64,000 nt of DNA, taken from NCBI GenBank assembly GCA_963700145.1, contig OY969474.1, forward strand, positions 3,680,001 to 3,744,000, written 5' to 3'. The DNA is from an uncultured Acidobacteriota bacterium. Lineage in GTDB: Bacteria; Acidobacteriota; Thermoanaerobaculia; Multivoradales; UBA5704. This document shows positions 1 to 64,000 of the stretch, one piece after another. Position numbers and translations under genes: made by a program. Below the pieces are notes generated by a model that saw only the letters and a list, made by a program, of their open reading frames with translations, was not told the origin of the DNA and searched no databases. The first letter of the stretch is position 1. The number at the start of each line of letters is the position of its first letter.

Positions 1-2
1 CG

Positions 3-2045
3 CTGACCTACCGCGCCGTCGAGGCCGAGCGGCGGCTGGCGGCGGCGGCGCCGGAGGGGCGCGAAGGCGTGCTCTGGCAGGAGCTGGAGGAGGCGACCGG
101 CGCGCCGGCACTCTCGCTCGACGGCGGCGAGCTGGTCCTGGCGCGGCGGCGGCGCGACGAGCCGGCGGAGCTGGTGGTCTGGGGCACCGGCCCGGACGAG
201 GAGGCGGAGAAGAAATGGCGGGAGGAGGTGGAGAAGCTCCTCCGCCGCGATCCCGAGGACGTGGCGCCGGTGCGCAGCGGGTCGCTGGAGCGCGAGCCGC
301 GGCACGTCCTCGCCGTCGAGCCCGAGCCGACGATGCCGCGCTTCCTCCCCGACGGCGGCGTCCTCTTCGTCCGCTTCGCGCCTGACGCGGAGGGCTTCCT
401 CCACCCCGACCTCTTCCGCTGGCGGCCGGAGACGGGAGAAATCGACCGGCTCACCCGCGGCGCCGACCTGCGCGACCCCGACCCGGCGCCCGACGGGCGC
501 TGGGCGGCGGCGACCCGCATCCGGCACGGGCTGGCGCAGATCGTCAGGGTGGACCTGGCGAGCGGCGCCGTCGAGCCGCTCACCGAGCCGGCCCTCGCCG
601 CGGTGGACCGGCCGCGCGTCGCGCCGGACGGCGGGCGGGTGGCCTTCGCGCGGCACGCCGAAGGGCGCTGGGAGCTGGTGGTGCGCGACGTCGCCGGCGG
701 CGGCGAGACGCGGCTCGAGCCGCCGCCGGAGGGCACCGTCTCGACGCCCGCCTGGGGCCGCGACGGCCGCACGCTCTTCGCGACGGTGGGGCAGGGCGGC
801 TTCATCGACCTCTGGGCCTTCCCGCTCGATCCGCCCGGGCCGCCGGCGCGGCTCACCCGCACCGCCGGGGCGGCGCTCTCGCCGGAGCCGGCGCCCGACG
901 GCAAGGCGCTCTTCTACCTGTCGCTCCAGCCCGACGGGCTCGATCTCCACCGCCTGGAGCTGCCGGCGCCGCTCGCCGCCCGGCCGCCGGCGCCGGTCGA
1001 GACCGCCGACCTGGTGCCGGCGGTGCCGCCCCCGCCGCCGGCCGCGGCGCCGCCGTTCGCGGAGGCGGACCCGGGCCCGAGCCGGCCCTACGGCGCCGGC
1101 CCCGCCGAGGCGGCGTTCGCCTCGGGCGGCGCGTCGTCGTCCGCCGGCGACTCGTGGGAGCTGGGGGCGCGGCTGGGAGATCCGGTGGGGCGGTGGGACG
1201 TGCTGGCGCTCGGCGGCGGCAGCGGGGACGGCGGGCCGGAGGGGGGCGCCGTGGCGGCCGCCTTCCGCGGCTGGCCGGTGGAGGTCTCCGCGCACGGGTT
1301 CCAGGTGGAGGAGCGGCCCTCGCGGCAGGACGACGCGGCGGCCGGCGCCGCGCGCCTCGACGCCGAGCGGCGCGGCTTGGAGCTGGAGGCAAGCTGGCGG
1401 CGGCAGGGGCTGGCGAGCGGGCTCGCTCTGACGCTCGCCGGATACGCCGGCGAGATCGAGGCGCTCGACCAGGAGGTCCTCTCGCTCGCCGCCGACTGGC
1501 AGGCGCGCCGGCGGGTCCACGACTGGACGCTCGCTCCCCGGCTCGCCGCGCGCCTGGAGTCCGGCGACACCGGCAGCGCCTCCTGGGAGCGCTGGCGCGG
1601 CACGGCGGGCCTGAGTTTCGCGGACGGCGACGGCGGCGGGCTGGACCTCACCTGGACGCGCGGCAGCGTGAGCGGCGGCCCGCACCCGCTGGACCTCTTC
1701 CAGGTCGGCGGCACGGGATCGAGCCTCCTCCCTGAAACTCTTCTCGCCTCCCGGATCGAAGCGCCGGCGCTCCCGGCCGGCGCGCTCGTCGGCGACGAGG
1801 TCGAGTCCCAGCGCGGGGAGCTGACGCTGGATTTCTTCCCCGCCCCGCTCTTCTTCGAGCGCCACCGCATCGGCGGCGAAGGCGACTGGCTCCGCGTCGC
1901 CGGCCTCGAATGGCGGGTGAGCCTGCCGCCAACCCCCATCGCCCTCCTCCCCGCGCTCGACCTTCGCGCCGGCGCCGCCCGCGTCCTCGACGGCCCGCTC
2001 GACGGCGAGGAGCGTTGGTGGATCGCGCTCGTGGTCCGCCCCTGA
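3..2045 (+). CDS. TolB-like (PD40 beta-propeller) protein with probable C-terminal beta-barrel-like region; 5' partial
   Basis: Frame open from window start; repeated PxxxPDG motifs (DPDPAPDGRW, RPRVAPDGGRVAF, SPEPAPDGKALFY). Confidence 0.7.
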   Translation: MTYRAVEAERRLAAAAPEGREGVLWQELEEATGAPALSLDGGELVLARRRRDEPAELVVWGTGPDEEAEKKWREEVEKLLRRDPEDVAPVRSGSLEREPRHVLAVEPEPTMPRFLPDGGVLFVRFAPDAEGFLHPDLFRWRPETGEIDRLTRGADLRDPDPAPDGRWAAATRIRHGLAQIVRVDLASGAVEPLTEPALAAVDRPRVAPDGGRVAFARHAEGRWELVVRDVAGGGETRLEPPPEGTVSTPAWGRDGRTLFATVGQGGFIDLWAFPLDPPGPPARLTRTAGAALSPEPAPDGKALFYLSLQPDGLDLHRLELPAPLAARPPAPVETADLVPAVPPPPPAAAPPFAEADPGPSRPYGAGPAEAAFASGGASSSAGDSWELGARLGDPVGRWDVLALGGGSGDGGPEGGAVAAAFRGWPVEVSAHGFQVEERPSRQDDAAAGAARLDAERRGLELEASWRRQGLASGLALTLAGYAGEIEALDQEVLSLAADWQARRRVHDWTLAPRLAARLESGDTGSASWERWRGTAGLSFADGDGGGLDLTWTRGSVSGGPHPLDLFQVGGTGSSLLPETLLASRIEAPALPAGALVGDEVESQRGELTLDFFPAPLFFERHRIGGEGDWLRVAGLEWRVSLPPTPIALLPALDLRAGAARVLDGPLDGEERWWIALVVRP

Positions 2046-2098
2046 GCTAACATGACGGGTCCGGCTCGCCCCGCCTCTCGGGGGCGTCCCCCTCCGCC

Positions 2099-3622
2099 GT
2101 GACCGACCGAGCGATCCTCCTCCGCCTCTCCGGCGACTTCTATACCAAGGCGCGGAAGACGCGGCTGCGCTTCCTCCGTCGCCTGGCCCACAACCTGGAG
2201 GACGCGCTCACCACCCACGGCTTCACCTATCGGCTGCAGAAGAGCTGGAGCCGCTTCGTCCTCGAGGTGGAGCCGTCGCCCGGAGGGGCCGACCCGGCGG
2301 AGGTCCTGCCGCGCGTCTTCGGCATCCAGTCGGTGTCGGAGATCGAGCGCCGCCCCTGGTCGACCCTCGACGACGTCGTCGCCGCTGGCGAGGAGCTGTT
2401 CCGCGAGGCGGTCGCCGGCCGGCGCTTCGCCGTGCGCGCCCACCGCCGCGGCGACCGTGCGGCCATCCCCTTCGATTCCCTGGCCGTCGAGCGCGCCCTC
2501 GGCCGCGCGCTCCTCGCCCACGGCGCCGGCGTGCAGCTCAAGGACCCGGAGGTGACCGCCCACGTCGAGGTCGAGCCCGGCGTGGTGCACTTCTTCCGCG
2601 ACCGGGTGGCCGGCCGCGGCGGCTTGCCGATCGGGGTCGAGGGGCGGGCGGTGGCGCTGGTCTCCGGCGGCTTCGACTCGGCGGTGGCCGCCTGGCTCAT
2701 GCTCAAGCGCGGCGTCCAGCTCGACTACGTCTTCTGCAACCTGGGCGGCGAGCCGCACCGGTTGGGCGCCCTGCGCGTCATGCGCCTCCTCGGGGAGCGC
2801 TGGAGCTACGGCTACCGGCCGCGCCTCCACGAGCTCGACTTCCGGCCGCTCGTCGAGGCGCTGCAGCGCGACACCGACCCGCGCCTCTGGCAGCTCCTCC
2901 TGAAGCGCCAGATGCTGCGCGGCGCCGAGGCGATCGCCCGCCGCGGCGGCGCCGCCGGCATCGTCACCGGCGACGCCATCGGCCAGGTCTCCTCGCAGAC
3001 GCTGCAGAACCTGGCGGTGATCTCCCAGGCGGCGGCGCTCCCCGCCCTCCGGCCGCTCCTCGGCAACAACAAGGAGGAGATCCTGGCGCTGGCGCGCGAC
3101 GTCGGCGTCTACGAGGCGGCGGCCGAAGTCGAGGAGTACTGCGGCCTGGCGGCGCCGAAGCCGGCCACCCGCGCGCCGCTCGGGTCGGTGCAGCGCGAGG
3201 AGGCGCGGCTCGACCCGGCGCTGCTCACCGCGGCGCTCCAGGCGCGGAAGAGCTTCGACCTCCGCGGCCTGGCGGCGGCGGACCTGGCACCCTCGACGCT
3301 CGAGCTGGAACGCATCCCGGAGGGGGCGACCCTTCTCGACCTCCGGCCGCTCACGTCCTTCCAGACCTGGCACCACCCCGCGGCCCTGTCGCTCGAGTTC
3401 CCGCACGCCCTGACCGCCTTCCCGGCGCTGCCGCGGGACCGCACCTACGTCGTCTACTGCGAGGTCGGCTGGAAGAGCACCCACCTGGCCGAGCGGATGC
3501 GCGAGGCCGGCTTCCTCGCCCACCACCTCAAGGGGGGGCTGGGCGCGGCGATGGCCCAGGCCGGCCTCGAGACGGCCGAGGACAGGGCCCTCCTGGCCCC
3601 CGCCGTGCGCGAACGGCGGTAG
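2099..3622 (+). CDS. thiI: tRNA 4-thiouridine(8) synthase with C-terminal rhodanese domain
   Basis: THUMP region, GGLPIG, PP-loop SGGFDS, GDAIGQVSSQTLQN, rhodanese YCEVG. Confidence 0.92.
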   Translation: MTDRAILLRLSGDFYTKARKTRLRFLRRLAHNLEDALTTHGFTYRLQKSWSRFVLEVEPSPGGADPAEVLPRVFGIQSVSEIERRPWSTLDDVVAAGEELFREAVAGRRFAVRAHRRGDRAAIPFDSLAVERALGRALLAHGAGVQLKDPEVTAHVEVEPGVVHFFRDRVAGRGGLPIGVEGRAVALVSGGFDSAVAAWLMLKRGVQLDYVFCNLGGEPHRLGALRVMRLLGERWSYGYRPRLHELDFRPLVEALQRDTDPRLWQLLLKRQMLRGAEAIARRGGAAGIVTGDAIGQVSSQTLQNLAVISQAAALPALRPLLGNNKEEILALARDVGVYEAAAEVEEYCGLAAPKPATRAPLGSVQREEARLDPALLTAALQARKSFDLRGLAAADLAPSTLELERIPEGATLLDLRPLTSFQTWHHPAALSLEFPHALTAFPALPRDRTYVVYCEVGWKSTHLAERMREAGFLAHHLKGGLGAAMAQAGLETAEDRALLAPAVRERR

Positions 3623-3698
3623 CCCGGCGGAATCGTTTCCTTAGAGGGAAGCGGAGGTTGCCCCCCGGGGGCGATCGGCGTACAGTTGGCCGCCGCCG

Positions 3699-6539
3699 TT
3701 GAGCCAGCCCTTGCCGCGCACCGCCGGGTCCGTCCTGCCCGATCCCCGATGGCTCGCCACCGTTGCCGAAGCCTCACCAGTCCCCCTCTTCGCGGCCTCC
3801 GAGGCCGGTCTGCTCTACGCCAGCCCCGCCTGGGAGGGGGTGACCGGCTGGACGCCCGCCGAGCTCGTAGGGCGCCGGCTCGCCGACTTCGCCCAGGCCG
3901 AGGCGGTCGAGAGGGTGGGGGATTGGGAGGACTGCGTCGCCGCCGGCGAGCACCCGCCGCCGCTCGAGGCCCCCTTCCGGGCGCGCGACGGCCGGGTGCT
4001 CTGGCTGGAGCTCCACGCCGCCCCGTTCGCCACCGAAACCGGCCTCTGCACCGTCGGCGTCGCGCTCGAGGTCAGCGAGCGCCACCGCCGGCAGGCGGAC
4101 CTGGCGCAGAACGAGGACTGGTTCCGCGCCCTCGCCGAGATGACTTCGACGGCGGTCATCGTCTACGGCGCCGACCGCATCCGCTACGCCAACCGCGCCT
4201 GCGAGGTGCTGACCGGCTACAGCCAGGAGGAGCTGGTCGGCATGCCGGCCTGGCTCCTGCCGCACCCCGATCACCGCGAGATCACGGTGCAGCGTATGAC
4301 GGCGCGCCTCCGCGGCGAGCCGGTGGACAGCCGCTACGAGCTCAAGATCCTCACCAAGCAGGGCGAGGTCCGCTGGGTGGACTACACCGCCGGCCTGGTG
4401 CCGCTCGGCGGCGAGACGGTGGCTTTGGGCACCGCCTTCGACATCACCGAGCAGAAGCACGTCGAGTTCGCCTTGCGCGAGAGCAACGAGCGGCTGGAGC
4501 TGGCGCAGCGCGGCGCCGGCATCTTCACCTGGGAGTGGGACCTGCGCAGCGACGCCCTGCTCGTCCCGGAGCACGCCGCGGAGGTGCTCGGGCTGGCGCC
4601 GGAGGCGCTGTGGACGACCGGCGCCGCCTTCATGGAGGCGGTCCTGCCGGAGGACCAGGGCGAGCTCGCCGCCGCGCTCGCGCGCTGCTTCTCGGGCGGG
4701 GAGGACCTGACGGTCCAGTTCCGCCTGCAGAGCCCGGACGGCGCGGTGCGCTGGGTCTCCGAGCGCGGCCGCGTGCTCTACGACGCCGACGGCGCGCCGG
4801 CCCGCATCATCGGCGTGGCGCACGACATCACCGAGCGCAAGCAGGCCGAGGAGGCCCTCGAGGAGGAGCGCGAGCGGGCGCAGGTGACCCTCGCCTCGAT
4901 CGGCGACGGCGTCATCCGCACCGACCGCGAGGGGCGCGTCGACTACTTGAACCCGGTGGCCGAGCGGTTGACCGGCTGGAGCGCCGCCGAGGCCCTCGGC
5001 CAGCCGCTCGCTCGTGTCTTCCAGGTGCTCGACGAGGTGGCGCGCAAGCCACTCCCCGACCCGGTCGAGCGCTGCCTGCGCGAGGGGCGGGCGGTGGAGC
5101 TGCCGGGGCCGCTGGTCCTGGTGCGGCGCGACGGGGTGGAGTTCGCGGTGCGCGACTCGGTCGCCCCGGTGCGCGACCGCGAAGGTCGAATCACTGGCAG
5201 CGTCGTGGTCTTCAAGGACGTCTCCGAGCTGCGCGGGATGGAGCGGCAGATGCGCTTCCTCACCCGCCACGATCCGCTGACCGGCCTGCTCAACCGCCGC
5301 GAGCTGGAGCGGCGGCTCGGGCGGGCGATCGAGCTGGCCCAGGAGGACGGGGGCGAGCACGCCCTCCTCTACCTCGACCTCGACGACTTCAAGCTGGTCA
5401 ACGACACCTGCGGCCACGTCGCCGGCGACGAGCTGCTCAAGCAGGTGGCCGCCGAGCTGGCCGACGAGCTCCCGGCCGGCGCCGCCCTCGCCCGGCTGGG
5501 AGGCGACGAGTTCGGGGTGCTGCTCGCCGAGACCTCCGCCGCGGAGGCGCGCGCCGTCGCCGAGGCGATCCGCGCCCGCGTCACGCAGTTCCGCTTCTCC
5601 TGGGAGGAGCGGGTCTTCCGCGTCGGCCTCTCGCTAGGACTCGTGCCGATCACCGGCGCCAGCGGCGGCCTCGACCAGGTCCTCTCGGCGGCCGACGCCG
5701 CCTGCTACGTGGCCCGGGAGCGCGGCGACCGCATCCACGAGTGGCAGGCCGACGACACCGCCGTGGCCGAGCGCTCCGGCGAGCTGCAGTGGGTGCAGCG
5801 CATCCCGCACGCCCTCGACGACGGGCGGTTCCTGCTCTTCTGCCAGCCGATCGTGCCGCTCGGTCCGGCGGCGACCGAGAAGCTCTGCGAGATCCTGCTC
5901 CGCCTGCGCGGCGAGAACGGCGAGCTGGTGAGCCCCGCCGCCTTCATCCCGGCCGCCGAGCGTTACCGGCTGATCGGCACCATCGACCGCTGGGTGGTAC
6001 GCGCCGCCCTCGACGCCCTGGCCGGCAACCGGGTGGCGGGCGACCCGGCGACCTGCTTCGCCATCAACCTCTCCGGCCAGTCGCTCGGCGACGAGAGCTT
6101 CCTCGACTACCTGTTGGCGGAGATCGCCGCCAGCGGCGTGCCGCCGGGGCGCCTCTGCTTCGAGGTCACCGAGACCGCCGCCGTCGCCAACCTGGCGCGC
6201 GCCCGGCGCACCATCGCGGCGCTCAAGGGGCTGGGGTGCCGCTTCATCCTCGACGACTTCGGCAGCGGCCTCTCGTCGTTCGCCTATCTGAAGAACCTCG
6301 CCGTCGACTTCCTGAAGATCGACGGCGAGTTCGTGCGCGGCATGACCGCGGGGTCGGTGGAGTGGGCGCTGGTCGCCTCGATCCACCAGATCGGCCACGT
6401 CATGGGCATCAAGACCATCGCCGAGTCGGTCGAGGACGCCGAGACGCTCGAGGCGGTGCGGTCGCTGGGCATCGATTACGCCCAGGGCTACGCCATCGCC
6501 CGCCCGGAGCCGCTTTCCACTCTTGAAGCGAACGATTAG
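3699..6539 (+). CDS. Multi-PAS GGDEF-EAL c-di-GMP signalling protein
   Basis: Several PAS/PAC repeats, HDPLTGLLNRR, RLGGDEF, EIL, DDFGSG. Confidence 0.92.
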   Translation: MSQPLPRTAGSVLPDPRWLATVAEASPVPLFAASEAGLLYASPAWEGVTGWTPAELVGRRLADFAQAEAVERVGDWEDCVAAGEHPPPLEAPFRARDGRVLWLELHAAPFATETGLCTVGVALEVSERHRRQADLAQNEDWFRALAEMTSTAVIVYGADRIRYANRACEVLTGYSQEELVGMPAWLLPHPDHREITVQRMTARLRGEPVDSRYELKILTKQGEVRWVDYTAGLVPLGGETVALGTAFDITEQKHVEFALRESNERLELAQRGAGIFTWEWDLRSDALLVPEHAAEVLGLAPEALWTTGAAFMEAVLPEDQGELAAALARCFSGGEDLTVQFRLQSPDGAVRWVSERGRVLYDADGAPARIIGVAHDITERKQAEEALEEERERAQVTLASIGDGVIRTDREGRVDYLNPVAERLTGWSAAEALGQPLARVFQVLDEVARKPLPDPVERCLREGRAVELPGPLVLVRRDGVEFAVRDSVAPVRDREGRITGSVVVFKDVSELRGMERQMRFLTRHDPLTGLLNRRELERRLGRAIELAQEDGGEHALLYLDLDDFKLVNDTCGHVAGDELLKQVAAELADELPAGAALARLGGDEFGVLLAETSAAEARAVAEAIRARVTQFRFSWEERVFRVGLSLGLVPITGASGGLDQVLSAADAACYVARERGDRIHEWQADDTAVAERSGELQWVQRIPHALDDGRFLLFCQPIVPLGPAATEKLCEILLRLRGENGELVSPAAFIPAAERYRLIGTIDRWVVRAALDALAGNRVAGDPATCFAINLSGQSLGDESFLDYLLAEIAASGVPPGRLCFEVTETAAVANLARARRTIAALKGLGCRFILDDFGSGLSSFAYLKNLAVDFLKIDGEFVRGMTAGSVEWALVASIHQIGHVMGIKTIAESVEDAETLEAVRSLGIDYAQGYAIARPEPLSTLEAND

Positions 6540-6584
6540 AGTCGGGCCGAGGGCGGGCCCGATTCTTGCGGCTCGCCTACGGCG

Positions 6585-8741
6585 ATGCCGGGCGAAGTTC
6601 CTCAGCACAAACGGTTAGAGCCCGACGCGGCAGCCGGGGTCCTCGACCTGCCGCGCTCCTTCCTCGCCCGCACCACGCCCGATCCCGCCGCCGCCGGGCG
6701 CCTCCGCCGGCTGGCGGAGCCCGGCCCGGCGCTCCTCTGGACGACCGACAACGACCTGCGCTTCACCTCCGGCCCGGCGCCCCGCGACGAGGGGCCGCTG
6801 CCGGGAGGCAGCGTCGTCGACTTCTACGGCGCCGCGGACTGGGAGGCGCCCCCGGTCAAGGCCCACCGCCGCGCCCTGGCCGGCGAGAGCGCCGAGTTCG
6901 AGCACCGCTGGCAGGGGCGGCTCCTCCGCTGCCACGTCGAGCCGCTGCGCGACGCCTTCGGCCGGGTGAGCGGGACGATCGGGGTCGCCTTCGACATGAC
7001 CGAGCGGCGCGCCGCCGAGGAGGAGCTCTACCGCGAGAACGAGCTCGCCGGGGAGACACTGGCCGCGATCGGCGACGGCGTCATCCGCGCCGACCTCGAG
7101 GGGGTCGTCGACTATCTCAACCCGGTGGCCGAGCGCCTGACCGGCTGGTCGTCGATCGAAGCGGTGGGCAGGCCGGTCGGCGAAGTCTTCAGCCTCTTCG
7201 ACGAGGTGACCCGCCGGCCGCTCGCCGGCCCGGTCGAGCGCTGCCTGGCCGAGAACCGGCTGATCGAGTCGCCGCCGCACGCCGTCCTCGTACGCGCCGA
7301 CGGCATGGAGTACTCGGTGCGCGACTCGGCGGCCCCGATCCGCGACCGCGAAGGGCGCCTGGTCGGCGCGGTCCTGGTCTTCAAGGACGTCACCCAGCTG
7401 CGCGGCATGGAGCGCGAGATGGTCTATCTCGCGAGCCACGACGCCCTCACCGGGCTGATCAACCGGCGGGAGTTCGAGGCGCGCTTGAAGCGCGCCCTGC
7501 GCAGCGCCCTCGGCGAGCGCCGCCTCCACGCCATGCTCTACCTGGACCTCGACGAGTTCAAGGTGGTCAACGACACCTGCGGGCATCTCGCCGGCGACGA
7601 GCTGCTCAAGCAGGTCACGGCGCTCTTGCGCTCGCGAGTGCGGCGGATCGACTCGCTGGCGCGCCTCGGCGGCGACGAGTTCGGCGTGCTGCTCGAGGAC
7701 TGCCCGCTCGTCCAGGCGCGCCAGATCGCCGAGGAGCTGCGCGGCACGGTGCGCGAGTTCCGCTTCCGCTGGAAGGACCAGGTGTTCGAGATCGGCGTCT
7801 CGATCGGCCTGGTGCCGATCGACGCCACGAGCGGCGACCTCGCGAGCCTCCTCTCCGCCGCCGACGCGGCCTGCTACGTCGCCAAAGAGGGGGGGCGCAA
7901 CCGGGTCCACGAGTACGAGATGGACGACACGCTGGTGGCCGAGCGCCACGGTGAGATGCAGTGGATCCACCGCATCCACCGCGCCTTCGAGGACCGCCTC
8001 TTCCGTCTCTACTACCAGCCGATCCAGCCCCTAGGCGCGAAAGCTTTCGCGCCGGGCTCCGATCAAGCTGCGGTTGGCGAGCGGGAGACGCTGTGCGAGG
8101 TGCTCATCCGCATGCTCGACGATCGCGGGCGGGTGCTCTCGCCGGCGGCCTTCATCTCGGCCGCCGAGCGCTACCACCTGATCGGGGCCGTGGACCGCTG
8201 GGTGGTGCGGACGGCGCTGCGGGCGCTGGCCGAGGCGCAGCGGCATGACGGCTCGAAGCGCCTGCTCTTCGCCATCAACCTCTCCGGCCAGTCGCTCTCG
8301 GACGAGACCTTCCTCGACTACGTCGTCGGCCAGCTCGTCGAGAGCGGCGTCGACTCGCGCCGCATCTGCTTCGAGATCACCGAGACCGCCGCCGTCAGCA
8401 AGCTCGACGACGCCACCCGCTTCATCAAGGTGCTCAAGGAGATGGGCTGCCGCTTCGTGCTCGACGACTTCGGCAGCGGCCTGTCGTCGTTCGCCTACCT
8501 GCGCGACCTGCCGGTGGACTTCCTGAAGATCGACGGCGAGTTCGTCAAGAACATGGTCGACGACCAGGTCAAGCGGGCGCTGGTCGAGTCGATCAACCAG
8601 ATCGGCCACGTCATCGGCGTGCAGACGATCGCCGAGTGGGTGGAGAACCGCGCCACGCTCGACGTCCTCAAGGAGATCGGCGTCGACTACGTCCAGGGCT
8701 ACTGGATCGCCAAACCCCAGCCCTTAGTGCACGATCTGTAG
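6585..8741 (+). CDS. PAS GGDEF-EAL protein, paralog of the upstream gene
   Basis: HDALTGLINRR, RLGGDEF, EVL, DDFGSGLSSFAYL. Confidence 0.92.
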   Translation: MPGEVPQHKRLEPDAAAGVLDLPRSFLARTTPDPAAAGRLRRLAEPGPALLWTTDNDLRFTSGPAPRDEGPLPGGSVVDFYGAADWEAPPVKAHRRALAGESAEFEHRWQGRLLRCHVEPLRDAFGRVSGTIGVAFDMTERRAAEEELYRENELAGETLAAIGDGVIRADLEGVVDYLNPVAERLTGWSSIEAVGRPVGEVFSLFDEVTRRPLAGPVERCLAENRLIESPPHAVLVRADGMEYSVRDSAAPIRDREGRLVGAVLVFKDVTQLRGMEREMVYLASHDALTGLINRREFEARLKRALRSALGERRLHAMLYLDLDEFKVVNDTCGHLAGDELLKQVTALLRSRVRRIDSLARLGGDEFGVLLEDCPLVQARQIAEELRGTVREFRFRWKDQVFEIGVSIGLVPIDATSGDLASLLSAADAACYVAKEGGRNRVHEYEMDDTLVAERHGEMQWIHRIHRAFEDRLFRLYYQPIQPLGAKAFAPGSDQAAVGERETLCEVLIRMLDDRGRVLSPAAFISAAERYHLIGAVDRWVVRTALRALAEAQRHDGSKRLLFAINLSGQSLSDETFLDYVVGQLVESGVDSRRICFEITETAAVSKLDDATRFIKVLKEMGCRFVLDDFGSGLSSFAYLRDLPVDFLKIDGEFVKNMVDDQVKRALVESINQIGHVIGVQTIAEWVENRATLDVLKEIGVDYVQGYWIAKPQPLVHDL
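8030..8067 (+). repeat. 38-bp palindromic repeat (family B), copy 1, inside the EAL domain
   Basis: CCTAGGCGCGAAAGCTTTCGCGCCGGGCTCCGATCAAG; matches 43969-44006 with 2 mismatches. Confidence 0.8.
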
Positions 8742-8744
8742 CCG

Positions 8745-10361
8745 TTACGCCTTGACCGTGCGCGGGCCGGCGGCCCGCACCCCTTCGCTCACACCACCTT
8801 CAAATTTCTCGAAGTTCTCGGCGAAGAGGTCGGCGAGGTGCGCCGCCTTCTCGTCGTAGTCGGCGGGGTCGGCCCAGGTCTCGCGCGGGCGGAGGAGCTT
8901 GTCGGGGACGCCCTCGACGTGCTCGGGGACGGCCAGGCCGAAGATGGGGTCGGTGTAGGTCGCGGCACCGTCCAGCTCGCCGCCGAGCGCGGCGTGCACC
9001 ATGCGGCGGGTGAAGGCGAGCTTGATGCGGCTGCCGACGCCGGTGGGGCCGCCGGTCCAGCCGGTGTTGACCAGCCAGACGCGGCTGTCGTGGCGCTCGA
9101 GCTTCTCGCCGAGCATCTGGGCGTAGACGCCGGGGTGGAGGGGCATGAACGGGGCGCCGAAGCAGGCGCTGAAGGTCACCTTGGGCTCGGTCACGCCGCG
9201 CTCGGTGCCGGCGACCTTGGCGGTGTAGCCGGAGAGGAAGTGGTACATCGCCTGCTCGAAGCTGAGCCGGGCGATCGGCGGCAGGACGCCGAAGGCGTCG
9301 CAGGTCAGGAAGACGACATTCCGGGGATGGCCGGCGCGGCCGTCCAGGTCCACCCGCTCGAGCTGGTCGAGCGGGTAGCTGCCGCGGGTGTTCTCGGTCT
9401 GGCGGTCGTCGTCGAGGTCGAGGCGGCGACTGTCCGGGTCGATCGCCACGTTCTCGAGGATGGTGCCGAAGCGCCGGGTGGTGGCGTAGATCTCCGGCTC
9501 GCCGGTCTCCGAGAGGCGGATCACCTTGGCGTAGCAGCCGCCCTCGAGGTTGAAGATGCCGTCGTCGGTCCAGGCGTGCTCGTCGTCGCCGACGAGCGTG
9601 CGCTCGGGATCGGAGGAGAGGGTGGTCTTGCCGGTGCCGGAGAGGCCGAAGAAGAGGGCGACTTCGTCGGTGTCGGCGCCGTAGTTGGCGCTGCAGTGCA
9701 TGGGGAAGACGCCGCGCTTCGGCAGCAGGTAGTTCATGACACCGAAGATGCTCTTCTTGATCTCGCCGGCGTAGGCGGTGCCGCCGACGAGCACGATGCG
9801 GCGCGCGAAGCTGAGCAGGATGAAGGTTGGGCTGGCGGTGCCGTCGCGGGCGGGCTCGGCCTCGAAGCTGGCGGCGTCGAGGACGGTGAAGCCGGGCTCG
9901 AACGCGGCCAGCACCGCCGGGTCCGATTCGCGCACGAACATGTTGCGCGCGAAGAGGTTGTGCCAGGCCTTCTCGGTCACCACGCGCACGCCGAGCCGGT
10001 GGCGCGGGTCGGCGCCGGCCCAGCCGTCGAAGACGAAGAGGTCGCGGTCGCGCCAGTGCTCGCGCACCCGGTCGAGAAGGGCGTCGAAGCGCTCCGGCTC
10101 GAACGGCCGGTTGACGCTGCCCCACCAGACGTCGGCGGCGGTGCCGGGGTCGCGGACGATGAAGCGGTCGTTCGGTGAGCGCCCGGTGTGCGAGCCGGTC
10201 GAGGCGACGAGCGGCCCGTGCTCGGCGATCAGGGCCTCGCCGCGCTTGACGGCCTGCTCGTAGAGCGCCGCCACCGGCAGGTTCCAGTAGGCCCGGCGCG
10301 CGCCGTCGATGCCGTGCCGCTCCAGGCCGAACGTGCTGATGGATGGTCCCTCGTTGTGCAT
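8745..10361 (-). CDS. pckA: Phosphoenolpyruvate carboxykinase (ATP)
   Basis: [37 protein letters not shown]; start taken at ATG 10361. Confidence 0.96.
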
Positions 10362-10388
10362 GGCAGGCGGGAATCCTAGCAAACGGGC

Positions 10389-11717
10389 TCAGCGGGCCCG
10401 GGTCAGGTACTCCGCCACCAGCCGCGCCATCGCCTTGATCCCCACCGGCACGGCGGCGTCGTCGGCGCGGAAGTCGGGCGTATGGAGGCCGCCCGAGGTG
10501 GTCCCTGCCGCCAGCGTCCCGAGCCGGAAGTAGAAGCCCGGCACCTCGTTGGCGAAGTAGGCGAAGTCCTCGCCCCCCATGGTCGGCGGCGAGGCGATCA
10601 CGTTGCCCTCGCCCACCGCCCGCGCCAGCACCGGCCGCGCCCAGGCGGCGAGCTCTGGGTCGTTGACCGTCGCCGGCGCGTTCTGCCGGTAGTCCAGCTC
10701 GTAGGCGCCGCCGAAGGCGCGGGCGATGCCGTCGAGGATCTCGCGCATCCGCCGCTCGACGTCGGCCCGCACCCCTTCCTTGTAAGTGCGCACGGTGCCT
10801 TCGAGGTGGACCTCGCCGGGGATGATGTTGAAGCGCTCGCCGCCGCGGATGATGCCGACCGTCACCACACTCGGCTCGAGCGCCGGCAGGGTGCGCGAGC
10901 GGATGGTCTGGAAGGCGGTCACCGCCTGCGCCGCCATGACGATCGGGTCGATTCCGAGGTGCGGGTAGGCGCCGTGCGACTGCTTGCCGCGGACGGTGAT
11001 CAGGAAGTGGTCGACCGCGGCGTAGGTCGGGCCGGAGGTCCAGCCCACCTGGCCGACGCTCGGCTGGCCGGGGACGCCGTCGGCCAGCTCGGGGAAGGAG
11101 TGAAGGGCGAAGATGGCGTCCGGCTTGGGGTCGGCGAGCGCACCCTCGCGCAGCATGCGCAGCGCCCCGGTCATCTCGCCTGGCGGCGGCCCCTCCTCGG
11201 CCGGCTGGAAGAGGAACTTGACGGTGCCGGGGAGGCGGTCGCGCACCGCGGCGAGGGCCGAGGCGACGCCCAGCCCCACCGACGTGTGCACGTCGTGGCC
11301 GCAGGCGTGGGCGATCGGCACCTCCGCGCCCGCCCAGGTGCCGCGCTTGGTCGAGCGGAACGGGAGATCGGTCTGCTCGGCGACCGGCAGGGCGTCCATG
11401 TCGGCGCGCACCGCGACGACCGGGCCGGGCCTGCCGCCGCGCAGGACGGCGACGACCCCGGTGTGGGCGACGCCGGTCTTGACCTCCAGCCCGAGCCCGC
11501 GCAGGTGCTCGGCCACGAGCTTCGCGGTCTCCGTCTCCTGGTAGCCGAGCTCCGGGTTCTGGTGGATGCGGTGGCGGTGCTCGATCGCCTGCGGCGCCAC
11601 GCGGGCGACGGCGGCGTCGATCGCGGCGAGGAGGTCGCCGCCGTCGCCGTCCTGCGCGAGCGCGGGGGCGGCGAGAGCGAGCAGGCAGAGCGAGACGGCG
11701 GCGCGGCGTTGTCTCAT
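10389..11717 (-). CDS. M20 family amidohydrolase, secreted
   Basis: RADMDALP, HACGHD, FQPAEEG, GGEDF; signal peptide after MRQRR. Confidence 0.9.
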   Translation of the reverse strand: MRQRRAAVSLCLLALAAPALAQDGDGGDLLAAIDAAVARVAPQAIEHRHRIHQNPELGYQETETAKLVAEHLRGLGLEVKTGVAHTGVVAVLRGGRPGPVVAVRADMDALPVAEQTDLPFRSTKRGTWAGAEVPIAHACGHDVHTSVGLGVASALAAVRDRLPGTVKFLFQPAEEGPPPGEMTGALRMLREGALADPKPDAIFALHSFPELADGVPGQPSVGQVGWTSGPTYAAVDHFLITVRGKQSHGAYPHLGIDPIVMAAQAVTAFQTIRSRTLPALEPSVVTVGIIRGGERFNIIPGEVHLEGTVRTYKEGVRADVERRMREILDGIARAFGGAYELDYRQNAPATVNDPELAAWARPVLARAVGEGNVIASPPTMGGEDFAYFANEVPGFYFRLGTLAAGTTSGGLHTPDFRADDAAVPVGIKAMARLVAEYLTRAR

Positions 11718-11775
11718 CCAGGGGCCTCCGGCGGGGTCCGGGGAGTCTATACCCCGGCGGGTAGAATCGCCGGCC

Positions 11776-13401
11776 GTGAACGTCGCGGGTCGCAAGGTGC
11801 TGGTGCTCGGGGGCTACGGCCTCGTCGGCACGGCGGTGTGCAGAGAGCTGCTGACGCGCGGCCCGCGCGAGATTCAGATCCACAGCCTGCGGCCGGAGGA
11901 GTCGGAGACGGCGCGCGGCGAGCTGGCGCGCGAGGCGGGGGAGACCCTCCTCTCCGTCTCCGCCGGCGACATCTTCGGCCTGGCCGGCGAGAGCGACCGC
12001 CGCGCGGCGATTGCCGCGCAGCTCACGCCGCTCGCCGACGGCGACCTCCCGACCTTCCTGATCTACCGGCTCCTGGCGGAATCGCGGCCCGAGATCGTCA
12101 TCGACTGCGTCAACACCGCCACGGGCATCGCCTACCGCGACATCTTCCACCACGCCCAGGCGCTGTCACGCGAGCTGGCGGCGGGGAGAGTCACCGAGGA
12201 CGGCGTCGAGAGCCTCCTCGAGGCGCTCTACATCCCGCGCCTCATCCGCCACATCCAGGTGATGTACCGCGGGATGACCGACGCCGGCACCGAGGTCTAC
12301 GTCAAGGTGGGGACGAGCGGCACCGGCGGCATGGGGCTCAACGTTCCCTACACGCACTCCGAGGAGCGGCCGAGCCGGGTGCTGCTGTCGAAGAGCGCGC
12401 TCGCCGGCGCGCACTCGATGCTGCTCTTCCTGATGGCGCGCACGCCGGGGGCGCCGATCACCAAGGAGATCAAGCCCGCGGCGGCGATCGCCTGGAAGCG
12501 GATCGGCTACGGGCCCATCCGGCGCCGCGGCACGGTCATCCGCCTGGTCGACGCGCGGCCGCACCCGCTGCCGGCGCGCTTTTCGAGCTGCGACCCGCTG
12601 GCGGCGGCGGAGCGCGAGGAGGCGCTCGAGAGCGTCTTCATCGACACCGGCGAGAACGGCCTCTTCAGTCTCGAGGAGTTCTCGACCCTGACCACCGCCG
12701 ACCAGATGGAGTTCGTGACGCCGGAGGAGATCGCCGCCTACCTGGTCTTCGAGATCGAGGGGCGGAACACCGGCCACGACATCATCAACGCCCTCGACAA
12801 CGCCGTCCTCGGGCCGACCTACCGCGCCGGCCTCTTGCGCCACTGGGCGCTCGAGCGGATGGTCGAGCTGGAGCACGAGCACGGCGTCCACAGCGTCGCC
12901 TTCGAGGCGCTGGGGCCGCCGCGGCTGACCAAGCTCCTTTTCGAGGCCCACCTCCTGCGCCTCGCCTTCCCGTCGATGCGGGCGGTGCGCGAGGCCACGC
13001 CCGAGGAGGTACGCGACCGGCTCGACCGGCTGGTGCGGGCGGAGCGGGAGGAGGCCAACCGGGTGGCGGCGGTGGGGATCCCGATCCTCCTCGACTCCGG
13101 CGAGCTGATCCGCGGCCCGAAGGTCATCGTGCCGGGCGACGCGGTGGCGCTCGAGGTCACGCCGGAGCGCCTGGAGGCCTGGGTGAACGACGGCTGGGTG
13201 GACCTGCGCCTCGCCAACTGCGCCATCTGGATCGAGCGCTGCCGGCGGATCCACGCCGAGATCGAGGCGATCCCCGAGGGCGACACCTCCAGCCGCTACG
13301 TCCGCGACCGCCGCTTCTGGAACGAGGACGCCCGCATCCAGCCTGGCAAGCTCGCCGGCTGGCTGCTCTCGGTCGAGGAGGCGACGCTGCGGCTCAAGTG
13401 A
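11776..13401 (+). CDS. Rossmann-fold (SDR-like) protein of unknown function
   Basis: N-terminal VLVLGGYGLVG dinucleotide-binding motif; GTG start 8 nt after TAGAAT. Confidence 0.65.
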   Translation: MNVAGRKVLVLGGYGLVGTAVCRELLTRGPREIQIHSLRPEESETARGELAREAGETLLSVSAGDIFGLAGESDRRAAIAAQLTPLADGDLPTFLIYRLLAESRPEIVIDCVNTATGIAYRDIFHHAQALSRELAAGRVTEDGVESLLEALYIPRLIRHIQVMYRGMTDAGTEVYVKVGTSGTGGMGLNVPYTHSEERPSRVLLSKSALAGAHSMLLFLMARTPGAPITKEIKPAAAIAWKRIGYGPIRRRGTVIRLVDARPHPLPARFSSCDPLAAAEREEALESVFIDTGENGLFSLEEFSTLTTADQMEFVTPEEIAAYLVFEIEGRNTGHDIINALDNAVLGPTYRAGLLRHWALERMVELEHEHGVHSVAFEALGPPRLTKLLFEAHLLRLAFPSMRAVREATPEEVRDRLDRLVRAEREEANRVAAVGIPILLDSGELIRGPKVIVPGDAVALEVTPERLEAWVNDGWVDLRLANCAIWIERCRRIHAEIEAIPEGDTSSRYVRDRRFWNEDARIQPGKLAGWLLSVEEATLRLK

Positions 13402-13409
13402 GCGGCCAT

Positions 13410-13438
13410 TTGCCTTTTCGCATGCGTTGAGGTATCCT
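13410..13438 (+). promoter_or_regulatory. Sigma70-type promoter upstream of the cold-shock gene leader
   Basis: TTGCCT-N17-TATCCT. Confidence 0.6.
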
Positions 13439-13488
13439 CTGCCAAATCGCGCGTGCGGTTTACGTGCGAGGTTCCGGCGACAACTGAG

Positions 13489-13518
13489 AGGCTGGCGTCC
13501 GACGCCGGCCTTTTTTGT
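13489..13518 (+). terminator. Intrinsic terminator-like hairpin within the csp leader
   Basis: AGGCTGGCG-TCCGA-CGCCGGCCT followed by TTTTTGTT. Confidence 0.6.
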
Positions 13519-13648
13519 TGCCCCGGGACCAAGCGGCGACGGCGGGTGCCGTTCGCCGCTGCAGCAAGGCCCATCGTGAGGGCTCGATCACGAACGACAA
13601 GGGGCCGGGCCGAAAGCTCGGTCCCGCAATTAAGGACCAAGGTGAGTT

Positions 13649-13858
13649 ATGCGTACGACCGGCAGAGTGAAGTGGTTCAACGACACGAAGGGTTTCGGCT
13701 TCATCACCCCCGAGAACGGCCAGAAGGACTGCTTCGTCCATCATTCGGCCATCAAGGCCGAGGGCTTCAAGAGCCTCGCCGAGGGTGACCGCGTGGAGTT
13801 CGACGTCGTCGAGGGCCAGAAGGGCCCCGCGGCCGAGAACGTGGTCAAGCTCGACTGA
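13649..13858 (+). CDS. Cold-shock protein (CspA family)
   Basis: [30 protein letters not shown]. Confidence 0.96.
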
Positions 13859-13886
13859 GCGCCTGCTCGAGAGCACTAGCTCTCGG

Positions 13887-13925
13887 AGGCCGGTCCGCCG
13901 CGAGGCGACCGGCCTTTTTCATTTT
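13887..13925 (+). terminator. Intrinsic terminator after the csp gene
   Basis: AGGCCGGTC...GACCGGCCT followed by TTTTC. Confidence 0.75.
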
Positions 13926-13932
13926 CCGGGGC

Positions 13933-14433
13933 TCAGTGCCGCGCCAGCAGGGCGCGGAGGGTGCGGAGGGAGGGCGGGTCGTCGCCGACCGAGTGGATGA
14001 CGCCGGCGCGGTCGATCAGGACGTAGGTCGGGAAGTAGGCGACGCCGTAGCGGCGGGCGGTCTCGCCGGTGTCGACGCAGACCGGGTAGCGGGACGGGCG
14101 CTTCTCGAGGAAGGCCGGGAGCTCGGCGGCCTTGGACTTCGTGTGGACGCCGACCAGGGCGAAGTCCGCCGCCGGCAGCGCCTTGCTCAGGGCGTCGAGC
14201 TCGGGGAGCGCCGCGATGCAGGGGCTGCACCAGACCCCCCAGAAGTCGAGCAGCACGACCTTCCCCCTGAGCTCTGCCAGCGAGACCGGCGCCTCCGGGT
14301 TGTGGCAGCCGCTCACCGAGAGCTCGGGCGCCAGCTCGGGCGCGGCGTCGCCCAGCCCCGGCGCGGCGGTGGCGCCGGCCGCGACGGTGAGGCCGGCCAG
14401 GAGGAGGAGGCCGCTGCGCAGCGCGCGCCGCAC
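13933..14433 (-). CDS. TlpA-family disulfide reductase
   Basis: LLDFWGVWCSPC, signal peptide. Confidence 0.88.
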   Translation of the reverse strand: MRRALRSGLLLLAGLTVAAGATAAPGLGDAAPELAPELSVSGCHNPEAPVSLAELRGKVVLLDFWGVWCSPCIAALPELDALSKALPAADFALVGVHTKSKAAELPAFLEKRPSRYPVCVDTGETARRYGVAYFPTYVLIDRAGVIHSVGDDPPSLRTLRALLARH

Positions 14434-14436
14434 GCT

Positions 14437-14955
14437 TCAGCTCACGCCGTAGCGCTCGGCCAGGATCGCCAGGTGGTGGCGAACGTGGCCGGCGAGGATC
14501 CAGGCCAGGGCGCGGACCGAGACGTCATGGCCGTTGGCGTTGCCGGTGCGGGTCCAGGTCTCCGCCGGCAGCCGCCGGAAGAGCGCCAGGTTCCCCTCGC
14601 GCAGCAGCGCCAGCTCCTCGGCGAGCGCCGCGAGCGGCGTGCTTCCGAGGTCGGCGGCGGCGACGTAGGCGTTCTCGTCGAAGCCGGGGAGCGGCGTCGC
14701 ATCGCCGTGGGCGATGCAGGAGGCCCGGTAGCCGAAGACGCGCTCGGCGTCGATCAGGTGGCTGAAGAGCTGGCGCACGCTCCACTTCTCCGGCGCGTAG
14801 CGGAAGTCCTCGCGCTCCGGCGGCACGCCGGCGGCGATCCGCCGCAGCTCCGCTGGCTGCTCGGCGAGCACCTCCAGGATCCCTTCTCCCGGCACCCGCG
14901 CCACGTAGCCGGCGTAGAACGGGGCGTACTCGCCGGCTTCCGGCCGGCCGCTCAT
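14437..14955 (-). CDS. DinB family protein
   Basis: YAPEKWSVRQLFSHL..., LAGHVRHH; ATG overlaps the tricorn stop codon. Confidence 0.85.
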   Translation of the reverse strand: MSGRPEAGEYAPFYAGYVARVPGEGILEVLAEQPAELRRIAAGVPPEREDFRYAPEKWSVRQLFSHLIDAERVFGYRASCIAHGDATPLPGFDENAYVAAADLGSTPLAALAEELALLREGNLALFRRLPAETWTRTGNANGHDVSVRALAWILAGHVRHHLAILAERYGVS

Positions 14956-17900
14956 TGCGAGTCCCCCTCTCCCTCGGGCTGCTTCCAGGGCGCCGGCGGC
15001 GCGGTGAGCCGCTGCGGCGGGCCCTTCGCCAGCTCGGCGAGCAGCACCTCGATCCCCTTCTCGAGGCTGGGGTCGCGCCCCTGCGCCACCAGGTGCGGCG
15101 CGTCGATCACCTCGATGTCGGGCGGCACCCCCTCGTTCTCGACCGCCCACCGACCCTCGGTGTCGATGAAGCGGAAGGCGGGGACGGTGATCGAGCCGCC
15201 GTCGAGGAGGAGCGGGTTGCCGGAGATGCCGATCAGCCCTCCCCAGGTGCGGGTGCCGATGAGCGGCCCGAGCCCGAGCTTGCGGAAGTAGTAGGGGAAG
15301 GCGTCGCCGCCCGAGCCCGCCTGGCCGTTGATCAAGGCCACCTTGGGACCGACGTGGATGTAGCCCGGCGTCGTCGTCGGCACGCCGGAGCGGTTGACCC
15401 AGTAGTTGAGGAGCGGCCGCGCCAGGAGCGCCGCCATGCGGTCCGGGATGAAGCCGCCGCCGTTGTAGCGCGCGTCGAGGATCAGCGCGTCCTTGTGCGC
15501 CTGCGGGTAGAAGTGCTTGAAGAGCTCGCGGTTGCCGGCCACCGCGGTGTCGGGGAGGTGGAGGTAGCCGATCCGGCCGTCTGAGGCGGCGGCGACGCGC
15601 TGCCGCCGCTCCTCGATCCAGGCCAGGTAGCGGAGGCCGAGCTCGGAGCCGACCGGCCGCACCCGCTCGTCGTGCGCCCCCTTGCCGTCGGCGCCGGCGG
15701 CCACGCGCAGCGTCACCACCGCGTCGGCCTTCCCCTCGAGCAGGCGGTAGAAGTTGTCGACGCCGCGGGTCGGCACGCCGTCCACCGCCAGGATGAGGTC
15801 ACCCTCCTTCACCCGCACGCCCGGCTCGGTGAGCGGCGAGCGGAAGTCGTCGTGCCAGTTCTCGCCGTGGTAGATGCGGGCGACGCGGAAGGCGCCGGAG
15901 GGGTCGGACTCGACGTCGGCGCCGAGGAGGCCCCCGGGCACCCGCTCGACGTCGTGCTCCGTCGGCGGCTGCACGTAGGCGTGGCCGGCGTTGAGCTCGG
16001 CGATCAGCTCGCCCAGGACGTAGTCGAGATCGGCGCGCGAGGCGAGGTGGGGGACCAGCTCGCCGTAGCGAGCGCGCATCTCCGGCCAGTCGACGCCGTG
16101 CAGCTCGCGGTCGTAGAACCAGTCGCGCACCAGGCGCCAAGCGTCGTCGAACATCTGCCGCCACTCGGCGCGCGGCTCGACCTTGAGCGTCATCCGATCG
16201 AGCGCCAGCTTGCCGTCGGCCGCCTTCTGCCCGGGCGCGGCACCGACGATCGCGAACTCGTTGCCGCGCTGCTGGACGAGGAGCTTCTTGCCGTCGGCGG
16301 AGAGCTGGAAGGCGTTGACGCCGTCGAGCACGCCCTCCTCCTTCTCGGCCTCGAGGTCGTACATCTTGAGCTGCCCCGCCGGGCCGTCGCCGGTCAGGTA
16401 GAAGACGCCCTTCTCGTTGGCGGCGAGGTTGCGGTAGCTGCCGGGAGCGCCGGGGATGGCGCGCACCCGCGCCTCGAAGCCGTCGAAGTCGATCGCGACC
16501 TTGACCGCCGCCGGCTTGGCGCCGGGGTCCTTCTCCTCGCCCTTCTCCTCGGCGCTGCGCGGCCGGGGCTTCGCGTCGCCCTCCGCCGGAGGCGACTGCG
16601 GCTGGTGCTGGACGTCCGCCACCCGCATGCCGTCGTCCTTTTTCTCCTCCGCTCCCTCCTCGTCGCTCTTGGGGAGGAAGAGGGCGGGGCCGTCCTTCTG
16701 CAGCACCGCGACGTAGATCCGCGTCGGGTCGGTGTAGACGTAGTCGAACTCGTAGCTGCTGAAGGTGAGGTTGTAGTCGCGGTTCGAGAGGAAGTAGAGG
16801 TAGCGCCCCGTGGGGTCCCAGGTGGGCTCGAACTCGGCGGTCGCGTCGGAGGTGAGCTGGCGCGCGCGGCGGTCGGCGAGCGAGTAGACCCAGACCGAGG
16901 GCAGCTGCGTCACCCCGAACTTGGTGTAGGCGAGCCAGCGCGAGTCGGGCGACCAGCGGTAGTCGGTGACGTCGGCGGTCTTGCTGCCGTCGGCCTCGAC
17001 GATCCGCCCGCCGTCCACCTCCACGTAGCGCAGCCGTTGCCGCGTGTCGCCCCAGGCGAGCTTCTTCGAGTCGGGCGACCAGGCGGGCGGGAAGCGCCAG
17101 ACGCCGCCGTCCTGCGTCACCCGCCGCGGCTCGCCGCTGCCGTCGGCGGGCCGCAGGTAGATCTCGTACTCGCCGGTGGCGTCGGAGAGGTAGGCGATCC
17201 AGCGCCCGTCGGGCGACCAGGCGGGGTCCATCTCGCGCACGCCGGGAGTGGCGGTGAGGTTGCGCGGCTCCCCCTCCTTGGCCGGCACGGTGAAGACCTC
17301 GCCGCGGGCGCCGAAGACGGCGCGCTTGCCGGTCGGGGAGATCCCCCACGACTGGACGTCCTCGGCGACCTTGCGGAAGTAGGGGACGGTCTGCGGGAAG
17401 TCGCCGTCCACCCGCACCGGCACCTTGCGGCTCGTGCCCGTCCCTGGCTCGAAGAGGTAGAGCCAGCCGCCGTTCTCGTAGATCAGGCTGTCGGGACCGC
17501 CGCTCGGCCAGAGGACGTCATAGCGGTCGTGGTTGGTGACCTGGCGCGGCGTGCGCTCGGCCTCGCGCCAGGCGTAGAGCTGGAGGCGGTTGGTGCGGTC
17601 GGAGGTGAAGTAGATCGTGTCGCCGACCCACACCGGCTGGTTGTCGGTGCCGGCGAAGTCGGTGATCTGCTCGGCGGTGTTGCGCGCCAGGTCGTAGATC
17701 CAGACGTCCTGCGCGCGGCCGCCGCGATGCCGCTTCCAGGTGCGGAACTCGCGCATGATCGGCGTGAAGACGTACTTCGTGCCGTCCGGCGAGAGGGTGC
17801 CGGTGCCGCCTTCGGGCATCGGCAGCGGCACCTCCATGCCGCCGGCTGCCGGCACCTTGTAGGGGCGCGAGATGCGGTCGTTCCAGGGCGTGCGGTGGGC

Positions 17901-18317
17901 GTTGAAGAGGACGTGCTTGCCGTCCGGCGTCCAGCCGAGCACCTGGTTGTCGACGCCGCCGCGCGGCGGGATGCGCCCGACGTCGTTGTAGAAGGTGAGC
18001 TGGCGCGGCTCGCCGCCGGCGACCGGGATGGTGAAGACCTGCCGCGTGCCGCCGTACTGGCCGGTGAAGGCCAGGGTCCGGCCGTCGGGCGAGAACTTGG
18101 GGAAGAGCTCCTCGCCGCGGTGCGAGGTCACCCGCCGCGCCGTGCCGCCGGCCGCCGGCACCGTCCAGACGTCGCCGGCGTAGACGAAGGCGATGGTGTC
18201 GCCATGGACGTCGGGGTAGCGCAGCAGACGGCTCTCGCCGGCGGGCGGCGCCTCCTGGGCGGCGAGGGCGAGGGGGGAAAGCAGAAGGGCGGCGAGCAAC
18301 GAGAGGGCTTTGGGCAC
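14952..18317 (-). CDS. Tricorn-like S41 protease (PD40 propellers, PDZ, S41)
   Basis: Propeller repeats, DARYNGGG, AGSGGD, GTRTWGG; signal peptide after GTG 18317. Confidence 0.93.
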   Translation of the reverse strand: MPKALSLLAALLLSPLALAAQEAPPAGESRLLRYPDVHGDTIAFVYAGDVWTVPAAGGTARRVTSHRGEELFPKFSPDGRTLAFTGQYGGTRQVFTIPVAGGEPRQLTFYNDVGRIPPRGGVDNQVLGWTPDGKHVLFNAHRTPWNDRISRPYKVPAAGGMEVPLPMPEGGTGTLSPDGTKYVFTPIMREFRTWKRHRGGRAQDVWIYDLARNTAEQITDFAGTDNQPVWVGDTIYFTSDRTNRLQLYAWREAERTPRQVTNHDRYDVLWPSGGPDSLIYENGGWLYLFEPGTGTSRKVPVRVDGDFPQTVPYFRKVAEDVQSWGISPTGKRAVFGARGEVFTVPAKEGEPRNLTATPGVREMDPAWSPDGRWIAYLSDATGEYEIYLRPADGSGEPRRVTQDGGVWRFPPAWSPDSKKLAWGDTRQRLRYVEVDGGRIVEADGSKTADVTDYRWSPDSRWLAYTKFGVTQLPSVWVYSLADRRARQLTSDATAEFEPTWDPTGRYLYFLSNRDYNLTFSSYEFDYVYTDPTRIYVAVLQKDGPALFLPKSDEEGAEEKKDDGMRVADVQHQPQSPPAEGDAKPRPRSAEEKGEEKDPGAKPAAVKVAIDFDGFEARVRAIPGAPGSYRNLAANEKGVFYLTGDGPAGQLKMYDLEAEKEEGVLDGVNAFQLSADGKKLLVQQRGNEFAIVGAAPGQKAADGKLALDRMTLKVEPRAEWRQMFDDAWRLVRDWFYDRELHGVDWPEMRARYGELVPHLASRADLDYVLGELIAELNAGHAYVQPPTEHDVERVPGGLLGADVESDPSGAFRVARIYHGENWHDDFRSPLTEPGVRVKEGDLILAVDGVPTRGVDNFYRLLEGKADAVVTLRVAAGADGKGAHDERVRPVGSELGLRYLAWIEERRQRVAAASDGRIGYLHLPDTAVAGNRELFKHFYPQAHKDALILDARYNGGGFIPDRMAALLARPLLNYWVNRSGVPTTTPGYIHVGPKVALINGQAGSGGDAFPYYFRKLGLGPLIGTRTWGGLIGISGNPLLLDGGSITVPAFRFIDTEGRWAVENEGVPPDIEVIDAPHLVAQGRDPSLEKGIEVLLAELAKGPPQRLTAPPAPWKQPEGEGDSQ

Positions 18318-18372
18318 ACGGGCTCCTTCGGATCGAGGTCCGCAGGCTACTACGGCGGCGGACGCCGGAGGT

Positions 18373-19569
18373 TTGGAAACGGCGCCGACTCGCATAGGCT
18401 TTCCTAAAGGATCGGAAACCACGGGAACCCGGACACGGGCGCGGCGCGCCGCACGGTGGCTGCTCGGCGCGGTGGTGGTCGCGGGCGCCGCCGCGGCGCT
18501 CGCGAACTGCCACGGCCACGTCATCGAGCGGGTCCACGCGCCGAACTTCCCTCGAGGCTTCGACTTCCGCTCGCCTCCATGCTCGCCGGCTGCCGCGGCG
18601 ACGGCGGGTGGAGACGACGACGTCCTGGTGCGCTACCTGGCCTCCGGCGGGCTGTACGTCTCCTGGCGCGGCACGGGGCTCCTCACCGCGCCCTTTTTCT
18701 CCAATCCCGGGCTCTTCCGCGTCGGTTTCGGGAAGGTGCGGTGGCGCGAGGACGACATTGACCGCGGCCTCTCCGGGCTGCCCGCGGCGGACGCGATCTT
18801 CGCCGGCCACGCCCACTACGACCACGTGGGCGACCTCGTGCCGATCCTGCGCACGCACGCGCCCGGGGCCCGCCTGTACGTCAACGCGACCGGCGATCAC
18901 ATGCTCGCTCCGTACCGCGACCTGCGCTCCCGCGCCAGCGTGCTGAAGGCCGCGAAGGAGTGGGAGCAGGTCCGCGACGCGGCCGGCCGGCCCTTGCCGG
19001 TCCGCTTCCGGGCCTTCCGCTCGCGCCATGCGCCCCACTTGGGGCGTCTCCACCTCTTCCGGGGGCGCCTGGAGCGCGACTGGCGCCGGCCGTGGACCGA
19101 CATGCGCTGGCGCGACTTCCGCGAGGGGGAGGTCCACGCGTTCGTCTTCGATCTGCTCGACGCCAACGACCGGGTCCGCTTCCGCCTCTACGCCAACGAC
19201 ACCGCGAGCCCGCGGGAGTGGGGAGTGCCGGAGGCGGCGCTGGCGCGCGAGCGGCGCTTCGACCTCGCGGCGCTCACCATGGCCTCGTACTACCTCGTCG
19301 AGGAGTACCCGGAACGGCTGCTCGGCGCCCTCCGGCCGCGGCACGTCCTGGCGATCCACTACGAGGACTTCTTCCAGCCGCTCGACCGGCCGGTGCGCTT
19401 CGTCCCGATGCTGACCGACGCCCGCGCCAACCGCTTCCTGGCGCGGGTAGAGACGGCCGTGCCGCGCGCGGGCCGGCGTCCGCCCCTGCCGCCTGTCTGC
19501 GGCCCGTCCGGGCCGGCCGTGACGATGGCGGTCCCCGGCGAGTGGCTCCGCTTCCGCGCCGGGCACTAG
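18373..19569 (+). CDS. Metallo-beta-lactamase-fold hydrolase, probably exported (start uncertain)
   Basis: GHAHYDH motif, IHYEDFF, N-terminal hydrophobic segment. Confidence 0.7.
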   Translation: METAPTRIGFPKGSETTGTRTRARRAARWLLGAVVVAGAAAALANCHGHVIERVHAPNFPRGFDFRSPPCSPAAAATAGGDDDVLVRYLASGGLYVSWRGTGLLTAPFFSNPGLFRVGFGKVRWREDDIDRGLSGLPAADAIFAGHAHYDHVGDLVPILRTHAPGARLYVNATGDHMLAPYRDLRSRASVLKAAKEWEQVRDAAGRPLPVRFRAFRSRHAPHLGRLHLFRGRLERDWRRPWTDMRWRDFREGEVHAFVFDLLDANDRVRFRLYANDTASPREWGVPEAALARERRFDLAALTMASYYLVEEYPERLLGALRPRHVLAIHYEDFFQPLDRPVRFVPMLTDARANRFLARVETAVPRAGRRPPLPPVCGPSGPAVTMAVPGEWLRFRAGH

Positions 19570-19588
19570 AGGGAGCGCGCGGCGCGCT

Positions 19589-20689
19589 TCAGGCGGCGGC
19601 GTGGGCGAGGCGCACCGGCAGCCGGCGCGCTCCCCAGGTGCCGGGACGGGGCTCGAAGCGGCCGGGGCAGGGGGTGCCGCAGGCGGCGCAGCGGCCGGCG
19701 GCGTCGAGGTGCCAGTCGGTCAGGGTGAACCAGTCGCGGCCGATGACGACCGCGCCGCAGCCGTGGCAGTAGGTGCTCGCCCCGGCTTCGTCGTGGACGT
19801 TGCCGGTGTAGACGTAGCGCAGGCCGTTGGCCAGGCCGATGCGGCGGGCGCGCGTCAGGGTGGCGGGCGGCGTCGGCGGCTTGTCCAGCATCTTCCAGTC
19901 GGGGTGGAAGGCGGTGAAGTGGAGCGGGACGTCGGGCCCCAGCTCGGCGGCGACCCAGCGGGTGAGGGCGTCGAGCTCGGCGTCGGAGTCGTTCTCGCCG
20001 GGGATGAGCAGGGTGGTGATCTCGAACCAGACGGCGGTCTCGTGCTTCAGGTACTTGAGGGTGTCGAGGACCGGTCCCAGCTCGCCGCCGCAGACCTGGC
20101 GGTAGAAGCGGTCGGTGAAGCCCTTGAGATCGACGTTGGCGGCGTCCATGAAGCGGTAGAACTCGGCGCGCGGCTCGGGGCACACCTCGCCGGCGGTCAC
20201 CGCCACGGAGGCGATCCCGGCCTCGCGGCAGGCGGCGGCGACGTCGATGGCGTACTCGTGGAAGATGACGGGGTCGTTGTAGGTGAAGGCGACGCTACGG
20301 CAGCCGAGGCGGCGGGCGGCGGCGGCGATTTTTTCGGGGCTGGCCTGGTCGGCGAGGGTGTCGACTTCGCGCGATTTGCTGATGTCCCAGTTCTGGCAGA
20401 ACTTGCAGGCCAGGTTGCAGCCGGCGGTGCCGAAGGAGAGGACTGGGGTGCCGGGGAGGAAGTGGTTGAGGGGTTTTTTCTCGATGGGGTCGACGCAGAA
20501 GCCGGAGGAGCGGCCGTAGGTGGTGAGGACGATCTGGTCGCGCTCGCGGGCGCGGACGAAGCAGAGGCCGCGCTGGCCTTCCAGGAGCTTGCAGAACCTC
20601 GGGCAGAGGTCGCACTGGACGCGGCCGTTTTCTAGGGCGTGCCAGTACTTGGTGGGGACGTAGTTCCCGCCTGGGAGGGTCTCGCGCAT
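19589..20689 (-). CDS. amrS: AmmeMemoRadiSam system radical SAM enzyme
   Basis: CDLCPRFC, DPIEKKPL, CNLACKFCQNW. Confidence 0.9.
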   Translation of the reverse strand: MRETLPGGNYVPTKYWHALENGRVQCDLCPRFCKLLEGQRGLCFVRARERDQIVLTTYGRSSGFCVDPIEKKPLNHFLPGTPVLSFGTAGCNLACKFCQNWDISKSREVDTLADQASPEKIAAAARRLGCRSVAFTYNDPVIFHEYAIDVAAACREAGIASVAVTAGEVCPEPRAEFYRFMDAANVDLKGFTDRFYRQVCGGELGPVLDTLKYLKHETAVWFEITTLLIPGENDSDAELDALTRWVAAELGPDVPLHFTAFHPDWKMLDKPPTPPATLTRARRIGLANGLRYVYTGNVHDEAGASTYCHGCGAVVIGRDWFTLTDWHLDAAGRCAACGTPCPGRFEPRPGTWGARRLPVRLAHAAA

Positions 20690-20737
20690 GCCTTTGGTCC
20701 AACGGACTAAGAGACTAGCTGCATTCCCCTGGTGAGG

Positions 20738-20901
20738 GGGCCGTTCGGGGGTGCTCCTCCGGGGACCGCCGCGCGCGTTGGTTGACTTCCTGATCTGAGG
20801 CGCGCGGCTGCGCTTCGCATCGCGCCAAGTCGTTCGTGGCCTGCCTGGGATTTACCAGGCGCTCGCTCAGAGCTCCCCGGAGGAGCACCCCCGAACGGCC
20901 C
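20738..20901 (-). repeat. Structured non-coding element (MITE- or ncRNA-like), copy A
   Basis: Perfect 28-bp terminal inverted repeat (20738-20765 / 20874-20901); interior homologous to 60662-60827. Confidence 0.8.
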
Positions 20902-20933
20902 GGGACCGTTGTTCCTTGCCTTGAAAGGCACGA

Positions 20934-20979
20934 TTGTCATCCCGAGCGTGAGCGAGGGATCTGGGCGGGGGGCGGTGCG
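20934..20979 (+). repeat. REP-like GTCATCC...GGATCT repeat (family A)
   Basis: TTGTCATCCCGAGCGTGAGCGAGGGATCTGGGCGGGGGGCGGTGCG, identical over 46 bp to 58373-58418. Confidence 0.85.
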
Positions 20980-20982
20980 ACG

Positions 20983-22836
20983 TCAGTCCGTCTCTGCTGG
21001 CGTCGTGGCGAGAGCCTGGAGGTCCGCGAGGGAGCGCAGCTCGCCCCCTCTTGCTACCCACCGGAGGTGCCGGTAGGCGGTAGTCGAGGCTGTGGGGTCG
21101 GCGGAGAGGACTAGGAGGTCGGCGGCTTTGCCGGCGGTCAGGGTGCCCAGGTCTTCGCGGCCGAGGGCCTTCGCGGCGGTGCTGGTGGCGGCGACTAGGA
21201 CTTGGGCGGGGGTTAGGCCGGCGGCTTCCATGGCTGCTAGCTCGGCGTGGATGGCGGGGCCGTGGAGGGTGAGGGGGTTGCCGGCGTCGGTGCCGAGGGC
21301 GATGGGGACGCCGGCGGCGGCCAAGCGCTTCAGGTTCGCGGCGGCGACTTGCTCTTCCTGGGCTAGGCGGCGCGCGCGGGCCTCCAGGGTGGCGGCGGCG
21401 GGGACTGCGGCGCGGTAGGTCGCGGTCTCGGCGAGCTTGGCGCGGGTCGCGGGGTCGACGCAGCCGTTGGGGTCGTCGACGGCGGGGGCCTCGCCGCGGG
21501 CGGCGGCGGCGAAGAGGCGGGTGTAGCCGGCGGGGACGGTGAGCGTGGGGGAGTAGATCGCGCCGCTCGATTTGGCGAGCTGGACGAATTCGTCGTCGAT
21601 CGGCTCCCAGACGCTGTGCACCAGGAGCCTGGCGCCGGCGCGCAGGGCAGCCTTGGCCTCGGCGAGGCCGGTGGCGTGGACGATGAGCGGCAGGTCGCGC
21701 GCCCGCGCTTCGGCGCCGGCGGCGGCGACGATCGGCTCGAACTTGGCGACGTCGGCGGGCCCCTCGACGATGTACCAGACCTTGACCGCGTCGGCGCCGC
21801 GGGCGGCGAGGTCGCGCACCGCGGCGCGCGCCGTCTCGGCGTCGGGGATGGGGACGAACTGCCGCTCGCCGGGGAGGTTGAGCCAGTGGTCGATGGTCGA
21901 GAGGAGAGGGCCGGCGGCGGCGAGGCGCGGCACGTCGGTGCGCGGCTCGATCTCCGCGCGCAGCCCGAGCGTCCAGGGGTAGCCGCCGACGTCGAAGACC
22001 GCCGTGACGCCCGAGCAGAGCTGCGAGCGGAGCAGGCGCTCGGGGTGGGAGCGCAGCTCGGCCTGCACGCGCTCGTACGGGTGGCGGTCGCGGACGTCGA
22101 GCGCGTCCGGGCGGCCGTCGGCCCAGCCGGTCTGCGAGAGGTGGACGTGGGTGTCGATCAGGCCGGGGGTGATCCAGTGGCCGGCGACGTCGGTCGTTGC
22201 CACCCCCGCCGGCGGCGGGCAGGCGGCGCGCGGGCCGGCGCACTCGACCTTGCCGTCGCGCAGGACGACGACGGCGTCCGGGACCGGCGGCGCGCCGCTG
22301 CCGTCGAGGAGGGTGCCGCCGACCAGGGCGCGCGGCGGCGGCGGGACGCCCGGCAGCGCCTCGAAGGCGGTGGAGACCGCGATCTTCCAGCCCTCCCCCG
22401 CCGCCGGCCGGCGGCGGGTCAGTCACCTCGACGAAGACGCGCTCCGAGAGCCCGATCGCCTCCGCGGCGCCGTAGCGGACGCGGTAGCGGTAGGTGCCGT
22501 AGACGACGCCGGGCTGGACGCGCACGAGGCGCAGGTCCTGGGCGTCGAAGGCGTCCGGCCAGTTCTCGCCGGTCGCGGTCGTGCCGGCGAGGTCCTCGTA
22601 GCCGAGGGTGAAGCCGGTCGGGCCGGTGCGGGCGAGGGACTCCGACTGGAGATAGCACGCGAGGTAGCCGTCGGGGTCGCGGCGGCGGATGGCGTCGAGG
22701 TTGCGCTCGAAGAGCGCCCGCGCGGCGGCGAGGTCAGCCTCCGCGGCGGGATCGGCCGCCGGGCCGTTGGCCCGGGCCGCGGGCGCGGCGCCGAACAGCA
22801 GGACGGAAGCGAGGAGGAGGACGAGGAGCGGGAAGA
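20983..22836 (-). pseudogene. Secreted NTF2-like + amidohydrolase protein, frameshifted near 22395; start unresolved
   Basis: Signal peptide and NTF2-like domain in one frame; WKIAVSTAF...PGLIDTHVH...GTDAG amidohydrolase in another frame. Confidence 0.7.
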
Positions 22837-22911
22837 TGGCTCCTGGGGAGGGATTTGAACCCCCGACCAATCGGTTAACAGCCGATCGCTCTACCACTGA
22901 GCTACCCAGGA
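22837..22911 (-). tRNA. tRNA-Asn(GTT)
   Basis: Cloverleaf TCCTGGG/CCCAGGA, anticodon loop CTGTTAA, TTCAAAT, encoded CCA. Confidence 0.96.
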
Positions 22912-22982
22912 GTGTGTGGCCCCGACACCCGCGCGCGCCATAGCGGCGCGCGGGGCGAGGATTGTACCGCAGGTTCGGCGGC

Positions 22983-23018
22983 GCCCCCGCCCAGATCCTT
23001 CGCTGCGCTCAGGATGAC
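22983..23018 (-). repeat. REP-like repeat (family A) downstream of rpoD
   Basis: GCCCCCGCCCAGATCCTTCGCTGCGCTCAGGATGAC. Confidence 0.85.
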
Positions 23019-23036
23019 GCGCGCGGAGCGCGCGCG

Positions 23037-24745
<1,709 letters not shown>

Positions 24746-24749
<4 letters not shown>

Positions 24750-26554
24750 ATGGTCCTCCTGGTCGAGCCCGCGTGCAGGACGCGGCTCAGACCGGTCTTC
24801 TCGCGCAAGAGGCTCTCGAGGCGCGGCTCATCCCCGAGGCGCTGCGCCTCGTCGATCTCGGACGACAGTTCCCGCAGTCGTTGCCGGCGCCAGCGGCGCT
24901 CCAGCTTGTCGAGGGACTCTCCCAGGCCAGGTTTGCCGGGGTTAAACTCCCCTTCTAACAGAACCTGCGCCACCCGGTCAATCGCTCGTCCCTCCGAGCC
25001 AAGTGCCGCGAGGACCGCCCGCGCCTCCGGGGGGGAGCCCTCTCCCTCCCCGTATAGAGTGCGGAAAGCGCGGTAAATATTCCTGCAATCGGCGTCGAAA
25101 AAGACCTCCGGCGGGGGTAGATCGGCCGGGGGCGGGAGCGGCTCGCCGCCGGCGGCGGAAAGCAGGCGGGCGAGGACCTCCTCCTCCAGCGTCCGGACCA
25201 GGCGCTGGGCCGGGGCGGCGGGGGCCGCGGCGCCGGCGCCGGGCCGCTGGCCGGCCGGGCGGTCGCCGGCCCCCTCCAGGCGGCGGGCGAGCATCTCCGG
25301 CGGCACCCGCAGCCGCTCGGCGGCCAGCCGGGCGTAAGCGAAGCGGAGGATGGCGTCGGGGATCGGCCGCAGCAGCTCCGTCACCTCGCGGGCGGCCTTG
25401 GCCTGGAGGCGCGGCTCGCGGGCGGCCCCGGCCGGGACCAGCCGCTCCAGCTCCAGGGCGACGGCGTCGGGGGCCTTCTCGAAGGCGGCGCGCACCGCCG
25501 CCTCCCCCTCGGCGAGCCGCAGCGAGTCCGGGTCGTGGCCGGCGGGGAAGCGGGCGCGGCGCGCGCCCAGCCCCTCGGCCAGGAGGAGCGGCAGGGCCCG
25601 CAGGTGCGCCGCCTCGCCGGCGCGGTCGCCGTCGTAGCCGACGACGACCTCCTCGGCGTAGCGCGCGAGGAGCCGCGCCTGCTCGGGCGTCAGCGCGGTG
25701 CCCATGCCGGCGACCGCGCCTTCGACGCCCGCCGCCACCGTCCCCAGGACGTCGAAGTACCCCTCGACGAGGTAGGCGCGGCCGGTCTCGCGGATGGCGC
25801 GCTTGGCCTGGTGCAGGCCGTAGAGGAGGGTCCCCTTGTGGAAGCTCTCGGTCTCGGCGGTGTTCAGGTACTTCGCCTTGTCGTCGCCGAGCGCCCGGCC
25901 GCCGAAGCCGACCAGCCGCCCCGAGGCGTTGTGGATCGGGAACATCAGGCGGTGGCGGAAGCGGTCGTACAGCTCGCCGCCGCGCTCGCTCTTGGCGATG
26001 AGGCCGGCGGCCTCGAGGTCGGCGGCCGGGACGCGGCGCTCCAGGGCCTGCTGGAGGGCGTGCCAGGAGTCGGGCGCGTAGCCGACGCCGAAGCGAGCGG
26101 CGAGCTCGCGCGAGACCTGGCGGCTTTCGAGGTATTTCTGCGCCGGCGGGTGCTGCTCGAGCTGCTCGGCGAAGAACTCGGCGGCGGCCTGCAGGGCGCC
26201 TTCGAGGTCGCGCTCCGGGCGGCCGCCGCGGCGGCGCTCGCCGCGGGCGGGGAGCGGGATGCCGTAGCGGCCGGCGAGGCTCTCGATGGCGGCGGGGAAG
26301 TCGTCGCCGGAGAGCAGCATGTGGAGCTTGATGGCGTCGCCGCCCTGGCCGCAGCCGAAGCAGTAGAAGAGGCCTTGCACGGGGTCGACGCTGAAGGAGG
26401 GGGTCTTCTCCTTGTGCAGCGGGCAGAGCCCCTGGAAGCGGCGGCCGGACTTGCGCAGCCGGGTGTGCTCGGAGGCGAGCGCGACGACGTCCACGGCGTC
26501 GCGCACGGCCTGGACGAGCTGCGGGGTGATCTGGACGTTGCCTAGGCCGGGCAT
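24746..26554 (-). CDS. dnaG: DNA primase
   Basis: [11 protein letters not shown] zinc finger, KYLNT, VEGYFD, YDGD TOPRIM. Confidence 0.97.
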
Positions 26555-26600
26555 CGCTGCCTCAGTTAGACGCAGTAGCGCCGCGGATCATGGCACGCGG

Positions 26601-29006
<2,406 letters not shown>

Positions 29007-29012
29007 CGCCTG

Positions 29013-29049
29013 AAAAAGCGAACGGGAGCGGGCGTGACCCCGCTCCCGT
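29013..29049 (-). terminator. Intrinsic terminator after rpsU
   Basis: ACGGGAGCGGG/CCCGCTCCCGT stem; T-run on the minus strand. Confidence 0.65.
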
Positions 29050-29078
29050 CGTGTTGCGGCTCGTCTGTGGGGCCTAGG

Positions 29079-29288
29079 TCAGGCCAGACCCTGGCGGCGC
29101 TCCTCCGCGAGCTTACGCAACGCCTTCTTGCGGGCCTGTACGGTCTTCCGCTTGCGCTTGACGGAAGGCTTCTCGAAGTGCTGGCGCTTGCGCAGCTCGG
29201 TCAGGATCCCGGACTTCTCGACCTTGCGCTTGAAGCGACGCAGCGCGTTCTCGAAGCTCTCCTCTTCGCGCACGTGCACTACCGGCAT
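29079..29288 (-). CDS. rpsU: 30S ribosomal protein S21
   Basis: [10 protein letters not shown]...[12 protein letters not shown]. Confidence 0.97.
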
Positions 29289-29362
29289 TCGCTGATCACC
29301 TCTCTTCTCTGGGGCCTTGGGGTGTCATCTGTCCGGGGGGCCATGCCCGGCGGTAACCGCGG

Positions 29363-29392
29363 ATTGTGGCCCGGGGGCAGGGGGGGCGTCAA
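29363..29392 (-). promoter_or_regulatory. Predicted rpsU operon promoter
   Basis: Minus strand TTGACG-N18-CACAAT. Confidence 0.5.
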
Positions 29393-29398
29393 GCCGTG

Positions 29399-29622
29399 GG
29401 AGATCTATCTCCGGGTCCTCGGGATAAATCCCGGACGGCTGGAGATCTATCTCCAGGCCCGGGAGATAGATCTCCGGAGGTTGGAGATACATTTCCGGGT
29501 CCTCGGGATAGATCCCGGACGGTTGGAGATCTATCTCGGGGCCCGGGAGATCTATCTCCGGCGCTTGGAGATACATCTCCGGCGCCCGGAGATCTATTTC
29601 GTGGTGCAAAAGATAAATCCCG
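29399..29622. repeat. Tandem array of 11 x 21-bp units with a 14-bp palindromic core
   Basis: GGAGATnnATCTCC plus 7-bp linker at exact 21-bp period. Confidence 0.92.
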
Positions 29623-29656
29623 TGGTGTCGCCGGAGGGTCCTGGGAGCCTGGGGGC

Positions 29657-30468
29657 TTAGCTGGTGGCCGCGGCGCGGGAGCGGCGCGGGGCCGGGGCCG
29701 GCCGGGCGGGGGCGACGGGCTGTCCTTGGGGCTTCGCCTGGACGGCCTCGAAGTCGAGCTGGTAGACCTTGAGCGCCGGGGCCGGCGGCGGATCGGCGGA
29801 CTTGGCGAACCAGACCGCGGCGGCCGAGCCGGCGGCGTCCTTGGGGTAGAACCAGGCGACCACCCCGCGGCTCGCCCCCTTGCCGGCGTACTCGCGGACG
29901 TTGTGCGGGTTGGGGGCGCCGAGGAGGTCGCGCACCTGCTCGCCGCTCATCCCGGCCTTGACCTGGTCGAAGCGGGCGCGGGTCATGAAGCGGCCGCGCT
30001 CGATCCGCTTCACCTCGGCCGCCAGGCGCGGGTTGCCCGGGTCCACGAGCAGGGCGCCGCGCAGGATCTCGAGCGCCCGCCGGTAGTCCCCCCCTCCTCG
30101 ATGTACTCGCGGGCGACGCGGATGTCCTCGTCGCTGCGCAGGCGGAGCGCCTGGCGCTGGCGCGCCGTGAGCGGCTCGCCCTGGCGCGGCGGGTCGGAGT
30201 TGATGAAGTCGGCGAGGCGGCGGTCGAGCTCCTGGGCGGCGAGGTCGATCTGCGCCGCGAGGACGCCCGGGTCCTTGGCTTTGCTTTCGGCCAGCCGCGC
30301 GCGCTGGGCGTCCAGGTCCTGCTTGGTGGCGGTGATCCAGCGCCACTCGGCCTCGCGGGCGGCGGCGAGCGCGCTCGCCTCGGTCTCTTCGGGTCCCCGC
30401 GCGCATCCCGCGGCGAGGAGGACCGCCAGCGCGCCCGCGCGCAATGCTCTCGAAACACCTCTGCGCAT
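29657..30468 (-). pseudogene. Lipoprotein with BamE/SmpA-like C-terminal domain, frameshifted at a G7 tract (30088-30094)
   Basis: Lipobox LAAGC; ...EYIEEGG continues as DYRRALEIL...FDQVKAGMSGEQVRDLLGAP in another frame. Confidence 0.7.
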
Positions 30469-30587
30469 CCTGCGACCTCCTGCAACGCGCGCGGCGGCGA
30501 AGGTAGCACGGCGGTCGAAGACTGGACAACCGCTCCCCCCTCCCGAATAATCTCCTCTTTCTCCACCCCAGGCGCGGGAGCCGGACG

Positions 30588-32474
30588 ATGCCGTTTAGCG
30601 AGAGAGTCGAGGAGCTGGACCGCGAGATCCGCAGCACGGTCGCGCGCGCCTTCACCGAGCTGCGCGACGAGCTGGCGGAGCGGCTCCGCCGCTCGCACGA
30701 GGACCTGCTGGTCCACCTCGAAGAGCGCGAGCCCACCCTGCCGGACGAGCTGCTCAGCCTCTCCGAGCTGGCGCCGATCGCCGCGCAGGAGGCCGAGACC
30801 GCCCGCCGCGCCGCCTTCGCCGAGCTGCGCGACGGTCTCGCCGCGCTCGATCACGCCCGCTCGCAGGCCGACGTCCTCGCGGCGCTCCTCGAGGCGGCAG
30901 GCCGCTACGCCTCGCGCTCCCTTCTCCTCTTGACCCGCGCCGGCGAGCTGCGCGGCTGGGGCGGCCGCGGCTTCGGCGACGAGGCGGCGGTGCGCGCCCT
31001 CGGCCTGCCGCTGCCCGAAGGCGGCCCCTGGGCCACCCTCGCCGGCGGCGGCGGCACGGTGCCGCTCTCCGCGCCGCAGTGCGCCGAGCTGTGCAGCCGG
31101 CTCGAGAGCGAGCTGCCGCGCGACGGCGTGCTGGTGCCGCTCGTCTTGCGCGACCGCGTCGCGGCGGCCCTCTACGCCGACCGCACCGGCGGCGACGAGC
31201 TGCTGCTCGAGCCGCTGCAGGCGCTGGTCTACGCGGCGGCGCAGGCCATCGAGTCCCTCCCCTTCCGCGAGCGCGGCTCGACGGCGACGCTGCGCCTCGC
31301 CGTGGTCGAGGCGCCGCCCGAGGCCGCGCCGGTCGAGGAAGCGGCGGCGGAGCCCCCGGCCGCGGCCGGCGAGCCCGCGGCCGCGCCGGAAGCGCCGCCG
31401 GCGGTCGAGGGGATGATCGCCGCCGAGGCGGAGCCGGCCGTGCCCGAGACCGCGCCGGAACCGGGCGCGGCAGCGCCCGCCGGCGAGGCGCCCTGGGGCG
31501 AGGAGCGTTGGGAAGACGAGCCGGCCATCGCCTCGACCGAGGCCGCGGTGGTGGCGGCCGAGACCGGCGCCTGGCAGGCCGAGGCGGCGCGCGAGACCCC
31601 CGAGGCGGCCGCCGAGACGGCGCCCTGGGCGGTCGTGCCGCCGCCCAGCGCCGCCGCGGAGGCGGCCCCGGTCTGGGGGGAGTCGCTCGAGGAGGACGAG
31701 ACGGCCGGCATGACGCCGTCGCTCGACGACACGGCCGCCATCTCCGGCTCCCCGCTCGAGGACACTGAGGCCGGCTCCTGGCGGCTGGAGGACGAGAGGC
31801 TGGCCGCGGTCGCCGAGCCCCCGGCACCGGAGCCGGCGCCCGAACCGCCCGAGACGACCGTCGAGAGCTGGCGCTCGGCCCCCACCGCCGGCTGGCAGCT
31901 CCCGCGCTACCGGGAGCCGGCTGCCGAGCCGCCGGCCGCCGAGCCGGTCGAGCCCGCCGCGACGGCTGCGGAAGCGGCCCCAGAGCCGCTCGGCGCGCAG
32001 GAGACCGAGGCGCCCGCGGCCCAGAGCCAGGAGACGGTGATGCTGCGCACCCCGGTGACCGAGCCGGTCCCCTCGCCCTACGGCGGGCCGGCCGCCGCGC
32101 CGCCGCCGCCGAGCCCGGCCCAGACCGTCCGCATCGCGGCCTTCGGCGGCGAGGTGCAGCCGCCGCAGGACGTCCAGGGCCCGGGTTGGGCGTTCGCCAC
32201 CGCCCGGATCCCGACGGCCGGGGTGGACGAGCACGAGGAGGCGCGGCGGCTGGCACGGCTGCTGGTCTCGGAGATCAAGCTCTACAACGAGGAGCAGGTC
32301 GAGGAGGGGCGGCGCAACCGCGACCTCTACGAGCGGCTCAAGGACGACATCGACCGCTCGCGCCAGCTCTACGAGGAGCGGGTGGACCAGAGGATCCTCA
32401 ACTCGACCGATTACTTCTACCAGGAGCTGGTGCGCATCCTGGCCGCGGGCGACTCGCGGGCGCTGGGGATCTGA
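30588..32474 (+). CDS. Uncharacterised protein: GAF-like N-terminus, Ala/Glu/Pro-rich linker, helical C-terminal domain
   Basis: LVPLVLRDRVAAALYAD; C-terminal ARRLARLLVSEIKLYNE. Confidence 0.65.
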   Translation: MPFSERVEELDREIRSTVARAFTELRDELAERLRRSHEDLLVHLEEREPTLPDELLSLSELAPIAAQEAETARRAAFAELRDGLAALDHARSQADVLAALLEAAGRYASRSLLLLTRAGELRGWGGRGFGDEAAVRALGLPLPEGGPWATLAGGGGTVPLSAPQCAELCSRLESELPRDGVLVPLVLRDRVAAALYADRTGGDELLLEPLQALVYAAAQAIESLPFRERGSTATLRLAVVEAPPEAAPVEEAAAEPPAAAGEPAAAPEAPPAVEGMIAAEAEPAVPETAPEPGAAAPAGEAPWGEERWEDEPAIASTEAAVVAAETGAWQAEAARETPEAAAETAPWAVVPPPSAAAEAAPVWGESLEEDETAGMTPSLDDTAAISGSPLEDTEAGSWRLEDERLAAVAEPPAPEPAPEPPETTVESWRSAPTAGWQLPRYREPAAEPPAAEPVEPAATAAEAAPEPLGAQETEAPAAQSQETVMLRTPVTEPVPSPYGGPAAAPPPPSPAQTVRIAAFGGEVQPPQDVQGPGWAFATARIPTAGVDEHEEARRLARLLVSEIKLYNEEQVEEGRRNRDLYERLKDDIDRSRQLYEERVDQRILNSTDYFYQELVRILAAGDSRALGI

Positions 32475-32525
32475 CCACGGTCGGAATTCGGGAATCGACG
32501 TCTGCAGCAAGGAGTTGATGTTGCC

Positions 32526-34745
32526 GTGAGCCGTGTCGTCGTACGCCGGAAGCTCCTCCCCCTCGCCATCCCGATCCTCGTTCCCCTGCTGCTGGGCGCG
32601 GCCAGCCGCCCGCCTGAGCCGGCGGCGCCCGCCGGCGCCTTGCGCGCCGACCCGGCCGCCGGCCGCTACGCGCAGGCCGCCGCGGCGCTGCGCGCCCGGG
32701 AGTGCGCCAAGGCCCACGAGCTGCTCGCGCCGCTCGCCCAGGGCAAGGACGCCGACGCCGCCTTCGCGCGGCTGGTGACCGGCCTCCAGGCCCACGCCTG
32801 CGAGGACGTGGCCGCCGCCGAGGAGCGCCTCTACGCCGCCGTCCACCCGGGCAGCCCGCTCGAGGACTGGCGGCTCTACATCCTGGCCGACAGCGCCGGC
32901 GCCCGCGGCCACGTGCTGGTGGCGCAGGCCGCCCTCGCCAAGCTCCTCTCCGACTACCCGGCGTCGCCGCTGCGCGCGCCGGCGCGGGTCAAGGCCGCCG
33001 AGCTGGCCTGGGAGCGCGGCGACTCGCGGCGCGCCCTCGACCTGGTCGAGAGCGGCCGCCGCGAGGCGACGGCCGGCGACTCCGCCACCCGGCTCGAGGC
33101 CCTGGCCTGGACGATCGGCGGCGCGCTCGCCGACCGCGAGGTGCAGGAGAGGGCGGCGCGGCGCCTGCTGTCCGAAGCGCCGGAGAAGGCGGCGGAGCTG
33201 CGGGTGGTGGAGCTCTTCCGGCAGCCCGACGGCACCCTCGCCTGGGAGCGGTTCCTGTCCCCCGAGGAGCTGCAGCGGCGTGCCGCCTCGCTCCTCGCCC
33301 TGGGTCTCGCCGACAGCGCGCTCGCGACCCTCGACGCCGCCGCGGCGCGCGACCGCGACCTCGCCTGGGCCCTGGCCCGCGCCGAGGTGCTGATCGCCGC
33401 CCGGCGCGGCGCCGAGGCGGTGGACCTCCTCGCCCTCTGGCGCCCGGCGGGCTCGCTCGAGCGGGTGGAGCTCGAATGGGCGCGCGCCCGCGCCGGTCTC
33501 GACGCCGCCACCGCCCGCCGCGGCCGCGCCAACCTGCCGCCGGACGAGCGGGCGCTGCTGCGCCGGCAGGCCCGCGGCCAGCTCGAGCGCGTCGTGCAGC
33601 TCGGGGTCAACCGCGAACGGTCGGTCGCGGCGCTGCGCACCCTCTACGACGACCTGACGGCCGACGAAGGGATCGAGCCGGCGCTCGACGCCCTGCGCCG
33701 GCTGCGCCTGCTCGACCCCACCGACACGACCGGCGCGAGCGACCTCTGGGAGCTCGGCTGGCGCGAGTACCGCCGCGACAACTACACCGGCGCCATCGGC
33801 ACCTGGACCGAGCTCGCCGTCCTCTACCCGGAGAATTCGGCGGCGCGCCGCGGCCGCTACTGGGCGGCCCGCGCCTTCGAGGCGCTCGGCGAAGGGGAGC
33901 GGGCGACGCAGATCTACGCCGAGCTGGCGGCGGCCGACACCACCGACTTCTACCGCAAGAACGCCCTGGCGCGGGTGCGCCGCGCCATCCCGGTGCGCGC
34001 CGCGCTGGCGGCGGCCGCCGTCGAGCCCTGGCCCGAGGAGCCGCTGCTGCGCCGCGCCCGCTTGCTCACCGACCTCGGGTTCGACGACCTGGCGCTCACC
34101 GAGCTCAACCTCGTGCGCGAGCGGGCGCAGCCGCGCGCCGTCCTCGCCACCGAGGCGCTGGTGCTCGCCAACAAGGGGCAGCGGCGGAGCAGCATCCAGG
34201 TGATCTCGAAGGCCTTCCCGGCCCTCGGCGGCGCGCACCAGGCCGCGCTGCCGGACGCCGCCCGCCGCCTCTACTACCCGCTCGACTACCAGGAGGCGGT
34301 GCGGAGCTGGGCGCGCGCCAACGACCTGTCGGTGCCGCTGGTCTACGGCATCGTCCGCCAGGAGAGCGCCTTCGACCGCACCGCCGTCTCGCGCGCCGGC
34401 GCCCGCGGCCTGATGCAGCTCATGCCGGCTACCGCCCGCGAGCTGGCCGGCCGCCTCGGCCTCGGCTACTCGTACGAGCGGCTCGGCGAGCCGGCCTACA
34501 ACGTCCAGCTCGGCACCACCTACTTCCGCCAGGTGCTGTCGATGTTCGACGGCAACGTCGAGCTGGCGCTGGCCGGCTACAACGGCGGCCCCTACCGCAT
34601 CAAGCGGCTCTGGCGCGAGTCGGGCGAGCGCGAGCTCGACCACTTCCTCGAAGCGCTCGACCTCGAGGAGTCGAAGACCTACGTCAAGCGCATCCTGGTG
34701 CTCTCCGACAGCTACCGGCAGCTCTATCCGGAGGCTTCTGGTTAG
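32526..34745 (+). CDS. Soluble lytic transglycosylase (Slt) with TPR-like repeats
   Basis: IVRQES, GARGLMQLMP, AGYNGG. Confidence 0.92.
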   Translation: MSRVVVRRKLLPLAIPILVPLLLGAASRPPEPAAPAGALRADPAAGRYAQAAAALRARECAKAHELLAPLAQGKDADAAFARLVTGLQAHACEDVAAAEERLYAAVHPGSPLEDWRLYILADSAGARGHVLVAQAALAKLLSDYPASPLRAPARVKAAELAWERGDSRRALDLVESGRREATAGDSATRLEALAWTIGGALADREVQERAARRLLSEAPEKAAELRVVELFRQPDGTLAWERFLSPEELQRRAASLLALGLADSALATLDAAAARDRDLAWALARAEVLIAARRGAEAVDLLALWRPAGSLERVELEWARARAGLDAATARRGRANLPPDERALLRRQARGQLERVVQLGVNRERSVAALRTLYDDLTADEGIEPALDALRRLRLLDPTDTTGASDLWELGWREYRRDNYTGAIGTWTELAVLYPENSAARRGRYWAARAFEALGEGERATQIYAELAAADTTDFYRKNALARVRRAIPVRAALAAAAVEPWPEEPLLRRARLLTDLGFDDLALTELNLVRERAQPRAVLATEALVLANKGQRRSSIQVISKAFPALGGAHQAALPDAARRLYYPLDYQEAVRSWARANDLSVPLVYGIVRQESAFDRTAVSRAGARGLMQLMPATARELAGRLGLGYSYERLGEPAYNVQLGTTYFRQVLSMFDGNVELALAGYNGGPYRIKRLWRESGERELDHFLEALDLEESKTYVKRILVLSDSYRQLYPEASG

Positions 34746-36198
34746 GAGCGCTTTCCTTCCCACGCTGCTCGCGGCGGCCCTCGCGGCCGCCGCCGGCTGC
34801 GCCCCCCGCCCCGAGCCGCCGCCGGTCCACGACGGCCCCATCGTCCTCGTCACCTTCGACGCCCTGCGCGCCGACGTCGTGGGCGCGCTCGGCGGTCCGC
34901 CGGGGCTCACCCCGCACCTCGACGCCCTGGCGCGGCGCAGCGACTGGGTGGGCCGGGGGGTCGCGCCGTCGAGCTGGGGGGTGCCGGCGCACGCCTCGCT
35001 CGCCACCGGCCTCCAGCCCTGGCAGCACGGCGCCCTCCACGTCGGCAGCGCCGTCCTCTCCCCCGAGCTGACGACCCTGGCCGAGGCGCTGCGGCGGGCC
35101 GGCTGGCGCACGCTGGCCTACCGCGACGGGCACTGGCTGTCGCCGCGCTTCGGCTACGAGCAGGGGTTCGACCGCTTCCACGAGCTGGCGGGCGGGCGCA
35201 AGGCGGAGGCGCGGCTGGAGCGCCTCGCCGGACGGGAGCTCGTCTGGCTGCACGTCCGCGAGCCGGAGGCCCCCTACCTGCGGCGCGACGATCTGTTGGG
35301 TCGCGTGCCCGACGCCCCGCCCGGGCTGCCGCCGCGGGTGGGGGAGATGCGCATCGAGCGGTGGTTCGATCCGGCGCGGCCGCTGCCGGCGGCGGAGCGG
35401 CGCCTCCTCTGGGCGATGTACCGGCTCAACGTCGCCGCGGCGGACGAGCGGCTGGGGCGCCTCCTCGCCGCGCTCGAGCGCAGCGGGCAGTGGGACCGGA
35501 CGCTCCTCGCCGTCACCGCCGGCCACGGCGAGGCCTTCGGCGAGCACGGGCAGGCCGGCCACGGCGGCAACCTGGGCCGGGAGCAGATCGAGGTGCCGCT
35601 CCTGGTGAAGCTGCCGCGCGGCTTCGGCCGCCGGCTGGCGCCGCCCCGGGCGCAGCGGGTGGGGACGGTGCGGCTCTGGGCGACGCTGGTCGAAGCGGCG
35701 GGGGGGCGGGCGCTGCCGGCGACGGCGCCGAGCCTCTTCCGGCCGGCGGCGCCGGCGGTCCTCTCCGAGCTCTACCTGGCGAACGGGACGAACGAGGTCT
35801 CGCTCGTCGAGGGGGACCTGCAGCTCCGCTGGCGCTCGCGCTTCGCGCCGGCCGAGCCGGGCTACTACCCGACCCGTCTCGCCAGCCTCGCCGGGCGCGG
35901 CAACGGACGGCAGGCGCGCCGGCTGTTCCAGCGGCTGCGCACCGCCTTCGACGCCACCCCGCCGCTCGCCGGCGCCGGCGAGCCTGAGCTCGTCCTGGAG
36001 CGCTGGAAGGGAGTGCGCGGCACCCGCCCGGTGGACGATCCGGCGCGGCGCGCCGCCCTGGCCGCCGCGCTGGCGCGGGCCTTCCGCCGCGCCGCCCCCG
36101 AGGAGCTGACGCCGGCGGAGGAGGTTCGATATACTGCCAGGTCCCGCGTGGGGGCGCCCCGGGTCCATAGCTCAGCGGTGAGAGCGTCCGGCTCATAA
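34738..36198 (+). CDS. Sulfatase/alkaline-phosphatase-fold lipoprotein (probable CTG start)
   Basis: In-frame lipobox AAGC and IVLVTFDALRAD upstream of the first GTG; TAGHGE, VPLLVK. Confidence 0.72.
   Translation: MVRSAFLPTLLAAALAAAAGCAPRPEPPPVHDGPIVLVTFDALRADVVGALGGPPGLTPHLDALARRSDWVGRGVAPSSWGVPAHASLATGLQPWQHGALHVGSAVLSPELTTLAEALRRAGWRTLAYRDGHWLSPRFGYEQGFDRFHELAGGRKAEARLERLAGRELVWLHVREPEAPYLRRDDLLGRVPDAPPGLPPRVGEMRIERWFDPARPLPAAERRLLWAMYRLNVAAADERLGRLLAALERSGQWDRTLLAVTAGHGEAFGEHGQAGHGGNLGREQIEVPLLVKLPRGFGRRLAPPRAQRVGTVRLWATLVEAAGGRALPATAPSLFRPAAPAVLSELYLANGTNEVSLVEGDLQLRWRSRFAPAEPGYYPTRLASLAGRGNGRQARRLFQRLRTAFDATPPLAGAGEPELVLERWKGVRGTRPVDDPARRAALAAALARAFRRAAPEELTPAEEVRYTARSRVGAPRVHSSAVRASGS
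36106..36135 (+). promoter_or_regulatory. Predicted promoter for the CAU tRNA, inside the sulfatase CDS
   Basis: CTGACG-N18-TATACT, 25 nt before the tRNA. Confidence 0.5.
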
Positions 36199-36233
36199 CC
36201 GGCAGGTCCCTGGTTCGAATCCAGGTGGACCCA
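36161..36233 (+). tRNA. tRNA with CAT anticodon, most likely tRNA-Ile2 (lysidine); CCA not encoded
   Basis: GGGTCCA/TGGACCC acceptor stem, CTCATAA loop, GGTTCGAATCC; followed by CTA. Confidence 0.88.
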
Positions 36234-36272
36234 CTAGCAGTCGCGTGGCGTGGAGGGTTCTCGATCCTTTCG

Positions 36273-37016
36273 ATGGCGCACGTACTAGAGACCGTCGTGG
36301 AGCTGCAACGGGCCGTCGAGCGGCTGCGGGAGGCCGACCACCGGCTCCACGGCATCCCGGACTGGATGCGCGAGCTGCACGACCAGCACGCCGCCGCCCA
36401 GGCCGAGATCGCGGCGCTCGACGCCGTGGCGGCGGCGGCGGCGCACGACCGGCGGACCGCCGAGGGGGCGGTGGCCGACGCCCAGATCAAGCTCAAGCGC
36501 TACCAGCAGCAGATCAACGCCGTCACCACCCAGCGCGAGTACGGCGCTCTCCTGCAGGAGATCGACACCGTCAAGGCGCAGATCGCGCAGCACGAGGAGC
36601 AGGGCCTCGCCGCCCTCGACCGGCACGAGAAGGCGCAGGCCGACCTCGCCGCCCGCCGCGAATCCTTCGCCGATCTCGAGGGCCGCTACCGCGAGGAGCT
36701 GGCGCGCTGGGAGGCCGAGAAGCCGGGCGTGGCGAGCCAGGTGGCCGAGCTGAGCGCGCAGATCGACGACCTGCGCGGGCGGCTGCCGCGGTCGGTCGTG
36801 GGGCAGTTCGACCGCATCCGCGAGCGCCACGGCGGCGGCGCGCTCGCCCCGGTGCGCCGGATCCAGCGCGGCCCGCGCGGCCCGCAGGAGTGGCACTGCG
36901 GCGCCTGCAACTACCACGTGCGGCCGCAGATCGTCGTCGAGATCCGCAACAGCGGCACCCTCATCCAGTGCGACGCCTGCAAGCGGATCCTCTACCTCGA
37001 GGCCGCCGAAGGCTGA
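36273..37016 (+). CDS. Coiled-coil C4 zinc-ribbon protein (CT398/DUF164-like)
   Basis: Long coiled coil, then CGAC...CDACKRILY. Confidence 0.88.
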   Translation: MAHVLETVVELQRAVERLREADHRLHGIPDWMRELHDQHAAAQAEIAALDAVAAAAAHDRRTAEGAVADAQIKLKRYQQQINAVTTQREYGALLQEIDTVKAQIAQHEEQGLAALDRHEKAQADLAARRESFADLEGRYREELARWEAEKPGVASQVAELSAQIDDLRGRLPRSVVGQFDRIRERHGGGALAPVRRIQRGPRGPQEWHCGACNYHVRPQIVVEIRNSGTLIQCDACKRILYLEAAEG

Positions 37017-37022
37017 CCCAAA

Positions 37023-37727
37023 ATGAGCGACGAGAGCGTCGGCGACCGCCTGCGGCGGATCGAGCGGCGCATCGCCGAGGCCTGCGCGCGCGCCGGTCGG
37101 CGCCCGGAGGAAGTGCGCCTCCTCGGCGCCAGCAAGGGCCAGCCGGTCGCGGCGCTGCGTGAGGCCTGGGAGGCGGGGCTGCGCCTCTTCGGCGAGAACC
37201 GGGTGCAGGAGGCGGCGGCGAAGGCGCCGGAGCTGCCGGCGGAGATCGAATGGCACCTGATCGGCCCCCTCCAGACCAACAAGGTGCGGCGCGCGCTCGA
37301 CCTCTTCGCCGCCGTCCACTCGGTGGACCGGCCGAAGATCGCGGAGGCGCTGGCGCGCGAGGCGGCGGCGCGAGGCGTCGATCTGCCGGTCTTCCTGGAA
37401 GTGAACCTCGCCGGCGAGGCGAGCAAGCACGGCTTCCTGGCGGATGGTCTCGCCGCCGCGGCGGCGCCGCTCACCGCGCTCCCGCGCCTGCGCGTTGTGG
37501 GTCTCATGGCCGTGCCGCCGCTCGGCGGCGATCCCGAGGCGTCCCGCCCCTGGTTCCGCCGGCTGCGCGCCCTCCGCGACGAGCTCGCCGCCCGCCCCGA
37601 GTGGCGCGGCTGGCCGGGGTGGCTGTCGATGGGGATGAGCGACGACTTCGAGGTCGCGGTCGAGGAGGGGGCGACGCACGTGCGCGTCGGCACCGCGCTC
37701 TTCGGGCCGCGGCGGATATACTCCTAG
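37023..37727 (+). CDS. yggS: PLP homeostasis protein (YggS family)
   Basis: FGENRVQE, WHLIGPLQTNK, LSMGMSDDF, VRVGTALFG. Confidence 0.96.
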   Translation: MSDESVGDRLRRIERRIAEACARAGRRPEEVRLLGASKGQPVAALREAWEAGLRLFGENRVQEAAAKAPELPAEIEWHLIGPLQTNKVRRALDLFAAVHSVDRPKIAEALAREAAARGVDLPVFLEVNLAGEASKHGFLADGLAAAAAPLTALPRLRVVGLMAVPPLGGDPEASRPWFRRLRALRDELAARPEWRGWPGWLSMGMSDDFEVAVEEGATHVRVGTALFGPRRIYS

Positions 37728-37750
37728 CAAGCAAGCACTGGAGCGATTCG

Positions 37751-38956
37751 ATGGAGCTGCCTTCCGCCGGCCCGCCTGGGCCGACGCTGTCATGGCATCT
37801 GGACCCGGGGAATCGCCCCAAGCGGATCCTGGCGCTCGACGGCGGCGGCGTGCGCGGCACCCTGTCTCTCCAGTACCTCGAGCGCATCGAGGGCATCCTG
37901 CGCCAGCGGCTGGGCCGTCCAGGCCTCGTGCTGTCCGATTACTTCGACCTGATCGGCGGCACCTCGACCGGCGCGATCATCGCGGCCGGCCTGGCGTTGG
38001 GCCTCGACGTCGCAAGGCTCAAGAAGGAGTACGACGAGCTGGCGGCCCGCATCTTCAAGAAGCCGTTCTTCCGCCTCGGCGCCATCGTGCCCAAGTTCGG
38101 TCACGAGACCCTCAAGGTGGCCCTGAAGGGGGTATTCGGCGAAGGGACGAAGCTGGGCTCCCCGGACCTCAAGACCGGCCTGATGATCATGACCAAGCGG
38201 ATGGACACCGGGAAGCCGTGGCCGCTCACGAACCACCCGAAGGATCCGTATTTCGCTCCCCAGCTCGGGAAGCGCCGGATCGGCAACGCCAACATGCTCC
38301 TCTGGCAGCTCGTCCGCGCGAGCACCGCGGCGCCGCACTACTTCCGCCCGGAGGACCTCGTCGTCGGCTCCGCCCTCGACCCGGCGAGCGGGCAGCCGAC
38401 CGTCGACCACGGCCAGTTCGTGGACGGCGGCGTCTCGACCGCCAACAACCCGTCCTTGCAGCTCCTGAAAGTCGCTCTTCTCCGAGGCTTCGCCTTCAAC
38501 TGGAGCGCGGGCGAGGACGAGCTGCTGCTCGTCTCCGTCGGCACCGGGCTGCCGCGGCGGGGTCGGGGTCGGGCGCGGGGGTTCGCCGCCACGGCGGGCA
38601 GGTTCGCGTTCTCGTCGCTGCTTTCGCTCATGGCCGACTGCAACGACGAGGTCGAGACGCTGATGCAGTGGCTGTCCGACGGTCCCACGGCGCGACGCAT
38701 CGACGGCCAGATCGGCGACCTCGGGAACGAAGCGCTGGGCGGACGCCGCCTCCTCACCTACAGGCGCTACAACGTCAGGCTCGAGAGCGCCTGGCTGAAG
38801 AGCGAGCTGGGCCTCGACCGCTCCCAGGAGGAGCTGGACCTGCTGTCCCGGATGGACCGCCCGGCCGGGATGTCCGCGCTGGCGGCCATGGGAGCGCAGG
38901 CCGCCGCCCGACAGGTCGAGCCGGGACACTTGCCGTCGGCGTTCGATCCCCGGTAG
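37751..38956 (+). CDS. Patatin-like phospholipase
   Basis: LALDGGGVRG, GTSTG nucleophile, ASTAAP, FVDGG. Confidence 0.92.
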   Translation: MELPSAGPPGPTLSWHLDPGNRPKRILALDGGGVRGTLSLQYLERIEGILRQRLGRPGLVLSDYFDLIGGTSTGAIIAAGLALGLDVARLKKEYDELAARIFKKPFFRLGAIVPKFGHETLKVALKGVFGEGTKLGSPDLKTGLMIMTKRMDTGKPWPLTNHPKDPYFAPQLGKRRIGNANMLLWQLVRASTAAPHYFRPEDLVVGSALDPASGQPTVDHGQFVDGGVSTANNPSLQLLKVALLRGFAFNWSAGEDELLLVSVGTGLPRRGRGRARGFAATAGRFAFSSLLSLMADCNDEVETLMQWLSDGPTARRIDGQIGDLGNEALGGRRLLTYRRYNVRLESAWLKSELGLDRSQEELDLLSRMDRPAGMSALAAMGAQAAARQVEPGHLPSAFDPR

Positions 38957-38987
38957 GCGCCGGCGAACTGCGAGCGAGGACCAGGTC

Positions 38988-40313
38988 ATGACCCCTTCGA
39001 TCTTCATCAGCCTCACGCACCGGGACACCAGCATCGCGGAAGCGCTCGATCGGGCCCTCAAAGCGCTGCTCGGCGAGGACGCGGCGGTTTACTTCTCGAC
39101 CAGCAAGGAGCTGCGCGGGGGCATCGGGCACGGCGAGAACTGGTTCCAGTGGATCGTCGACAAGGTCAAGGAGTGCGACTTCTCCCTGGTCCTCATCACC
39201 CCCGCCTCGGTCCAGAAACCCTGGATCCCGTGGGAGGCGGGCGCGGTGTACGGCGCGGCCGTCGCCTCTGGGCAAGAGGGCCTGCGCAAGGTGCGGCCGC
39301 TCCTCTACCGCGTGCGGACCGACGACCTGCCGTCGCCGATCCGCGACTCTCAGATCCAGCTCCGGCGCGGCGACGACCCCGGCGACGTCATGACCTTCTT
39401 CAAAGGGATCCTCGCCCAGTACAAGGACAGCCTGGGAGCAGACAAATTCATCACGGCGTCGATGCGGCTAGAGCAGACCGTCGCCAAACACATTCAGGAG
39501 GTCGAGACGAGCCTGAAGCTCGCCCCGATGCTGGCGGACACCAACGTCGTCGAGGAGTGGCGCCATCGCCTCGACGACCTGCTGCAACAGAACAGAGCTT
39601 CAGAGGTGGAGCACCTCCACCAGTGGCTCGACATCGCCTTCGGCCGCGACCAGGCGGATCGGCCGCAGCCGCTGGACCTCCGCCTCCACTCCAAGCTGGC
39701 CAGCCTCTACCTCAAGGCCAAGAAGTACCCGGAGGCGGTCCAGCAACTCGAGCTGGCGCGGCGGCTCGCCCCCCGCGACATCTACGTCCTCCGCACCCTC
39801 GGCAAGGCGTATCTGGAGAACAAGCAGCGCGACGAGGCAAGGGCCGTACTCGAAGCCATCGCGGAGCTCGACCCGAAGGCTTTCGTCCACAACGTCGAGT
39901 GCGCGGCCCTGCAGGGCCGCTGGTACCGCGAAGGCAAGAACCCGCAGAAGGCGGTGGAGATCTTCGCGGCGGCGCTCGACGAGAACCCGGATTCCCACTA
40001 CCTGGCCAACCTCCTGGGCGAGGCCCGCCTCGAGGCCCGCGACCAACCGGGAGCGAAGGCCGCCTTCGAGCGCGTGGTTCAGATCATCGAGGAGCTCGGC
40101 GAGGAGAACGTCTGGACCCACGCTTCGCTCGCCAACGCCGCCTTCGTTTGCGGCGACGACGCGGCGGCGGTCGCTCATCTCCGGGCGATCTGCGACGGAA
40201 AGCCTCACGCCGATACTCTCTCGACGATCACCGAGGGCCTCACCCGTCTCGCCGCGAACGTTGAAGGCGGCCGGGAGCGGCTGCCGGCGCTGCTGCAGAC
40301 CTTCAGACGATGA
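38988..40313 (+). CDS. TIR domain + TPR repeat protein
   Basis: N-terminal IFISLTH...LVLITPASVQKPWIPWEAGA (TIR with catalytic-type Glu); C-terminal TPR helices. Confidence 0.8.
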   Translation: MTPSIFISLTHRDTSIAEALDRALKALLGEDAAVYFSTSKELRGGIGHGENWFQWIVDKVKECDFSLVLITPASVQKPWIPWEAGAVYGAAVASGQEGLRKVRPLLYRVRTDDLPSPIRDSQIQLRRGDDPGDVMTFFKGILAQYKDSLGADKFITASMRLEQTVAKHIQEVETSLKLAPMLADTNVVEEWRHRLDDLLQQNRASEVEHLHQWLDIAFGRDQADRPQPLDLRLHSKLASLYLKAKKYPEAVQQLELARRLAPRDIYVLRTLGKAYLENKQRDEARAVLEAIAELDPKAFVHNVECAALQGRWYREGKNPQKAVEIFAAALDENPDSHYLANLLGEARLEARDQPGAKAAFERVVQIIEELGEENVWTHASLANAAFVCGDDAAAVAHLRAICDGKPHADTLSTITEGLTRLAANVEGGRERLPALLQTFRR

Positions 40314-41188
40314 CCGATTCCGCGGTCCGCTCGGCCTGGAGGCAGCAAGCCGTCTGGTCGGCCCTGGCCAATCGCCTCAAGCGCGGGCTGGCGCGCTCGC
40401 GCCGCTGGACGTTGGGCCTGATGATCGCCGGCGCGCTCCTCGAGACGGCGGCCGCGCAGGCGAGCTCGATCGGCGGTGCGCCCGCCGGCGCCGCGACGAT
40501 CCTGAGCGCGGCCGGCGCCGCGGCGCTTGCCGCCGCCGCCTTCATTCGCGTGCGCAAGCTCGGCGTGGACCGCGTTCGCGACTGGGTCCGGGCGCGGTCG
40601 GCGTCGGAAGGGCTGAAGGAGGCCGTCTTCCTGCACGTGATGGGGGCGGCCGCCGAGCCGCTCGGACAGGTCGTCGACCGGATCCTCGGCAAGGTCAAGG
40701 ACCTCGAGCCCCAGGCGGCCCTGATCGGCGTGCCCGAGAGAGAGCCTCCCGGACCGATGGACGTCGAGCGGTACATCGAGGTCCGCGTGAGCGGCCAGAT
40801 CGACGGCTTCTATCGGCCGCGCGCGGCGGCGCTGGCTCGCCGCCTCGCCTGGACGCGCCGCGCCGAGTTCGCGGTCCTCCTCACCGGCGCCGCGATCGGG
40901 GCCCTCTCCCCGGTCGTCGGTGCGGCGCGGACTGCGGCCTGGGTCGCGGTGCTGACGACGGTGGCCGGCGCGCTGGTCGCGGAAGCCGAGGCCGCGCGCT
41001 ACACCCACCTCATCATCAGCTACCGCACGACCGCCCGCCGGCTGGAAGCGCTGCGCGACGCCTGGCGCGAGCGGGCGCAAGCGGGCCCCGTGCCACCGGA
41101 CGAGGTGGCTCGCCTCGTCCGCAGCTGCGAGGAGGCCATCTCGATCGAGAACCAGGGGTGGATGGCCGAGTGGATCCGCGAGGGCTGA
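40310..41188 (+). CDS. Tandem SLATT (DUF4231/SLATT) four-TM protein
   Basis: Two TM pairs; WVRARSASEGLK, YIEVRVSGQIDGFY, YRTTARRLE, CEEAISIENQGW. Confidence 0.8.
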   Translation: MTDSAVRSAWRQQAVWSALANRLKRGLARSRRWTLGLMIAGALLETAAAQASSIGGAPAGAATILSAAGAAALAAAAFIRVRKLGVDRVRDWVRARSASEGLKEAVFLHVMGAAAEPLGQVVDRILGKVKDLEPQAALIGVPEREPPGPMDVERYIEVRVSGQIDGFYRPRAAALARRLAWTRRAEFAVLLTGAAIGALSPVVGAARTAAWVAVLTTVAGALVAEAEAARYTHLIISYRTTARRLEALRDAWRERAQAGPVPPDEVARLVRSCEEAISIENQGWMAEWIREG

Positions 41189-41266
41189 CGCGCCAACGCT
41201 CCGCCAAGGCTCGCGGCCGACGGATGCTAAGATGAGCATTCTTCTTTCGGTCGCAGTGCAGGAGAG

Positions 41267-41773
41267 GTGCCGATGTCGCTGACGCCGCTCGACGTCCAGA
41301 AGGCCCGCTTTCCGCAGAAGGTGCGAGGCTACGACCCGCGCGAGGTCGAGGACTTCCTCGCCCTAGTGGCCGAGGAGCTTGCCACCCGGCTCTCGCAGGT
41401 GGACCGGCTGGAGCGGGAGAACCGCTACTTCCGCCAGCGCCTCGACGACGCCGACGAGCGCGAGCACCAGCTGCAGCAGACCCTGCTGCGGGCGCAGAAG
41501 GTCTCCGAGGAGATCACCGCCGCCGCCCGCCGCGAGGCCGAGCTGCTGGTCAAGGAGGCCGAGCTGACCGCCGACAAGGTGGTGCAGCAGGCGGTCGAGC
41601 AGACCACCCGCTTCGAGGGCAAGATCCAGGAGCTGCGCACCATGCGGCGCGAGCTGCAGCTCAAGTTCAAGAACAGCCTCGACCTCTTCCAGAGCATCCT
41701 CGACGACGAGATGGAGGACGAGCGTTCGACCGCCATCGTCCGCACGATGCCGCGGCGCAAGAAGGAGGCGTGA
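41267..41773 (+). CDS. divIVA: DivIVA domain protein
   Basis: LTPLDVQKARF...RGYDPREVEDFL plus coiled coil. Confidence 0.92.
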   Translation: MPMSLTPLDVQKARFPQKVRGYDPREVEDFLALVAEELATRLSQVDRLERENRYFRQRLDDADEREHQLQQTLLRAQKVSEEITAAARREAELLVKEAELTADKVVQQAVEQTTRFEGKIQELRTMRRELQLKFKNSLDLFQSILDDEMEDERSTAIVRTMPRRKKEA

Positions 41774-42057
41774 GCCCGCGCCCGCTGCCGGCCGGCGCCC
41801 GCCGGCTGTTCCCCCACTACGACGAAGCAGACCTGACGCCGGAGCGCGCGCCGGCGCTGCTCGTCGCCCGGCTGCTGGAAGACGGCGACACCGCCGATCT
41901 CGCCTGGTTGACGGCGGTCTTTCCGGAAGAGCGGCTTGCCGCCTGGGTCGCCGAGCGGGGTGGACGGCAGCTCTCGGCGCGCAGCCGGGCGTTCTGGGAA
42001 GTCGTGCTGGGTAAGGAAGCGTCCGCGCCGGTAGCATGCGACTTGTGGCCGCTCTGA
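41770..42057 (+). CDS. Small putative antitoxin (DUF6922-like)
   Basis: LFPHYD...ARLLEDGD...LSARSRAFW; overlaps the nucleotidyltransferase gene. Confidence 0.6.
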   Translation: MSPRPLPAGARRLFPHYDEADLTPERAPALLVARLLEDGDTADLAWLTAVFPEERLAAWVAERGGRQLSARSRAFWEVVLGKEASAPVACDLWPL

Positions 42058-42719
42058 GCCCCTGCTATCTCGAATCGCTCGATCCAGCCGCCCGCGAGCT
42101 CCTGGCGCGCCTTGGCGGCCGGCCATGGACCGAGGACTTCTACCTCGCCGGCTCGGCGGCGCTGGCTCTCTACACCGGCCATCGCGCCGTCCGCGACCTC
42201 GACCTGATGAGCAACGCCAACCGCCTCACCCCACCCGAGCGCCGCGACCTGCTCGCCGACCTGCTCGAGATGGCGCCGGCGACCGAGGTCGAGACGGCGC
42301 GCGACGGCTACCTCTTCGCGCGCCTTGCCGAAACCGGGCTGCGATTCTTCTACTACCCGTACCCGCTCGTCGACCCATTCGCGGACCTGGACGGCGTGGC
42401 CGTCGTCTCCGCCGTAGACCTCGGCCTGATGAAGCTCGCCGCGATCATCAGCCGCGGCACCCGCCGCGACTTCGTCGACCTCTACCTCCTCTGCCGCACG
42501 CTCCCCTTGGCCGACCTCCTCGCCCGCGCCGAAGACAAGTTCGGCCACGTCCGCGACTTCCCCCTCCAGGCCCTCAAAGGCCTCGCCGACCTCTCCCAAG
42601 TCCAAGGCGAGCCCATGCCCACCCTCGTCGCCCCGCTCGCCTGGGAAGAGGTCGAAGCCTGGGCCCGGACCGAAGCCCGCACCCTCGGCCGCGCCCGCGC
42701 CGGGCTGCCCGTCGCATGA
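42036..42719 (+). CDS. AbiEii/AbiGii-family nucleotidyltransferase (putative toxin)
   Basis: FYLAGSAALAL, HRAVRDLD, KLAAIISRGTRRDFVDL. Confidence 0.85.
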   Translation: MRLVAALSPCYLESLDPAARELLARLGGRPWTEDFYLAGSAALALYTGHRAVRDLDLMSNANRLTPPERRDLLADLLEMAPATEVETARDGYLFARLAETGLRFFYYPYPLVDPFADLDGVAVVSAVDLGLMKLAAIISRGTRRDFVDLYLLCRTLPLADLLARAEDKFGHVRDFPLQALKGLADLSQVQGEPMPTLVAPLAWEEVEAWARTEARTLGRARAGLPVA

Positions 42720-44020
42720 GCGCCGACCTCCTGATCGAGAACCTCGCCGAGGTGGCGACGCCGGAGGGGGCGGGGCCGCGGCGGGGGGTGGAGCAGGGGA
42801 GGGTGCGGCGGCTCCGAGGGGCGGAGGTGCTCTGCCGCGACGGGTGGATCGCCTTCCTCGGGGCGCGCGAGGAGCGCGAGCGGGTCTACGGGCCGCTGCC
42901 CGAGGCCGAGCGGCTGGACGGCCGCGGCGGCACGCTCGTCCCGGGCTTCGTCGATCCCCACACCCACCTCCCCTGGGCCGGCAGCCGCGAGGAGGAGTTC
43001 GCGCAGCGGCTGGCCGGCAAGACCTACCAGGAGATCGCCGCCGCCGGCGGCGGCATCCTCTCGACTGTCGCCGCCACCCGCCGGGCGAGCGAGGAGGAGC
43101 TTGCGGCCGGCGCCCGGCGCCGCCTCGACCGCATGCTCGTCCACGGCACCACGACCGCCGAGGCGAAGAGCGGCTACGGCCTGTCGCGCGAGGACGAGCT
43201 CAAGCAGCTCCGCGCCCTGCGCCGCGCCGCCGCGGCGCACCCGGTGGAGGTCCTGCCCACCCTCCTCGCCGCGCACGAGGTGCCGCCCGAGCACCGCAAC
43301 CCTGGCGGCCGCGCCCGCTACCTCGACCTCATCTGCGAGGAGATCGTGCCCGCCGCGGCGGCCGAAGGCCTCGCCCGCTTCTGCGACGTCTTCTGCGAGC
43401 GCGGCATCTTCTCGCCGCAAGAGTCGCGGCGGGTGCTCGAGGCCGGCGTCCGCCACGGGCTCGCGCCCCGCCTCCACGCCGACGAGTTCGAGGACTCCGG
43501 CGGCGCCCTGCTCGCCGCCGAGCTCAAGGCCCTCTCGGCCGACCACTTGATCGCCGTCTCGCCGCGCGGTGTTGAGGCCCTGGCCGCCGCCGGCGTCACC
43601 GCCGTGCTCCTGCCGGGCACCAGCTTCTTCCTCATGAAGCACCGCTGGGCGCCGGCGCGGCGCCTGCTCGAGGCCGGAGTCCCGGTCGCCCTCGCCACCG
43701 ACTGCAACCCCGGCTCCTCGCACACCGAGTCGATGCCGATGGTCGTGACCCTCGCCGTCTTCGAGCTGGGGCTCAGCGTCGAGGAGGCGCTCACCGCGGC
43801 GACCTTGAACGCCGCCTGCGCGCTCGGCCTGGGCGCCGAGATCGGCTCGATCGAGCCGGGCAAACGCGCCGACCTTCTCCTGCTCGACGCCCCCAACCTC
43901 CTCCACCTCGCCTACCACTTCGGGGTCAACCCGGTGGCGGCCGTCGTCAAGGGGGGGCGGGTGGTGCACCTAGGCGCGAAGGCTTTCGCGCCGGGCTCCA
44001 ATCAAGAGCCAGGAGCGTAG
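42716..44020 (+). CDS. hutI: Imidazolonepropionase
   Basis: [40 protein letters not shown]. Confidence 0.95.
43969..44006 (+). repeat. 38-bp palindromic repeat (family B), copy 2, in the hutI C-terminus
   Basis: CCTAGGCGCGAAGGCTTTCGCGCCGGGCTCCAATCAAG. Confidence 0.8.
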
Positions 44021-44106
44021 TCCGGCGCGCGCCCAGCGCGGCGGGCTCCTGGCGTAGAATCCCGCCCCTCACCGCCCCACGCGACCTCCGCGGAGAAGGA
44101 GCCGCC

Positions 44107-44586
44107 ATGATCCGCCAGACCGCCTGCGCGTTCGCCTGCGCTCTCCTGTTGGCAGCCGCCGGCAACGCCCAGGGCACGACCGGGAAGGAGGAGAAGCCCG
44201 TGCCGACGCAAGAGCAGGCCAAGGAGCCGCCGAAAGAGGTGACCCTCCCCTCGGGGCTGCGCTACACCGACCTCGCGCCGGGAGAGGGAGAGGCGGCGAA
44301 GGCCGGGGACGTCGTCGAGGTCCACTACACCGGCTGGCTCACCGACGGCAAGAAGTTCGACTCCAGCCGCGACCGCAACGAGCCGTTCCGCTTCCGCCTC
44401 GGCGCGGGGATGGTGATCAAGGGGTGGGACGAGGGGGTGGCGGGGATGAAGCGCGGCGGCAAGCGGCGCCTCAACATCCCCTCGGCGCTCGGCTACGGCA
44501 AGCGCGGCGCCGGCGACGTCATCCCGCCCGACGCCGACCTGGTCTTCGAGGTCGAGCTGCTGGGGATCGGCGGCGCGCAGAGGTAA
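44107..44586 (+). CDS. FKBP-type peptidyl-prolyl isomerase, secreted
   Basis: [27 protein letters not shown]. Confidence 0.95.
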
Positions 44587-44619
44587 GCGGGCAAGAACGC
44601 CCGGCACCTCGGCCGGGCG

Positions 44620-47600
44620 CTACTCCAGCACCAGCTCCGCGGTCTGCCCCGGGACGAGGGTCACCGTCCCGCTCCAGACGCGTCCGTCCGGCGCCCGCGC
44701 CTCGATCGTCCACGCCCCGGCCGGCAGCCCGTCCAACCGCGACCGCCCCGCCGCCATGTTCCAGTCGCTCTGCACCGCTCCGCCCCAGCCGGGCTGGCGG
44801 AAGGGCGCGCCGTCGGCGCCGCGCGCGGTGACCTTCGCCATCACCGGCTCGCCGGCCAGCGCCGGCACCCGCAGGTCGAGCGCGGCCCCGGGCGCCAGCG
44901 CCAGCCGCACCGGCGGCCCCGGCACCACCGCGGCGGCGCGGCCGACCGCCAGCCCTTCGGCCGACACCAGCACCTCGAAGCTGCCGGCGGGCACCGTGGG
45001 AAGGCGCACCCGCCCCTCGGCGCCGGTCTCGTGCCAGCCGCTGGCGACCGTACGGCCGGCGCCGTCGACGACCGCGAGCATGACGTCCGACGGCGCGCCG
45101 CCGGTCTGACGCACGACCTCGAGGACGAGGCCGGCGGTCGGCTCGAGCGCCACCTCCACCTCCTCGACGTCCACCCCCTCGCGCACCGTCAGCTCGCGGT
45201 TGCCCGCGGCGTAGCCTTCGCGCTCGACGCGCAGCCGCCAACGCCCGGCCGCGACCTCGTGGAGGCGGAAGCGGCCCTGCGCGTCGGTCGTCACGCCGCT
45301 GAGCTCCAGCCCCCAGATCCGCTCTTCCCCCTCCGGCGGCTCCAGCCGCACCGCCGCGCCGGCGATCGGCGCGCGGTCGGAGGAGTCCACCACCCGCCCC
45401 GCGACCGCGGCCACCGCCAGCTCGAGCACCACCTCGCGGTCGGCCTCGAGCGCCAGCTTCTCGCGCAGGATGGCGCTGCCGGACTGGACCGAGACGTCGT
45501 AGCTGCCGGCGTCGAGACCGCCGATGCGGAAGAGACCGTCGCGGTCGGTCTCCGCCGAGCCGCGATCGGCGACGTCCGACCCTTGCGCCGAGACGTAGGC
45601 GCCGGAGACCGGCGCGCCGCCGCGCAACACCCGTCCCGAGAGGGTCAAGCCGGTGGCGAAGTCGAGGTCCAGGGTCGCCTCGGAGGCGCCGGGGGTCAGC
45701 GTCACGCGCCCCTCGGCGCGGCGGCCGGTGCCCGGGACCTCCGCCCACACGCGCCATTCCCCCGGCGCGACGGCCGCGATGCGATACCGCCCCTCGTAGT
45801 CGACGCGGGTCGACTTGTAGTCCATCGCCTGCGCCCGGTGGGCGCCGACCTCGACGCGCGCCAGCGCGTCGGGCTCCAGGCCGAGCACGCGGCCGACGAT
45901 CGCGCCGCCCGCCTGGAGGCGCACCTCGAGCCCACCGACGGGCGCGCCGGCGACGCGCAGCGGCTCCGACTCGGCCGTGGCGTGGCCCTGCTTGCTCGCC
46001 CGCACGCGGTACTCCCCGTCCTCCACCCCCTCGAAACGGAAGCTGCCGTCGCCGGCGGTCGTCGCCTGGCGGCGGGTCCAGCCGCGGTCGCCGGCGAGGA
46101 GCATCACCTCCGCCCCGGCGACCGGCGCTCCTTCGGCGTCGACCACCCGCCCCGCCACCTCCGCCCCGCCGGTCAGCCGGATGTCGAGGCGGTTCTCCCC
46201 GGCACGGACGTCGAGCTCGCCGACGCCGCGGCGCCCCTGGTCGTCCTCGGCGGAGATCGAGCGCGGGCCGGTGGGGAGGCCGTCGAGCACGTACCAGCCG
46301 TCGCCGTCGGCCGTGGCATTGGCGGAGATGCGGAAGCTACGCACGCTGCGCTCCTCGACCGGCTCCACGAACGCGCCGGCGACCGGGCGGCCCTCGCCGT
46401 CCACGACCCGCCCTTCGACCGCCGCCCCCGGCGCCAGCACCAGCTCCAAGTCGGCGACGTCTTTGCCCGCCACCGCCTGCACGCCCGTGAGCTCCGCCGC
46501 CTGGCGTCCCACGGCACGGGCGGAGACGCGCAGCGTCCCGGGATCGACGTCGGTGAAGAGGAAGCGCCCCTCGTCGTCGCTCGTGGCGCGGCCGGCGAAG
46601 CTCGAGCCGGAGTAGCCGCCGCGCTGCCGCTCGGCCATAAGGAAGACCTCGGCGCCGGCGACCGGCTTGGCGTCGGGATCGACCACCCGGCCGGAGACGC
46701 GCACCGCGTGCTGCAGCGTCACCGTGACCGGCTCGGCCGGCGGTACCACGCCGGGGACCTCCGCGCCGCCGTAGCCGCGGCGCACGACCTGGAGGTCCAC
46801 CGCCTGGCCCGGCGCCAGGTCGGCCACCCGGAACCAGCCGTCGAGGCTGCTGCGCGCTGCGGGCTCTTCTTCCCGGCGGAAGAGGCCTCGAAAAGGGCTC
46901 CTCGCGCCGGCGGCCGTCACCCACACCTCCGCCTCGGCGATCGGCTGGCCGCGCGCGTCGATCACCCGCCCCTCGAGCGCCGTGCCCGGGCGCAGGATGA
47001 CCGTTCCCAGAGCCTGCTCCCCTTCGCCGCCGGCGACCTCGATCCCGGGCACCTCGCGCGGCGCGAAGCCGGCGGCCTCGGCGGTCAGGTCGTAGCGGCC
47101 GGCCGGGAGCCCGGGGACCTCGAAGCGGCCGCGCGCATCGGTCGCGGCTGTGAAGCGCGGCGGCTCGGGGTCTCCCGGGAAGCGCATCCGGCGCTCGCCG
47201 CGCGCCGGCGCCGACTCCAGGGTGACGGCGGCGCCAGCGACCGGGCGCTCGCTCTGGTCCACCACCAGCCCGGCGCCGCGGCGGCCGCGGTCGAGGGCCA
47301 GCTCGAGCGGCGGCGGCACGGCGCCCGCCTCGACCGGCGCTGCCTCGGCGGTCTTCGGCGCGTAGCCGCTGCGGGTGAGGTGGAGCTCGTAGCCGGTGCC
47401 CGCGGCGAGGCCGCGCAGCGTGAAACGGCCGTCGGCGCCGGTGCGCGCCACCGCGCTCGGGGGGTCGGACCAGCGCATCGTGAACGTCCCTTCGGGCGAG
47501 GGCGCGGCGTGCACCTCGACCCCGGCGAGCGGCGTCTTCGCGGCGGCGTCCACCACGCGCCCGCGCAGGCGCACCGCGGGCCGCAGCGCGAAGGTCGGCC

Positions 47601-48759
47601 CGCGCTCCTCGCCAGCGCCGCTCGGCGCCTCTTCCCAGGCCGGCAAGTAGCTCGGGGCGGCGGCGCCCAGCCCGCGCCAGGTGCTCGCGGTCGCCACCAC
47701 GCGGTAGCTGCCGGTGCGGTCGGTGCGCGCGGCGCCGTCGGGGTCCTCTCCGATCCAGACCAGCGCTCCGGCCAGCGGCTCGCGCCGGTCGGCGTCCAGC
47801 ACGCGGCCGGAGCGGGGGCCGGCGTCGGCGAGAGTGAGGAGCGCGGCCGGACGCCCGGCGGCCGCGGCGGCGGACGCCGTCCGGTCAACCGCCTCAGGCG
47901 GGCGGAGGCGCGCCGAGGCTTGGCGCCCGCCGGCGGCCAGGGCGTGCACCTCCTCGCCCGCGGCGCCGGGCGGCGCGACGACAAGCTTGCCGTTGCCGCC
48001 GGTCGTGCCGAGCGGCCAGCGCCCCTTGCCGCCGACCACGAGCGCGCCCCCGACCGGCCGGCCGGCGGCGTCGCGCACCTCGATGGGCACCGGCGGTCCC
48101 GCGGCGGCGAGGGCGAGGGTGGCGCTCTTGCGCGCCGCGGCAACCTCCAGCTCGGCCTCGTGGAAGCCGGGCGCGAACGCGCGCACGGTGAGGCGCTCCG
48201 CCGCGCCGCGCGGCACCGCGACCGGCCCCGGCGCGGTCTGGCGGAGGAGCCGCAGCGGCGGCCGCCAGGCCTCGTCGCCGCGGTAGCGCGGGAAGTTGCT
48301 CGGTTGCACCGCCACCCAGGCCCCGGCGACCGGCTTGCCGTCGGGTCCGACCACCGCGACCGCGAGCGGCCGCTCGCGCGCCAGCTCCACCGCCTCGAGC
48401 TCGCGCTCCTCGACCAGCGGCAAGAGGTCCAGCTCCTGCGCCAGGTGCCCGGCGGCCTCGGCGCGCAGCGTCCAGAAGCCGGCCTCGCGCGCGGCGAGCG
48501 TGAAGGTGCCGTCGGCGGCGGTCGCCGTGGAGACGAGCGCCTTCGGATCGGCCTCGGCGGCCGCGGCCAGCAGCCGCTCGCCCCGCGCGCGCTCCCCCTC
48601 GTAGGGGAAGAGCGCCACCTTGGCGCCGGCGAGCGGCGCACCGCCCGAGCCGAGCACCCGCCCGTGCACCGCCAGGCCGGACGCGGGCTCCGCGGCGGGC
48701 GCGGCCGCGGCGATCAGGAAGAGACCGGCAAAGAGCGGAGCGAGGCGGCGACGACGCAC
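44620..48759 (-). CDS. Large secreted protein with many carboxypeptidase-regulatory-like (Cna-B-type) repeats
   Basis: Recurrent GRVVD..G.PVAGA.V....TD..GRF....L..G.Y motifs; signal peptide. Confidence 0.85.
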   Translation of the reverse strand: MRRRRLAPLFAGLFLIAAAAPAAEPASGLAVHGRVLGSGGAPLAGAKVALFPYEGERARGERLLAAAAEADPKALVSTATAADGTFTLAAREAGFWTLRAEAAGHLAQELDLLPLVEERELEAVELARERPLAVAVVGPDGKPVAGAWVAVQPSNFPRYRGDEAWRPPLRLLRQTAPGPVAVPRGAAERLTVRAFAPGFHEAELEVAAARKSATLALAAAGPPVPIEVRDAAGRPVGGALVVGGKGRWPLGTTGGNGKLVVAPPGAAGEEVHALAAGGRQASARLRPPEAVDRTASAAAAAGRPAALLTLADAGPRSGRVLDADRREPLAGALVWIGEDPDGAARTDRTGSYRVVATASTWRGLGAAAPSYLPAWEEAPSGAGEERGPTFALRPAVRLRGRVVDAAAKTPLAGVEVHAAPSPEGTFTMRWSDPPSAVARTGADGRFTLRGLAAGTGYELHLTRSGYAPKTAEAAPVEAGAVPPPLELALDRGRRGAGLVVDQSERPVAGAAVTLESAPARGERRMRFPGDPEPPRFTAATDARGRFEVPGLPAGRYDLTAEAAGFAPREVPGIEVAGGEGEQALGTVILRPGTALEGRVIDARGQPIAEAEVWVTAAGARSPFRGLFRREEEPAARSSLDGWFRVADLAPGQAVDLQVVRRGYGGAEVPGVVPPAEPVTVTLQHAVRVSGRVVDPDAKPVAGAEVFLMAERQRGGYSGSSFAGRATSDDEGRFLFTDVDPGTLRVSARAVGRQAAELTGVQAVAGKDVADLELVLAPGAAVEGRVVDGEGRPVAGAFVEPVEERSVRSFRISANATADGDGWYVLDGLPTGPRSISAEDDQGRRGVGELDVRAGENRLDIRLTGGAEVAGRVVDAEGAPVAGAEVMLLAGDRGWTRRQATTAGDGSFRFEGVEDGEYRVRASKQGHATAESEPLRVAGAPVGGLEVRLQAGGAIVGRVLGLEPDALARVEVGAHRAQAMDYKSTRVDYEGRYRIAAVAPGEWRVWAEVPGTGRRAEGRVTLTPGASEATLDLDFATGLTLSGRVLRGGAPVSGAYVSAQGSDVADRGSAETDRDGLFRIGGLDAGSYDVSVQSGSAILREKLALEADREVVLELAVAAVAGRVVDSSDRAPIAGAAVRLEPPEGEERIWGLELSGVTTDAQGRFRLHEVAAGRWRLRVEREGYAAGNRELTVREGVDVEEVEVALEPTAGLVLEVVRQTGGAPSDVMLAVVDGAGRTVASGWHETGAEGRVRLPTVPAGSFEVLVSAEGLAVGRAAAVVPGPPVRLALAPGAALDLRVPALAGEPVMAKVTARGADGAPFRQPGWGGAVQSDWNMAAGRSRLDGLPAGAWTIEARAPDGRVWSGTVTLVPGQTAELVLE

Positions 48760-48793
48760 GACAGTAAGTCCTCCGACTGCGGATCGTGGGCGC

Positions 48794-50512
48794 TTATCGC
48801 GCGGCGCCCGCCGCCTCCGCGTAGGCGTAGACCGGCCGCACGTCGACCGGCACGTCGCCGAGTCGGCCGATCGCCGCCAGCAGCTCCGGCGTCGCCTTGC
48901 CGTAGCGCTCGAGGAAGCGCTGCGAGCCGGCGTAGTCGCCGGTCGCCTGGAGCAGCAGCATGTCGCGCAGCAGGTCGCGCACCGCCGCCGGGAACTTCTC
49001 CGAGACGGCGCGGTAGCGCCCCTGGCCGTCCACCGTCAGCGCGCCCTTCTCCTGCAGGTAGTTGAACTGCGCCGTCACCCCCTGGCCGTGCGCCTCGCCG
49101 ACGCCGAAGCGGGCGGAGCGGAAGAGGCCGGCGACGTAGGTGGGCTCGAGCGCGCGGCGGAGGGCGGCGGGCATCTCGCCCTCCTCGATCAGGGCGAGGA
49201 TGTTGTAGACGCCCATGACGTCGGCCTTCGCCTCCTCGAGGGTGTCGTAGAGGTCCTTGAGCTCGTGCCGCACCTCGGTCCTGCGGCCGCCGACGGTGAT
49301 CGTCCCCGGCCCCAGGCCGTGCGACAGCTCGTGGTGGAGGACCTCGTTGAAGTAGGCGTCCCAGGTGACGTCGCCGACCTGCTCGGGGGCGAGCACGCGC
49401 TCGGCGATGGGTAGCAGGATGCGGTCGTACTTGGCGCGCATGATGTTGCGCAGCAGCACCTTCTTCGAGCCCTTGGCCTCGCGCACCCGCTCGTCGTTGG
49501 GCAGGTTGAAGGCGATCGTCTGCACGCCGGCGCGGGTGTCGCCGGCGGTGAAGACCTCGTCGACGACGCGGATCGGGCTCTCGCTGCCGCGCGTCCGGTT
49601 CTTGTGCTCCTCCGGGAGCGGCAGGTTCCCTTCGAGCCAGGGGAGACGCTCCTTGTAGCGGGTCAGCGCCGCCGACTCGGCCGGCAGCGCCACCGTCACG
49701 AACGACTCGTAGGCCGCCTTGTAGCCGAAGAGCGAGTCCTCGTAGGTCTCGTACGGGCCGATCGTCACCTCGACCGGGGCGTCGAGGTCCATCCAGGCCA
49801 TGTCGGAGGCGTAGTAGTCGTCGCTCGCGAAGGCGTCGGCGCGCAGGGTGAGGAAGCGCTTCAGCGAAGCGTTGTCGGTCGCCTCGGCGGCCTGGCGGAG
49901 GAGCCGGGCGGCCGGCTCCAGCCAGGCGGCGTACTCGCGCGCGTAGGGGACGGCCACCAGCCGGTCCCCCTCGCGACGGATCACCGTGGTCGTCGAGATG
50001 AACGCCTCCCGATCGTCGGGGTGCTGCGCCACCCAGCGCTCGAATTCCTCTTTCGTCATGTCTACGGGGTAGTAGCCCGCACCGTCGGGGTGGGGCGTGC
50101 TGCCGATGAAGGGCTCCATCTCCGCCAGCCGGTCCCAGGGGCCGAAGTTGATGGCAAAGTACTGCCGCGCCGCCTGGATGCGCGGCCCCCGGGCGGCCTC
50201 GAGCCGCTGCCGCAGCTCGGGGTTCCCGGCCCAGACCTGGCGCAGGAAGATCTCGTCCATCGCGCGCGACGCCTCGACCAGCAGGTCGAGCACCCGGCGG
50301 TCCGCCGGCGAGAGGGCGGAGAGGTCGGCCTCCAGGCGCACCGTGGTGAGCTTGGCGAGGCGCTGCTCGACGTCGGGGGCGATCTCCATGCCGGGGGTCT
50401 CCTGCTCCGTGGTCGCGGCCGCCGCCGGCTCCTCGACCGTCTCGCCGCCCGGGCGGCAGGCCGCGGCCGTCGCCGCGAGGATCACCGCCAGGGCCAGGGT
50501 CTTCGTGCGCAT
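48794..50512 (-). CDS. M49 dipeptidyl peptidase III-like lipoprotein
   Basis: HELSHGLG, LEEAKAD, NLPNDERVR, lipobox AAAC. Confidence 0.88.
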   Translation of the reverse strand: MRTKTLALAVILAATAAACRPGGETVEEPAAAATTEQETPGMEIAPDVEQRLAKLTTVRLEADLSALSPADRRVLDLLVEASRAMDEIFLRQVWAGNPELRQRLEAARGPRIQAARQYFAINFGPWDRLAEMEPFIGSTPHPDGAGYYPVDMTKEEFERWVAQHPDDREAFISTTTVIRREGDRLVAVPYAREYAAWLEPAARLLRQAAEATDNASLKRFLTLRADAFASDDYYASDMAWMDLDAPVEVTIGPYETYEDSLFGYKAAYESFVTVALPAESAALTRYKERLPWLEGNLPLPEEHKNRTRGSESPIRVVDEVFTAGDTRAGVQTIAFNLPNDERVREAKGSKKVLLRNIMRAKYDRILLPIAERVLAPEQVGDVTWDAYFNEVLHHELSHGLGPGTITVGGRRTEVRHELKDLYDTLEEAKADVMGVYNILALIEEGEMPAALRRALEPTYVAGLFRSARFGVGEAHGQGVTAQFNYLQEKGALTVDGQGRYRAVSEKFPAAVRDLLRDMLLLQATGDYAGSQRFLERYGKATPELLAAIGRLGDVPVDVRPVYAYAEAAGAAR

Positions 50513-50545
50513 CCGTGCCTCCGCGTGTAGGGCGCCGCTGCGGCG

Positions 50546-51202
50546 CTACGGCATGCTATCCCGCAGCGTGGCGCGGGCGGCCAGCTCGAGGTAGCGCTCG
50601 CCGGCCACCATGTAGGCCCGTTTCGGCTCGACGACGAAGACGACCTTGACCTCCGGCTCGTCGTCGATCAGGCCGGCGAGCGCCGGCGCCAGCTCCGGCC
50701 GCGGGTAGACCCAGCTCTCGACGACGATCCGCCGGGTGTCGCGCACCGGCCGGTCCCCCTCGCGGCCGCGCTCCCAGGCCGGCACCTCCTGCTGCTCGTA
50801 GCGCAGCACCGGCGGCGGCCCGAGCAGGATGAGGGCGCGGCCGCGGTCGGTCATGCAGCCGCGCGTCCCGGCCTCGGGGTAGAGGTGGTCGGCGGCCTCC
50901 ACCCGCTCCTGGAACTGCTCGGCGAAGGGATTGGCGCGGTCGTCGGGGGTGGGGTCGCGGCGCTTCCAGAACTCCTCGAGGAAGGAGATGGCCTCGCGCC
51001 CGCTGCGCAGCTTGCGCAGCCGCCGCGCCTCGTCGGGGGTCAAGAGCCAGCGCACCGGGCCGTCCATCCAGCTCGCCACCCCGGCGTTCTCCGGCCGCCG
51101 CTCCGGCGGCTGCACGCTCCCCGCCGGCGCCGCCCACAGCGCGGCCAGCAGCGGCAGCGCCAGCCTCGAGTTGCAACGGCGCGCGTGGGGCGAGAGGGTC
51201 AC
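50546..51202 (-). CDS. GWxTD domain protein
   Basis: FWKRRDPTP, GCMTDRGR..ILLGPP. Confidence 0.85.
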   Translation of the reverse strand: MTLSPHARRCNSRLALPLLAALWAAPAGSVQPPERRPENAGVASWMDGPVRWLLTPDEARRLRKLRSGREAISFLEEFWKRRDPTPDDRANPFAEQFQERVEAADHLYPEAGTRGCMTDRGRALILLGPPPVLRYEQQEVPAWERGREGDRPVRDTRRIVVESWVYPRPELAPALAGLIDDEPEVKVVFVVEPKRAYMVAGERYLELAARATLRDSMP

Positions 51203-51214
51203 GGCCGGCCGGCT

Positions 51215-51499
51215 CTAGTGCACGTTCCCGTCTCCGGCCGGCTCCGGCGCCTCGGGGATCTCCCCGAAGGCCTCCTCGTAGCGCTCGAGGTTGACCGCCA
51301 GCGCGCGCAGGATGCGCTTGAGGTGCCCCGGGCTGGTGACGATGCGCGCGGTGACGATCCCCTGCGGCGGCACCAGGTTGATGAAGTCGAGGATGAACTC
51401 CTCGCGCGTGTGGGTGATGCGCAGCAGGTTCGAGTAGCGGCCCTTCAGGTCCTCGTCGGCGATCTTGACGTTGAGCCCGACCTCCGGTCCTTCGGCCAT
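51215..51499 (-). CDS. DUF3467 protein
   Basis: GRYSN...EEFILDF...SPGHLKR...YEEAFGEI. Confidence 0.85.
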   Translation of the reverse strand: MAEGPEVGLNVKIADEDLKGRYSNLLRITHTREEFILDFINLVPPQGIVTARIVTSPGHLKRILRALAVNLERYEEAFGEIPEAPEPAGDGNVH

Positions 51500-51557
51500 C
51501 CTTGGACCTCCTTCCGCCTTGTCTGCCGGGAAGGAGGATCGTACCAGGAGGGGGGAT

Positions 51558-51645
51558 TGGCGGAGGGGGTGGGATTCGAACCCACGGACCCTTGCGGGCC
51601 GGCGGTTTTCAAGACCGCTGCTTTCGACCGCTCAGCCACCCCTCC
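51558..51645 (-). tRNA. tRNA-Ser(TGA)
   Basis: 88 nt, long variable arm, anticodon loop CTTGAAA, encoded CCA; adjacent to serS. Confidence 0.96.
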
Positions 51646-51660
51646 GGGGACGGGAACAGC

Positions 51661-52944
51661 CTAGCGTGAGGCGGTAATCCGCTCCAGGCCGCCGACGAAG
51701 GGGCGCAGGGCGGCGGGCAGCTCGACCGAGCCGTCCTCCTGCTGGCCGTTCTCGAGGATGGCGACCAGCGTCCGCCCCACCGCCAGCCCGGAGCCGTTCA
51801 GCGTGTGCAGCAGGCGCGGCTTGCCGCCGCCGGGCGGGCGGTAGCGCAGGTCGGCGCGGCGGGCCTGGAAGTCCTCGCAGTTGCTGCACGAGGAGATCTC
51901 GCGGTAGGCCCCCTGGCCCGGCAGCCAGACCTCCAAGTCGTAGGTCTTTGCGGCCGCGAACCCCAGATCGCCGGTCGAGAGCGTCACCACGCGGTAGGGG
52001 AGCTCCAGGATCTGCAGCACGCGCTCGGCGTGGCCGGTCAGCTCCTCCAGCGCTTGGTAGCTCGTCTCCGGCGCCGTCAGCTGCACCAGCTCGACCTTGT
52101 TGAACTGGTGCTGGCGGATCAGGCCGCGCACGTCCTTGCCGTAGGAGCCGGCCTCGCTGCGGAAGCAGGGCGTGTAGGCGGTGTAGCGGACCGGCAGCCG
52201 CTCCCCCTCCAGGACCTCGCCGCGGTGGAGGTTGGTGAGCGGCACCTCGGCGGTCGGCACCAGGTAGTAGTCGGTGCCCTCCAGCCGGAAGAGGTCCTTC
52301 TCGAACTTCGGCAGCTGTCCGGTGCCGCGCAGCGCGTCAGCGTTGACGATGAAGGGCGGCAGCACCTCGGTGTAGCCGTGCTCGCGGGTGTGGAGGTCGA
52401 GCATGAAGGCGATGAGCCCGCGCTCGAGCGCGGCGCCGGCGCCGAAGTAGGCGGCGAAACGCGCGCCGGCGACCTTGGCGGCGCGCTCGAAGTCGAGGAT
52501 GCCGAGAGCCGGCCCCAGCTCCCAGTGCGGCTTGGGCGCGAAGGGAAACTCCGGCGGCTCGCCCACCGTGCGCTCGCAGCGGTTGGCGGTCTCGTCGGCG
52601 CCGGCCGGGACGCTGGCGTGCGGCAGGTTGGGGAGGGCGAGCTCGATCTCGGCGAGGTCGCGCTCGATCTCGGCGAGACGCGCCTCCAGCTCCTCGATGC
52701 GCGCCTTGCCGTGCGCCACCTCGGCCATCTCGGCGGCGGCGTCCCCGCCCTGCTGCTTGGCGCGCCCGACGGCGCGCGACAGCTCGTTGCGCCGCCGCTT
52801 CAGCTCCTCGACCTCGACCAGCGCCGCGCGCCGCTCGCCGTCGAGGCGCAGCCAGGCGTCGAGCACGCGCGGATCGAGATTGCGGCTCGCCAGCCCGGCG
52901 CGCACGCGCTCGGGGTCCTCGCGCAGCAGCTCCCGCGACAGCAT
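51661..52944 (-). CDS. serS: Serine-tRNA ligase
   Basis: [33 protein letters not shown]. Confidence 0.98.
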
Positions 52945-53017
52945 GGCGCGGCAGTGTAGCCGATGAGCAGCGGGGAGGTGGGCGAAGGCAAAGGGGTTAT
53001 GGGGATGTCCTCGGCGC

Positions 53018-54253
53018 GTGTTTCGTACACTCTTGCTAGTGATCGCCGCCCTCGCGCGCCTTGCGCCGCCGCTCGCCGCGTTTCTCGCGATGGTGAGCTA
53101 CTCCGCGCAGGAGGTCTCGACCGCATCGGCCGCCGAGACCTCCGCTCTCGCTTTTTACGCCACGGTCGTGCTGCTGGCGGTGGCGGCGCTGGCCCGGCCC
53201 GGCGCGGCGGAGGCGCTGCTCGGGAGCGTCCTGGCAGTGGCCGCCGTCTGGGTGCTGCCGCACGGGCCGCTGCGCGAGGGGACGGTGGCGGCGCTCCTCG
53301 TCGCGCTCTTGGCGATCGCGGCGGCGCGGCGGCTGGCGGCCGAGCGCGGCCGCGACACCCTGCGGCTCGACGTGGCGCTGCCGCTGGCGCTTGGCGCCCA
53401 GGCGCTGCTGCGCAGCGTCGTGCTCCTGCCGCCGCAGCTCGGCGACCTCGGCTGGCGGACGCCGGTGATCCTGCTGGTGCTGCCGGTGGCGGCGGCGGCG
53501 GCCATGACCGTGATCGCGCGGCGGCTGGGGACGGCGCCGGCGTTGCTGGCCGGCGGCGTCGCTGCCCTCGCCGGGCCTGGGTGGAACGTCAAGACGACGC
53601 TCGCGCTGCTCGCCGTCGCGGCGGCGGCGCTGCTGCTGCCGCGCCGCTGGCTGCCGCCGGCGCGCTTCCCGGCGGGGCGCCGGCCCGCGCTGCGGGCGCT
53701 CGGCGCCGCCGTCGCCGCGCTCCTCGTCATCGCGGCCCTGCTCGCCGCGCCGCCCTGGCTGCGCGCCGAGCCGGCCGCGGCGCTCCTCCGCGTCCCCGCC
53801 CCGCCGCGCGCTTCCGTCGCGCCGCTGCCGGGCGACGTGACGCTCGGCGCCGCGAGCCCGGTCTGGGAGGCGGCGCTGCCGCCCGCAACGTTCCGCGCCC
53901 GCACCGTCGTCCTCGACTCGACCCTCGCCAACTCGGCGCCCCTGCCGCGCGGCGCGCGCGTCGCCACCGTCACGCTGCGCGACCTCGCGGGCTCCCTGCA
54001 CGGCTTTCCGGTGCGCGCCGGCATCGACACCGGCGAGTGGGCCGCCGGCCGCGCCGACGTCGCGGCGGGACTCCGCGCCGGCGCGCCGGAGCCGTGGCTC
54101 TCCTGGGTCGTCGGCGACTACATGGCCCGGCGCTACCGCGCGCGATGGACGTTCCCGGTCGCGGTCGCTCCGACCTCCCTACGGATCGAGCGCGACCCCG
54201 CCCTGCCGCCGGAGGTGCTCCTGTCGATCCATCACTTGGAGCTGCGCCCCTGA
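53018..54253 (+). CDS. Polytopic membrane protein of unknown function
   Basis: Multiple hydrophobic helices and a C-terminal soluble domain. Confidence 0.65.
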
Positions 54254-56391
54254 GCTCCCTCCTGTCGCTCCCGCCCGGCGATCCCTTCCGCGGCACCCTC
54301 GTCCTCCTCCCGTTCCTCCTCGCCGGCTTCTACTGGCTGCAGCGCGCGGTGCGGGTGCGCGGCGGGCGCCGGCTCGCGCCCGCGGGGACGATCGGTGAGC
54401 TCGCCGCCCTCGCGCTCCTGGTCGTCGCCGTCCTGGCGCGCCCGCACCTCGGCCTTGCCGCCGCCGAGCCGGTCCTCGCCGCCGGCCTCGCGCTCGTCCT
54501 CGCCCACCGCGTCGCCCGCCAGCTCCTGGCGGCCCGGCCGCTCCTCGGCCGCGGTGGCTCGCCGCGCCGTCCGTCGCCCGTCTTCTTTGTCCTGCCGCTC
54601 CTCGCCTACCTTGCGCTCGTCCCCTGGTCGGCCGCGCGCCGCCAGCCGGACGGCGACGAGCCGTTCTACCTTCTCATCACCCACAGCTTGGTCCACGACC
54701 GCGACGCCGACCTCGCGAACGACTACGCCGGCGCGAGCTGGCGGGCGTTCATGGACCGGCCGCTCGAGCCGCAGCCGGGCGATCCGGTCGGCCCGCGCGG
54801 CCAGCGCTACTCGCGCCACAACGAGCTGCTGCCGATGGCGCTCGCTCCGGCCTACGCGGTCGGGGGGAAGCTCGGCGCGCTGGCGACGATGGCGGCCTTC
54901 GCCGCCGCCCTCGCCTGGACGACGCTGCGTCTCGCCCGGCACTACCTGCCGGCCCGGCCGGGGGCGGCCCTCGCCGCCTACGCACTCGTCGCCTTCACCC
55001 CGCCGCTGCTGCTCTACGCACACCAGGTCTGGGTCGAGGTGCCGGCGGCGCTGCTGGCGATGCTGGCGCTCGACCGCATCCGCAGCGCCGGCGGCCGCCC
55101 CTGGCGCCGCCGCGACTGGCTCGGCATTGGCCTGCCGATCCTCCTGCTGCCGCTGCTCAAGATCCGCTTCATGCTCGTGGCCCTGCCGCTCCTCCTCCTC
55201 GCCGGGTGGCGCTCGGGGCGGCCGCGCGGGCCCGTGCTCGCGCTCGGCGCCCTCCTCGCCGCGGTCGGCGGCGGCATCCTGGTCTACAACCACATCCATT
55301 TCGGCAACCCGCTCAAGATCCACACCCTGGACGAGCTCGAGCCGACGCGCTACGGCGCGCTCGACTACCTGCTCGGCGGGCTCGGCCTCTTCTTCGACGC
55401 CGGCTTCGGCCTCTTCGCCGCGGCGCCGCTCTGGCTCCTGCTACTGCCGGCGGCTCTCCTGCTCGCCGGCCGCGGCCGGTCGCTCCTCGCCGACCTCGTG
55501 GTGCTCGTCCTGCCCTACCTCCTCCTGGTGCTGCCGCGGCCGGAGTGGTACGGCGGGTGGTCGCCGCCTTTCCGCTACGCGCTGGTGACGCTGCCGCTCC
55601 TGGGGATCGCCGCTGCGTCGCTCTTCGAGCAGCGCCGGCGCGCCGGCGCCCGCTTCCTCCTCGCCGGCCTCGGCGCGCTGACCCTGGTGCTGGCGCTCCT
55701 CTGGATCGCCGTTCCCGGCTGGACCTACAACTTCGCGCACGGCCGCACCTACCTGCTCGACCACCTCGGCGAGCGGCTCGGCGCCGACGTGGCGCGCCTC
55801 TTCCCCAGCTCGGTGCGGCCGCGCCTGGCCACCTGGCTCTGGCCGCTCGCCGCGGCGGTCGCGGTGCCGGCGCTCTGGGCCTGGCGCGGCCGCCGGCGGA
55901 CGGCGAAGCTCGCCGGCGCCGCCGCCGGCGTCACCGCGTTGCTTCTCGCGGCCGCCGCCCTGCCGTTCCTCGCCGCGCGCCTGCCGACGCGCACGGTGGA
56001 GATCGAGGACCCGCAGGTGGAGAAGAGCGGCGGCCACCTCTACCCCGAGCTCTGGGTGGTCGAGCGCACCCGCTACCGCGGCGGCTGGGTGCTGCGCGTC
56101 GGCGAGCGGCTGGCGGCGCCGGTCGTGCCCGGCGGCCGCCGCGCGCGCGTCACCCTCGACGCCGAGTTCATCCGCAACCAGCCGGTCCCCTTCGCCCTCG
56201 ACGTCCGCGCCGGGAGCACGCACCTCGCCACCTGGCGGCCGGCGCGCGCCCGCGTACGCGAGCGGCTGGAGCTCGGCCCCTTCGACTGGCCGGCGGGGGA
56301 GCCGCTGGTGCTCGAAGCCTTCGGGCCGCACCCGCCGGGGCCGCTCAACGGCGTGCTGCTCGACCGGGTGGAGCTCGACTGGGTTGATTAG
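54250..56391 (+). CDS. Polytopic membrane protein, GT-C glycosyltransferase-like (start uncertain, possibly CTG)
   Basis: DGDEPFYL loop motif, many TMs, WYGGWSPPFRY. Confidence 0.6.
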   Translation: MSSLLSLPPGDPFRGTLVLLPFLLAGFYWLQRAVRVRGGRRLAPAGTIGELAALALLVVAVLARPHLGLAAAEPVLAAGLALVLAHRVARQLLAARPLLGRGGSPRRPSPVFFVLPLLAYLALVPWSAARRQPDGDEPFYLLITHSLVHDRDADLANDYAGASWRAFMDRPLEPQPGDPVGPRGQRYSRHNELLPMALAPAYAVGGKLGALATMAAFAAALAWTTLRLARHYLPARPGAALAAYALVAFTPPLLLYAHQVWVEVPAALLAMLALDRIRSAGGRPWRRRDWLGIGLPILLLPLLKIRFMLVALPLLLLAGWRSGRPRGPVLALGALLAAVGGGILVYNHIHFGNPLKIHTLDELEPTRYGALDYLLGGLGLFFDAGFGLFAAAPLWLLLLPAALLLAGRGRSLLADLVVLVLPYLLLVLPRPEWYGGWSPPFRYALVTLPLLGIAAASLFEQRRRAGARFLLAGLGALTLVLALLWIAVPGWTYNFAHGRTYLLDHLGERLGADVARLFPSSVRPRLATWLWPLAAAVAVPALWAWRGRRRTAKLAGAAAGVTALLLAAAALPFLAARLPTRTVEIEDPQVEKSGGHLYPELWVVERTRYRGGWVLRVGERLAAPVVPGGRRARVTLDAEFIRNQPVPFALDVRAGSTHLATWRPARARVRERLELGPFDWPAGEPLVLEAFGPHPPGPLNGVLLDRVELDWVD

Positions 56392-56395
56392 CCCT

Positions 56396-56511
56396 GCCCC
56401 CAGATCCTTCGCTTCGCTCAGGATGACGGAGTTGGGGATGGCGGAGTTGGGGTCGTGCGCGAGATGACCCTTCCTCGTCATCCTGAGCGAAGCGAAGGAT
56501 CTGGGCGGGGG
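56396..56511. repeat. Inverted pair of family A REP-like repeats
   Basis: CAGATCCTTCGCTTCGCTCAGGATGACG ... CGTCATCCTGAGCGAAGCGAAGGATCTG. Confidence 0.88.
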
Positions 56512-57459
56512 AAACTCGTTGCGGTCGTCCCGACGCTCGGCGCGAGCCCCTTCCTCGTCGAATGCCTTTCTGCCCTGCGCTCCCAGGAGGAGGTAGCGGT
56601 CGAGGTGATCCTCGTCGATCAGAGCCCGGCCGGCGTCGAGGTGCCTGCCGGCGCCGATCGCATCCTCCGCCCCGGCCGCAACCTCGGCTTCGCCGCCGGC
56701 ACCAACCTCGGCCTGCAAGCGGCGGACGCCGCCGCGGAATGGCTCGCCACCGTCAACGACGACGCCGTCATCGAGCCCGGCTGGGCCGCCTCCCTGATCG
56801 CCGCCCTCACTCAGCAACCCAACTCTGCGGCGGCGCAGGGCGTGAACCTGCGCCTCGACGACCCCGCCGTCGCGGACGGCTGGGGGCTCACCTGGAACCG
56901 CCGCTGGCAGGCCGTGCAGCTCGGTCACGGCAAGCCGCCCCCACCCGCCACCGACCCCCCACGTGAAGTCTTCGGCGTCTCCGCCACCGCCACCGTCTAC
57001 CGCCGCGCCGCCCTCGCCGCCGTCGCCCTTCCGAACGGCGATCTGTTCGACTCCCGCCTCGGCTCCTGGTACGAAGACGCCGACCTCGCCTCCCGACTGC
57101 GCGCCGCCGGCTGGAGCGCGCTGTCGGTGCCGGCGGCGCGGGCGCGCCACGCGGGCTCGGCGACCGGCGCGCGCGGCGCCGCCTCGGCCCGCCGCCGCTG
57201 GGCGGCGGTCTACGGCAACCGCCACCTGGTGCTCGCGCGCCTCCTCGGCGGCGGCTACTGGCCGCGCCTGCCCGCGCTCCTCGCCCGCGACCTCCTCGAC
57301 CTCTTGCGCGCCGCTTTCGCGGTTGACCCGTCGCGCCTCGCCGGCATCCCGGCCGGCTGGCTGCGCGCCGCGCGGCGCCTTCCCGCCTTCGCCCGCCGCG
57401 GCCGTCCGGCGCCGCCGCTCGCCGAGGTCGAGCGGCTGCGGGTACGCTCTCGGGAGTGA
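56455..57459 (+). CDS. GT2 glycosyltransferase
   Basis: NLGFAAGTN, VNDDA, YEDADL. Confidence 0.88.
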   Translation: MREMTLPRHPERSEGSGRGKLVAVVPTLGASPFLVECLSALRSQEEVAVEVILVDQSPAGVEVPAGADRILRPGRNLGFAAGTNLGLQAADAAAEWLATVNDDAVIEPGWAASLIAALTQQPNSAAAQGVNLRLDDPAVADGWGLTWNRRWQAVQLGHGKPPPPATDPPREVFGVSATATVYRRAALAAVALPNGDLFDSRLGSWYEDADLASRLRAAGWSALSVPAARARHAGSATGARGAASARRRWAAVYGNRHLVLARLLGGGYWPRLPALLARDLLDLLRAAFAVDPSRLAGIPAGWLRAARRLPAFARRGRPAPPLAEVERLRVRSRE

Positions 57460-59486
57460 CGGAGCCCCTCCTCAGCGGCGTCGTCGTCCACTGGCGCAAC
57501 GAAGAGCACCTCGCCGAGCTGCTGGCCGCTTGGCCGCGCGACCCGCGCTTCGAGCTGATCGTCGTGGACAACGGCTCGGAGCCGCCGCTCGCGGCGGCGC
57601 CGCCGGCGCGCCTCCTCGCCCCCGGCCGCAACCTCGGCTTTGCCGGCGGCGCCAACGCCGGGATCGCCGCCGCCCGCGCGCCGCTGGTGCTGCTGCTCAA
57701 CCCGGACGCGGTGCCCGAGCCAGGGGCGCTGGAGGCATTGCTCGACGGCTTCGCCGTCCACCCGGAGGCCGCCGGCCTCGTGCCGCGCCTCGCCGGCCCG
57801 GACGGCACGCCGCAGCACGCCTGGCAGCTCCGCCGCCTTCCCGTCGCCCGCGAGGTCTTACTCCAGGCCTTCCTCGTGCCGCCGCCGACCGGCGAGCGCC
57901 GCGAGCCGCTCGCCGGCACCGCGGTCGAGCAGCCGGCGGCGGCGGCCCTGGCGCTGCGGCGCGAGGCGCTCGCCGCGGCCGGCGGGCTCGACCCGGGCTT
58001 CCACCCCGCCTGGTTCGAGGACGTGGACCTCGCCCGCCGCCTTCGCGCCGCCGGCCTCTCCGTCCTCTACTGGCCGGCCGCGCGCTTCCGCCACCACCTC
58101 GGCGGCACCGTCCCGCGCCTGGGCTACGGCCCCTTCCTCTGGATCTACAACCGGAACCTCGTGCGCTACCTCGGCAAGCACCACGGCCGCGCCTGGGCGG
58201 CGGCGGCGCTCGCCGCGCTGCCGCTCGGCATGGCGCTACGGATCGCCCTGCTGCCGCTGCGCAAACCGCGGCGCGCGGCGACTCGAACGGAAGCGGCACG
58301 CGGGCTTCTCGGCGTCGCCGCCGGCGCGCTGACAGGCTGGCGCCGGCCACGGGCGTTGGCAGTGGAGTGGTCTTGTCATCCCGAGCGTGAGCGAGGGATC
58401 TGGGCGGGGGGCGGTGCGCCAGACGGTGTGGATGCCGGAGGCTTTCGCGCCACCCTTCCCCCAGATCCCTCGCTCTCGCTCGGGATAACTGGGCATGCCG
58501 TCGCCGTCTGCATCGTCACCTACGACTCCGCGGACGACCTCCCCGCCTGCCTCGCGGCCGTCGGCGGGCTCGACCACCGGCCGCTGGAGCTGGTGATCGT
58601 CGATTGCGCCAGCCGCGACGGCAGCCTCGAGCGGGCGCGCGAAGCCGCTCCCGCCGGCATCCCGCTCGCCGCCGTCCAGCTCGCCGACAACCGCGGCTTC
58701 GCCGGCGGCATGAACGAGGGCCTGGCGCGCACGGCGGCTCCCTTCGTCCTCACCCTCAACGCCGACGCCCGTCCGCACCCATCGTTTGTGACTCGCCTCC
58801 TGGCGCGCCTCGAAGCGCCGCTCCCGGGCGGCGCCCGCGCCGGCGCTGTCGCCGGCCGCCTCCTCCGCCCCGGGGATGGGGGACCGCCGCGCCTCGACGC
58901 CTGCGGCATGCGCCTCTCCCCGGCCTGGCGCCACTTCGACCGCGGCTCTGGCGAGCCGGACCGCGGCCAGTACGCCGCGCCCGAGCGAGTGTTCGGCGCC
59001 ACCGGCGCCGCGTCCCTCTTCCGCCGCGAGGCGCTCCTCGATGCCGCGGTGGACGGCGAGGTCTTCGACCCGCGCTTCCACTCCTTCCGCGAGGACGCCG
59101 AGCTCTGCTTCCGCCTGCGCGAGCGCGGCTGGGAGGTGCTCTACGAGCCGGCGGCCCTGGCCGAGCACCGCCGGCGCGTCCTCCCCGAGCGGCGCGCCGC
59201 GCTGCCGCCGGCCGTCAACTACCACTCGCTCAAGAACCGCTACCTCCTGCGCCTCTACCACCAGACCGCCGGCAACTTCCTCTGGACCCTGCCGTTCACG
59301 CTGGCGCGCGACCTCCTCGCCCTTGGCTACGTCCTCCTCCGCGAGCGCTCCTCGCTGCCGGCGTACGCCTGGCTGTGGCGCCACCGGCGGGAACTCTGGG
59401 AGAGGCGGCGCGCCATCCAGTCCCGGCGCCGGCTTCCGTCGCGGGCGATCGACCGCTGGTTCCTCTGCTCGGGGGAGCCGCTGTGA
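57456..59486 (+). CDS. Two GT2 glycosyltransferase domains in one ORF, joined by a REP-derived linker
   Basis: NLGFAGGAN/LNPD/FEDVD, then NRGFAGGMN/LNAD/REDAE. Confidence 0.82.
   Translation: MTEPLLSGVVVHWRNEEHLAELLAAWPRDPRFELIVVDNGSEPPLAAAPPARLLAPGRNLGFAGGANAGIAAARAPLVLLLNPDAVPEPGALEALLDGFAVHPEAAGLVPRLAGPDGTPQHAWQLRRLPVAREVLLQAFLVPPPTGERREPLAGTAVEQPAAAALALRREALAAAGGLDPGFHPAWFEDVDLARRLRAAGLSVLYWPAARFRHHLGGTVPRLGYGPFLWIYNRNLVRYLGKHHGRAWAAAALAALPLGMALRIALLPLRKPRRAATRTEAARGLLGVAAGALTGWRRPRALAVEWSCHPERERGIWAGGGAPDGVDAGGFRATLPPDPSLSLGITGHAVAVCIVTYDSADDLPACLAAVGGLDHRPLELVIVDCASRDGSLERAREAAPAGIPLAAVQLADNRGFAGGMNEGLARTAAPFVLTLNADARPHPSFVTRLLARLEAPLPGGARAGAVAGRLLRPGDGGPPRLDACGMRLSPAWRHFDRGSGEPDRGQYAAPERVFGATGAASLFRREALLDAAVDGEVFDPRFHSFREDAELCFRLRERGWEVLYEPAALAEHRRRVLPERRAALPPAVNYHSLKNRYLLRLYHQTAGNFLWTLPFTLARDLLALGYVLLRERSSLPAYAWLWRHRRELWERRRAIQSRRRLPSRAIDRWFLCSGEPL
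58373..58489. repeat. Inverted pair of family A REP-like repeats inside a CDS
   Basis: GTCATCCCGAGCGTGAGCGAGGGATCTGG ... CCAGATCCCTCGCTCTCGCTCGGGATAAC. Confidence 0.88.
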
Positions 59487-60622
59487 CCGCCGAGCGTCCC
59501 CTCCGCGTCGCCCTCCTCGGCAGCCGCGGCATCCCCGCCCGCTACGGCGGCTACGAGACGCTGATGGAGGAACTCGCCGCCCGCCTCGTCGCGCGCGGCT
59601 TCGAGGTCACCGTCTACTGCCGCTCGCACACCACGCCGCCCGGCCTTACCCACTACCGCGGCGCCGCGCTCGTCGTGCTGCCGACCGTGCGCACCAAGCA
59701 CCTCGACACGCCCGTCCACACCTTCCTCTCCTGTCTCCACGCCGCCGGCCGCGGCTACGACGCGGCCCTCCTCGTCAACTCCGCCAACGCCCTCTTCGTG
59801 CCGCTCCTGCGCCTCGGCGGCGTCTCCGTCGCTCTCCACGTCGACGGCATCGAGAAGCGGCGCGCCAAGTGGGGCCCGCTCGGCCGTTTCGTCTACGCCG
59901 CCTCCGAGCGCCTCGCCTGCGTCCTGCCCGACGCCCTGGTCACCGACGCCGAGGTCATCCGCCGCCACTACCTCGACCGCTACGGCGCCGACTCCGTCCC
60001 CATCGCCTACGGCGTCGACCCGCGGCCCCCGGCCGAAAAAGGCGTCCTCGCCCGCCTCGGCCTCCGCCCCCGCGGCTACTTCCTCTACGTCAGCCGCTTC
60101 GAGCCCGAGAACAACCCCGACAGAGTCGCCGAGGCCTACCGCGCCGCCGGCGGCGACCTCCCCCTAATCATGGTCGGCACCGCCCCCTACGCCGCCCCCT
60201 TCATCCGCTCCTTCACCGAAGGCGCCGACCCCCGCATCCAGTTCCCCGGCCCCCTCTACGGCGACGGCTACCGCGAGCTCCTAGCCAACGCCCTTGCCTA
60301 CATCCACGCCACCGAAGTAGGCGGCACCCACCCCGCTTTAGTGGAAGCCATGGGCTACGGCAACTGCGTCGTGGTCAACGACACCCCTGAGAACCGAGAA
60401 GTCGCTGGCGAAGCCGCGATCTACTTCCAAGCCCACGATCCCGCCAGCCTGACCGCCGCCCTCGACCGCATCCGCACCGACCCACCCCTAGCCCGCACCC
60501 TAGGCGCCCAAGCCGCAGCCCGAGCCGCCGCTCTGTACAACTGGGACTTAGTCACCGACCAGTACGTCGAGTTGTTCCGCAGCCTGGCCCCCCGCCCAGA
60601 TCCTTCGCTGCGCTCAGGATGA
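59483..60622 (+). CDS. GT4 glycosyltransferase (DUF1972-type)
   Basis: GSRGIPARYGGYET, RFEPENN, EVGGTHPALVEAM. Confidence 0.9.
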   Translation: MTAERPLRVALLGSRGIPARYGGYETLMEELAARLVARGFEVTVYCRSHTTPPGLTHYRGAALVVLPTVRTKHLDTPVHTFLSCLHAAGRGYDAALLVNSANALFVPLLRLGGVSVALHVDGIEKRRAKWGPLGRFVYAASERLACVLPDALVTDAEVIRRHYLDRYGADSVPIAYGVDPRPPAEKGVLARLGLRPRGYFLYVSRFEPENNPDRVAEAYRAAGGDLPLIMVGTAPYAAPFIRSFTEGADPRIQFPGPLYGDGYRELLANALAYIHATEVGGTHPALVEAMGYGNCVVVNDTPENREVAGEAAIYFQAHDPASLTAALDRIRTDPPLARTLGAQAAARAAALYNWDLVTDQYVELFRSLAPRPDPSLRSG

Positions 60623-60624
60623 CA
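60587..60624 (-). repeat. Family A REP-like repeat supplying the GT4 stop codon
   Basis: GCCCCCCGCCCAGATCCTTCGCTGCGCTCAGGATGACA. Confidence 0.85.
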
Positions 60625-60661
60625 GGGTCTGGGTCTTCCCTTCGATTCAGGCAAAACGGTA

Positions 60662-60827
60662 GCGGGCAGGTGGGGGGTGCTCGCCCGGGGAGCTCTTCGC
60701 AAGCGCCGGCAACTCCTCCAGCAGGCCGCTGCCGAACCCGCGCGCAGCGAAGCGCAGGCGCGCGCCAACCTCCCGAAGTCCAAGAAGCGCGCGCCGGTCC
60801 CCGGGCGAGCACCCCCCGCCTGCCCGC
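60662..60827 (+). repeat. Structured non-coding element (MITE- or ncRNA-like), copy B
   Basis: 30-bp terminal inverted repeat with one G.T pair (60662-60691 / 60798-60827); interior homologous to copy A. Confidence 0.8.
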
Positions 60828-60925
60828 GGCGATTCACGCCCGCCCACCCCCAAACGCCCAGACCGACAAATACGTTAGAATCAATACAGTGGGAGTGGCT
60901 GCAGTAGGCCCCTGATTTAACTTTC

Positions 60926-62377
60926 ATGCTGAAAGAGCGAGCCCGGATCCTGACGGTCGGCATCTTCCTGCTCGACCTATCCCTAGTCGCCGCCGCCTTC
61001 CTCCTCTCCTGGCTCCTCCGCAACGGCCCCCTCCCCTCCTGGGCCCCCGGCACCTTCCCCAGCCGCCTCTACCCCCTCTCCGAGTACCTGACCCTCCTCC
61101 CCCTGGCCTTGGCCATCTGGGGCGTCCTCCTCCTCTCCTCGGGCCGCTACCGCTCGCACCGCACCGTCCCCCTCCTCGACGAGGCCCTCGCCGTCATCCG
61201 CGTCTGCGTCCTCGGCGCCGCCCTCTTCACCCTGAGCCTCTACGTCGGCCGCTTCGACGAGAGGCTCCTCGGCGACCGCATCAGCCGCTTCTGGGTCCTC
61301 CTCTTCGCCGTCTTCTCCTGCCTCTTCCTGCTCACCGAGAAGCTGGCGATCCGCCTCACCTCGCGCTACGTCCGCTTCCGCGGCCTCAACTACCGCACCG
61401 TCTTGATCGTCGGCACCAACGAGACCGCGCTCGAGATCGCCGAGTCCATCCAGTCCCACCGCTTCTGGGGCTTCCGCGTCCTCGGCTTCGTCGGCAACGG
61501 CCCGCCGCCGGGGGACTCCTGGCGCGGCCGCTTCGCCGTCCTGGGCGACCTCGACGACATCCCGCGCATCGTCGAGCAGCACGTCGTCGACGACGTCATC
61601 TTCGCGGTCAACCGCCGCGACCTCGACCTCCTCGAGGACCTCTTCCTCTCGCTCCAGGAGCAGGGCATCCGCACCCGCTTCGCGATGAACCTCTTCCCCA
61701 ACGCGCGGGCGAAGATGGAGCTCGAGGAGCTGGACGGCATGCCGCTCCTCTCCTTCTCGACCACCCCGACCGGTGTCCTCCAGCTCATGGGCAAGCGCGT
61801 CCTCGACGTGGCGGTCTCGGCGCTCATCCTGGCCCTCGCCGCGCCGGTCGTGCTGACGATCGCCCTGGTCATCAAGCTGACGTCAGGGGGCAACGTCCTC
61901 TTCCGCCAGACCCGCTGCGGCCTCAACGGCCGCTCCTTCACCCTCTACAAGTTCCGCACGATGGTGGAGGGCGCCGAGGAGCGGCGGCGCGAGCTGCTGC
62001 ACTTGAACGAGATGAACGGCCCGGTCTTCAAGCTGCGCAGCGACCCCCGCGTCACGGCCTTCGGCCGCTTCCTACGCAAGTTCAGCCTCGACGAGCTGCC
62101 GCAGCTCTGGAACGTGCTGCGCGGCGACATGAGCCTGGTCGGGCCGCGGCCGCCGATCCCCGAGGAGGTGGCGCGCTACCAGCGCTGGCAGCGGCGGCGG
62201 CTGGCGATGAAGCCGGGTCTCACCTGCCTCTGGCAGATCAGCGGCCGGAACAACCTCGACTTCGACCGCTGGATCGAGCTCGACCTGCAGTACATCGACT
62301 CCTGGACGCCGCTCCTCGACCTCAAGATCCTGCTCAAGACGATCCCGGTCGTCCTTTCCGGGAAGGGCGCTTCTTAG
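60926..62377 (+). CDS. Polyprenyl-phosphate sugar phosphotransferase (WcaJ/WbaP-like)
   Basis: KRVLD, YKFRTM, SLDELPQLWNV, SLVGPRP. Confidence 0.93.
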   Translation: MLKERARILTVGIFLLDLSLVAAAFLLSWLLRNGPLPSWAPGTFPSRLYPLSEYLTLLPLALAIWGVLLLSSGRYRSHRTVPLLDEALAVIRVCVLGAALFTLSLYVGRFDERLLGDRISRFWVLLFAVFSCLFLLTEKLAIRLTSRYVRFRGLNYRTVLIVGTNETALEIAESIQSHRFWGFRVLGFVGNGPPPGDSWRGRFAVLGDLDDIPRIVEQHVVDDVIFAVNRRDLDLLEDLFLSLQEQGIRTRFAMNLFPNARAKMELEELDGMPLLSFSTTPTGVLQLMGKRVLDVAVSALILALAAPVVLTIALVIKLTSGGNVLFRQTRCGLNGRSFTLYKFRTMVEGAEERRRELLHLNEMNGPVFKLRSDPRVTAFGRFLRKFSLDELPQLWNVLRGDMSLVGPRPPIPEEVARYQRWQRRRLAMKPGLTCLWQISGRNNLDFDRWIELDLQYIDSWTPLLDLKILLKTIPVVLSGKGAS

Positions 62378-63998
62378 CCAGCTTCAGGGGGGTCTCCGGG
62401 TCCGGCGTCACGCCGGCCTGCTGGAGCATCTGCAGCGTGATCGAGTCCTGCGGCACCCGCAGGTCGATCAGCGACAGGCCTTGCCGCGTCTTCGCCTCGT
62501 CGAGCGCCGCCTCCAGCTCCGTCATCGTCTCGACCGTCGCGCCCCAGCCGCCGCCGAAGACCTCGGTCAGCTTGGCGTAGCTCCAGGGGTGGAGGAGGTC
62601 GAACGGCTCGGGCGGGTGCCGCTGGCCGTGCTGGTCGGGGACGAAGTAGTAGGGGTCGACGAACGCCTGCTCGATGCCGTAGAGCGCGTTGTTGAAGACG
62701 AAGACCGTCGCGTCGTGCCCCGAGCGCACGATGTCGGAGGCGGCCTGCGCGATCTCCTGGAAGCCGCCGTCGCCGCAGAAGACCACCGCGCGCTTGTCCG
62801 GCGCCGCGTAGCCCACGCCGACGGCGCCGCCCGGGGTGTAGCCGATCGAGTTCCAGGCCGCCTGCGCGATGAAGCCGTCGCGCCGCCGCACCGGCAGCTC
62901 TGCGGCCGAGTAGAGGGCGATGCTGGTGTCGGCGAGGAGCACCATCGAATCGTCCACCCAGCTCTGCATCCGCGCGAAGAAGCGGTTGTAGGTGACGCGG
63001 TCGTCCGCCGGCGCCGCCGCGGCCGGGGCGAGCGCGGCCAGGCGGACGCGGGCGCTGGCGGCCGGCGTCGGCACCCGGCCGAGCACCGCCGCGGCGCCGG
63101 CCGGAGCCCGGTAGCTGCGCTGCTCCAGCCGCTCGACCAGCCGCTCCATGAAGGCGGCGAGCGGCACCTCGTCGTAGGTTTTCTTCCCGACGCGCACCGT
63201 GTTGTTGTAGGCCAGGATGAGGTTGTCGTAGTGCCCCTGCACCCAGTCCGCGAAGTCGTCTGTCACCACGTTGCCCAGGCCCAGCACCCAGTTCGAGGCG
63301 TTGAACAGGTCCATCACGTTCTTGACCGCCGAGGCGCCGTCGAAGACCCCCTTGAACCCCGGGTGGTCCTCGGAGAGGACCGACTTGCCCAGGAGGTCGG
63401 TGGTCCAGGGCAGCTTGGTGGCGCGGATCACCTCCTCGAGCCGCGCCTGCAGCCCGAAGCGCTGGACCTCGACGCCGGCCCAGAGGACCGGCACTGTGGC
63501 CCCCTGCAGCCGCTCGAGGGTGCGGTCGACGGCGCGCTCGAGGGCGCGCTTCGAGAGCGGCAGCGCGCCGGGCGCCAGCCGGCCGGCGGGCGGGCGGCAG
63601 GCCTCGCCCCAGGCGTTCTGGTAGACCTCGATGTAGACCGGCCGCCGCCAGGTGAGCGCCGCCTCGAGCGCGCGGTCGATCTGCGCCGGCGCGCGCCGCC
63701 CCGAACGCACCACCTCGCGGGCGACCACGACGTTCTTGACCGACTGGGCGTCGGCGGTGAGCGTGCCGGTCGAGTGGTGGTAGAGGACCCCCTCGTGCCG
63801 CTCGACGTGCCGGTTCTTGAACGAGGGGCTGCCGACGACAAGCGCCACCGGCAGCTCCTCGACGTACGAGCCGGCCAGCGCGTTGAGGACGCCGAAGGTG
63901 CCGACGCCGTAGGTCAGGCAGACGGCGCCGGTGCCGCGCAGGCGGGCGTAGGCGTCGGCCGCATAGCCGGCCACCCACTCGTTGGTGACGCCGACGCG
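62334..63998 (-). CDS. ThDP-dependent alpha-keto acid (pyruvate/indolepyruvate) decarboxylase; 5' partial
   Basis: TNE..AGYAADAYAR, TYGVG, YHHS, GDGG...FNN ThDP motif. Confidence 0.88.
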   Translation of the reverse strand, partial: RVGVTNEWVAGYAADAYARLRGTGAVCLTYGVGTFGVLNALAGSYVEELPVALVVGSPSFKNRHVERHEGVLYHHSTGTLTADAQSVKNVVVAREVVRSGRRAPAQIDRALEAALTWRRPVYIEVYQNAWGEACRPPAGRLAPGALPLSKRALERAVDRTLERLQGATVPVLWAGVEVQRFGLQARLEEVIRATKLPWTTDLLGKSVLSEDHPGFKGVFDGASAVKNVMDLFNASNWVLGLGNVVTDDFADWVQGHYDNLILAYNNTVRVGKKTYDEVPLAAFMERLVERLEQRSYRAPAGAAAVLGRVPTPAASARVRLAALAPAAAAPADDRVTYNRFFARMQSWVDDSMVLLADTSIALYSAAELPVRRRDGFIAQAAWNSIGYTPGGAVGVGYAAPDKRAVVFCGDGGFQEIAQAASDIVRSGHDATVFVFNNALYGIEQAFVDPYYFVPDQHGQRHPPEPFDLLHPWSYAKLTEVFGGGWGATVETMTELEAALDEAKTRQGLSLIDLRVPQDSITLQMLQQAGVTPDPETPLKLAKKRPSRKGRPGSS

Positions 63999-64000
63999 GG

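Follow-up and report, generated by a model that had tools for sequence, protein, structure and literature searches.

The window analyzed here, a 64,000-nucleotide stretch of DNA from an uncultured Acidobacteriota bacterium, carries an inserted island of ~3.5 kb that encodes a patatin-like phospholipase, a TIR-TPR protein and a tandem SLATT membrane protein. We consider it probable, based on domain content and gene neighborhoods, that the trio is a Thoeris-type abortive-infection module, and it is best read as a candidate variant of the recently expanded Thoeris family rather than as a wholly new kind of system. This reading is based on the variability of the island, the conserved linkage of its genes, the swapping of effectors, the phylogeny of the TIR-TPR proteins, the invariance of E83 and W79 in the TIR domain, the precedent of related systems, and the independent pairing of the partner genes with TIR-type proteins.

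The three genes are encoded at positions 37751-41188 of the window, all in the same orientation. An initial annotation made from the sequence alone had described three co-oriented genes, separated by a 31-nt gap and then an ATGA overlap, between yggS and divIVA. The gene arrangement can be read directly from the sequence, and Pfam identifies the left flank (37023..37727, + strand) as a YggS-type PLP protein (Ala_racemase_N, E = 4.9e-18) and the right flank (41267..41773, + strand) as DivIVA (E = 3.1e-30). Both junctions of the island (37717..41195, unstranded, with boundaries approximate to within a few bases) were aligned to the empty yggS-divIVA site of a related genome, G004, where the two genes are ~95 nt apart based on tblastn synteny. 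Residues 1-231 of YggS share 97% identity with G004, and DivIVA is 98-99% identical to its G004 counterpart. The last codons of yggS are unlike those of the relatives because the insertion starts inside the 3′ end of the gene, as seen in the junction alignment. A consensus scan identified a terminator-like hairpin with a T-rich tail downstream of the island (41222..41251, + strand), a result that is weak by itself given that three such elements were found and 1.6 expected. However, the hairpin sequence, GATGCTAAGATGAGCAT, also occurs in the empty site of G004, so that the island separates yggS from the terminator it would otherwise use. The two flanking genes are similarly close, and the site empty, in G001, G003 and G006. 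Only G002 among the five relatives examined has the trio (84, 77 and 76% identity), so that the site is empty in four of five relatives and filled in one. These comparisons support the island being a variable insert, and its gene content is the three genes only.

The first gene (37751..38956, + strand) encodes a patatin-like phospholipase of 401 aa, the first of two predicted effectors, with the Patatin domain at residues 27-235 (Pfam, E = 1.7e-23). It resembles CapV, the cGAMP-activated patatin of some CBASS systems, in that CBASS phospholipase effectors are its best matches in PADLOC, NCBIfam and the PDB. The catalytic GxSxG and DGG motifs and the oxyanion GGGxRG motif, described earlier as intact, are legible in the translation as GTSTG (serine 72), DGG and GGGVRG. 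The PADLOC models for CBASS phospholipase effectors match with E-values of 2.4e-42 and 4.3e-32. Based on the NCBIfam model CBASS_lipase (NF041079), the score is 107.5 bits against a cut-off of 200, below the level required for a CapV equivalog. CapV is also the best solved relative (E = 2.6e-18), with an alignment that spans residues 25-202 only. In contrast to this similarity, the C-terminal third of the island patatin is unrelated to CapV, and the extension, of about 100-170 aa, has no family match. A further difference from CBASS is that the three-gene insert lacks a CD-NTase and has no nucleotidyltransferase match.

The second gene (38988..40313, + strand) encodes a TIR-TPR protein of 441 aa that is predicted to be both sensor and signal generator. 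Pfam places a TIR_2 match at residues 5-125 (E = 8.3e-10) and several TPR families at about 230-400. The TIR domain (~1-130) is followed by a helical linker (131-225) that is conserved, and then by a TPR array (~226-405), and these are the only parts seen in an AF2 model (mean pLDDT 88.3). An NTPase domain between TIR and TPR was found neither by Pfam family matching nor in the model. The W-x3-E motif noted earlier is retained, and W79 and E83 are invariant in 31/31 aligned family members; we take E83, from the motif, to be the catalytic glutamate. A fold search of the model in the PDB returned generic TPR proteins only, which mask the TIR, and comparison of the TIR region with PDB sequences gave nothing significant (best TIR match, E = 0.13). 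The N-terminal TIR and C-terminal repeats recall the TIR-STAND and Avs NLR-like proteins (TIR, NTPase, TPR/WD40), and genes for such STAND proteins precede members of the tandem SLATT family in metagenome loci. Unlike them, the island protein has no central STAND NTPase and is merely 441 aa long.

The TIR-TPR family is compact, with members of ~440 aa from many phyla and one archaeon, a methanogen; it comprises 184 matches at E ≤ 1e-5 and 193 50%-identity clusters at E ≤ 1e-30. Across phyla, the mean pairwise identity is 0.51 for the TPR region and 0.585 for the TIR. Invariant residues of the TPR are R263, D264, R269, E304, R311, S336 and Y338. With conservation of the TPR so close to that of the TIR, the idea of a variable phage sensor is weakened, and the suggestion that the TPR might recognize a phage protein is somewhat less attractive on these alignments. 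TPR-S (PF20308), a nucleotide-sensor TPR, matches the window protein weakly (16.9 bits, gathering threshold 27.6). It matches 14/31 family members at E ≤ 0.01 (best 5.3e-07), and generic TPR models match 31/31 and score higher. Both SLATT and TPR-S were reportedly defined by Burroughs et al. in 2015 (NAR) and Burroughs and Aravind in 2020 (J Bacteriol).

The third gene (40310..41188, + strand), whose start overlaps the TIR-TPR stop codon (ATGA), encodes a tandem SLATT membrane protein of 292 aa, the second predicted effector. DUF4231 is found at residues 16-114 (E = 1.3e-07) and SLATT_1 at residues 155-284 (1.8e-20 with Pfam, 4e-23 with NCBIfam). All three domain assignments of the initial annotation (patatin, TIR-TPR and tandem SLATT) were right based on Pfam. 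The two SLATT-like TM pairs that it described appear as two long helical hairpins in the AF2 model (mean pLDDT 91.6), with hydrophobic stretches at about 33-51, 57-86, 185-206 and 206-229. The motifs W..RARS.SE..K and CE.AIS.EN..W are invariant among 19 homologues. At E ≤ 0.001 no fold in the PDB matches the protein, and its sequence is without a solved relative.

To describe the neighborhoods of the family we gathered 39 genome loci with the TIR-TPR profile and called partners by HMM scan. The tandem SLATT adjoins the TIR-TPR gene at 24 loci, a patatin at nine, both at seven, and a patatin alone at two (L028 and L048); counts based on tblastn at the same loci are 22 for SLATT and nine for patatin. 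The trio therefore recurs outside the window (7/39), with patatin as an optional component (9/39) and TIR-TPR plus SLATT as the commoner core (24/39). Other genes in the partner position encode Peptidase_S8 (subtilase; L027 and L031), 8xMP membrane proteins (L042 and L058) and a caspase (L056), and eight of the 39 loci have no recognizable partner. In a maximum-likelihood tree of 38 TIR-TPR proteins, which omits L061 and L062 (partial or weak matches), the window protein and all nine patatin loci fall in one 15-member clade with support of 100/100. This clade covers six phyla and also includes members with SLATT only, with S8 and with no partner found. The patatin-linked loci mostly keep the same gene order with short gaps. 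A TIR protein that stays constant while its effectors are exchanged is the pattern known from Thoeris.

The closest precedent is type VII Thoeris. The main-text sections of a recent preprint (Yirmiya et al., December 2025, bioRxiv 10.64898/2025.12.03.692087) report operons of TIR and SLATT genes (ThsB and ThsH) validated as anti-phage systems that act via phage-dependent canonical cADPR, list phospholipases among 29 predicted Thoeris effector types, and describe two effectors for one signal in one operon (ThsH and ThsI). As in type VII, the island TIR gene adjoins a SLATT membrane protein gene in a mobile operon of patchy distribution, and the overlap with the TIR-TPR stop places SLATT_1 and DUF4231 directly beside the TIR. 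The island also shares two features of Thoeris in general, a TIR with the catalytic-type glutamate (here the invariant E83) and an adjacent effector that varies between related TIRs. In both cases a TIR-made, NAD-derived signal is predicted to open or assemble a SLATT membrane lesion. The island differs from type VII as described in these sections in that a conserved linker and some 180 aa of TPR array are joined to its TIR and a patatin takes the place of ThsI as second effector. The island SLATT is a tandem of DUF4231 and SLATT_1, and its likeness to ThsH is drawn from the SLATT domain.

Logic of this type, with a TIR signal and membrane effectors, is the best reading of the trio. The TIR-TPR, with its conserved helical linker and TPR array joined to the TIR, would be the infection sensor and signal generator, in the role of ThsB. 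Upon infection the TIR would turn NAD+ into a small molecule derived from ADP-ribose, and we infer from the neighborhoods that it makes a signal rather than merely depleting NAD+. The product may be canonical cADPR, by analogy with type VII. This molecule would activate both effectors encoded on either side, SLATT to form a pore or other membrane breach and the CapV-like patatin to hydrolyze lipids. The two effectors would thus answer to one signal, and the infected cell would halt growth or die ahead of phage release. The scheme predicts an anti-phage function for the trio.

TIR and TPR also work together in type VIII Thoeris and in BcTir-BcTpr. In the main-text sections of 10.64898/2025.12.03.692087 and parts of 10.1101/2023.05.26.542521, these consist of a TIR and a nucleosidase-like protein with TPR-S, which has been suggested to sense what the TIR makes, and patatin-TPR assemblies are listed. 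In contrast to the island, where the TPR is on the TIR, the TPR is there on the effector. A TPR-fused ThsB is not mentioned in the main-text sections of the preprint, and no description of SLATT and patatin together with a fused TIR-TPR was found in the literature searched, although the supplementary tables of the preprint may list it.

The absence of CD-NTase, SIR2/SLOG and STAND NTPase, pointed out at the start, holds for all three proteins, none of which has a matching domain. The mismatch claimed with known systems stands for CBASS (no CD-NTase) and for Avs (no NTPase) and not for Thoeris, given that TIR and SLATT together define type VII in the preprint sections cited above. Similarly, the proposal of an undescribed system is only partly sustained: TIR with SLATT is already type VII and phospholipases are predicted effectors, whereas the TPR fusion and the pairing of patatin with SLATT were not found in the text searched. 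PADLOC v2.0.0 returned no complete system, based on a library from 2023 that is older than Thoeris types V-XI. Its single-component matches are CBASS phospholipase and, weakly, ThsB, TIR-TM and CBASS 2TM.

If validated, the trio would enlarge the Thoeris repertoire by a ThsB lineage with a fused TPR and by a paired membrane effector (SLATT and patatin), and it would allow a natural test of whether two effectors of unrelated fold can be driven by a single TIR signal. The compact 441-aa TIR-TPR would be useful for asking how bacterial TIRs switch on. With family members in the poorly studied Acidobacteriota, Nitrospirota and Planctomycetota and in a methanogen, TIR signalling would extend beyond the relatives of model organisms that have been tested. 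Nothing is overturned by these results, since comparative genomics had already predicted this logic, which has been demonstrated for TIR and SLATT.

Several points weigh against the Thoeris-type reading, among them the size of the patatin subfamily, the modest share of SLATT loci with TIR-TPR, the partnerless TIR-TPR loci, and the preprint's own caution that the TIR in unverified configurations may be an NAD+-depleting effector (10.64898/2025.12.03.692087, main-text sections). The last two also speak for the TIR as the executioner, which we judge fairly unlikely. The TIR-TPR would then be a self-contained sensor-effector, similar to STAND/Avs proteins without the NTPase, and would use up NAD+ when its TPR is bound to a phage cue. 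The killing by SLATT and patatin would be auxiliary or would run in parallel, and its trigger might be ADPR or cADPR formed as by-products, or direct contact. Many bacterial TIRs are indeed NADase effectors, and members of the SLATT family lie behind genes for STAND proteins, in which the N-terminal domain usually acts as effector. Of the 36 SLATT loci from metagenomes that have 1400 nt or more of upstream sequence, only 10 carry a TIR-TPR. Some have unrelated genes upstream, GH3 glycosidase and response regulator genes among them. Scanning 10 upstream ORFs showed that the tandem SLATT also lies downstream of TIR_2-RDD, DUF4062-AAA-TPR STAND and nSTAND1 proteins, an independent pairing with TIR-type proteins that counts in favor of the Thoeris-type reading. 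However, a constant TIR-TPR with exchangeable partners of unrelated folds (SLATT, patatin, S8, 8xMP and caspase) fits a diffusible signal better, and the ATGA overlap couples TIR-TPR tightly to its partner. In addition, SLATT and caspase are the effectors of the validated signalling types VII and IV, respectively, based on the main-text sections of the same preprint.

An elaboration of the Thoeris-type reading, which we regard as unlikely, treats TIR-TPR as a distinct Thoeris lineage. Here the conserved TPR would be a TPR-S-like small-molecule receptor on the generator, not a sensor of phage protein, and a feed-forward or gated signal, possibly unlike the known cADPR isomers, would fire the SLATT pore and the patatin lipase together.

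The size of the patatin subfamily (7619 matches at E ≤ 1e-20 among 8000 candidates scored), far above that of the TIR-TPR family, means that the patatin could be an independent neighbor. TIR-TPR and SLATT would then form the system, and the patatin would be a single-gene defence or lipase travelling in the same island. Related patatins are without a nearby TIR_2 gene in four of five genomes checked, the patatin of L030 is on the opposite strand after SLATT, and the metagenome locus L138 has patatin and SLATT without TIR-TPR. Such independence is nevertheless quite improbable given the restriction of the window and 9/9 patatin loci to one TIR-TPR clade with mostly the same order and short gaps, and given the two loci where patatin is the sole partner of TIR-TPR. 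Moreover, G302 pairs a plain TIR of 192 aa with a related patatin (43% identity) 46 nt downstream, and the nearest solved and PADLOC relatives of the patatin are nucleotide-activated CBASS effectors.

A housekeeping role tied to yggS and divIVA, in cell division or membrane-lipid homeostasis, would suit an island that lies within a conserved yggS-divIVA cluster and apparently within the yggS transcription unit, but it is highly improbable and was rejected given that relatives have the site empty, and against it also stand the presence of the tandem SLATT in only 1/301 sampled genomes of the phylum, the unrelated genomic contexts of the module in other phyla, and the fact that each of the three domains is of a kind typical for conflict systems.

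As part of the Thoeris-type reading, the trio was likely acquired horizontally. The island junctions showed no integrase, transposase or target-site duplication, relatives of TIR-TPR and SLATT were not found in viral_contigs, and a PHROGs search gave families of unknown function only. One plasmid-borne TIR-TPR match was found, and it is distant (26% identity). Whole-gene GC is 0.655-0.71 in the island vs 0.74-0.80 outside. The codons had been described as A-richer than those of the flanking genes, and the direction is correct: GC3 is 0.89-0.925 in the trio vs 0.945-0.974 in yggS, divIVA and the upstream genes, and A3 is shifted up, although the effect is weak and the ranges of A3 are 0.032-0.057 vs 0.009-0.038.

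Because GC over the whole window is ~74%, its six-frame ORF lists are crowded with spurious frames. The three ORFs claimed by the initial annotation are real genes, with family matches for each translation. The first (P0001, 37751-38956) encodes a 401-aa patatin-like phospholipase (Pfam Patatin E 1.7e-23, residues 27-235), and GGGVRG, GTSTG and DGG, in line with the motifs claimed for it, can be read in the translation. Its top PADLOC matches are CBASS phospholipase effector models (2.4e-42). Its closest solved relative is CBASS CapV (E 2.6e-18), but the alignment is limited to residues 25-202 and the score against the NCBIfam CapV equivalog is 107.5 bits, under the 200-bit cut-off. The second gene (P0002, 38988-40313) encodes a 441-aa TIR-TPR protein, in which TIR_2 spans residues 5-125 and TPR families match ~230-400, and the third (P0003, 40310-41188) a 292-aa tandem SLATT protein, in which DUF4231 covers residues 16-114 and SLATT_1 covers 155-284. 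A gap of 31 nt and an ATGA overlap are present in the sequence as described, and the flanking genes encode a YggS-type protein and DivIVA. No complete PADLOC v2.0.0 system was found for the trio, which gave single-component matches alone.

In the relative G004, whose YggS and DivIVA are 97-99% identical to those of the window, the two genes lie ~95 nt apart, and with the same queries they are comparably close in G001, G003 and G006. These four empty sites rule out a core operon of all relatives, one of the outcomes that the initial annotation had set against its own proposal. Alignment of both window junctions to the G004 site places the insertion limits at ~37717-41195. The left edge falls within the final yggS codons, so that the window YggS has an altered C-terminal tail; it ends in GPRRIYS and a stop, where relatives run on with another tail (window 37700-37727 versus locus L023 5060-5100). 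The right edge is just 5' of a hairpin and T-tract that relatives carry after yggS and that looks like its terminator; the three genes would thus lie between yggS and this apparent terminator. No integrase, transposase or target duplication was seen at the insertion. GC is 0.655-0.71 in the island and 0.74-0.80 outside, and GC3 is 0.89-0.925 and 0.945-0.974, a drop that is real but modest. The congener G002 carries the trio adjoining divIVA (84/77/76% identity), with an erythromycin-esterase-like gene upstream of the patatin, and its yggS is on a separate contig, ahead of a small HTH gene (L024; L022 8815-9237), so the island there is either larger or rearranged at the same site. The esterase-domain ORF (829 aa, L024 1101-3590) precedes the trio on the opposite strand. 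With G002 filled and other relatives empty, the site is variable within the genus. Among 301 genomes sampled from the phylum, SLATT was detected in one (E<=1e-10); full-length TIR-TPR was detected in 2 of 41 relatives, counting the genome of the window itself.

P0002 is a member of a tight family of ~440 aa. It has 184 homologous matches at E<=1e-5; identities among the 120 listed are 42-88%, mostly near full length. Searched with a profile, 1.84 billion representatives gave 193 clusters at E<=1e-30, fragments counted. W79, W82 and E83 are invariant in 31 aligned members, as are many charged TPR residues; E83 is, from its motif, presumably the TIR catalytic residue. Mean pairwise identity is 0.585 in the TIR, 0.39 in the linker and 0.51 in the TPR. 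The AF2 model (mean pLDDT 88.3, confident) comprises a TIR, a helical linker and a TPR solenoid, and a PDB fold search with it retrieved generic TPR proteins and nothing else. Some relatives match the TIR and linker alone, with C-termini that are GAF, methyltransferase or without family match; in P0244 and P0260 the TIR and linker (~residues 1-180) are joined to GAF or SAM-methyltransferase in place of TPR.

A profile scan with one genome per species gave 39 TIR-TPR loci, spanning Acidobacteriota, Nitrospirota, Pseudomonadota, Actinomycetota, Planctomycetota, Myxococcota, Thermodesulfobacteriota, Tectimicrobiota and a Methanothrix. Conservation of the TPR between phyla, with TPR-S matches that are weak and present in 14 of the 31 members, argues against the TPR as a fast-evolving phage-protein sensor; it may recognise a conserved phage protein or may act in oligomerisation. 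By family HMMs over six-frame ORFs, tandem SLATT adjoins TIR-TPR in 24 of the 39 loci and patatin in nine (22 and 9 by tblastn). The whole trio recurs elsewhere, a point on which the initial annotation had let its proposal depend: patatin, TIR-TPR and SLATT occur together in 7 of the 39 (L024, which is the G002 locus, L025, L029, L030, L039, L051 and L053). Patatin stands without SLATT in L028 and L048. Pfam searches of neighbours identified Peptidase_S8 in L027 and L031, a caspase in L056, and 8xMP membrane proteins in L042, L058 and one upstream case; the caspase and the L042 and L058 8xMP proteins are candidates for further effector types of the lineage. The 8xMP ('octameric membrane protein') genes of L042 and L058 are in SLATT's place, and L056 4504-7350 (Streptomyces) holds the Peptidase_C14 caspase and a 160-aa ORF with the TIR-TPR homologue. 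The subtilases (L027 7468-9246, L031 7509-9287; Vicinamibacterales) are 592 aa long and encoded 3' of TIR-TPR; the ~200 residues at their N-termini, without family match, could be a signal-receiving domain. In L032 (7239-8225) the SLATT is split across two frames (HMM matches 7239-7505 and 7509-8225), which may reflect a frameshift or an assembly error. No recognisable partner was found in 8 of the 39 loci, some of which are adjoined by IS elements.

In a maximum-likelihood tree of 38 TIR-TPR proteins (L061 and L062, partial or weak matches, were left out), one 15-member clade (support 100/100) unites the window with every one of the nine patatin loci and also includes two SLATT-only loci, both of those with S8 and a single locus for which no partner was found. 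This clade mixes six phyla, and we infer that the module moves horizontally. Patatin is a lineage-specific addition, at times lost or replaced.

P0003 is modelled as entirely helical, with a pair of long hairpins (AF2, mean pLDDT 91.6), and structure and sequence searches found no solved relative. The motifs W..RARS.SE..K and CE.AIS.EN..W are invariant across nineteen SLATT homologues. A metagenome scan kept 80 SLATT loci, 36 of them with at least 1400 nt upstream, and TIR-TPR is directly upstream in 10 of the 36. Ten long upstream ORFs chosen from the other 26 include a DUF4062-AAA-TPR STAND protein, nSTAND1-TPR, nSTAND1-WD40, a WD40 protein, TIR_2-RDD and a patatin; the rest are a GH3 glycosidase, a response regulator, a weak RHS match and one without match. 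Tandem SLATT is preceded by a DUF4062-AAA_16-TPR STAND protein at L099 852-4004 and by a TIR_2-RDD membrane fusion at L143 2882-3940. The patatin subfamily, with 7619 matches at E<=1e-20 among 8000 candidates scored, far exceeds the TIR-TPR family in size and occurs in 8 of 301 genomes of the phylum (E<=1e-40); TIR_2 was found near it in one, G302, of the five of these eight that were searched. Thus, SLATT and patatin are shared modules; each turns up repeatedly with TIR-type proteins, but not exclusively. In G302 (L147 1489-3229) a gap of 46 nt separates the gene of a 192-aa plain TIR_2 protein from a downstream patatin that shares 43% identity with that of the window; the two make a minimal TIR and phospholipase pair.

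Operons of TIR and SLATT have been validated as type VII Thoeris, in which canonical cADPR is made phage-dependently and toxicity of the effector ThsH is cADPR-specific (Yirmiya et al., 10.64898/2025.12.03.692087). The same preprint describes two effectors for one signal in rare Thoeris operons, phospholipases among 29 predicted effector types, and a type VIII effector bearing a TPR domain predicted for TIR signalling by Burroughs & Aravind (2020). Patatin-Tpr assemblies are listed among TPR-centred operons (2023 preprint, 10.1101/2023.05.26.542521), and TIR-SLATT neighbourhoods, in which SLATT is predicted to be a pore that responds to nucleotides, have been described (Iyer et al. 2022, PMC9503650; Kaur et al. 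2020, PMC7159879). The logic of the system is therefore known. Literature searches retrieved neither a generator in which TIR is fused to TPRs nor the trio, although supplementary tables of the Thoeris preprint, outside the search, may list the cluster. Of the 'undescribed anti-phage system' proposed initially, the observations (genes, coupling, site) and the recurrent, variable island were borne out, and novelty stands, within the literature searched, for the trio and the TPR-fused generator; it falls for the TIR and SLATT core, already named as type VII Thoeris. We conclude that the window trio is, by predicted function, a Thoeris-type system nearest to type VII, from which it differs by its TPR-fused TIR and double membrane effector.

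The reading we favour, and consider reasonably probable from protein families and gene order, is that TIR-TPR would sense infection and generate an NAD-derived signal, which would switch on SLATT (membrane breach) and patatin (lipid hydrolysis), with abortive infection as the outcome. It is favoured because a constant TIR-TPR has interchangeable effector neighbours, and because SLATT and caspase neighbours serve as effectors in signalling Thoeris types that have been validated. A TIR acting as NADase executioner is rather unlikely beside these two points; the Thoeris preprint cautions that the TIR in unverified types might be an NAD+-depleting effector (10.64898/2025.12.03.692087). That the patatin is an independent neighbour we regard as improbable; the subfamily is large, but the TIR-TPR proteins linked to it fall in a single clade. 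A housekeeping role for the island, which sits beside yggS and is missing there from four relatives, is scarcely credible.

Directly after divIVA, a 95-aa ORF without family match (41770-42057) overlaps the gene of a 227-aa AbiEii-type nucleotidyltransferase toxin (42036-42719; Pfam AbiEii 5.8e-11), and the two (41770-42719) look like a type IV TA/Abi pair. The yggS-divIVA region is possibly a small hotspot of defence genes. Both genes are kept in G004 and G002, and they have the lowest GC3 of the neighbourhood (0.844 and 0.886).
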